This document shows positions 1 through 64,000 of a stretch of DNA of 64,000 bases, in pieces (within the stretch, counting starts at the first letter, position 1; every line of letters starts with the position of its first letter). A program made the position numbers and the translations under genes. Below the pieces are notes generated by a model that saw only the letters and a list, made by a program, of their open reading frames with translations, ran no database searches and was not told the origin of the DNA. The stretch lies in the NCBI GenBank assembly GCA_963924565.1, contig OZ004610.1:29636001-29700000 (forward strand). Direction: 5' to 3'. This DNA comes from Ascidiella aspersa. Lineage: Eukaryota.

Positions 1-829
1 GTAGGTGCCACGATTTTGTGGTCGTTTCCTTTTGTTTCCCCGCTTAGCTCAACCCCCTGGGTGGCCGTTGCTTAGTTTGCACAGGGAAGGCATTAAACCC
101 GATCGCCCGTTTAACGCCGTTCGCTTTATTTGCCGTGGACTTAACGTTTATTTGCCAATCAGAGGCCGTACAGTAAACTGGCCCTAAAATCTAAGCCGTG
201 TTTTGTACACACACACATTGTCTAGGCCGGATCTGTTGGCTAATTCCCATCAGCGGCCGGCCCACTTTTCAAGCCTACTTTGCATACCTTCTTTGGGAGG
301 GGGCGGAGCAGTAACAAATTAACAGTGTTGTCTTCAAACTTGTTCTCATAGGCTTAACGCGATGGGCGGTAATTAAGGTGGACACGACAGTCTATTGTGC
401 TTTGTGGCCGTGTTTTAACCGGACCCAACAACGCACAAACCTACTAGAATAACATAAAGCTGCGGCAAGACATTACGGGACGCATCTGCTCGATAATATA
501 TTTAACCCTCAGACCGCGAGAGGCTTTCAACTAATTCCCTCGGGACTTTGCTTTGTACGTAGATCGATTCCCCCGAAACCTATAACGCTTGTAGAGAAGG
601 CGTGCAATGATTAATATTTAAAGGGCGCTCTTGATGGCCTGTTATTGCGTTGTTTTGAATTGCATCAAGCAACATTTGTTTTCGTTTGTTGTCTTTAAAA
701 CCCTAAAAAAAGCGCCCATATGGCGACCCTGTTGCGTATCGGTAATCGTGATTAAACATATCCAACGTACCATAAAAAATGATTAACACACGCATGCAAT
801 AAAAGACAACACACAAAATGTCATACAAC

Positions 830-886
830 CCGGGCGGCGGAGTCGGTTAAAAATAACCCGAGTCCGACTCCGACACCGCAGCCCTG
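830..886. mobile_element. Collapsed MITE relic with GGAGTC/GACTCC subterminal repeats
   Basis: Imperfect inverted termini ccgggcggcggagtcgg ... ccgactccgacaccgcagccctg. Confidence 0.45.
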
Positions 887-1551
887 CACACAAGCATGCT
901 TTTTACGTTTTATTCATTTTAATATTGAATTTTATATGAACAGAGGCCGCTTGGATCCTGTTTATATTCATTTTGATTTTTACGATTTTTATTTAAAGTT
1001 AAACAATAGCATCCGGTATCCCATTTTCTTTTCATTTTTAGCCTATTTTTACGGTTGTGATTTAACAGTGACGCGAACAGATGAAAAATAGGGAAAATGA
1101 GGTTACCTTAAAATTGGCCACAATGTGGTCTTGCAAATGGCCTTGATGTTTATAAAAAGGTATCCAATGACGTCTATCGAATTCCCCTAGGGCCACACTG
1201 GAGTCTAATTACGGTAAAAGTGATGTGGTTCCTTGTTTTCAAACGGCAAGGGCATTTTGCCGCTTTCCAAATATACACACAGCACTCAACACTCGTCCCA
1301 AGGCCACCGGTAATTATAAACACTCCGTCCCTTGTGGGATTTTTGTTATTTAATATGCTATGAATGGTATACGAGCGTTGATGATAGACCCGCAAAAGCA
1401 TGAAGCGTAATGACAAAATGTGCTAAAAAAGCTGAGATGATTTAATCCACTAAAAGCATTGTATCGTTCATTGTTTAAATTAAAACCGCGTGGGTATTTT
1501 TAAATTGATTCAGTAATATCTGAGCGATCAAGGTGATGTTTTGATGGCCTT

Positions 1552-1982
1552 TAGGGATGTCCGATAAAATGGGATTGGAGCCGATAACGAAGGTAAAGGA
1601 AAGTATCGGTACTCCTACGATACGAGAAAAAAGATTGAAGCTTATACCTTAAGTCCTCGTTCGATTTCTATGTCGGTATAGTCGTTAATTTTTTGGTATC
1701 GATGCCCAAATTTATTAAAGTATTTTAGCCATGGTTTGCGATCTTACTGAGCATTTTACACTTACGGGAGTCGTTTTTTTAGAAGATAGCGTATTAACAA
1801 TAAAAGTAACTCGGTTTCAAAGCAATAACGCGGGGCTTATAACCCGGAAACACATTTGCGCATTTAAGAAAACATTTTGCTTTATTTGACTTTAACAATG
1901 ACGTCATTTTAAATAGAATCGGCGGCACTTTACGCCTACATTATCGGGATCGGAATAGAATATGTGGTCTCGGACACCCCTA
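1552..1982. mobile_element. hAT-like MITE (TAGGGATG termini)
   Basis: TIRs TAGGGATGTCCGA / TCGGACACCCCTA, internal CCGAT/ATCGG repeats, and 8-bp flanks atggcctt / ttggactt (6/8 match). Confidence 0.6.
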
Positions 1983-2778
1983 TTGGACTTGCAACGAATC
2001 TCGAAACTGCAATGCGGTTAGACATGATTGCACTGCTATATGAGACGTAAAAGCAATGTTTTTGCGACCAGGGCCACTCAGTAGCCCACAGCCACATAAA
2101 GAGAAGCAGTAGCAGCATCAGCCATGATGATTTTACCTGGAAGGAGCCCATGTAGCGTCGGCGCCCTGGCAGTGCCCAGCGATCGCGCTGCTCCCAAAAG
2201 CGAACGTTCTGCGGTCGGTTTCAAGTAGGAGAAGGTCGATTAAAAAGGTTGTACAAATAAGACAGGCAACTCGTTAATTAGTTTTAATTAATCAGTAGAC
2301 AAACACGCCACCACTCTTTGGCGACGACGCACGCGCAAGCATGCTGGGAAAACGAGCTGAGTCGGCTTTCCAGTAATTTTTTTCGTTGTCAACACTTGAC
2401 ACTTGACCTCTCGTCGTTTATGCTGCAATGTCGGGCATGCGTCTGCCCTGTTTGCAGACTATAGTTGCACGCAAATAACATGTTTGAAGTGTTTTTTGGT
2501 TGTTTGTTATTTGCACCTTGTGTTTGGCAGTGTGGTTCTTAAGCAAATAGGAACGCATAACACGAAAAAGCTTCTCTCTTTATTTAAAGTTGGACTTTGC
2601 TAGTTTTAATATTTTGAACTGAAACCTATTATATTTCATTTGTATCTATGTCTGTTAATTCTGTCTGTCTGTTTGCTTTATATAACTATACCCTATTAAA
2701 TGTGATCTGTCACTATCCCTGTCAATTTATCTCAAAGCTTATCCAGAGTAATCCAGGTAAATTTTTCTTACAAACTTT

Positions 2779-2784
2779 TTTATT
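2779..2784 (-). terminator. Candidate polyadenylation signal AATAAA for the prohormone mRNA
   Basis: AATAAA on the minus strand ~670 nt after the stop codon; another lies at 2579-2584. The sequence does not show which is used. Confidence 0.3.
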
Positions 2785-3451
2785 TTGCTTTTGTTTTTTC
2801 GTGCCTTGCGCGTTTAAATAGTACAAAAAAGCGGCGGAATGCAAGTGGAAAAAATAGACGCTCTATTAAATTATGTTTCGGCGGGCGAATGAGCAGTATA
2901 GTTGCATATTGCGCGCCGCTAGTGGCCGAAACGACGCCGGGAATAATAAGAATCGTAGCAATAATAATAAGGGCTGTGGAATATCACAAACGTAATACCA
3001 ACAAACAGCAGATACAAGCAAGAACAGACGGTGGAATAATAAATACATGACGTAGCGAAACACAGTAGTGCGCGAATGGGACATGGTTGACAATGTAGGA
3101 AAAAAATAAATAGGAAATACGTTAGAATATTCTTATCTACACACACACACTCACACGCATACAAGTTTTCACCGGGCGATTTGCAAAGCGCCGGTTTAAA
3201 CACACGCACACACCTGGATATATGTGGATGTATATATATTTATATGGAATAAGGTGTAGAAAAGGTTGGTCACAGTTAACGGCGAACTTCGGCGGCAGTT
3301 TTTTTTTTCGACATTTTTTTCGTCGAGTTTGTTTTTATCGAGTCGGGAAACTCTCCTTTCCCGAATTTTTTCTCTCTCGCTCTCTCTACGGCCCCTTGGC
3401 GCCACGAACTCTCTCGTCTGGCCTTATACTGGGGTCGGATTGCTCTTTTGT

Positions 3452-3622
3452 TTACTCCTTAGCGGCGAGGCGGTCTCTCTTTTTCGCCATTTTCTTCAAG
3501 ATCTTTGCTTTCTTTTTCTCAGCAGCATTCGCAAGAATCTTCGCAAGCCTTTTCTGGATTTCAACATGCCCTGTTGAATAAACGCTCAAGGTTTGGGTTG
3601 GGTCTCGCGCTTTTTTGCCTAG
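3452..3622 (-). CDS. Prohormone terminal coding exon: amidation signal GKK and a second basic helical peptide
   Basis: Acceptor aaatatatag (3623-3624, weak pyrimidine tract) keeps phase 0 and gives LGKK-ARDPTQTLSVYSTGHVEIQKRLAKILANAAEKKKAKILKKMA-KKR-DRLAAKE*, stop 3452-3454. An alternative acceptor at 3571-3573 gives a different frame. Confidence 0.6.
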   Translation of the reverse strand, partial: LGKKARDPTQTLSVYSTGHVEIQKRLAKILANAAEKKKAKILKKMAKKRDRLAAKE

Positions 3623-5297
3623 CTATATATTTGTGTGTGTTCTTTACCAACGGCGCTTTATTTTTTATTTAAAACGAGTTTAACCAAAAAACTTGAAAAA
3701 AAAATGTTTTTAGGTTTTATCTTACTTTTTATATTAGAGCTTTTTGTTAAATTGCTCATAAAATTTACTTTACAGAAAAATACTATTTAAAAAAAGTCAC
3801 ATTTATTATAGAAAATGAGTGGTCACTCATATGAAACTTCGATTTTGAACTCGGCATCGTTTGTCGATGAATGTCATTGATTTTCGTGTGTTTTTTTTAC
3901 CCCAAAGAGACCTTCGTACCATTAATGTTTTTTACCCAAAAATTTGTTTTGAAAAAAATGTATGAAAACGCGCAGTGATTTTATGCGATGAATGGCTGTC
4001 ATTGTGCGGCGGTATACGAGGTGTGACGAGCGGTGGGCGATTTACAATGTTACACAGGCGCCATTGTCAGTCGGCAAAACGATTCGTTACGGGAACGTAT
4101 TTGTCGACCGCGTGTTTATTTTCGTTTATGCGATGGGCCGTAAGCGGCTCAGCGGGGGAATTCCCTAACTAGGTAGGCGCGACGAGACCCGGTTTTGAAC
4201 GGTGAGCGTTTATTCAACTTTTTTTTACAGGTACAACTTTTTTAAGCTAAGACTCGAAATCACCTCCAAGCTGTTTTTGGTTAGTCACAGTAACTGGTGC
4301 TAACGGCTACCGGTAAATAGTAAGATAGAGAGAAGCTTTTTCGCCCTGCAGTGACGACACAATTGGCTTTCTGTCCAATAAATTGTGCTTCTTACGTCAC
4401 GCGCGTGCGTTCGTGTTTTTTCGTGCAAGAATATCAATGCGCACAACGGTACGCGACAAGTGTTACACACTGTTATTATATAGTTAAACGGTTGTCAGTG
4501 TCCAGATATACCGTGCGTCGGTATATTTGGGAATTGTGTGTGCGCGTTGCTATATTGCGTTGTCGCAAAATAAACACACACTCAAAGTGGTGGGTTGTTA
4601 CTTTAAAAGTGTTATGACACACATAACACAATCGATGCGAGTTCGCGATCGAAGTTGCAAAGTTTTCACTTTGCATTTTGTTCAAGGGGTGTGACCACAT
4701 AAGCATAAAGCATACAAGTAACTCTAAATAGTGTGTGGGTGATGGGGCTTACCTTGACGGCGTAGGAGTCCGAGTTCAAGTCGGAAACGAGTCCGTTAAT
4801 GATCAGCATACGCTGTAGATCCTGGTGGTGGCGGGCCAGGGCTGAGTTGAGTGAAATCTCGGCGTGTCGCTTGCGAGCGTTGGTTCTGCGAAACGAGAAA
4901 GAAATTGAGGTTATTGGTGAGGACTCGTTGTCGATTCGCTTATACGATAAACTTATAATCGTTGTCCATTCGCGGAAGATCGCGCAATTCTAGCCCCCGG
5001 GAAAAGTCGCGAGCAGACGCCGCGGCTCCGTCCCCGAAACCGCCGTTATGACGTAACCGTAAGCAGGACGAGCTGACACGGTGCCGCCCCAGAACAATCG
5101 CGCCAGTGTTACGTCACAGTTAAAAGCGCGATAGTTTTACTGGTTGCTTACCTGGTGTGCGTTAGCCGGCTGATGATGTTCGGGTGCATTACCGAATCGT
5201 CGTTGTTTTGTGACGTAGGGCGCGCGTAACAAGCGACCGCCGCGTACACGACAACAAGGGCGAGTGAACGAATGATGATGCTCTTTGTGGATTGCAT
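3452..5297 (-). CDS. PTH/PTHrP-like peptide hormone precursor; spliced CDS join(5152..5297,4753..4885,3452..3622), 149 aa
   Basis: Manual splicing with GT-AG sites and consistent phases gives MQSTKSIIIRSLALVVVYAAVACYARPTSQNNDDSVMHPNIISRLTHTRTNARKR-HAEISLNSALARHHQDLQRMLIINGLVSDLNSDSYAVKL-GKK-ARDPTQTLSVYSTGHVEIQKRLAKILANAAEKKKAKILKKMA-KKR-DRLAAKE*. It has a signal peptide and basic cleavage sites, and aligns without gaps to PTHrP/PTH 1-34. The last-exon acceptor is the least certain part. Confidence 0.8.
4753..4885 (-). CDS. Prohormone coding exon 2: RKR site and PTH/PTHrP-like mature peptide
   Basis: Pyrimidine-rich acceptor tttctttctcgtttcgcag (4886-4888) and donor GTAAGC (4752). 133 nt open in the phase required by the upstream exon; encodes TNARKR-HAEISLNSALARHHQDLQRMLIINGLVSDLNSDSYAVK. 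Confidence 0.88.
5152..5297 (-). CDS. Prohormone coding exon 1: signal peptide and pro-region
   Basis: ATG at 5297 lies 3 nt after the acceptor cttttta-cag (5301-5303). Hydrophobic core LALVVVYAAVACYA. Donor GTAAGC at 5151. 146 nt, ends in phase 2. Confidence 0.85.
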
Positions 5298-5728
5298 TTT
5301 CTGTAAAAAGAATCAGTTTAAATTAAAAATACCGGACAAAATAGTTTAACATATAGGCTCTTCACAATTAAAATTGCGATTTTTTTTATTGAAACGCTTA
5401 AGTTCAGAAAGGGTTTAAATTTCCCTTTGCTCGTAAATCGTATTTTAATCCACTTTCACGGATCGGAGTCGGCGTTGCTTTGATGCGGGCCGATGCTTTA
5501 CCGTCGGGGCCGAGAGGCCATCGCCCGGCCACAATATTTACGGCTTTGATTCGTTTGAATTTCGACCGAAGGTAAATAAATAGTGGCCGGGGTTGACGGC
5601 GGACGAGGGAAATTAATCGCCGCTCGTTAAGTTCTTTTCTCGGTATATAGAGATCCGCAAGTATAGCGATGGGTTGGATCGCTTTTGCAAAAACTATAAG
5701 TTTTGTCGATGCATTTACGAATACTTAC

Positions 5729-6125
5729 GTTTTTTGCGATGGGTCTTTGGGTTCTTCTTTTTTCCTTTCTTTATTAGTCTTTGCGAAGTTGTGTCAGTTT
5801 TTCAGCAAGTTTTATTCGCTTATATATATAGTCGCTTTTATTTTCTGAAAAGGCAAAGCAAAACTTCGTTGGAGTGCATTGCAATAAAGACAATTGCTCG
5901 ATATTTCACACACTTGAAAACTGGTTTCCAAATGCTAAACTGCCCTCTTGCTATAAAAGCACAATAATTTCAAGCTGAGTTAAGCGCACTCTGTAAGTGC
6001 GAAATTTCGCGGAGTTTTGCAACTCACAATCCCGTCTCGCTGCATCGAATATTCCGGGTGCAGTAATCACCTTTTAAACTCCAATCGCTTTACGAGCCCT
6101 ACTCGGTGTCTCGCTGCTCCGGCTC
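5729..6125 (-). other. Putative non-coding first exon (5' UTR) of the prohormone gene
   Basis: Consensus donor GTAAGT at 5728-5723 and a TATA box about 30 nt upstream of ~6125. The 5' end is estimated from TATA spacing. SL trans-splicing at 5301 is an alternative explanation. Confidence 0.5.
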
Positions 6126-6149
6126 TGCTGTTTGACGAGCAGAGCCGCG

Positions 6150-6400
6150 CCCTTATATATCCCGAAAACTCTCGACGCCGCGAAAAAGGAAAAAAGGCGG
6201 CGTAAGAAAATTCTCGCCCGGCGCCCGTTTCGCTTCGGCGTAAAAACGAACCTTTCCTCAACGGGCCAAAAAAAGTCTTACGTCAGGCCCCGCGACGAGC
6301 GAGTTTTGGCGATTTTTTCTCTCGTTTTTGAGGCCGCTCGCTGATAACGCCAATCAAAAGTGCCCGGCGGCGATTTTGACTATCCCATCTTGGCGCAAGC
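6150..6400 (-). promoter_or_regulatory. Putative core/proximal promoter of the prohormone gene
   Basis: Minus-strand ATATATAAGG (6151-6160) in a CpG-rich patch, a CRE-like TTACGTCA (6278-6285), CCAAT near 6350 and E2F-like TTTCGCGG/TTGGCG motifs. Confidence 0.5.
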
Positions 6401-9400
6401 TTAGCAAAAACCCTTCCGCTCCTGTTGTGCGTAAGGGGCGTTTAAAATAGATAGCACCGAACTGCAACCGGTAAATCACTGCCATGTATCACTGACACAC
6501 ACAGGGCATTGTGGAGTGTAATCCCGATATTAATGCGTCTGACTCATATGTGCCGCCTTGCCTTTGACAGACGCTTATCCATGGGGGGCCTTTTACGCTA
6601 AATTAAATACCCGCCTTTGCTGAAACAGGAAAAGCTAACCCCCTACCCCTTTGCAGTCCCATTCTCATCAATGTGCCTAACTTGAAGACAATGTCGCTCT
6701 ATCAACTCGTTATGAGAAAGGGATGAAAGCAAGATATCGGAACTTAAAACTACCACCTAATCCCCAGCCACGACACTTTAGAATACTTCTTTGTCCTTTT
6801 TGCATCTTTAAGCAAGATAAAGTTGATGGTTTAATTTCTTTAAAAGCGTCCTTCAACAGTTTTATTTCAAATCTTTAACTTTCTCTTCCCTTGTCTTCCC
6901 TTTGCGAAGATACAGCGACTCATTTTTTGAGGGGGCATGGATATGATTTCCAAACCTCTTAGCGAAGAAAATACAAACACGATATTAAAAATCATCGCTT
7001 ACGTCGATTGCCAGGGCAAATGACAAGCCGAAAAGTTCTGATTGCACGAAACGTCCAAATCGCAGCGTATGGGCATCCGTGAGGATGGTCGCTGCCCTTT
7101 CGATACCCCTCAATTTGGCATGACGATCCACCCAACTAAAGCGCCTTTCTACGTGTCTAAGCACGTAGCGTAAAACCTCCTGTTTCCTGTGACTGGAAAA
7201 CTAATCGAATCACCTCAATCGGTCCCGGCGCCGTCAACGCCAAGGCGCCTGTAGGCGACGTTGGTGGTTTGGGAAAGCCGGGGACTTCAGCACTTATCCC
7301 GGATAGGTGGGTCAGCTTACTAAAACAAACGCGGTCTATGACGTCATAGACTCCATTGTAAGTTCATCATGACTGTTTTGGTTTGAAGTGCACATATTCA
7401 TAGACTGGGAAAGGGGGTGGTGGGTGTACTGATATCCATGGGAGAGCGTATATTTAGAATTTTGGACTTCTCCATCATTGAGCGCATAAGCAAAAGGGAG
7501 ATTCGAAAGACAAGGCATTAGTATTCCATTATGGAGATGTGTACACAACAAAAACAACGATGCGGCGCCTACAAATATAGCCACACACACACATATACAC
7601 GAGCCGACTACATCATCTCGAGACGCGCGGAATTCGCTCCGAACGCGTCGTGACGTAGTTTGCCGCGCTCCGAACAATGGCCAAGTCGGAAGTGCGAGAG
7701 GGCTCGTCGCCTATTTTAGGTCGTCGCTTTTACAGAAGCGCGCGTTTGTTTGTAAACGCAGCTTGTACACAGCCACATGGATTCGCACACGCTCGCCCCT
7801 TAACGCTTTAGTACAGAGTTTGAAACGGAGTGATTGCTGTTTCTTGATGACGTAGGTTGTCCTGGTCGCTTTTGAAGCCCGGTTTGGGAAACGTGTTTGC
7901 AAACTTGTAGTACACGACTGGCGAATAAGCACTCAAAAGGCGCGAGTTTCGATTAGGGCGTCTAGGGTTACGTGTAAAGCGCCTTGTCGCACGAGTCTGT
8001 CGCGTGTCGCACCGGTTTGTCCCCGCGTGCCGTACCTGGGCAACACGTTCGCGCTGTTTCCATGGTAGCTTTTGTTGAGCCCTGTTTGATGCCCGCACGC
8101 CGCACGGGTTAGCCAATTTTTTGGTGATTTGTATAGATAGACTGACAAAGTATGAGGTAACATAGGCGTTTTTCGGGGTGCAATATCTTCAACAGTAAAA
8201 CGTTCTTACAAAGGAATAATCGCAATTCGAGTGTTGGTTGATAAATTACTCCCATAAGTAAACACAAACAAAAAGGATGTCCAGTTAATAATGGTACATT
8301 GAGAATAGGTGCTATCAGAACAAATGTACCCAAGCCAGGGCCATTTAAAGGCAATTCACCAGGGGTGGATTCATTGGAGAGGAACGTGACGATCTCCAAC
8401 TTGGACGGAATAAACGGCCAGGAAAGCTGGAAAACCGCAATGTTTGGATTAGTCAGTCGTCGCCTCGAAATGCCCCCCCCCCTCCCCCTCCACACACACA
8501 CAGACGCAAGCGACAGACGAGATCAAACAGCAGGTGCACGAATAGATAGACTGACCCCAAACGGTTTTTATATAATTATTATACATTCGAGGCGCACACA
8601 AATTCAGTACGTGCACCTACACATTCAGGATCGGAAATGAGTTTGCATTGTCCGTGTTTCGTGGACCCAAATTTGATGAAAACACCCATAAAAATCTTGC
8701 TATCCAAGTTACATTTCACAACAAACCAACAAAATTTAAAGAAAACAAGAATTTTAAATCAAGGTCATAAGTCTCTTTTTGACTTCTTACGTTTTTAAAT
8801 GATTTTCCCTATATATCTGGTTGTCGGAGGACCAGTTTTCTTGTGGGAGGACCAGTTTTCTCTAGTCTCGCTTCTGGCACGTTTCTCCCATTTGTAAAAA
8901 CACGTCTGTTGTCAACACTGATCTGTTTAGGAAAATTCAAGTCTGACTCCATCGCCACCGTAAAAAAATCTCGTCACAAATGTCACACCTGTGAAATGGG
9001 TTAGACCCGGAGCTAGTCCGTGGAAGGCTAATTATCCACTTCTGGTAACCACTGGCGCGTGATAATTGCCGGGTTACTCTGGCGTGTTGCGTACGGTAGA
9101 AAGAACGAAAACAACATCTCCCGACCTCTTAAGATTCTGACATCCCTACGCTATGCGAACACCTAACGATCGTTCGTTTGCCAATAGCGAACGTGTGTTT
9201 TCGCGCGTGCTGTATACCAGAGTTACCTTCTCTTTTGCCGTCAATGGATTCGCTGAATGAGGAACTAATTTTTAATTTGCACGCAACTGGTATACGTGAC
9301 CGAAATGACACGAGCGCCAATGAGGTATACACAGCTGGGATTTTTTCTTGGCAATTTTTGTTGAAACTTTGTCGTTGTTTTGCGCCTGACGTCGGTCGCT

Positions 9401-22500: not shown

Positions 22501-25500
22501 TCGTTAAACCGATACACTTATCTTATACTGACAAACCTTAAATAAATTTAAGTGCTTGTCGTTTGCAAATTCAACGTTTATTTGTGGTGAGACATCATAT
22601 CAGCATTATGGCGTCCGTATCCTTAAGAGACGTGTTTGTCATATAAACCCTACAATCTTATAGCGAAATAAGTGCTTTGGACGAAAGTCTTGAGATCCCT
22701 GGATCGAATCGCACTTTAGGCCAACGCAAGGTTTCTCCTGTAGGATATATTAGGTTTATTATCGCACTCTCAACTGTTTTGTGTGAAAAGGTAACCGACA
22801 AATAATGCCCTTGACAGCTCATACCCGTCAAACACCTTGTTTTGTCATTCTACCTTGCTTTTGCAGCAGGAGGAGGATTCCATCATTCTTGAAACGTGCC
22901 CATACGCCATTTTCCGGCACTTCAACCAAACAGAGTTGATATTGTTTTACGTTGGCGCCTATGTGGCCGGCAACCCGGCGCTGATGAGCCCCGAATTCGA
23001 TGTAAGCCTTTCCCAAAGCTCTCTCGAAAGTTCGTAACGTGATCTGCTGAAGATGAAAACGATAGTGATTCCGTTCGGGCGTGTAAGAGGCGACGCGCGT
23101 CGCGGACAAAGTCGCCTCTTGTTTAATCCCCACTTAAGGCAGGTAACATGTCGACCGCAAGTCTAAATATCTCGAGTGCTTCTGCCTTTGCTGCTGCTTA
23201 TGCTGTCGAAGTTCTCTGTGATGTCATAGTGGGGAGCGCGCGCGTGCAAGATGGCGCGGAGCCGCCAGTGGACACTTCACTTTGGCAGAGGTTAAGAGCT
23301 TGTTTTTAACATAGTAACTTCATATTGCTTGAAAGTATTCTTTAGTTGCAAGACATGACGAAAACATAATTTACAAGAATAGAACCGAATGTCACTTTGC
23401 CTATAGTCGATGGCTTTCTTCGGTTTTTATGTCCTATTTTAGGCTTTTACTGTATATACTTTCTAGAGAGTAAAATTTGCGTTTTTACGTGTTTATTTTT
23501 TTTAAATATTGAAAAAGTGTAGTTTTTATATGTTTCCTGGATGCAATAGGCTAGTTTTTGTACGATCTACTCATTGTTTACCATAAAGCAAATTTTCATT
23601 TATCTCTACTGATAGTTATTCTTTTTTTTGTAAATTGTTTGCGACCCTTGCAAAATGGCTGACAAAAAGCTTTGCAGCTGCGGTTCAACGTTTAATACGA
23701 TGTTGCGGCCTGCGGTGAATCACAAGGATGTACTACAGCACTTACCATTGACGCAGACGCTTAGTCTAATGCACTTACGGGACATGGCACCTCTTTTACC
23801 TGGTATTTGCCCTTAACTCCTTTGCACTTTTGTTAGTAATGTTTTGCTAAGAAACGCCGTGAATATTGGAGGATACTCTACAACTTGTTTTTTTGATTGT
23901 TTGCAATAATAAAAGAGTCATCTATATTCTATAAGTTGTACATACAAGTGCGATGCAACAAAACCTAACCATGAAACTCAGGTTTAAGTGTTGTTTAAAT
24001 TAGCAACTATACGGTAAATTGTTTTTTCACTCCAACTGTAACAGAAGTTCGAAGTTTAGCGAGAAAATGGACAATATTAAACAAGTTTTGATACTTTTAT
24101 GATATGAAATAAAGTTATATTCACTATATGCAGTATATGTCAACAAAATTGCTCTTCTGTTGTAGGGTTATCAAAACAACTTAGATCCCACAACATACAA
24201 AACGACCCCAACTTGAGAAACAAATAAAACAAGACTACATTAACCCACATGTAATAGTTAAAAAAAGATAAAAGAAAGAAATAGATTATACGAACGAAGC
24301 TTTTGTTTATTTCAACAACCATGCCGAGTTCAACTTTGTATGTGGTTTGGCATGTAGACAAAAACGCCAAACGAAGTTGCCTGGCATTTGTCTGTTTTCG
24401 AGGTAGCAGCTTAATTCGCACGCACTTTGGATTATCAGGTGTGTAATTGCGCGGTTAAACCCGCATGTTGTACTTGAAGGTGTTGCGATGTTGTTTTTCG
24501 ATGTATCGAATTCCTGCGGGTTGTAAGCTGAAAAGGAGATTTATTTAAAACGCAAAACGCCTAACGTTCAAACTAAATGACGACTGTGAAACAGTCATGT
24601 AAAGTCCATACTCAAATAATCCACTTCTGAACTTTGTAATCCTTTCATAAAGGCTGTGTGTACACAAAGCTTAGATAAAAACAGTTACCAGTGCTATATT
24701 TTAAAGGTATGCGTTTTACCATTTCGTTTGAAATCTTGGCGTTTAGTAAATTTTCAGTATGTTTTTGTTTCTTTTGATTGTGAGCTCAAATTATTATGTT
24801 ACAGTAGAACTGTGTTATCTTTATGATCTGTTGGGGCAAACACAATAATGACGCTATTTCTATATGTTTCCTATACCGATGTTTAAACCTAAAAATTACC
24901 CCTATTTTTTGACAGCTAAGCAGTCAAGTTTGACAATCATGACTTAAACGGTGTCTTTGAATTGCGATTTGCCCCTTCTGTTTTCCTTTAGCTGCGAACG
25001 ACCGCCGAGATATCTCTTTACCACGATCGGCGGTAACAGTTTGCAACAAGCATTATCGGTAATTTATGTGCGTCATAGAAGCTCGCTATTGCGTCACTAT
25101 GGGGCTTCATATACCGGTTTAAAAAGTGTGAGAATTGTTAATCGCCAAGCTGTAGCTATAATCACAGCAATCAACAGATTGCGTTTATATTATCAAAACC
25201 CCCAAAATTACAATCTTACTACAGCTTTTAAGTAACTCTTTGTGTGGACCTACGTACGATTGGCCAGGTGATTTTATGTCCTTGCTTGGTAGTGCTTTGC
25301 TGATACAACTTTCGAACATTGTTTTTCGAAACAGTTGCAAGATTGCAGTTGTTTATGCTTTTCAAACGTCGTGTAACAATGATAGCATTTGTATGAAAAC
25401 TTTATGTTTTTCGGCTTAACCTTGAGAATTTGTCCACAATGCTTCACGACTACGTATAGGACGAATTTATTACTACTTCTCCTTTCCTTTATATTAAAAT

Positions 25501-28500
25501 AACACTTTACATAGCAAAGCATATAGGCTTTTGCTGCTTGTTCGTGTGGAACAAAAGAAAACAATCAATGGTCGTATTTTGCGGGTAAGAATGACAATGT
25601 TTCTTGCATCGCTGGACAAACCAAGTAAGTCATAGCGATTTCATCGACGTTTGAAAAGCGTTTTTCGCAGTTGCAGCTAAACGCAATATGTATTGCTAAA
25701 CAGTCTGCAAATGAAGTGACAATACGCACAGCCGGAACTAATCCTATGAAGTCGGCAACGTGTGTCAGCAGTAATCGAGGAATGAAATCGGCCTGTTGAC
25801 GCACAAAGAGCGTGCGAGGTCCTTCTGATAAAGGTCGAACGCCAAGGCGCTTAAAAAATCTATTGGTGAAAACCTGCCCCTACACATTTCGGCAAACCCC
25901 GACGAACCACAGTAAATTGGTTGCTCGTTTGACGCACAGAGGTTGCCGTAACGAATCGGGAATTTTTTGTTCTTTCCAACAACAGAAACGCACATTACTT
26001 TTTTTTCCCCCCTAAATCTGCACAAGCTTATCAACGCGGTGCTTTTTCAAAGTCTGATATTTCACGAGCTTTGCAGATAAGCGAACTCTATTTCGGTCAA
26101 AGATCCTGTCAGTCTCCCACTTAACGATTTTGCGCGGTTGGTAGTTTGGGTTCTTTGAGCGGTCTTTTAAATAAAATTTTACGCGTGATTTTTTGATATA
26201 AAATCGTCAAAGGTGTTACTCTATAATAAAATATTGTTTACATTAGACTCGCATTCGTTTTTTTTGAAAATAAGTTGTTATTCTTATCTATGGTCAATCT
26301 ACGAAGTTCCCATATTTATACCATGTACTTCAGCTCATTAAGATCAATTACAAGTTCAATTCTGTTAAAATTTTAATCGGCAAACTATATTTAGTATTCA
26401 GAATAGAAAAAAAATGAATAACGAATCTACAGTGAGTACACTGCACTTATTTGCCTAAAATAGCCTTGGTTCGGAGTGATATTGTTCATTGTGGGGACAA
26501 ATGCGCAAATGGGCGGTGTTGTACTACTATTTTAGTAAAGTTCGTTGAAACCGTTGCTGACTTGAACGTAATTTACGTAGGACAGGTTTATGGTCAACAA
26601 GGTCACGTGTATTTCATCGAATGCGCCCAGACAATGCGCCATTGTGATGTCTGCATCGTCGCTTCTTCTGCATGTTTACTTTCGAATATCGCCTCTCAGT
26701 CTGAAATTTGCCCGAGGATTTTCATGCAACTTTGAAGCCTGGATTACAGCAATAAATCAAAACTTTATGGAGGACGTTTCCAGCAGGCTCCTTACCGACC
26801 GGTGCTTTTTGGGAGCGGCCCTTTAAATAACAATAGCCTAATTTGCCAACCTTATACTTTAAGTTAATGGGCTGTTTCGAACTCCTATTGAAGGTTGTGT
26901 AATTACTATCACGAACTGAAATCTAATTAATTTTTTCCCATAGGTTGCGAAGGAAGGCCCAAGCCTTCAAGATGTGTAAGTATCTTGAAGGAAATTATCA
27001 CTGGCGCCAGTAATTTGCTTGACTTTTACGATATCTTAAATGTATTACCTAATCCGTGACGCAATATCAACACGTTTATTTCTGGCTATAAATAGATGTG
27101 AAGTCATATGTAGCGATGTCGATTACAAATTTAAAGCTCTCTTTCTTGTTTTTTTATTTTAATCAAAAGAACAAAAATGTCTAGGTTGAATGGTTGGTTG
27201 ACCTACACCAAGAGTCTATAGGTTCAGTATACTAAGATCTGCCTCATTTTATGATCATTGATCACACTTTCAACTCAGATTTTAATCTGTTAACAACGTA
27301 ATAGCCAAATAAATACACGCACAACTCTTTGGAAAGGATTTCATTGCAAGATACCGCGAAATGAAATCACCGCCTACCTGCCGCACAATGACGTCACGTA
27401 CTCCGATCTGCATCGGCGCAATTATGACGTCACAGTGCAGGGCGTCGGTTGTCGACCGCCGCGATACCACGGGAGGGTCGTGAAGCACCGCGTTACGGTG
27501 TAGTACTCCGTTAGTACGTGATGTCCGGCACATGAGTGGTTTTACGACAGATGGACCTTTGTTTTACTGATAAATATAAATTATTGTCAAATATGGATAA
27601 ACCTGCTGACAAAGATTTTGTTCACTCTATACTCTACTCCGTGATTCTTAAAAAAATGGTTTAACCTTTCGTTATTTTGTAAAAATAACCTGTTTGTGTT
27701 ACAAACCCGAATACAAGCAAACATGCTGGATTCATATGCACACAATCTGTTTCAAAAACTGATAATACTAAAACGTTTAACTGTTTCTTGCAAAAAATCT
27801 ATTATGGAGTTTGTTATAAAATCGTTGTTTTGTAGAAAGTATGCCGCAAACAATTTTTTTTAACTGTGAAAAGTTGGAGAACCATTTTTATAGTCTGCAC
27901 TTTACGGATACGTATGATATTCTGGCATTTACAGTAAACTAAAATTTCAAGTTTACAACAACTTAAAACTATAGAACCTGTATCATATAAAAAATGTATT
28001 TTCCCAATTGGGATGTTTAAAAAAAAGTTGTATCTTTCGGTACACTTAAAGAATTTTTTTTGTACTTTTTGCCGAGGCTGTAAGTTCGCTGAACATGCAC
28101 TTGGGTCATCGTTTTTTTTTTCTTTGCACTAAAGAAAAATGAAAATACATATGACTAACGTAATACTATATCTCTTTCGGTTGTCTTTAAAAGCAAGCGT
28201 CATATTTCAGAGGAAACTTTCTTTTGCTCGCGTCAGCGCCTTGCAAATGGACGTTTGTGATTTCAGCGTCTTGCGCTGGTCGTTCGGGTCAATGCATTTC
28301 CACTGAGGGCAGCGGTTGCGTTACGCGCTGCTCTGTAGGCTTCATGATTCGCACACTTAAAACTGTTAACAAAGTCCTTTACGTAAATGCGGTAATCCAC
28401 AAGATGAGGCGATGTCCGCTAATAGAACATATGTTTGTTATCTGTTCTTATAAATGTAAAATTCGTGGTTTGTATACCCAATATTGCACAAGCGGACCAC

Positions 28501-31500
28501 TTTTTATTTTCTTCATTCTCTACATTATTAGTATTATACGGTTTCATAGGTATGCCAATATGCCATATACGTATAGTAATGATGTGAAAACAAACAATTT
28601 GATCTTAATTGCATTATTGATAATGATAGATAGCAACGGACGCAATGTAGCATTTTGATCTGTTGCTATAGTTGTTCGTACGAAGAGTTATATACATGAG
28701 TATCTCAGTTGTAGGCGTGGTGGTTTTAGTATCGTCCAAGTCGTAATTTCAAACCATACCCTTAATGGGAACACAATGCAAATTCCCATTAGAGACCATG
28801 TCCATTGTCCATTCACGTCTAATTTTTCCAGCTGTTTTTTCAGCCCTTTAAATTATATGTCCGGTGTTAAAATTGGTAAATTAGTTTGAATGTTTACGCT
28901 TAACCGGAGGGTGTACAACGTATACCGTTCTGCAGTTCATACAAACCCTAATGACACTTCTGGTCTCCTTGAGACAAATATTATTGTGCCAAAGGACTCA
29001 ATGTTGTTATTAAACTGTTATGACTCAATAAAGGTCGCGGAGATATTGCTGTAAATTGCACGTCCTTATGCAGTTTAGGACATCGTAAACAAGCATTAAA
29101 CCGTATATCGCACACCTTCTCAATACGTTCAGCGACAGTTAATATGCGTTTAATGTTTGTGCTGTTATGACGAACGTCAGACGCTGCCAACGATTGCCGC
29201 ACTGCTGGAGAAGGTAAACAGTCTTCTCCGTGTCCCACATTTTACAACTTGGTAAAACTCTTTTCACAACTTTGATAAAAACATGAAATTCTTTACTTGT
29301 GCCATCTTACGCACGCATCGGTCTTATTGATGCCAGTGCGTCCACAATCGGACCCTTAATGTAAGTTTAAAGACGTGATACCAATCGCAATCTTACACCT
29401 TCTGCTACACGTTCGCGCGCCTAGCATGACTAATGCATTAGCACAACGTACATTGTCGTAGTAGTCTTCAAGGTAATTCCATAAATAAACATATAAATCG
29501 TGGTTCTCGTTAGAAGAAACATCAAAGTCCGTGTTGACATGGGCATGGTATTTCTAAACTAAACAATTTCGGTATCTACGCTTTAAATGGCAACTGCTAA
29601 ATGGCTTCAGTAAACTATTGATCATGTTTGTTGTGTTTTACATAGACCTAATAGAATCACAAGATTATAGAATTGGGTTAAAATTATTTATTGTCACTTT
29701 ACTAAAACAGTGTTTTTTTTTCGAGAATAATAGTTGGAGGTTGTAGTAAAACGTAATAAGAATATTAAAGCCCATTCTGAAGTATCATTTTGAACAATCC
29801 AAATAACTTCTTATTCATTTTCAAGATAGGTGTTATTTCGATTTTTTGACTCAAGTTTTTTATTCGTTAAAAGAGTACTAAAAATGCATTCTTTCGAAGA
29901 CAAAAATACCTCTGCCCGCTTTAATGCACACAAGATACGTAACGCAATAGATTTAAGCGATTTGACTTTGGTCCCACTGGACGAAAGCGCAAACGTTCCT
30001 TCGAGCGAACTTGAGAATGTTCTGGAAAGTAAACATGACATTCTGTTTCCAAATCTCACTCGTTTTCGACATTAACACGGCCGATAAAGGCTATCGTGTA
30101 GGCCGCGTCACTCCGTAAACACGGGCGATAAAATCCATTTGGCCTAAACGCGTTGCCATTTTGGGACCGGTCCGGCGGCAGACCTCCGAGGAATGCGACA
30201 CGCGCCATTTTTTCAGAAATATTTACCGCCGCGGGCCATTCACCTGAATGTGGATCGGGGCGCGGCCCGAATAGGCCAAACGCGTGCCCGGCGACAAAAT
30301 CACCCCCAGCAGCAAGGCGTGACGTCACGAGTTACTTTAGCGCAAGTTGCGAAGTTTGTTGACGCTCTCACTTTTGCGACAAAATTAGTAACTGGAATGG
30401 CATAACCTGACACGTTCTCGTTACGCTCGATGTTGACTTGACTGTGTAAGATATGAAAACACTATATCTCAAAGGGATGGGCGGTTATATTTTGACCTGC
30501 GTCGCTTACCCGTCGCACGTATCGCATTTTTTCCGCGATTAAATCACGCCCCATTCAACATTGCGTCGCGGTGTGCGTAGCGACCGCCAAACGGGTGCAT
30601 GTTTGGTTTTGCTCGGGCGTCCCTGAATAGTCGGGCGGTTTAGACGCTAGCGAGGCGCGGTCCCCTGTTTTTTGCCCCCGCGTTCGGGATCGGACGCCTT
30701 TAGGGAGAAAGTGCCCCCCGTGTGCGACAAGCCGTATCACGCGCGCGACGCAATGCGTTCGAAATAACATCTTGACGCGAGCGGCAATTTTTAAACATTA
30801 CTTTGCGGCTATTTTGTTTCTTTAGACTTGGAGTTTCGCGAACCTGCGCCTGTGTGTTGCATTGGACGCATACCTCGATCATTATCGCGTTGCCCCGGTC
30901 GGTTTCGGCTGCTATACACAATGGGTATTTTGCGAATGGTATTTTCGTGCAAATTTCAGGTCACATGAATGATCATTTTCCCTTTTAATCTTTCGCACCT
31001 TTATGCGTACCTTCGTCGTATGTAACTACAAAATTGTTATAACCTAAAGGAAATTTTGACAAGCTGTTCGCATACGCATGATTTTGTGCTTGTCTCTTAT
31101 ATCCATAAATCGATTTCAGCAAGAAATGAAACCATTTTCTCTGATGTGTAAAATTTTATGGTACAAGAAAGAAATTTATGGTACAAATCGCAAGAAGAGT
31201 GTATCACGAATAAAACGACTTTCATCTAACCAACGTTACTCCCAATGCTTCGTTGCCTCAATTTCAGCAGAAACCCCGGCGTCAAAGATCAACATCAATT
31301 TAAAATAAACGACTTTATACTTACAAGTAATGCAATCATGTTATGCTCCAGTGTGACATTTTGTTAAGAAATGGAGATTTAGACACTTATAGTAAGGAGC
31401 CGATTCTTCCGCAGTGACTTTATTTCACGCAAAATAAAGCGTATAGGCCCGCTTCAAATTAAAAAAAAATCCAGGGTGTGTTTGACATCTCACTTACCAA

Positions 31501-32767
31501 ATCTCGATAACACTTAGAATCATATTTAAACTATAAAGTAGTCCCCTCTTGAAATTCTAAAAACGATTCGCGCGCGCCCATTTATTCACGACCCAGGGTC
31601 GCTGCGCTGTTTATCACCCCACTTACGCACCCAGGAAACCCAGCCCCGCACCGATTTGGGGCGATTTAGTAAACAGACCCACATCCCTGCCCGAAGCGAT
31701 TATATCGCCTTAGAGCTAAATCTACCACCTGCTATTTAGGGCCCGGTCTTTTCGGTTCGCCACCAGCTCTGTATAGAGACTTCTGATTGGCTGAGCGCGG
31801 TCACGTGACTGCCTTCTTGCTGCCACCAAAACAACTTGCAGACTCCCTGAATTCCGCGCCCTGTCAGTCTTGTGGGAAAGTAGGCGGCGCACCTAGAAAC
31901 AGATTGAAATTCACACACATTTTCTGCCCGATTAGCCTTGCGAAATTTGTCAGTAAACAGCTCCAGCCTGCAAACGCTGTTTTTACAAACAATCTTAATA
32001 ACTCATTGCTCGACGACTGTGCGATAAATTGAGCTTTTCGCAGTTTTTGCAAACGAGTTATCCCCAACAACCAATGGAAAAAGCGACTCAGGTTTAGCAG
32101 TGGTATGTGATCAAGATTGATCATCATTAGGAAAACCCTTTGCCCTGAGTTTAACGATCTGAATTTCCCCTGTAGCCTATTGAGACACATTCAGCTCTTA
32201 AAAGAACAAATGAAACATAAAGCTTTAATTTATATTTTGTGATTTTGTGTTAAAAGACAAACCATCTATGTCAGATGGAACACAATCATATAATTATACT
32301 TTTAACTGTAGGAAGACTTGCTAGGTGACACTGAACGATGATTGGGGTTGTCTTTGATTGATGAAAAGTTTTGACACGCTAATCTTTACGCAACCCACTT
32401 ACACATGGACACACCCCGTTCTACCCCCATAAACAACACCCTAATGGATTTGTGGGTGACTTTTTTGTTTCCACATGACCCGATTATGGTGATTGGGCGT
32501 TTTTTTACGAATGAAGATTAACTAGAAGATCTATTTTAGGCTTTCGGTATTTCCTGAGGTGTACTATTGACTTAGTGGCAAATTCCAAGCAACACCTAAT
32601 TCATGGCTCCATAAATCAAAGTAGCTTTCGCAAAATAAGCGTCTATCTTTGGCATTTCAAGTAAATTCTGGTAAACAGTTGTAGTGTAACCTATAGTAGA
32701 CGAAACTGAAACAGTAAAAATATGGTTATTTTGTCAAGAGGTAATTGCGGTTGGGTAGAAATTATAG

Positions 32768-32880
32768 CCCCATTTGTCCTTCAAAATGATGTATGTCAGA
32801 AGTTCTGCCAAAAATTGTTTTTTCCCCATTTGTCCTTCAGAATGATGTATGTCAGAAGTTCTGCCAAAAATTGTTTTTTT
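32768..32880. repeat. Tandem duplication, ~56-bp unit, 2 copies
   Basis: cccatttgtccttca.aatgatgtatgtcagaagttctgccaaaaattgttttt occurs twice, nearly identical. Confidence 0.9.
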
Positions 32881-33251
32881 TAACCGAGCGTTATTTGCTT
32901 TAAATTGAGAAAAGCTACAATATGTTACTAGATTTAGAAAACAGGTATAATCTATACGTAACTAGATTATATGATCTACGAAACAAATTGGAAAAATGTG
33001 TTGCTTGGAGCGGTTATTTATTAGCGTTGTGCAGATTTCGAAGCATTGACAGTTATGACTGGACTTGAAGTTTTTTTTTTGTTAAACGGCTGCTTTTCAT
33101 ATAATCTCAGTCGTTTATGTAAGCATTTAACCTACTAATTTTTTGGTTGAAGTACAGTTTTGAACCGGTTTACATATGCCATCATCACAACGACCAGTCA
33201 CCAGCGCCAACTTATTACGTGACCCTTTGCTTGAAAGATTAGCACTTGTAT

Positions 33252-33266
33252 TGCCATCTAGTGGTC
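33252..33266 (-). promoter_or_regulatory. CTCF-like motif
   Basis: TGCCATCTAGTGGTC (reverse complement GACCACTAGATGGCA) matches the CTCF core CCAC/GYAGRKGGCR. Motif match only. Confidence 0.4.
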
Positions 33267-34741
33267 AAAACGCAATGAATCATTTCCCAACAGAAGCACT
33301 TTGTTGACTTGACTGAAGTGTAGTTTTGCTGCCCAGTTCATTCGCAAATTGTGTCATAATAATCTATCAACATTCTTTGGGTTTTCAACAAGGGTGAGTT
33401 ATTTGATCTTATAACGCCACGCGGCTCTTGCGCTTTCTAGTGAAGGCTATACATAGGATGGAACTTCACCATCACTCCAGTTTTTAAATCTTCCCGATTC
33501 CCAGATCTGGCTCTGTCAATCTGTTCAGGGCCAAATCCGTACACAAGCGCCCACTAAAAATAGAAAGCGATCGCGAGGCCTCACTCTGTTTAGCTGTAAT
33601 TGGCCGAAACTTGAACACCCTCGGGGTTGTTTACGCCCGTTTGTCTTGCCTTCTTCACACAAAATCAAAAAGATTGTGCAGTCGCCGGGCAATTTCGCGT
33701 GGTGTTTTTTCGCAGTTGCTGACTTTAGGTTGATGCCGTCAAATCCGAACCCCGGATTGCTAATCACTCGTCAGTGATCCAGCCAAGTAGCTGTCGGTAT
33801 CTGTCAGCGCGCTTACCGGTCCGACGCCCAATCCGTGCAGCCCTTTGTTTCAGCACGTTCGCATTTCGCAATCTCCAGAAACCCATTCAACCCTTCAGAA
33901 GGTTCCCCCTTTTTTACGCACTTTCAACAGCCAAGCCTTTTCCTATAGTCGGTTTTCGGCAGCCGTAAATAGAGCTTGAACACGGTTCAGGCGCTGCTTT
34001 AAGGTTTTCTACACACCCTTAAGTTGGGATTAAAGACTTAGTCCCGATATTTTTTTATTTATAGATCGTAAAAATATAAATTATGTCAATTTATATGGAT
34101 GATTCATCTATGTTAAAAGCAAACAAATCCGAAATTTCCCCGGTTTTTCTATTTGTAGTTAAATCTTTGTCTGTATATAACTGTTGAAATGTGTTGCCAG
34201 TCGTACGTTTAACCTTAGCTCTTCTCGGCAATTATACTTTGTACATGATATGCCTCCAATTTTATTTGTTAAAAGAATCCACGCTAAGATTTTTTGTGTG
34301 CATTTTGCGTATAGAATTTGTGTCAGCAACGTTCCCTGTAGTTTTAACTGGTGTTCTACCTATTGCAGTTTGGTCGAAGCGCGACCAAGATTGTGCAACA
34401 TTTTCTGCCGCCGCGCCAAAACGCGAAAACAAATCTCTCCAGCCGATTTCAGCACTTTCATGCCCTCGGCAAATGTTTACGCGCCGGCTTAAGGCCGCTT
34501 AATCGCCAAATCCCGAGTGGATTTGGGGTCGAACTTCGACTTTATTTAACCAAATTGGCAGCGCCCGCCAAGATCGCTAATCGCCTGTTGGATGACGCAC
34601 GGCGCGCTTTCGCGGGGGATAATTCGGTCGCGCGCCGCTGCTTCCATTGTTCCGACCTTTTGGCTGCTGCAAGTGAGGCTGAGATAACCTCCAGCTGCAG
34701 CGTGCATAACGGTAAATATTTGCAAGCGCTATGGCCCAGTG

Positions 34742-35211
34742 CATAGGCGTAGCCAGGAGGGGACACAGGGGCCATGCCCCCCAAAACAATTTATAAATAT
34801 TTTACTCTTAATAATTTGTTTTGTAGCATCTATGAGCAGTGCCACAAAAGTCGACCATAGGCATGCCACACCTTCAATTGTCATGCACTGTTACGTCACA
34901 ATCGATGTTGTTTATTATTACGTTTGCTATACTTATTAATTGTAGAATTGAAACAATGCCTGACAGCAACAGCCATTTCATTTATACTTATTAATGTAGA
35001 TTTTCTATTTTTTAGTCATTTTGTTTTTGTCTTTTAATGGTTTTTAAGTATTGCATTAAAACTCAGTCAGTTGCTGCTCGAAACAGTATACTAACTTTTT
35101 TATTTGTGTTCGATAGGGCAGTTTATACAATGGTAAAAGCTAAAGAAAAAAAGTTCAAACTTTGTGCCCCCCCCCCCCTTCCCCATAATAATTCGGCTGA
35201 CTTCGCTATTG
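34742..35211. mobile_element. hAT-like MITE (CATAGGCGTAGCC terminus)
   Basis: Perfect 8-bp TSD gcccagtg (34734-34741 and 35212-35219), G/C-run subtermini (ggggccatgcccccc, tgccccccc) and a degenerate right TIR. Confidence 0.8.
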
Positions 35212-35494
35212 GCCCAGTGTTGCTTTCGCTCGAGGGGGCGTTCCAAGTGTTGTTTTTTTTCGGTGCGTGCTGAAACCGAAAAACCTGTCGACGTTTGGTC
35301 CGACTAATTCCCCGCAAGCTTTTCGTGTGTACCGACCTCCCAAGAATGTGTTAAAATTAGGTCGGATTTTTAGGAGCGTTACCCTAACTGGTTTATCTTT
35401 TCCTTACCAACGCGGAATTTTAGGTGGGAATTTAGTTGACGTAAAGTTCATGAAGTATGTTTAGTTTCATATGAAAACCCGGTGAAAAATTCGT

Positions 35495-35803
35495 GAAAAA
35501 ATAGCTATTTTGTATTAACGTTACTAAACGCATTTCGCGAATCAACGAATAAATGACTGATGAATGACTTGACGAATATTTGATGAGAGCCTTACACTTA
35601 TGAGAGCCTTAGAGAAGCTTGCTGTATCACCAAATGAAGTACAATTTTCGAAAAAAATAGCTATTATCTATTACCGTTACTAAACGCATTTCGCGAATCA
35701 ACGAATAAATGACTGATGAATGACTTGACGATTTTTTTATCAGAGCTTGAGACTTATGAGAACCTTAAAGAAGCTAACTGTATCGCCAAATTAAGTACAA
35801 TTC
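35495..35803. repeat. Tandem duplication, ~154-bp unit, 2 copies
   Basis: cgttactaaacgcatttcgcgaatcaacgaataaatgactgatgaatgacttgacga is repeated exactly, with similar flanks. Confidence 0.9.
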
Positions 35804-38800
35804 TCCGTTACAAGTCACTATGACGCAGACCAAGCCGAGGTGGCAAGTATTTCAAGTGCACAAAGTATACATTCTTCCAGCATTGGCAGTTGTTTCGCCG
35901 GCAGGCAAAATCAACAGCCCCCGTGTGAGTTGTGACAACCGCGGCGATACATGGGATCCCCGCACAGAAGACCCTCTCATCTTTTCCTTTTGTCATTCCC
36001 AAAGCCTCTTTTTGTCACTCCCAACACCTCTTCACAACTGCTGTCACTGAGGGCTAAAGATAGACGGCAAATACTTGTTTCCGTTGTGGTTTGCGAGGAC
36101 TGGGCTTTGGGGAGGTACACAGTGATTACGTACAGCCCTGGGAGACTGTTGTCATTTCGGATCGAAACCCAAGAATGCGTTGTCGGGATTAGGGATGCCG
36201 ATTTTCCGGCGTCCATTCATCGGCTTTTGTAAACTCGCATCATCAAAGGGCTGCATCCGTTTGTGAGTCACGCATAAATAACCACTGCGAGTCCCGAAAA
36301 TTCACCCCTACCCCCGCCACTAAAATACTGCTGCCCCTCGTTGGGTCCATTGTTACCCTTTGTTGCCCCCACAAATAACGGGGTGAATCACTACGCTGGA
36401 CGCCGGCCAAAAATCTCCGCAATTTCGATTTCCCCCTGAAACGATAACAATCTCTGAACGCCGATTGGACGAACGGAAAAGGTAAATCTCAGTTATGCGG
36501 TCATGTGGCTGTTTGTGTGTGACATGGGAAGCCAACTTCTTGTGCTTTTCTCAAACTCGCGTCGTTCTCAATTTGAATTATTATTATTCGTTCAGGGAGA
36601 GCGAGTTGGTCATGAGAAACAACCGACTCAGTTAAACATAATCACAGTTTGTGTAGTTTTTAAGGCATCTTCTACAATTGGTAGCATTCCAAACTCCATT
36701 CCAGACATTTAAAGTCGCTTTAAAACATGTGTCCAACATGCTGTCCCGTTCCAATTTAGTCTAATCTTTGAAGCAATCGCCAACCAGCAACTTTTCATCA
36801 AACAACCACAAGATAACTTTGCCAGTTACATGAAATCGCTCTTAAAAACATGCATGCGCGTACCTATAGCGGCGGACAAACGGTAACATGTTCTTTTCCT
36901 GGTGTGTTTGTTTGTTTAAAGCCGTCGTTACATCGTCAACACAAGCGCTCGACGAGGCTTTGCGGGTATTTCGGGCAATTACTGTCAAAACACGACGGCT
37001 TTTAGCGCGTCGGCAATTGCGTAATTCGACCCGTGTCTTAAATCGCGACCAGCGCTCAGTGACCGGGCGCCATTGTCCCTTCGGCGTCAAAAAAATAACA
37101 CAACCCTTATTTTTAACCTTGCCCGTCCAACTGCGCGACAGCTCGTCATATCGTTAAGCGACTTATCTTCTTTCGGGGGTCCCATAACAAGGGCGTGTGT
37201 ATATCGATAGGTGACGAACGCTTGACTTTGTGTCCCTCGACTCGGAAAACCGCGTTCGCGGATTATTTGAGACGTCACTCACGGCTATTTTTAAACGAAG
37301 ATCAAACTAGGAGTTCTGTTTTATCCCGGTCCGTTCGGCCCCGATGAGACCAACTTCGAACGCGGAAGCACAAAGTCCGCTATACCATCATCAATCGTAT
37401 TTCGCAATGATAAGTCGTTTCGTAATGTAATGATGAGTAATGATATACCGAAAAAATCCCTCTCATACTTTAGGACGTCTAGCATAATGTCGTTGTATGT
37501 TTTGCAGCCCTGTTAAAAAAAACTGGGAACCTTCTGATACTTTTTGGACAACACATAAGGTATTATACAGGTTTGTTTAGAAAAGATTGGGAACCTTGTG
37601 ACACTTTTCGGACAACACCTAGAGTCTACGGCTGTAAGTTGCATTTATGTTATGATACCTTAAAAGCAACCGAAAATCCCAACCGTTAAGGGCCAATTCA
37701 GACGAAAAATAACATGATATTATTGTCCGTTTGACCCTTGGGATTTTTTGTCTGTAATACAAGTTATAGAATACCGTCATCCATATTTTTATATTTGGGT
37801 GGCTTAAAACATTTAACTTTTCGGCCTCGGACATTGTTCTTTCATCGCATTCAATTCAATTGGCGTCTTACTCGAACACTGCCTCGATTGCATCTGTCGA
37901 AGACAACAACAACAAACTGGTCATCGCTCTATTTTTACCCAAAGGCTTGAGTCGAACAAGGCAACCCGACCTCAAAGCCAGGGGGGCAGCGTCACCCCTA
38001 ACAAAGCGCGTCAACAGAATGACCCCCTGTGGCCGGGTGCACCCCACTTGTGGGTGATGGGTGAGCAGTCGGGGGCCTGAAACAAGCTTCCGGCACGTTC
38101 GTCCCCCGGTGTTGAATGACCTTCCCTGGAACACAATAGCCGTGTGCATACGGGAACCTACTGCTTTGTAATGCATTGCTTTGCTGTTGGGGAAATTGCT
38201 TGCGGTCGAACAAAGGACGCCCCTGTTTTCGGCTTTGAAGTTCCCCGTTTTCTGTTTTACCCACGCCTGCTGCGAGACTAAATGCACACTGCTGCTGTTA
38301 ATGTTGTTGTGTGTCCCCTGACAAACACTGAAACCCAGGAACCGATTTCCCTTTAGAGATTTTTATCGCCCGGAAATGTAACGCAACCTGATCGTTAACA
38401 ATCGAATTGCTGGTGATCACACCTCGACTACCGTAGAGCGATTTATTTGCCAACACAGTGACTAAGCCCTGAGGGATCTCTCTATATTCAGACTATATAC
38501 AGTGCTTTATTTAGTTCTTAAAACCGAAAAACCTAAAAGTAACAGAGAACTGTTTGGATACATAACGGAGATCTGTTTAATATCGGATAAGGCCTTTGTC
38601 AAAACTATCTTTGTGAATGTTAACATTTTTAACGTAACTTGAGCAGTTGCGCGGAATTGGATTTCGTAACGTTTTGTGGCAATTCACAACGTATCGATTT
38701 GCTCCAATGGCCAAAATCATTCTCCTGGTAACAGGAGACCCATGAAAATAACATAAACCTATACCATTAACATCACAATGAATTTGTGTCTAATCAAATT

Positions 38801-41800
38801 TTCTTGTTGCGCAATTTACTGTTTATAGTTTCTACGTTTCGGGTTGTTCAAGGCCTTCCTTCAGACTGCTTATCGAAACGACGATGAGCTTAAAGTGATG
38901 TACATGAAAGGGAGGTACCCTTTTTTTCTTTAGGAAAAAGCTTTTAGCACAAAAAAAATTTACACAAGGCAAAGCTTTTTGTGCAGTAAACAATTTTAGT
39001 TATAGCACTTGGTATTGAACTAATAATGAAAACCCACCCTCTTTGTTTGTTCGATTCCCAACAGCGAAAAACGGTGAAAGAGCTTGAAGTTGGGCAAGTA
39101 TCGTTCACCTCTAGAAACTATAGGGAGGAAAGTTTCAGCGGTTTTCGGAAGGGATCGCTTTGTGGTAACGTATAGCCAATCTTTCGCCCTAGCGTGTTCT
39201 CTTTTTGTCATGTTTATCCGGCAAAAAACATTGGGCTTTCTGATTGCCAGTTGCACAAAAGGTCCAAGCCAAAGGCGAAATTGCCGCCTACCAAGCGTGA
39301 AAAACACAGCGCAACGTCGTGAGAGTTTGCCCGGAGAATTTCTCACGAATTGCCGAAAAGCGGGATGAGGCGAAATTGCACAGCGATGTGCGACGACTGT
39401 ATTTTTGTCGTGTTGGGTTGTGTTGTGCCGCTGTGGACGTGTCATTGCAGCAAAATACACACTATATAGGTTATCGAACTAATGTTTTAAAATATGGCGT
39501 GTCGCTTGGTAGGTAAAACTTTCACCTTTCTTCTGCCCTCAAAGAACATATATGGTATATACGCGGAATCTTAGTTTTGTTTAGACTTCTGCATGCCTAA
39601 TAAGTCAATTCTGTTGATCCTTTTAACCTTCCATTCAATGTCACAAATTTCCCCAATGGTGAATCCATCCTTGTTTGCTTGCCTTTTGGATGGATTCTGA
39701 CTTTTGAGTTTTTTTCCTTCGTGTAATTTTCGTGTACTTTTTAGGCCTGGTCATTTTCCGAAATGGTGCTAACTGTATCTTTAAGTTTACGAAACCGTAA
39801 AAACTGTTCAGGTTGTGATCTACGTTTGCTCAAAGACTGCTTTTATCTTCGTATAAGGTTTGACCTGATTTGAATTGAATGCATACGGCAATGTTTGAGA
39901 TCATCGGTTAATTAAAGCCATGTCAGACGAGTTATTCTTTGTATTTTATTAGGTTTATCACACAACATTAGTTAAAAAATCTGTAGGTTTTTAATTTTTT
40001 GCGTAAAGCCACTTTTGTTTTTTGTTTCAAAATAACGCAGTAAAAGATCACCTAAGGCGCTTATCCATGTAAGATGCGTTTACCAGACTCTGTAGCCTTC
40101 TTGGCTGTCAGATCCTCCATCAAACCGTAAGATAAAGAGCGAAAACACTCATAACGCTGCTACCGGAACGGGTCATTACAAATTATACCTTACATGGTGT
40201 GTCATTCGGCGAGACAAAACACCAGCCAATCGTCCTTTACCAAACCACCGTTTTCCACCAACAACCGCCCGTGCTTTAAACCGCTGCATGTCTTGGGGAG
40301 CAGCATTTTCCTTACGCAATGGAAGAGGCGCACAATTACGTCCTTTGTTTACTCGCGGGTCCCCGCGCGCCCCATACCGCGAACATGGGTGAATCGGCCC
40401 CCATTTTTTTCTGCTGCGCAAGTGAAACGCCCCACCGCGCTAAAAAGGTGATGTCATGTTTTTGACTGCCAGGAGAGCGCGGCCTACAGGCACGTATAGC
40501 CTATACACCAGGCTGTATCTTCATAACAAAACTCACCGCCCCTTCAGTTTCCCTTCATCCATTTAGCGTTGCAACAAATTTAGACATAGGCATCTATTGT
40601 TTAACCTTGTCAATTAGTGTTCTATGTTGCGGCCCATTTAGCTGCTGAAACAACATTCAACTAGACTTGAACTGCTACACACCGGAATTTTTCTCTTAGT
40701 GTTAAATTTAACGGTCTCACACATGAGGTATGTTAGCTGATAGCCATTATACATTCTTTTGTACTGTGATTGCGAATTAACCAAGAAGATTCAAGTCATT
40801 CAGATGTTGTTTCCTTAAGGGATCCTTAGATCGTATAAAATGGTAATTGAAAAGAAATTATCGTAGCAACCTCTGCCTCTTTTTGTTCAGCGTACTGCGT
40901 ATGTCGTAAAGCTGATTTTCTTTTTTGCAATTACACTATTGATTAAGCACATTCCTGTGGTTTGCATGATGCGTTTGCAGAACCTCTATGGTCTTTTTGT
41001 AAGTGCATTGTCGTCGGCTATAGTAAAATAGCCTTACCCGGCCTGTCACCAAACTTGATTTATGATTGTTTGCAGTGAAAGTAAATTCCTCTCTCAGCGG
41101 CCCTTAATCCTTGTCCCTAACGTGGAGTTCTCAAGTGTCAGTCATATGCAGAATCCCGAAGGTAAATAATTGAGTCGCTCAAATGCTCAAAGTAAACAAT
41201 CCCCGAGAGGCCCCAGCCTAGGTCGTAAAACAGGGGTTAGAACGTTTTGGTAGGAGGGAGTAACTTATTGCAATAAAGACAGATAGGGCCAAGTGAACCT
41301 TGGCAACCACCTTTTAACTCTTTTTAAAGCTAACCCTAATACAAAATGAGCGTTTATCATTCTTTGGCTGTGGCCGCACCAGTTTGTTTTTCGATTTTGC
41401 TCGAAAAAATGGAAATTGTGTTTGCGGTGCAATTTGTTTTGTTTAAACTGGCGATTTAATCCGCTCCTTTCTTTAAACGTGCCACGGGCCTCGGTAGTGG
41501 TAGGCCTACCATCAATCACATGCTGGTCTGGCGTAAACAATTTTCATTGCCCACTTGCAAGGCTTTGCAAGCGGAGTTGCATTCATGCAGTATCTCCCCA
41601 TGGAAAACTAAAAGCGTACCCAGAAATCGAAAAAAAAAACATTACACATTAAGTTTGAGAATTCAACAACACATAAAAATGCTCATTCAACTATAAATGC
41701 GTTTAGTATACTGTTTTAGAGAAAAATATGCTATGGTTAATCTAAAGTACCCTAAAGATGTTTAGCAAGGTACCGAAAAAGCCAAATCCTTCGCCCCCGC

Positions 41801-42906
41801 GTAACGTAATGTTAAGCCATGTTTTTTCACTGAATATCCAGCTGTGTTTCTTTTGGGATGAAGCGAAAGAGCTTCAACGATATCGTTTCGCAGGACCGCG
41901 GGTTTCTCTAGAAACAACTTCAAGGGTGCAAAGGGGCTTAAACTTAAAAATGCAGACGTTGCGTCTTTGCCTTCAATGTTAAAGCACGTTCCCTGGCCGG
42001 CTAACGTTGGCTGACGTACAACGCACTGATTAACTAGCATAATAGTGGATTAAAGGCTGATTCAGTTACGTGCTGCTTGGGCCACTCATTCATGCCAAAG
42101 TTTCTTCGAATTGAAGGGAATAGTCTCACGATTGAATGATATTATGCTGTTTCGTGAGAAAAGGTATACTGGACAACTTATTGTGTAGGTTTCGATTTTT
42201 GACCTTAACAATCGGCCGAAACCGCGAGAACTGGGAATACTGACGGCGGTGGCGGCTATTTGCGGCGCTCGCATTTGCAACAGTGCGCGAAATCGTGCGA
42301 AACCGCCCCCAATTAGCACTCGGGCAATTTAACCCGCTAATCGAAGGCGCTAATGCTGTCTTGTAATTGGCGCGCAATAATCGTGGAAAAAGTTCGCGCG
42401 AAAACAAGCATCACCCGAGGTTCCTGGAAATCGTGTTGTTTTGTCAATGTACCCCTTGTTAGCAAATCGTCCGCGGTTTTGGCTTGATTGTCACTTGCGT
42501 ATTGCGATCTGTTTGTGATACCTGCGTCTTAAATCCCGTTGAGAGATTGTGAACCGCTTAAAAGCGATCCGCAACGTGTCAAGTGCTGTTTGTTGCAAAC
42601 AAAAGCTGTTTCAAAATCGTGCTTGTTGCGTTTAGGCAATACAAGAGCTGCGTGCGCCATTGACGTGCAAGATTAGCAAAGATAACCATGTTTTCTCCCG
42701 TTTACCCGCAAGACTTATTTGGTGATTGGAAGTATCTTTCCAAGAGACCTCGGACAGTCAACAGTTTGCTCTCTAAGATAAAATTGGGTGATTAAACACA
42801 CTGTATGCTCTTCCAATTTTGTTTGTTATAACACCCGCCTTTTCGGGTACACTATATTCACGGATCCTTAACGTAGCATGATAATAATGAATTGCAAAGC
42901 CAAAAC

Positions 42907-43052
42907 GGTCTAGTAGATCGACATCATCTTAATTAAGACGTTTCGCTACCTTTTATTATGGGTACTTGAATTGATTCACAGTCACACTAACTGAGAATAT
43001 TACAAGCTCGTATCGAAACGTCCTAATTAAGATGATGTCGATCTACTCGACC
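42907..43052. mobile_element. Short foldback element/MITE with 39-bp inverted arms
   Basis: ggtctagtagatcgacatcatcttaattaagacgtttcg (42907-42945) versus the reverse complement of 43014-43052: 2 mismatches. A second partial copy lies at 17051. Confidence 0.75.
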
Positions 43053-46000
43053 CGCCTTTCTATTATCCAAAATACCCTCCCCTCCTTTGCCCATGCAATT
43101 ACTGGTGAACGTGGTGTGATGTGCAGTAACAACGCACTTCTTCGCGCTTCTAAACCGCAAGCGGTGAATGTCAGAGCTAAATGTTGGTGAAGGTCGAAAC
43201 GCAGATAAAAATCATCGCAGGCGCTCTGTCTTTTTTATTGATTATCGCCGCAGATTGATGATCGACCTGGCACAATTACTATAAACTGTAATTTTCGTCC
43301 CAAACAAAAGGCCGCTTTGTCACGCAAAGTGCAACGCTCCCTTTTTCAATACTTTTTAAGTGTAATTTTTTTACGCACCCTTATCGGGTGCCACGCGAAC
43401 CAAGTTTAAAAGTTGCGGCAGAGATTATCGCGAAAAAAAAGGCACCGAAGCGACTAGTCCCACCGGATTTAGATCCGATTTCGAGCTAATACCTGTGAGC
43501 CCCTTTAAGAAGTCGTATTAAATAAGTTAGTACTGGCTATATTTAAGTATAGCTTTTTACCAGACATGAATCAAGTTGCATTTTGAGCAAGATTCCAACT
43601 TATAACTCCTTAGAATATACCCCAGAACCACAGTTTGTTTCGAGTCTTGCTCAGAAACATTACTTTGGGCACAGTCCACACCAACGCATGTTAAACAATT
43701 TACAATAAACGTAATACTATTCCAAAGAAAGCTTCTAACTCAAATAGCGAAAATAAATGCTTGATGAAATGTTTCGCGTAACTTGCTGTGGCCCGTGACC
43801 TAAAAAAATGCTGACAGTACCTGGTCCCGGGCATAATTTAGTGGCCGAATGAGATCTGAAGTGCCTGGCATTTTCGCCGCTCTACGCGCACTTACTTTTG
43901 TCAGCGCGCAGATCGTGCGCGAACGCGGATTTACGAGTGTGCAAACTCATTCGGGTCGCACGCTCGATTTGCACCGGGGCGGTTGCCTTGCGGTGATCTG
44001 TCTTTCCTCTTCCCCGGCATTTCAAGTGGCGTGAATCCCGTGCCTGACCAGTGGCACGTGCCACCGGTGCCACGGCTAGTGGCAACTTGTCACCCGCCAA
44101 GCGGATTGATCGCGTCAGATCACGACGTGCTGGAGTGCTTTGCACTTTCACGCCTTTAAACGCTTAAGTTCGTCTTAAAACTGCGATTGTTCCCGCCTAG
44201 ACTTAAGACAAATACAATTCTTGTCTGCACACAAACCAACGCACTTTTTGCACCCGGAAAGACTGGGAGTAATTTTTTAGACAGAGAGTAAAACAGACCG
44301 TGGCAGGATTCCCTATCGAAACAGAAAATGGAGGCTGAAAGATCTCTTAATTTTCAATATTTGAACTGGTTGAAGCATTAATAACTAATCGAAGAAATAC
44401 TTTTAAGACCAATATAGCGTTATCCGCAATGAATCGGATATCAGCGATTTTAAAAGGCAATTTTTTTCAATGTGTTCTGTTTAGCGTTGTGTTTTTTATT
44501 TTAACGGACATAGATTTTCCCACATAAGTTGTCAAAACGGAACTTGATGTGTCTTAGTTGCAATTTATTGTCTTATAAGTTTTGTGTGACTCAGCGGAAT
44601 ATTTTCTCATAAACGATGCCGATGACAGCTGATTACATTTTAACGCCCTTTTCAACCACAGTGGGTTTATTTCTCAAAACTCTTCAGGTGATGTTATTAA
44701 AAAGTGAATTCCAACAAGATACGTCCCCAGTTATTGCTCGTGACATGAGCGTCGTATTTTCCACATGATTTTAGCCCGATTTCCTCACTGATGGCGTCAC
44801 ACTGTTTGCACAGGCTTGTTTCAGCGAAAAAAGTGACAGTTGGCAAATATTTCAGCCGAGATTCCGGTGTTACGACAGACCTGTAATCAAACAGATAAAG
44901 GAGGTGGTGCCTTATCCGTGAACCTGCACGTCGGCAGTTGAAATAACTGGCTTTATTAGTCTACATGTGGGCAATTAGAGGTGTAATTTAAAATTATTGG
45001 CTGCCACATTTAAAGACATTTTAATATAGTGGAAACATCCTGAACACGTTTTTCCTGTAAAAGTGTGTATCGTGTAAGGTCAACGTTCCCAGGGTAGGAA
45101 GATCGACACCCTACCGTTGGCCACAAGGGCTTTGAAAGTTCGTTGCTGATCAAATACACTTACGAGTCACGACCTCCATCCGTTCGCCAAGAGTCCACAC
45201 GGCTGTGTAAACAGCAAGTCAATCACCATCTTCTTGTGTACGTTTAATCTTCTTCCGAACTCAAATATAATTGCGCCATATTCGAGGCTTTGTATGGGAA
45301 AGCAGTTCATTGTCGCTCTCACATATTTAAATAATAAAGTTTAGCTCCAATGGTTGTTGACTCTTCGTTAAAGACAATGTCATTCTACAGGAACATCACA
45401 TGATGCTAAATTGAGCCTAAGCAATGTGTATTGAATGGTATGAGGAGTCAAAGGACTTAAAAACAAGGCTAATACTGACCAAATATGTAACAAACATGAG
45501 CATACGAAAGATGAAGGTTTTCAATCTTCGACAAATTCGACTTTTTTACGTTAGTAGTTAATACTGCCTTTTATAGATGTTTGTACGTTGGTCAAACTTA
45601 AAGGCAGTGATCTGAGTTAACTGGTTCGCACAGGTTTGTACTGGTTCTCCAAAGTAAAAAAGTTTGCAAAGGATTATAAAGTTAAAAGTCTCTCGAAAGA
45701 TAGACTATACGTAACTTCACATTTATTAAATGTATTGTAATAGGTGCAAAACACGGAATAACGACCGTTATGGTTTTGATAAAATTCAAAGGATTGATTA
45801 AAATATATAGAACACCAGAGACGATACACACACAATTACTGTTTACAATGTAAATTAACAAATGATTGAATTGAGGCGATTTTGCTGGTTGTCCGTGGTA
45901 TGGGGAAGGTCAGTTTGACAACGCGTTTAAATATTTGGCAATCCTTAAACTGAGCCCTAAACCACAATCGCCATAAATCACACGTTAAATATACGCGCAA

Positions 46001-49000
46001 TTTTTGTGCACTGTACGCTGGGTAAAGGTGGAACGGAGATACATTTGGTCACGAGCGTGAAAATCACATCCCCCGATCACCCCGCCCTTCCGTACTGTAA
46101 TTTATCGACGCCGGCCGGTTTTATTGAAGCTGCTTGGTCTGATATATTCGGATCGCAAACGTTCGATCTGTCGTCACTGCGTTGTAAAATATGTGCCATC
46201 AAGGTATTGGCGGCTTGGAATTAGGTATTAGACTGTACTTGGTATTTTTTTTTTGTTTTCAAAGGGTCGATCTCGAAACGAGACCGAAAATAACTTTTAC
46301 ATCGAAATGGTAAACATGCTTATTTTTATAGTATTAGTAATTCAACTGCTAAGTTACACCTCTGAGTTAAATCAACTTTGAATTCTGATAGTCTTAGGTA
46401 CGGTAAAACAAACGCTTTCCGACAAAGTGGTCAAAGTTTTGTTCTGGCTCAGTCATTCGTAGCCAATTGTTAGTTTGTTTTTAGCTTACAACTGTAGAGG
46501 TTGAGAAACCTAATTTGGTAAACACATCCAAAAATAAACGATTAGCGTGAACGTAGTATTGGCCTTGATAAAACTCAACATTATCGGGTTTAATATAGCA
46601 TAAATTGGGGTAACCTGGACGCATTTAATTTCTTCAAGACGTGCAACTAGGACAAAGGACTATGTGTGCGAGCAACTTTTTGCGCTGTTCCACGGAGCGG
46701 GCGCTCGCGCTCGCGCTTATTTACGTGAAGATGCAATCAGTTCTGAGAAACCTTGTAATTTAGCATATATTTAGTGTTTTGCACGTAAGACTCTAACGAT
46801 GCGATGCATTCGGGACTTTTGCAGGATTTGTTTGAGGAAGTATAGGCTCCCTTTCTTCACAGAAAATTACGTTTTTCTGGAAATAAACGATTTTTGTTTA
46901 CTATCGTCGTTTGTCAGAAAATCATTATTGTGTAATGCAATGATTCGCCTAAAAAACTCGTTTATCGCTTAAACCCAGTTTAAATTTCCCAAGCGCCATA
47001 GAACGAGCGATTTTGCGCGTTTTTGCAGATACTTTGAGATTGCGAAATATTTCTAAAGGTTTGCAAAACACTCCGCGTAAAATCTTTCGCAACATATAAC
47101 CGCAGGCTTCGGCGCGTTTGGGCAGCTCAACTGATTTATGGGGAATTTTTTTTAACAATGAGTAACTGGGCAACGAATTAGTAACTGACTACACTGGAAG
47201 GGGGTGTGTCGATAATCTAGGGATAGACCACTCTGTTTACAAAACTGTTATTTTTTTAAATGAATTAATAAACTCTTGAAAAGAATTGGTCATTTTTTAA
47301 GTCAAAAGCTATGAGTGTTCTTTCTGACAAAGCTAAGGTCGAATTAATAAATTTCAAGTTTAAACAAGAGTGTAGGTTTTTAGTTGAAATCTAAAAGTAA
47401 AAAAGTAGCCATTCAACACCAAATCTAAACGACCGTTTTCCCATTTTCAGTTAAGGCTAAGACTGTTTTAACTCTTTAGAATCAAGAGTCTCCATTTAAC
47501 GTCAAATCCACGGGTTTATTTCGCTTATAAAATAATCCCTATTGCACACCCTGCTCAAACAGACACTGGGCCTTGCGGTCGCCAGTTTTAATCGCGAATT
47601 GCATCGCCCTAAACAAACGGACTCTTTTGTTTTCGGGTGTCAAGACCAGGAAGGCTGTATCGCAGAATCCGTCGCATCGAACTTTCACGGACCAGTCTTA
47701 CATGCCGTGCGAGGGACCGTGGGCTGTCAAATTATCGCCGTCAGTTATCTTGACGAGTGCAGGCCTCCCTTGCCATCGCCAGAGATCAAGCCACAGTTCA
47801 AATCCCGGGCGTGCAATGTGCAATGTGTAATCCCGGCTGCGGTAATCCGGAGGCCGCCTTTTCGCTGCTTCAGCTAAAAAATTCGATACAGTGTTGACGG
47901 TCAATTCGTAACGCCTCGCTAGGCCTTTGTAGCTCTTGCAGTTCTGTTTGCATGTTGTGCTTAACTTCATAACAGGCCTATTAGTTTGGTCGATCGTATC
48001 AACGATTAGCTGATGCGATGCGACAGTTCCTGTGGTCGCTTGAAAACAGGTTTCAAATCTTGGGAGTCGTTTCCTGGGCACCCTTTATGATTGCTAGTGA
48101 TTGGAAAAGGAACTGGGTAAAATCTTGCCGCTAAACAAGTCTACAATTCGATACAAGTTGTAAAGTTAAATGAAATTGTTGCGCTCAAAATACTAAATCT
48201 TTACCTTACGGCCTGGCGGATGTCTTCGCGCTACACAGGGCGTCTTAAAACTTTATTACAACATAAATGATGCTAATTTAATTAGTATACTCACAACTGC
48301 CTATTCGTTTAAAAAGGGAAAATGAGGGTAAATATTATGATTGTTTTTACGCAGTATTTTTTTAGAATGGTTAGGCTTATAAGTTGAGAACTTGGGAGCC
48401 TGCAACACTCACCTATTTTATACATAAGAGTTTGCCTGGCAGTAAAACAATTCAATCAAGTATACCTTGAGTGCTTAACCAAGATTATCAGTTGTGGAGG
48501 AAAGATGGTGCCCGTCGCAGAATCCATCGCGTGGAGAGCCAATTCAACTTTACACACAACCTAGTTTTTGGGCTGCATGTTTGACTTGAAAAAACCGGCA
48601 AAACACCTTGTGTAATAGCTAACTATTGCGAAATTCCTCGGGTAAAATTTAGATTTAATTCAGTTCAAAAACATTGGCGCACGAGCTGGAATGGTGCTGT
48701 AATTTTTAAACAGAACGAGCGATTACCTCTCCATTTTTAATCGACTATGGTGCTTTGATCATTATCTAAGATTCTAAGCAATTGAAAACTAAAATAGGAA
48801 ATCTAAGCATTAGAAAATATTGAAGCTAAAATAAAATAAAGAAGTTGGTTTATTTCCTTTTTTAAAAAGAACGTTGTGTTATATGCTTCTGGGAAAAAAA
48901 CTAACTTCAACTTCCAATTTGATAATTAACTGGTTGCGATTTGACGCAGAATTAAGGCGGAAAACCACCCGAAACAGTTCCCACGCGATGAAGTAATTGC

Positions 49001-52000
49001 GATTACGAATGTCAAGGGCTGCTAATTGCATCTAAACGACGGCAAATTAGCGGCAGTTTGTGCCGAAACCTCTTGTCGCGGGCACGGAGGTCGCAAAAGT
49101 TCACCGAAAACGAAAAATCACAAACCAATAAGCGCTCATAAACTTAGCGGGGGCTTTAAGAAGGAGGTTTAAACAACTTGACCCGGCCAAGGCAGTCAGC
49201 TTGTCGCCCACCGATGAAATCAGACGGTAAGTCTGCATTATCCGCACGCTGATTGACAAGGCGAAAGGCGGCGACTCGCGATTTTCCGCGAAACTTCACG
49301 ACCGCCGCTTCGGACGTGACCGTCGCTTGACCTGCAGTAACCCCAGGGCCGCTTGTTTTCCTCTGTTGCACTTTCGTGACGTCATGGCCGGAGTGGTGGC
49401 CCGTTGAAGGTCAGGTTTGTCATAGAGCGGCATTGTTCGATTGAAGGAATACAAGTAAACGTGGTTTCGAGTGTAGGTTTATGGGCTGCACGAAGTTGAC
49501 TGATCGATGGTTTTGTTGTTCTGATTTTTTCAATCGTAATGTTGAAAAACAAGTTGTCCAATCCTAATAAACCAACCCACACCAAATTAATTTTTAGGCA
49601 AATAAATAGTGAAAAACAAACATAAAACGGCAGACAACCTTAAAAAAGCCTTCGTTAGTTATACTTCTCAGTTTTAAACGATTGGTCAATCGAACTACAG
49701 TTTGTTAATTGTTATGTAATATATACGAGTGCGAGGTCCAGAAGCAAACACAAGCCCTCTGTACAGTAATCATATCAGTTGTTTCGTGCACGTGTTAGCT
49801 TGAATTCAAACACAGAACCTGCAAGCTAATGGAAAAGACCAAACAAATTGAACGGCATTTTTTTACGCAGAACTTTTGAGAAAGTTGTGCGATTTGCATT
49901 TCCGAAAAACAAGCCGTGTGATATTGTTTTTGTGCAAACAAACTTGTGTTCTGCCTGCCACCGAAAGCCCTCAGTCGGTAGGAAACAGATAATAGATCAT
50001 CCTACTGTTGCCAATTACCCAGTCAGAATTAACATTCCGACCTGCTCTAGCCGCATTCATCCCTCTTTGTTTTGTCTAATCCCCGTTTCGCTTCCTACAG
50101 CTCGAACGGCATCATCCGGTTTTTGAAGGACGCAGCCGCAGCAGTGTCGTAACAATGGCCGTTTGTCTCCCTCTGACGCCGGTGCCTAATTTCTCAGGCC
50201 AAGGGTCTATTGATGCCCAAACATGCGTTCGCTACCTTCGTAACAAAGGGTACAGGCTGGTGCTTTGTGGTGTGGTTCCTTTCAATGCCTTGACGGTTAT
50301 CGGGGCTACTTGAGATTGCGGTCGATTGTTTATGTTAACACCTCATCTCCGGTAAATATTAGCGGCTTCGAAATGACAGGTTGCGCTTCGTCAAAGTATA
50401 GCCTTTGCGCACATTTCGCAATTTTCTCCAAGCGTGAATCAGAACTTGTGGGAAAATTACACAGGCCTCGGTTGAGTAGGGGCTAAACTTAGCTTAACGA
50501 AGAATTGCTGACTGGCCAAATTTCATATTAGACTGTTCGCGGAGTTAGCGTAAGCTATTTTGCCCGACTGTTTATTAAATCAACCTGAAGTTATCTGACT
50601 TCACCGTGTCTTTATTCAACGGCGCGAGTGCAAAAACTGCACTTTGCGGACAACTATGTTTCAACCGAAAATATTGGCGAGAAAACTAAGTAAGTTTCAA
50701 TTTAGCGTGACGCACGTTGTACGTCGAAGAGACGTTTTACAGTGTTTCCAAAGTACCAATTTGACTTAGTCACTTAACACAACCTTGTTGTTTTCAAATT
50801 AGTTCAATGATTTTGAAGACAAGTCGTTTGAAATTGACTTGTTTCTAAAAATGTATATTTACGCAAAAACAGTTGACAGACTAAACCGCATATTAGTGGT
50901 TTCCAATAGGGTGATCTCCGTTTGCCTTTAGCGTTATACAAAGTGGCACTGCAATACGTATTTTGTTTAAAAACTCTAACCTAAAATAGATGCATTTTTA
51001 TTGGAAATTCTGACGCACTTTGCTACAGTTGTTGTTCTATTTAATGTTGTCCTGTAAGTCACTCATTGAAATATTACGAGGATTGCATAATTCTAATTCT
51101 TTAAACAAGTTTGGGCTACATATTGTTTCGTTATCGACAATAAACCTGAGTTTTACAAAACATGGTTATTTAAGTCGATTTTAACCCGAACTTTTCGGTT
51201 ACAATAATTGCGAACCTGCTTCAACATAAAGGCTTCATCTTTTTTCTAAGGAGAAGTGAACTCTTAGGAATACCATTTTCATTTGAAAAAAAAAACGGTC
51301 AGTCAGTTGGACTCGAACTGGTTGACCCTCTATACATTGCTTTTGCAATGTGGTTCGAGGACTTGTTTACTTGTCCTGGTTCGGCCGAACGACAATTCAA
51401 GATATGCGGGGCATTTCCGCCCCCCATACCGCCCAAGCCCGTCAATCACGACTCATTCCGATGTCGGTGGTCGTCTGGGGGCAAGTGGGTACTATCAGGG
51501 GTAATTCAGCACAATTACACCGTGCTAAGCAAAGCGATTTAAAGGTTAAGCTCCTATACACTGTCTTACCCGGTGGCGCCGCTGTCTTGTTATCGTTGGA
51601 CAACTTGTCTCCGTTGGTGTTTAGACACGGCCAGTCGCCCGGGTTTGTGCAAGTGTGCCTTTGGCTCCTTCGCATCGTTGCCTTGACGCACGTACGTGCT
51701 GCAAAGTTTACAAATATCAATCTGCGACTGCTTTGTCATTTTCGCAGGTCGCCGCTAATAAGGTCGAAGCCGTGCTGAGTGCGGAGGGTGCGCCGAACCG
51801 TAATGGGCGCCTGAACATCGGCTAATCCTTGTACGTAAAAGTGGTCGCCGCTGCACAGCAGTTTGCAACATTCAAGTACTGTCCTCTGGCTTACAGCTGC
51901 TTCACGACAATCGAACCGTAAACTGTTTACCACCAGCTGCTGTGTTTTCTTTCTAATGAAATCGGCAACGTGGCTGCAGCCATGACAAGGCCTATTTACT

Positions 52001-52754
52001 GAGCGATGCGAAAATGTCAGGATTTTCCCCGTGCTTATAGTTCTTGTTTTGACAGAGTTTCAAAAAAACAACGAAGGTTTTTCGAAAAGCTATATTTTTA
52101 AATGTCGTATAAGAACACTGTTGTAAATTAAAAGAAGAAGTAGAAGAAATATCGCAACATGTTCTTTGTATAAAATTATATTCTCCGTTTGTTGGCTTGT
52201 TACTAACGTTTTGCAGAAACTGAACTTTAAGTTTATATAAAGGAGGCAGTTATACAAGATTTAATCTAGCCGACGCCTGTGGCATTTACGGTTCTTGACT
52301 ATAGGATAAGCCTTGTTTCGGCGAAACTGCCAGTTGGGAATTGTTTTGTTTAGTACAACTCAACTCCTTTCTCTTCTAAATTAAAATATCAGGTGTTAGT
52401 TTGTGGAAATTTTCACCGCCTATTAGCACTAATCCTTAAACGTAATATACACTTGCTTATACTTTTACGGAGATAACTTTACAATTTGTCTCCTGGTAAA
52501 TCGCCCGTAAATTTGTTAAAGCTGTTAAAAGTGTAACTTACCTCTTGGAGATCAACATCGGAAAACCCGCAAAGTGACTAATTGTTGTTTTCCACAAGCA
52601 AAACTGTTTCGACTTTTAAAGTAGAAAAAATAGACACGCGTGGTTTTAGGTAATTTGTCGAACATGTTTTCATTTTCCTTCAAACAATCGCCTTAACGCC
52701 TTTCATCAACCCGCCGATAGACGTCTTAGATTGTGAATCAAATACATTGACTAA

Positions 52755-53075
52755 TTGATGACGTCACAAACGCGAGCGAAGTGTGAGAACAATCGAGCGT
52801 CGAGCAGATTTACCGGGACTCCAACGCCCGTGGCTCGTCCTGTTTACGATGCGTCACTTCTTTCACACCTGACCGGCCAACGCGCGAAATGACGTCACGT
52901 CGTCGCCAGTTTTCACTTGTTTTTGGCCGTGACGTCATTTTGTCCGTGGCAAAGGAAAGAGTAACGGCGAAATTGTGTCGCCCTGGGCATTTCAACCCGG
53001 CATTGACCCCACTTAACCCCCTGGGTATTACCCACACCCAGTGATGTAACAGAAGTGGTTATGTGACGTGACAAT
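52755..53075. promoter_or_regulatory. Homotypic CRE (bZIP) cluster, candidate enhancer
   Basis: Perfect TGACGTCA at 52759, 52890 and 52930, plus half or variant sites (TGCGTCA, TGATGTAA, TGACGTGA) in a CpG-rich module. Confidence 0.45.
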
Positions 53076-54515
53076 GACCTGTTGCTACGAATGCGACCTG
53101 GTGGACTTTCAGAAACTATTTTACAAACTGTTTTGCTGCTAGTGTAAAAACATTTCGAGGGAAAAAACTGTTGTTTTCACTTTATTGCCGAATTGACGAA
53201 AATATTTGTTGTCACGAGATGCGGAATTAGCGAAACAACAATTCAACATGCTGACCGACAGAAAGATTGGAATTGCGAGAAATTTAACCCATGTTCGATA
53301 AAACCTTTCAGTTCACATTAAAATTATTTTACAAATTGAAAACCTAATTAAACATTGGCTTATAACGTGACAGAAAACTATCAATAAACGTAGAATGTGT
53401 TTGGTAAATATAAACTTCATATTTCAGGAGTCAATGGGAATTTGCGCATCGTAACTTCAAACTTGAAAGAAATATTAAGTTTACAGAAAAAATTGGAAAC
53501 GTCGAACAATTAAAAAAACGACTTTGTGTGAATTTGTAGGGCCTAGGTTTTTTGTTGATTTCGGTTGACAAACGAATTTATTTCAGTAACAAACAAAGCT
53601 CCCCTGTTCTAAAAAAATTAAAAGTATTGTTAGACATATTTAATTTACTCTAATGGTGAGAATATAAATGTAAAATGTATACAACAATAAATACAATTCC
53701 AGGAATTACGATGAAAGAAAATACAGATTTTAATAAAAACAATGTAAGTGTACAGCCCTTGTATTTAAAGGTCCCTGAAAGGTGTTTTTTTTTTGGTTTT
53801 TGCGTCAATCTGGCTGATGATGTATTACGCGGTGCGACCAGAAACAAACAAAAAAAGGCAATATTGAGAAACATATTTCGCGTGATGTATGAGTAAGGGA
53901 TCTTGACAGCGATCGCTGCCAAGATTACTTTTATTAACTGCACAGCAGCTAAAACAATTTAAAGCTGGCTTCATTTAAAATGCAATGAACGCGATTAAGC
54001 GTGACGGTCACGCCAAGTGATTAAAAATACGTCATCACAATCACCCATTGTTCACAGCACGCGGCCGGCATTACGCGCACTCGAGGGGGCCGCTCATAAA
54101 TATATACGTATATGAAAAAATGCGACAACCGGGTGATGCAGGGTTGGTACGATGACACACCTTTGCGTCGGCCAGAAATCGCCACGTTATTTTGTGAGAT
54201 TTTTTGAAGGCGCCTTACGCGACTCTTGTCCCAATGTACCAGAGGGCAAGATTTTCAAAGCGGTTTATTTCATTTGTCATTAAACTTATCGATATAATAA
54301 AAAACTTTAAATGTTCTAAGATGAATTCCTACTAAAGACAATAAAAATTTCAACACAATACTACATTATTTTCATCCTGAAAGTATAATGAAAGCCGGAG
54401 GAAGGGTTTACACTTGCCAAAGGTGCAAGTGCGCCTTTCTTGTTATCCACGCATATAACTGTGAAGGACTACACCGATTGCAGATCGAAATGTATTGCGG
54501 GCATATTAATAAATC

Positions 54516-55150
54516 CAGTGGTTCTCAAACTCCGTTTACCGTGCGGCATTTTGTTTGTTTGCTTGCAGTAATGTTGGACTCTAACAATAGTTTAATACAG
54601 GGGTTCTTAAACTGGGGTCCATGGACCCCTTGGGGGTCTGTGAGCTAGTTTTATGGGGTCCATGAGGTCGTAATTAAAATGTTAGTGTATTTCTAAAATG
54701 TAATAATTTATTCAAAAAAGCCAGTTTAATTGAAAACAAAATGGTTTTGCGCTAACTGTATTTAGACTCCATTTCACTTTCCCACTTTTTAAACTGAAAT
54801 CAGCAGATTTATAGCGTTTATTTGCATTGTGACGTCAATTTATGACGTGATTTTGGAAAATCTTTTACCTACCGTGGTCCATGTGAGGCAAAAAAAAATT
54901 TTAGGGTGCCGCGGTAAAAAAAGTTTAAGAACCCCTGGTTTAAAACAATGAGTATAAAACAAACACGATACATCATCTCTTTTATAGTCCATTCGGTACT
55001 CTACATAAGTTATCTATAATTGTTTGGATTAAAACTCTAGAAGAAGAACAACGAATGTGCTCCTGCAAGCATAAATTATTAGTTAATGTATAAAAGATGT
55101 TGTGCGGGCCTCTGTAAATTTCCTCATTGACCCCAGTTTAAGAGACCCTT
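54516..55150. mobile_element. Older hAT/Charlie-type element enclosing the 54598-54937 MITE
   Basis: Left end CAGTGGTTCTCAAACT (54516) and degenerate right end AGTTTAAGAGACCCTT (55135-55150). Confidence 0.5.
54598..54937. mobile_element. hAT/Charlie-type MITE
   Basis: Perfect 16-bp TIRs CAGGGGTTCTTAAACT / AGTTTAAGAACCCCTG; 8-bp TSD gtttaata / gtttaaaa (7/8 match). Confidence 0.88.
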
Positions 55151-55336
55151 TACTAAACAAAAACTTGTTTGCTACCCTCTGTTGTCGTGTTTTGTCGCAC
55201 GGCGGCGTACGTTAACTGCAGCTTTTGTGTAGATCACGGAACTAAAAAACAAACATCCTAAGGTGCGATTCCTGTGTGTTTTTGTGATGTCGTACACAGC
55301 GTCAAGTTTTTCTCGAAGTTTCCAAAGAAGCGGCGC

Positions 55337-55705
55337 CTACGTCAGCTTTCGATAGTCGACGTGATAGTCGGAAGGTGCCGTGACGCTCGGGTACATGCGC
55401 GTCATCGTGACGGAACAATCGTCGGCGTACATCGACGCAGGACTCTTGCGTCGACGTACGTAGTACGCGAGCGCCACCGAGAGGACGGCAACCACCAGCA
55501 CTACGCTCACAACGATTCCGACCATGTGCCCGTGCGGGTTTGCCTCGACGAACATGGGTCCGCCTGCAGTTTGATTCGAGTTCTTTATAGTTGTGAGGTC
55601 TGTAGCTGAAGAGCTTGTAGTGTTTTTGCTGCCCTTGGTTTGGCTTGGGTTTGGGGTGCTGGATCCTTTGTTTATCATAGTGTTGACTGCTTGGGTTTGC
55701 GTCGT
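55337..55705 (-). CDS. MAM protein exon 7 (stalk, TM helix, cytoplasmic tail)
   Basis: Acceptor ttttccccag (55706-55708), in frame with ORF 55337..55678; ends ...SDYHVDYRKLT*. Confidence 0.9.
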   Translation of the reverse strand, partial: TTQTQAVNTMINKGSSTPNPSQTKGSKNTTSSSATDLTTIKNSNQTAGGPMFVEANPHGHMVGIVVSVVLVVAVLSVALAYYVRRRKSPASMYADDCSVTMTRMYPSVTAPSDYHVDYRKLT

Positions 55706-58700
55706 CTGGGGAAAATAGTTTTTAATGGAAGGTTTTTTTATCTGTCGAGATTTATATGAATAGTTCCCCCAATGTAAAAATACGCCAAATTCGAGCGTGA
55801 ATTGGAATTGAAAATTTACTTTTTGACATACTCTTCCAGTTCAGAAAAAAAAAACTCTTCTTGTCGACCTGTTTTTAAATATATTAACCCATTGTCTGCC
55901 AATGTAAAAATATGCCTAAATATATGCGTGAATTAAAATCGAAATTTACTATTTGACATACTTCCTTTTCAGTAAACGGTTTTTACTTTTTTTTTACACA
56001 ATCAAAGTTTAATTTTCTGTTTCGAAGTTTAAGACTGTTTAGCATAACGACTACGAATAGGCGAGGGTTACTGAAAATCGCATTTCTTACTTTCGATGTG
56101 CAAATGTCAAAACGAATACTAATTCACCGCCCTGAGTTGCACGTCATCTCAACAAAGGCGTGCAGAAGCAGGAAGCAATGGAAGATCTCGAGTTTTTTAA
56201 TTTTAAAAGGGTTCTCAGAAAACATAGCCTCTTTCGCGGGAATACCAGAGCCTTTATTGCAGTTAAAAGAACCATAAGCTCCCTATTCAATTAAAACAAC
56301 TTTGGCTTTTGTCTTACCTGTCCGACCCGATTATGCTGTGTCATCACTTGTGACGTTGCAGATTCCGGCGAGCTCCCTAAGGTTGTTGCCATGGCGACTG
56401 TCGTCATCAAAGGTGTTGTAGTTGTGTCGACCATTTTGGGTTTCGCGTAACTAGGAGTTACTAGAAAAAACATACAGCCTTGGTTTGCCAAGCACTCAAA
56501 CAAAAAGCAAATTAAACCGGTATTAAAATAGATGAACAAACGTTAACCATCATAACTGTAGAGTGGTAGGAACGTATATGTATACGTGTTTAGCAGTAAT
56601 TTATTGGGTGGGTAGGCTTTTTGTTAATATTGAACAGAAAATTATCTTTAGACCGGCGATTGTAACGCTGGTATGAGGCAGAGTCGCTTGAAGACATTTA
56701 CTCATTTCGAAGATGTTTTTTTGATTTCTCCACAGTCATACAGTAGAGGTCAAAGGGCATTGGTCAAACACTTAAACTATATTGCAACGTAATCAAAATC
56801 ATGGAGCCTTTAGTTGGATGGCAATACAGGAAAGGCAGGAGGGGTTTCAATGCGCTGTTATAATTAGACGTTCTGACTTCTGTTGCAGCGAATGGCACAG
56901 GATGGCTTTAATCTGACCCATTATCCTGGTATCGACGGGTGCCAGTTGAAACAAACCATTCAAAACGGCTGCAAAGCAGCTGCCTTGTTTACCGAAATAG
57001 GCTACAGTTACCCATGATGTAGATTGTAGATTGTCCATTCGAAGCAAAAGTTCAAGTAACGTAAATTGCGTTTGATAAGCGCTTCATAACATCTGTTAGC
57101 TTTGCGTTAAACGTTTTTTAGTATATAGAGGGACATTAAACGCATTTCTAATGCATGAAAATCATAGTTTTGGCAAGCAACAAAAACTTAATAGGATTAC
57201 AACCTTATATAAAAAACACATTATACTGTCAAAGGACTTGTTTAAATCCGTTACTTACAATTAAACCTTTATCTGAGTGTATATGTGACTTCTGTATGTG
57301 AATTAATCTTATATTAGGCCTAGCTATATTGTAAGCTGCAAGACTTTTATTATAAAGCTGTTTTGCGAAAAAAATTGGATTAATATAAAATTAAAACTTT
57401 CAAATAAATCATTGTTATTTTATGTAAACTAAAAATGGTGTTTACAAAGAGTATTCTTAAAACGACAAGATGGTTTTGTACCCGTTCAAGAACTATACGA
57501 TATCTCGCCGGTTATGGGTACAACCGTTTTAGATGAATCAAGTGAAATTTGCAGCATCTTAACAAGGTCTATACATCCTATACAGTGGCATAGTCAAATA
57601 TCGGATGAGAGTGCTTAATTTAGTGTACCCCGTAATAACGTCACTGTACTCAGGCAGGGGCTAATTTTACACTGCAAAAAGACACACAAGGGTGGAAAGC
57701 AGTCCAACACCCTGCCTGGCAAACGAAACGACTTGAAAAATACATGTAAGAGTGCACACTTACACTCGCAAGAGGTTGTCGGCGTTACAAGTTTAAGCGA
57801 AGTGTCGTCAATTAAAATGTTCCCCTTCCTTCCTTTCGCCCAATCAAAGGCCTCGATCACAATGTGAGTCCTTTGGAGGGGACCGAGTGGAATCTGCGGT
57901 GGTAAATATTTTAAGATACTATACCCCTGTTCTCCAGTTTGATAAAGCTGTCTGGATACGAAATATTATGCCAGCAGCTCTATCTATCCCTAATGAAGTG
58001 GCGTTTCAAATACCACTGACGAACGTACCAGAAACTGCATTAGTGCATTGTGTACACATTTGAGTATGGCCTAGTTAAATAAACAAGTACTAAAATAGCA
58101 ATAAAAACAACTTTTATATAGATGAAAAAACACAAAGGTTATTAAAAAGATTTAAAACAAGTATATTCTACAAAAGTAACGCAAATGTAAATAGGCCTAA
58201 TCTTAATTCGAATGAATGGTAAAAGATTAACAACTGGAATGGTTGGAACAGGCTTAGATCCAAATATACACAACAAAAATAATAATAACATTATCAACAA
58301 GTATATAGATTGTATCGTTTGATTTATAAATTCTGTTCGATTTATGTTCAGGTCTAGGCTATTTACTGCAAACACTGTGATTACCAAACCTTACATAGAC
58401 ATAAAGTCCGTTTAACAAGTAGCGTCTCAACAGAGGAACGGCTGTAGGTTCCTTGCACAAACAGAAAAAAAGAATCACACAATATCTTTGTAAATGGCTG
58501 TATTTGCCTAATTGTGAATAGGGTAATCAGGTGGTAGCCTATAAAGACAAATTGTATTGAATTCTCGACAAGCTTTGGCACAATCGCGCTTTATCAGATT
58601 TTGGGATGCCCAGAATCCAATACAATTTGTCTTTATATAGTGCCACCTGATTACTGTATATAAATATATATAGACATCATACGTAAAAGTGAATGCATCG

Positions 58701-61700
58701 TTTCCCGGTTTACAACGTTGTTAGCCTTGCAATGTAAGTCAGAGCAATGCGAACATTTACCTTGGCGGGCAACCATGTTGATGCTTGGTGGCCTCTCAAG
58801 TTCCAGAGCAGCTTGCTATTCTCAGTAACGTTGTTTCGGTTGGTCGTCGTATAAATGGCAAGGTGGCCCAACGTTTTACCTGGGCATGTAAAGCTATTTT
58901 AGTGTTTTGCTAATTTTGGTGTGGACCAACAAGACTGTGACTCGGCCAGTTGCGATAACTCTTATGAAAGTTGAATAATAAACGTTAACTTGTGATCGTA
59001 AGCAATAGGTTCAATTACATCTGTTTTGAAGCAAAAAACAGCAAAGCTAAATAGTGCATCGTTTTCGCGACGCTATAGTGTGAACCTCAGTTTTCATCCA
59101 TTTAAATTCTATTCGCTAAAGTTAAAAATTAGCCTACTTGATTGTTAGAAAGTTAGATTTAGGACTGAATATAAACAAACAGCTGAGATTTGGTCACAAA
59201 TGTTAGTTGGACCTGTTTCCTCAACGCTTTTTAATACCAACTGCTGACATCGCATCTAAAACTGTGAATCGAAAATGGCAAAAAAAATGTTAAATGGGAA
59301 TGGGTTAAGGACCCCAAACATTATACAAACCTCTCATGAAATACCAGAACTCGAAACAGGTTTGTGAGGTTTTGGTGATAGGAGGACTGACAAGTTTCGC
59401 TGTTCGATTGCCGCGGCTCTTCGACTTAATGAACATGTAGCCTCCGTCTACAAATACAAATGTCAGTAGTAGTCAGTGACTGCTATTGCTTGAAATTGAA
59501 CTCGAAGTTATCTATACAGTATTTCGAGGTTCTGTGATTATAGGGGAAGGTTGCCCATGATGGGACACGTTTTTTTCAAATGATTGTAGTTTTCAGTTAT
59601 AACAATAATTTTGAATAATATCATACCTACTTGATACCTCTGCCCTTTGCGCTTAAAAACACCTATAACTTTGCCTCTAACGTTCTAACTTTTTTATAAA
59701 ATCGTCTTAGAAAAAACGTTGTTGTGTCCCGTCTTTAGAACCCAGAGTTTCATATGATGGGACAGTGTGATTCGCAAGATGGGACTGGAAGAATCCGTTT
59801 TTTTAAATTGATCTATTTGTACCACAAGCATTAAAAACAACTTTACCTCCACCTGCTACACTTACATAAGTTTAAAACTAGGCTGTTTAGAACAATTTCA
59901 CAGAATTTTAGAACGAATTTGTTGTGGTAAGCGAAAATTAATATTTTTAAATTAACAGGACAAGTGTGTGGCAAAGAGTGACTGTCTTGGAACTTTAGTT
60001 TTGTTGTGTCTATATTTTTACATTGAATACATTATACAAATATTCTGCCTGTGTTGATAGCTTTCAACACACACGACCTAGGCCAAATCTTGTCTGTTTG
60101 CTAGTTTGTTTTTTAGTGGACTTTTAAACAATAATTTTGTTTTAATTCGAATAAGTATGGATTTTGTTTAGTGAAGTTTTACCTGCATTTGCAATATTTC
60201 TTACAAACATGTTGATACGTTGATCCATTTTAACCAGGTGCATTTCTTAACGTATTTTATGGATAGGGAAAACGTATAAATTGTTTTACGTCATACATCA
60301 AAAATTTAAAACCAACCATATTAAAATTCTGCTAGTTGAAAACTTTTGAACTATAACAAAATGTTAGCTTCTTAAAAAGAGGTAATGGTAAGTCCATTTT
60401 TTGTCACAGTACCCCAAAATGTAGGTTGCAACTTCCTCACTTGGGAACGGCCTGTCCCATCTTACGCACCCCACATCACCATATACACAAGATATACTGG
60501 CTGCTTATAGGTACAAGATAATATGAAAAATTTCCCTGAATAAGTAAGCCTGGTAAATTACCCATACATTAGTAAAAAATGAATTTAAACAACTTCAACA
60601 AATATAAAATAACTCAGATATAAAAATAATAAAACCAGAAAGAAAACACCCCTATTTTCTTTAGATTGATATGTTGTAAAAACGCCGTCAGCCCACTGAA
60701 ATGTTTTTATGTTAAAAGGGTGGCTATACCATTGGGTGCTTCCAAAAAAAATTAGGAATTGGCGCTACCTAATAGGACGTGGATGTAATCCCCAAGTCCC
60801 GACTCAGGCAACGTCCCATCTAGTGCAACCTTCCCCTACATCATTTTAACGAGGGTCAAGTTCATATAGTCGGATAGAGTAGCGAGTTACTCGTAATTAC
60901 CCGATCAAGGCTTAGTTTACACGATTGTTTATCTGATCCGTAAATGTCCGTGTGGCAATGTAGCTACTGTCTCTTTATGAAAATGTGAATATTGCGAATC
61001 CGGCTACTATCGATAAAAATCCAATTTTTACAATAGGCGGATAATATTATTTTGGCGTAAATGCACAGTCAATCTACTAGGCCGAATAATTAAACTCCCA
61101 AGAGACTTGTTAAATTGAAAAAATATTTTCTGGTAGCATACTTTTGATTGCAGGTAAGAGTAAAAACCTAGCTTTACAGCACATTACAAATGTTCCTTTA
61201 AACGTGTTCAGCAGCATGAAATAATTTGATCAAGGTACAATAATAACTATAAGGCCAAATACTTTAGCTATTCTTTTTAGTGTTGAGATATCGACAACTC
61301 GTATATAAAAGTCGGCTACATTTTTTTCTTATTTCGGACCACCTTGTGTAACGGGTATTCAAGACTGGAAAAAATCTACCACAAGTTAATTCACAGAAGA
61401 GCATCTCGTATGATAGAACTCCATATTACAGGCAATTTTTATGTATTCCAAACAGGAATTTCAACGTTTATAAATTTAAAAAAACAGCAAAAAATTGGCT
61501 ACGGGTTAAACAATAATTTTTGGAACTTTTACAACATCTATCGTGATACTTCTAAGCCCAAACGTTTGCGACAGATACTGCGTGGTAATCGTATCCCAAC
61601 AATAAGACTAAAAGTTTAAAACCAGGATCAGAATTTTTTTAAAGGATTATATATTTCTCCTATAATAACATCGTCAGTTCATATAAGTAAAGTAAAGTAA

Positions 61701-62923
61701 AATACATAATATACATAGCAAAGCAGTAATAAAATTAATAAAAAAAACAAAAACATAAGAAAGCAGTATAGATGCCAGTGTATAGGCAATATATATATAT
61801 TCCTTTAAAAAATTCCTGATTATGGTTTTACTCGGGCTTTTAAAATTCGAGTTTTATTGTTAATTAGCGGAACAGCGATCGACAAGCAGAAACGTGCTGC
61901 CAATGGTTTTGGATTCCATCAAGATGCGCCTATTTATAGAACCTTATTCCGTGTCTTAACCCCACCTCCTCCGTGATCGTAGTTGGCCCCGGTCTTCCTC
62001 TGTTGTCCCATATTCCCGCGTCCCAACCTCCAGTTGAAGTCATCCTGGTCGGCCGAGTCCTGGATGTTGGCCCAAGCGCACATTCGACTGTCGAAGTCGC
62101 ATTTAAGGTCTGGGCAGAGAACAAACGATAATAGGCAAAGTTTGTACAAGAGTGAGACTTTTAAAGGAAAAATAACGGCCTTGTAAACGGACTATTTTAA
62201 AAACAAGGCTGAGATTGTCCGATGTTGACTCGGGACTGAGACCTCATGGAATCGGCAAATTTAGGCCAAGTAGTGCCCGGGACTCACACTCCACGTTTAT
62301 TGTCAAGCAGATTCGGACTCTGGTTGTTTTAACCGACTCCAGCCCTGTTTTAAAATTTACTGGTGAAGATGTTTTTCAAGTAGTAGTCTTTCTAGGGATG
62401 ACTGTTACTTGGAATTTTAGTTCGATATCTTTCACCCGTTTTTTTTGGCAAAAAGAACCGCAATGCGATCTGATAATAAGTAACGTCAATACAATCGTAA
62501 AATTTGTTTACAAAAATATTGAAGTTTATCGTGTTTAATTTATATATGTGTCTGATACTTAACTCCAATCAAATTGATTTACTGTGAGTCCTTGACTTCT
62601 TAACATTACTTAATATTAACACCAAGATTGTCAATACCTTAAAAGAAGTAACTATAGCCCATTGGCGTTATTTATCGCAACACTAAAAATATTGGAGATA
62701 GAGAGAAATTGATCTTCGGATGTAAACTCAGTCATAAACCGGCGTTTCTGTAGCAGATACCAGTAGGGCTTATAATTAAGACTGTATACGGTAAGTCTCT
62801 TGGTAACTTACTTCTGGAGGCTTGTGACGCGACGCAGCATAACGCCACCAAAAAAGTGAAGAGCGCAACGAGTTTCTTTTCGCAAGTATTCCTACGCAGC
62901 TCAACTTCTTGTATCAGCAGCAT
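55337..62923 (-). CDS. MAM-domain single-pass type I membrane glycoprotein; join(62812..62923,61966..62109,59331..59447,58761..58879,57764..57893,56318..56460,55337..55705), 377 aa
   Basis: Seven exons with GT-AG borders and matching phases (1,1,1,0,1,0) sum to 1134 nt. MAM hallmarks: CDFDSRMCAW, DDFNW, DH, GGYMFI, AKLVSP, CFEFWYFMRG, LWNLRGHQASTW, IVIEA, ILIDD. These are followed by a Thr/Ser-rich stalk, TM (VGIVVSVVLVVAVLSVALAYYV), RRRK stop-transfer and a short tail. Confidence 0.9.
55769..55962. repeat. Intronic direct duplication (~65 bp, 2 copies)
   Basis: ccaatgtaaaaata.gcc.aa..gcgtgaatt..aat.gaaatttact.tttgacatact at ~55769 and ~55899. Confidence 0.75.
56318..56460 (-). CDS. MAM protein exon 6 (mucin-like stalk)
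   Basis: TPSYAKPKMVDTTTTPLMTTVAMATTLGSSPESATSQVMTQHNRVGQ; acceptor tgttttttctag, donor GTAAGA. Confidence 0.85.
57764..57893 (-). CDS. MAM protein exon 5 (MAM C-terminus)
   Basis: IPLGPLQRTHIVIEAFDWAKGRKGNILIDDTSLKLVTPTTSCE; donor GTAAGT. Confidence 0.88.
58523..58654. repeat. Intronic inverted repeat (foldback)
   Basis: gtaatcaggtgg..tataaagacaaattgtattg pairs with caatacaatttgtctttata..ccacctgattac. Confidence 0.75.
58761..58879 (-). CDS. MAM protein exon 4
   Basis: GKTLGHLAIYTTTNRNNVTENSKLLWNLRGHQASTWLPAK; donor GTAAAT, phase 0. Confidence 0.88.
59331..59447 (-). CDS. MAM protein exon 3
   Basis: GGYMFIKSKSRGNRTAKLVSPPITKTSQTCFEFWYFMR; acceptor tttgtatttgtag, donor GTTTGT. Confidence 0.9.
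59543..60836. mobile_element. Non-autonomous Tc1/mariner(pogo)-type element in MAM gene intron 2
   Basis: TA TSD on both sides, TIRs GGGGAAGGTTGC..GATGGGAC / GTCCCATC..GCAACCTTCCCC, and internal GATGGGAC/GTCCCATC repeats (~59757, 59778, 60455). No transposase ORF. Confidence 0.8.
61966..62109 (-). CDS. MAM protein exon 2 (MAM N-terminus)
   Basis: LKCDFDSRMCAWANIQDSADQDDFNWRLGRGNMGQQRKTGANYDHGG; acceptor 62110-62112, donor GTGGGG at 61965. Confidence 0.88.
62812..62923 (-). CDS. MAM protein exon 1 (signal peptide)
   Basis: MLLIQEVELRRNTCEKKLVALFTFLVALCCVASQASR; donor GTAAGT at 62811, phase 1. Confidence 0.75.
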
Positions 62924-64000
62924 CGTTCTGATGCAACTCTATAGGCTACTTCCGAGTGGCGGCCGCTGGGCAAAGTGTACAAATGATTTGGGAAACGATC
63001 GCCTATATTATTAAATTCCTGAGATTGGTTCCGCGCAAAAAAGTACACACCGCAGATGAAAAGCTACCGGTACATTAAAACTAGGCGTTTTTTCCTGTGA
63101 AAACGATGCACTTGAAGTAGTTATGGAGCATTTAACATTTGTTTTATGAAATATTTAAGGAACAATTTATATTCTAGAATTTGTTTCCCTCTAATATGCC
63201 ATATGCTTGAAGCCTAAATTGAAACTGTACAAAGCTAAGTACAAAACCGTGTCCGACTTTTTCTTTAGGTTTTTTACTCTTTGCGAACAATTGTATAAGA
63301 TTGCTGTGAAGACCTACTCTAAAGGAATCTATTCAACAGGTGAATTGTAAATAAGATTTAAAGTTGACAATAAGCAATGTTATTTTCTACCAAAGCCTGC
63401 AAAACTATGAGATAAAAGTAATGGCATGGAATTTCTAATATATTAGAAGACTTGTTGAGGAAATTGTTGCATCATTGCGGTTTTAACGCAACCTAAAGTT
63501 GGATAGTATTTTTCATTTTGTCCTGTGTGCTCAAGACACTTTATTTTCGTATTGATGTAGGCTACTTAAGTCAAGTTTACTCATCAAGTTTATAATAGTT
63601 AACTTCTTCTGCATTGTCTCACGAATTGATGAAACGCACTTCCTCAGCTATACTTAATGCCGGTAAGCGCGATGATCGCCTACCATTAAACCTACATTTA
63701 TGGATCCTGCATTTCGACCGGCATGCTTGGCCAAAATCGATTTTCACAAAAGATGCGGCACTGGTGACGTTTCGCCTAATTCATCAAAGGGGAGGGGGCA
63801 CACTAACTGTCCGACAACTATATCTTGGAAACATGTCTAAAAATTCGAATAAAACTCTTGAGGCCGGCCAAATGGTCTGAACTGCCTCTAAACACCCGTT
63901 TGTACGCGAAACTTTACTGCCGGGCTTCACACAGATCGCGCGGGTCCAAAAATCGCCACGCCCGAGTCGGGTCTGCCAAGCGCCGAACCCATTCACAAAC

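What the first reader, a model, noticed from the sequence alone, without database searches (positions are those of the whole stretch)
4753..4875. Hidden PTH/PTHrP-family hormone missed by ORF calling
Seen: after RKR comes HAEISLNSALARHHQDLQRMLIINGLVSDLN. Offset by one residue, it aligns without gaps to PTHrP [32 protein letters not shown] (E4, L7, Q16-D17-L18, R20, hydrophobics at 22-24, 27-28 and 31). It also aligns to PTH [32 protein letters not shown] (E4-I5, L7, L11, H14, R20, D30). The predicted amidated peptide is 39 aa. Known: E4, L7, R20 and the C-terminal hydrophobic face are PTH1R-binding determinants. PTH-like precursors have been predicted in invertebrate chordates but are poorly characterised. 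Inference: a boneless-chordate member of the PTH family.
Basis: partly seen in the sequence, partly recalled or inferred. Interest (0 to 1): 0.8.

Follow-up and report, generated by a model that had tools for sequence, protein, structure and literature searches.

The report
Sea-squirt helical peptide-hormone precursor gene
The flagged stretch is part of a real, transcribed and spliced gene for a small secreted hormone-like peptide, but sequence alone cannot show that it is a parathyroid-hormone relative rather than a glucagon/secretin-type or a lineage-specific peptide.

Summary
On the minus strand, RKR (4875-4867) is followed by HAEISLNS... RNA contigs show a spliced gene: 5'UTR exon 5844-5729, signal-peptide exon 5300-5152, peptide exon 4885-4753, then two alternative 3' exons. 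Exon 3570.. (about 74% by contig depth) adds a very basic 24-residue tail without an amidation site. Exon 2208-2137 (about 26%) adds ...WALP-GRRR, which predicts a 52-residue Pro-amide.

PTH membership is not shown. There was no Pfam or PDB match at E<=10. The Parathyroid model found nothing in the genome. The only hits among 1.84 billion proteins were ankyrin repeats, and no orthologue was found. The matches are not enriched at PTH/PTHrP-invariant positions, and they need a one-residue offset. The un-offset N-terminus (His-Ala-Glu directly after the cleavage site) fits glucagon/secretin-type ligands equally well.

The genome encodes a PTHR-like, a secretin/glucagon-receptor-like, a calcitonin-receptor-like and a CRF-receptor-like receptor. 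My best reading is a peptide hormone, probably a class-B1 receptor ligand of unresolved subfamily. Receptor assays are needed to decide.

The parts
5729..5844 (-). 5' untranslated exon (116 nt). It has no ATG and two in-frame stops. An AG acceptor lies just upstream, and 28 further contig bases do not lie on window 1-6000.
   Evidence: Joint 5300|5729 (skips 428, GT..AG) in X2 contig 11 (depth 423.5) and in 2 X6 reads. Sequence and frame.
5152..5300 (-). Coding exon 1. ATG at 5297 (AAAATGC). It encodes MQSTKSIIIRSLALVVVYAAVACYA|RPTSQ... The signal peptide is about 25 residues (5297-5223), cleavage site by reading only, followed by the start of the pro-region. The exon ends in phase 2 (..ACC AG|GTAAGC).
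   Evidence: Joint 4885|5152.
4753..4885 (-). Coding exon 2: end of the pro-region (R)TNA, the RKR cleavage site (4875-4867) and the 38-residue peptide core HAEISL...SYAVK (4866-4753). The donor is AAG|GTAAGC, phase 0.
   Evidence: AlphaFold2 single-sequence model: one helix, residues 2-36, mean pLDDT 89.6.
2869..3570 (-). Alternative terminal exon 3A (major form). Coding part 3570-3496 reads GMLKSRKGLRRFLRMLLRKRKQRS-stop (net charge +11). The rest is 3'UTR.
   Evidence: Joint 3570|4753 (skips 1182, GT..AG) at depth 313.7. X2 contig 9 spans 2869-3572 at depth 353.8. Charge.
2137..2208 (-). Alternative exon 3B (minor form), 72 nt: NVRFWEQRDRWALP-G-RRR-YMGSFQ. The amidation/cleavage signal GRRR lies at 2166-2155. 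The donor is CAG|GTAAAA. The following exon(s) were not found.
   Evidence: Joint 2208|4753 (skips 2544, GT..AG) at depth 108.8. The bin 2001-2200 depth of 35.9 fits about 72 nt at about 100x. Sequence.

Best explanation
This is a real minus-strand gene of at least five exons that encodes a small secreted prepropeptide.

Shown:
- It is transcribed, with canonical splicing.
- The first ATG opens a frame with a hydrophobic signal sequence.
- An RKR site precedes a 38-residue core that folds in silico as one long helix.
- Two alternative 3' exons give different C-termini.

Inferred:
- A prohormone convertase cuts after RKR and frees an N-terminus that starts His-Ala-Glu.
- The minor isoform is cut at GRRR and amidated to a 52-residue Pro-amide.
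- The major isoform keeps or sheds a +11 basic tail.
- The peptide acts as a hormone or neuropeptide on one of the animal's class-B1 (secretin-type) GPCRs. Its free N-terminus with the acidic residue would enter the transmembrane pocket, and the hydrophobic stretch at residues 20-30 would bind the extracellular domain.

Whether the receptor is the PTHR-like one (contig C2) or the secretin/glucagon-receptor-like one (contig C8) cannot be decided from sequence. The peptide should not be filed as a PTH-family member.
For: Gene model: spliced RNA contigs and reads support it. The depths of the two alternative 3' joints (313.7 + 108.8 = 422.5) add up to the depth of the shared exon contig (423.5). 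X6 reads over the gene lie almost only with the first mate on +, as expected for a minus-strand RNA in a stranded library. All four introns are GT..AG with polypyrimidine tracts, and the UTR exon has no upstream ATG.

Precursor anatomy: signal peptide, RKR and GRRR.

Structure: a single helix over residues 2-36, pLDDT 89.6.

Copy number: single copy in the genome.

Candidate receptors: TM3 exons give best PDB matches of PTH1R/PTH2R 75.7/75.0 bits against 58.1 for the next family, SCTR/GLP1R/GCGR 47.6-44.9, CALCR 61.2 and CRF receptors 52.1.

Literature (passages read):
- Ciona has 2 PTHR-like and 3 GLPR-like receptors (PMC2396169).
- No secretin-superfamily ligand has been found in tunicates (PMC7251081).
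- The acidic residue near the ligand N-terminus (Glu4 of PTH, Asp6 of TIP39) contacts a conserved Arg2.60b (PMC8364112).
Against: - No sequence method links the peptide to any class-B ligand family: Pfam at E<=10, PDB at E<=10, and six-frame genome searches with the Parathyroid, Hormone_2, CRF and calcitonin models, none of which hit this locus.
- The only hits at E<=0.001 among 1.84 billion representatives are 5 ankyrin-repeat proteins at 31-38% identity. This shows that unrelated helical sequence matches the peptide better than PTH does.
- No orthologue was found, so conservation is untested.
- The helical hydrophobic moment of residues 13-32 is low, 0.09-0.12.
- The two 3' joints rest on one contig each, with only 27-28 nt on the shorter side, at a 90% likeness setting.
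- Tissue of expression is unknown.
- The strongly cationic tail of the major isoform would also fit a host-defence peptide.
Confidence: 0.5

Rival explanations
1. The peptide is the tunicate orthologue of PTH/PTHrP/TIP39 and the agonist of the PTHR-like receptor.
For:
- A PTHR-like receptor gene exists in this genome.
- The gene layout, with a non-coding first exon, a signal/pro exon, and an exon carrying the end of the pro-region plus the hormone, resembles the three-exon pth gene. PTHrP genes also have 3' splice variants (PMC4354418, passages).
- PTH-like peptides were predicted in tunicates by Mirabeau & Joly 2013, as cited in PMC4354418 and PMC5640766.
- Real family members can be very dissimilar: TIP39 shares two identical residues with PTH and PTHrP (PMC8364112), and insect iPTH is <12% identical (PMC7224569).
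Against: - The Parathyroid HMM gives no match and no PDB PTH, PTHrP or TIP39 chain is hit at E<=10.
- Only 3 of 11 PTH/PTHrP-shared positions are kept, which is no enrichment over the 23% overall identity.
- The MHD/MHN motif is absent.
- The alignment needs a one-residue offset, so the activating residue 1 would be missing.
- Position 23 is Ile, not the large aromatic residue that contacts the ECD (PMC8364112).
- P = 0.002-0.018 before multiple-testing correction.
- An earlier PTH-like claim in this same genome (s1-801602) was judged to be chance.
Confidence: 0.2
2. The peptide is a divergent glucagon/secretin/VIP-type ligand that acts on the secretin/glucagon-receptor-like GPCR on contig C8.
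For: - The mature N-terminus is His-Ala-Glu directly after the cleavage site, with no offset. This matches the H-[AS]-[DEQ] start of that superfamily, with Ser8, a basic residue at 12, hydrophobic pairs at 22-23 and 26-27 and a G-L-V at 25-27. The motifs are recalled from memory and not tool-tested.
- The peptide has its own exon.
- A C-terminal Gly-basic amidation signal is present in isoform B.
- A receptor of that type is present, and tunicate ligands for it are unknown (PMC7251081, PMC2396169).
Against: - The Hormone_2 HMM does not match the exon, and none of its 5 weak genome hits is at this locus.
- The family's Gly4, Phe6 and Thr7 are Ile, Leu and Asn here.
- There is no BLASTP similarity to the better Hormone_2 candidate L002.
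- No PDB GLP-1, glucagon, secretin, VIP or PACAP chain is hit.
Confidence: 0.2
3. It is a lineage-specific secreted peptide unrelated to class-B ligands. One example: a host-defence or cell-penetrating peptide whose active part is the +11 cationic tail of the major isoform, with the HAE.. helix as a neutral pro-piece. Another: a novel neuropeptide for a non-class-B receptor.
For: - There is no homologue of any kind among 1.84 billion representatives or in the word-indexed collection.
- The tail has net charge +11 and a helical moment of 0.39, while the core has net charge -1.
- The major isoform (about 74%) carries the tail and has no amidation site.
- The contig depth in X2 is high.
Against: - RKR frees the HAE.. 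helix as an N-terminus.
- The minor isoform replaces the tail with a classical amidation signal, which is typical of hormones.
- The confident single-helix model of about 35 residues matches the length class of class-B ligands.
Confidence: 0.3
4. It is a CRF/urocortin/DH44-type ligand (the I-S-L-N start resembles the [IL]-S-[IL]-D motif) that acts on the CRF-receptor-like GPCR on C3.
For: - The residues E-I-S-L-N near the N-terminus (motif recalled from memory).
- A CRF-receptor-like gene is present.
Against: - The CRF HMM gives no match.
- The similarity ends after 4 residues.
- Neither isoform yields an amidated peptide of about 40 residues.
- The coding region is split by introns, whereas by my recollection vertebrate CRF-family genes carry it on a single exon.
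Confidence: 0.05

Closest known systems
PTH / PTHrP / TIP39 family (Pfam PF01279 Parathyroid), ligands of PTH1R/PTH2R
   Same: - A secreted prepro-hormone with the dibasic site directly before a helical receptor-binding region of about 34 residues.
- An acidic residue and a Leu near the N-terminus, an Arg at the position equivalent to 20, and a hydrophobic face behind it.
- A non-coding first exon, with the intron shortly before the pro-cleavage site.
- 3' splice variants, as in PTHrP.
- A basic C-terminal region in the major isoform.
   Different: - No HMM match.
- A one-residue offset is needed.
- V2, S3, Q6, H9, G12 and the MHD motif are lacking.
- Ile replaces the aromatic residue at position 23.
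- One isoform is amidated, and vertebrate PTH peptides are not.
Glucagon/secretin/VIP/PACAP/GHRH superfamily (Pfam PF00123 Hormone_2)
   Same: - A His-Ala-Glu start directly after the cleavage site.
- The peptide is encoded on its own exon.
- Long helix.
- Hydrophobic pairs near positions 22-23 and 26-27.
- Optional C-terminal amidation or basic extension.
   Different: - No HMM match.
- Gly4, Phe6 and Thr7 are replaced by Ile, Leu and Asn.
- There is a single peptide per precursor as far as is known.
- The 52-62 residue products are longer than usual.
Insect iPTH (PXXXamide), the proven ligand of insect PTHR (PMC7224569)
   Same: - Signal peptide, a dibasic site, a mature peptide ending in an amidation signal plus basic residues, and then a C-terminal extension.
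- It shows that a PTHR ligand need not resemble vertebrate PTH.
   Different: - The sequence was not compared here, because none was held as a stored protein.
- The C-terminus here is ...ALP-amide, not P-x-x-x-amide.

Membership tests
PTH/PTHrP/TIP39 (PF01279) | Match to the Parathyroid profile HMM | tested here: not met
   hmmscan of the exon-2 peptide against Pfam at E<=10 gave only ANAPC16 at E 0.18. A six-frame search of the whole genome with PF01279 gave 0 matches and 0 first-look candidates. Caveat: the controls rang nowhere, and the CRF and calcitonin models also find nothing in this genome although matching receptors exist. These models may be blind to tunicate ligands.
PTH/PTHrP/TIP39 (PF01279) | Conserved N-terminal activation sequence starting at residue 1 after the dibasic site, including the M-H-D/N motif at 8-10 (PMC4354418) | tested here: not met
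Read directly. The peptide starts H-A-E-I-S-L-N-S-A. Only E and L coincide, and only with a one-residue offset.
PTH/PTHrP/TIP39 (PF01279) | Arg20 and a hydrophobic ECD-binding face, with a large hydrophobic residue at 23 (PMC8364112) | tested here: inconclusive
   With the offset, Arg falls at position 20 and L/I/I at 22-24, L/V at 27-28 and L at 31. Position 23 is Ile, not Trp or Phe. The pattern is shared with other class-B ligands.
PTH/PTHrP/TIP39 (PF01279) | [quoted passage not shown] | tested here: inconclusive
   A UTR exon, a signal exon and a hormone exon are present, but the hormone exon is followed by further alternative coding exons.
PTH/PTHrP/TIP39 (PF01279) | Activates a PTH receptor | not testable with these tools
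   A PTHR-like receptor gene exists at G000:C2:34.68-34.70 Mb. No assay or co-folding tool was available.
PTH/PTHrP/TIP39 (PF01279) | Orthologues or conserved synteny linking it to vertebrate PTH loci | tested here: inconclusive
   No orthologue was found. ORF scans of 40 kb on one flank, 20 kb on the other and the rest of the window show only a RING-H2-like and a BTB-like exon. These were read by eye and not run against Pfam, so there is nothing diagnostic.
Glucagon/secretin superfamily (PF00123) | Match to the Hormone_2 profile HMM | tested here: not met
   No hit at E<=10. None of the 5 weak genome hits among 10 scored candidates is at this locus.
Glucagon/secretin superfamily (PF00123) | Mature peptide begins H/Y-[AS]-[DEQ] directly after the processing site (motif recalled) | tested here: met
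   RKR|H-A-E. This is only three residues, so it carries little weight by itself.
Glucagon/secretin superfamily (PF00123) | Gly4, Phe6, Thr7 (motif recalled) | tested here: not met
   The residues are Ile4, Leu6 and Asn7.
CRF/urocortin/DH44 (PF00473) | Match to the CRF profile HMM, and an amidated peptide of about 38-46 residues | tested here: not met
   No hit. The products are a 52-residue amide or a 62-residue non-amidated peptide.
Generic bioactive-peptide precursor | Signal peptide, basic processing sites, optional Gly-basic amidation signal, expression as spliced mRNA | tested here: met
   The signal peptide was judged by reading only, because no SignalP tool was available.

The most novel reading that the evidence does not exclude
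The peptide is the long-missing endogenous agonist of a tunicate class-B1 receptor. The most interesting case is the PTHR-like receptor. It would then be an intermediate-looking ligand that carries a glucagon-type His-Ala-Glu start on a PTH/PTHrP-like mid-region (Q-D-L-x-R plus a hydrophobic face). Alternative 3' splicing would switch it between an amidated 52-mer and a form with a PTHrP-like basic tail. That would tie the PTH and glucagon/secretin ligand families together in the sister group of vertebrates.
Probability: 0.2. Interest if true: 0.75.

Novelty: new member of a known kind. Interest (0 to 1): 0.45.

Why it matters
[quoted passage not shown] They have PTHR-like and glucagon-receptor-like GPCRs. 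Searches in tunicate genomes and transcriptomes have failed to find a PACAP/secretin-type ligand (PMC7251081), and the PTH-like peptides predicted in tunicates are reported to share only low similarity with vertebrate PTH (PMC4354418).

This gene is expressed and single-copy, and I found it in no public protein collection that I could search. It is a concrete candidate to test on those receptors. A positive pairing would date a bone- and metabolism-hormone axis to before the origin of bone. A negative result would add one more orphan ascidian peptide.

Tried and rejected
**Searches that led nowhere**
- phmmer of the 38-residue core against PDB chains: 0 hits at E<=10.
- phmmer of exon 2 (44 aa) against 1.84 billion representatives: 5 hits at E<=0.001, all ankyrin-repeat proteins. 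I rejected these as compositional, because the exon is spliced behind a signal peptide and models as one helix.
- The word-indexed search found no candidate. It sees only proteins of about 24-77 aa for this query.
- The ESM Atlas gave only bacterial hypothetical proteins at 0.91-0.92, which is uninformative.
- Pfam on four exon pieces gave only sub-threshold ANAPC16 and VitD-bind_III.
- Genome-wide searches with the Parathyroid, CRF and calcitonin models gave nothing. The Hormone_2 model gave 5 weak hits elsewhere.
- BLASTP against the best Hormone_2 candidate (L002) gave no alignment at E<=100. I therefore dropped the idea that the two genes are paralogues.
- A synteny look by ORF scans of flanking loci and the window gave nothing diagnostic.
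- A tRNA scan of 1-6000 found none.

**Gene model**
- My acceptor scan listed the 2208 exon, which the reads then confirmed. I found the 3570 acceptor by reading.
- The exon(s) after 2137 were not found.

**Literature**
- Mirabeau & Joly 2013 is not held, and On et al. 2015 was not found.
- I did not open supplementary files. Mirabeau & Joly's supplement may contain the predicted tunicate PTH-like sequence, and that could settle whether this is the same gene.

- I did not compare the peptide by script with PTH, PTHrP, secretin or GLP-1 sequences. None was held as a stored protein, and sequences from memory or from the finding text are not to be typed. The identity counts were therefore made by eye.
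- The spliced protein was never joined. All searches were made exon by exon, and the joined step was left out.
Full report
**What is in the sequence.** The finding lies on the minus strand. Translating 4899-4753 gives FSFRRTNARKRHAEISLNSALARHHQDLQRMLIINGLVSDLNSDSYAVK. RKR is at 4875-4867 and the peptide begins at 4866. Upstream, 5297-5148 reads MQSTKSIIIRSLALVVVYAAVACYARPTSQNNDDSVMHPNIISRLTHTR. By reading, this is a basic n-region, a hydrophobic core and a small-residue C-Y-A site, so a signal peptide of about 25 residues. No SignalP tool was available. Bacterial-style ORF listing catches only a fragment (4666-4809, starting at an internal Met and running into the intron) and the exon-1 ORF, which fits the description 'missed by ORF calling'.

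**Gene model from RNA.** The look-up of sequencing runs gave 6 runs, and I laid four of them on window 1-6000.
- Run X2 (Logan contigs, kind not on record) carries spliced contigs at high depth and intronic contigs at low depth, so it behaves as RNA.
- Its contig 11 (426 nt, depth 423.5, no mismatches) joins 5844-5729, 5300-5152 and 4885-4753. The introns are 428 and 266 nt, both GT..AG.
- Exon 2 is then joined to 3570 (skips 1182, depth 313.7) or to 2208 (skips 2544, depth 108.8). The two depths sum to 422.5, which matches the shared exon.
- Contig 9 (2869-3572, depth 353.8) is the terminal exon of the major form.
- The raw-read RNA run X6, from another study of the same species label, shows the two 5' joints with 2 reads each. 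Its reads over the gene lie almost only with the first mate on +, as expected for a minus-strand transcript.
- Caveats: each 3' joint rests on one contig with 27-28 nt on the shorter side, at 90% likeness. Only about 6% of X6 was read.
- Splice sites, phases and the absence of any ATG in the UTR exon were checked.
- The exon1/exon2 split codon is AG|A = Arg, so the pro-region ends ...THT-R-TNA-RKR.

**Products.**
- Major isoform: HAEISL...SYAVK followed by GMLKSRKGLRRFLRMLLRKRKQRS-stop. This is 62 residues after RKR, the tail has net charge +11, and there is no Gly-dibasic amidation site.
- Minor isoform...SYAVK followed by NVRFWEQRDRWALP-GRRR-YMGSFQ|GT. This predicts a 52-residue Pro-amide. 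Its downstream exon(s) were not found.
- AlphaFold2 without an alignment models the 38-residue core as one helix (residues 2-36, mean pLDDT 89.6).
- The gene is single-copy in the 308.6-Mb assembly.

I counted 7 of 31 for each of the two strings printed in the finding. They are not statistically persuasive.
- For one fixed alignment, P(>=7/31) is 0.002-0.018, before correcting for the chosen offset and the choice among hormone families.
That is 27%, no more than the overall 23%.
- The M-H-D/N motif (PMC4354418, passages) is absent.
- The offset means the mature peptide would lack residue 1.
- Position 23 is Ile rather than the large aromatic residue that contacts the ECD (PMC8364112, passages).

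Tool tests were all negative.
- Pfam at E<=10 gave no Parathyroid, Hormone_2 or CRF hit.
- PDB phmmer gave 0 hits at E<=10.
- The Parathyroid model found nothing anywhere in the genome.
- phmmer against 1.84 billion representatives gave 5 hits at E<=0.001, all ankyrin-repeat proteins at 31-38% identity. This is a useful control: unrelated helical repeats match better than PTH does.
- The word-indexed search found nothing.
- The ESM Atlas was uninformative.

These negatives have limited weight.
- The CRF and calcitonin models also find nothing in this genome, although CRF-receptor-like and calcitonin-receptor-like genes are present.
- TIP39 shares only two identical residues with PTH and PTHrP (PMC8364112).
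- The proven insect PTHR ligand is <12% identical to vertebrate PTH (PMC7224569).

Sequence therefore cannot settle membership either way.

**An equally good alternative.** Without any offset, the mature N-terminus is His-Ala-Glu directly after the cleavage site. This is the H-[AS]-[DEQ] start of glucagon/secretin-type ligands. Ser8, a basic residue at 12, hydrophobic pairs at 22-23 and 26-27 and G-L-V at 25-27 also fit. These motifs are recalled from memory and were not tool-tested.
- The acidic residue near the N-terminus contacts the same conserved Arg2.60b in PTH receptors, and the paper calls it highly conserved in glucagon-like peptides (PMC8364112).
- Against this reading, Gly4, Phe6 and Thr7 are Ile, Leu and Asn here.
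- The Hormone_2 model does not match.
- Its best genome hit is elsewhere: L002, reading ..PR/HSEAILTNEYS.., 17.9 bits, below the cut-off. It shows no BLASTP similarity to this peptide.

**Receptors.** The HRM model gave 7 matches out of 33 scored candidates.
- By my reading, five of them have the class-B1 Cys/Trp pattern.
- Each of those five lies within 25 kb of 7tm_2 exons on the same strand.
- Best PDB matches of their TM3 exons:

| Locus | Best PDB match (bits) | Next or other match (bits) |
|---|---|---|
| C2:34.69 Mb | PTH1R/PTH2R 75.7/75.0 | SCTR 58.1 |
| C8:20.51 Mb | SCTR 47.6, GLP1R 47.5, GCGR 44.9 | PTH1R 34.1 |
| C3:22.80 Mb | CALCR 61.2 | CGRP type 1 receptor 55.7 |
| C3:20.38 Mb | CRF2R 52.1 | CRF1R 50.3 |
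| C3:21.09 Mb | none at E<=1e-11 | - |

- This mirrors the published Ciona set of 2 PTHR-like, 3 GLPR-like, 2 CRHR-like and 1 CALCR-like receptors (PMC2396169, passages).
- Searches in tunicates have failed to find a PACAP/secretin-family ligand (PMC7251081, passages).
- PTH-like peptides were predicted in tunicates by Mirabeau & Joly 2013. I know this only through citing reviews (PMC4354418, PMC5640766). The original paper is not held, and I did not open its supplement.

**Verdict.** The gene is real and hormone-like. The most likely mechanism is as follows. A convertase cuts after RKR. The helical peptide then acts on a class-B1 GPCR, with its free N-terminus carrying the acidic residue in the transmembrane pocket and its hydrophobic residues 20-30 on the extracellular domain. 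Alternative 3' exons switch between an amidated 52-mer and a basic-tailed 62-mer. The splicing and the anatomy are shown. Processing, amidation and receptor use are inferred.

My probabilities are about 0.5 for a class-B1 ligand, 0.3 for a lineage-specific or host-defence peptide and 0.05 for a CRF-like ligand. The class-B1 figure includes PTH-type and glucagon/secretin-type at about 0.2 each.

That the animal is a sea squirt comes from earlier scan notes. It fits the receptor set, but I did not test it. All searches were made exon by exon, and the spliced protein was not joined or searched as a whole.

Noticed in passing
window 2137-2208 and 2869-3570 (minus strand): Alternative 3' exons give the same hormone core two different C-termini, in a ratio of about 3:1 by contig depth in run X2. 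One is a +11 basic tail and the other carries a Pro-Gly-Arg-Arg-Arg amidation signal. The exon(s) after 2137 are not identified.
   Followed up: partly
window 5844-5846 and upstream: The 5'UTR exon starts right after an AG acceptor, and the RNA contig carries 28 further 5' bases that do not lie on window 1-6000. This points to either a further upstream exon or a trans-spliced leader.
   Followed up: no
window 827-872 (also about 1540-1586): A short palindromic element (CGGAGTCGG...CCGAGTCCGACTCCG) has very high depth and many loose ends in both RNA and other runs, with bin depths up to about 2159 in X2. It is probably a dispersed hairpin/MITE-like repeat.
   Followed up: no
G000:C2:34677798-34702654 (loci L007, L019, L048): A PTHR-like class-B1 receptor gene. 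Its TM3 exon scores 75.7 bits to human PTH1R, against 58.1 bits to the next family.
   Followed up: partly
G000:C8:20497274-20516311 (L009, L044); C3:22803133-22806421 (L010, L041, L049); C3:20370915-20378350 (L011, L046); C3:21093939-21100669 (L012, L045): Four more class-B1 receptor genes: one secretin/glucagon-receptor-like, one calcitonin-receptor-like, one CRF-receptor-like and one with no PDB match at E<=1e-11.
   Followed up: partly
L002:1501-1563 (G000:C5:2431774-2431836, minus): The best genome hit of the Hormone_2 model (17.9 bits, below the cut-off) reads HSEAILTNEYSTHNSMQVVKEL directly after a possible acceptor. It has no similarity to the peptide studied here.
   Followed up: partly
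whole genome G000: The Pfam CRF and calcitonin models find nothing in six frames although matching receptors are present. Tunicate class-B ligands seem to lie below Pfam detection, which weakens all HMM negatives here.
   Followed up: partly
window 4753-4866 (minus strand): The hormone core resembles the ankyrin-repeat consensus (31-38% identity to repeats in 5 proteins). I judged this a chance or compositional match.
   Followed up: yes
window 6400-53600; L050-L055: The gene sits in a gene-poor region. ORF scans show no convincing long exons for tens of kb. The exceptions are a RING-H2-like exon (L051:633-920) and a BTB-like exon (L052:6772-7053), both judged by eye only and not run against Pfam.
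   Followed up: partly
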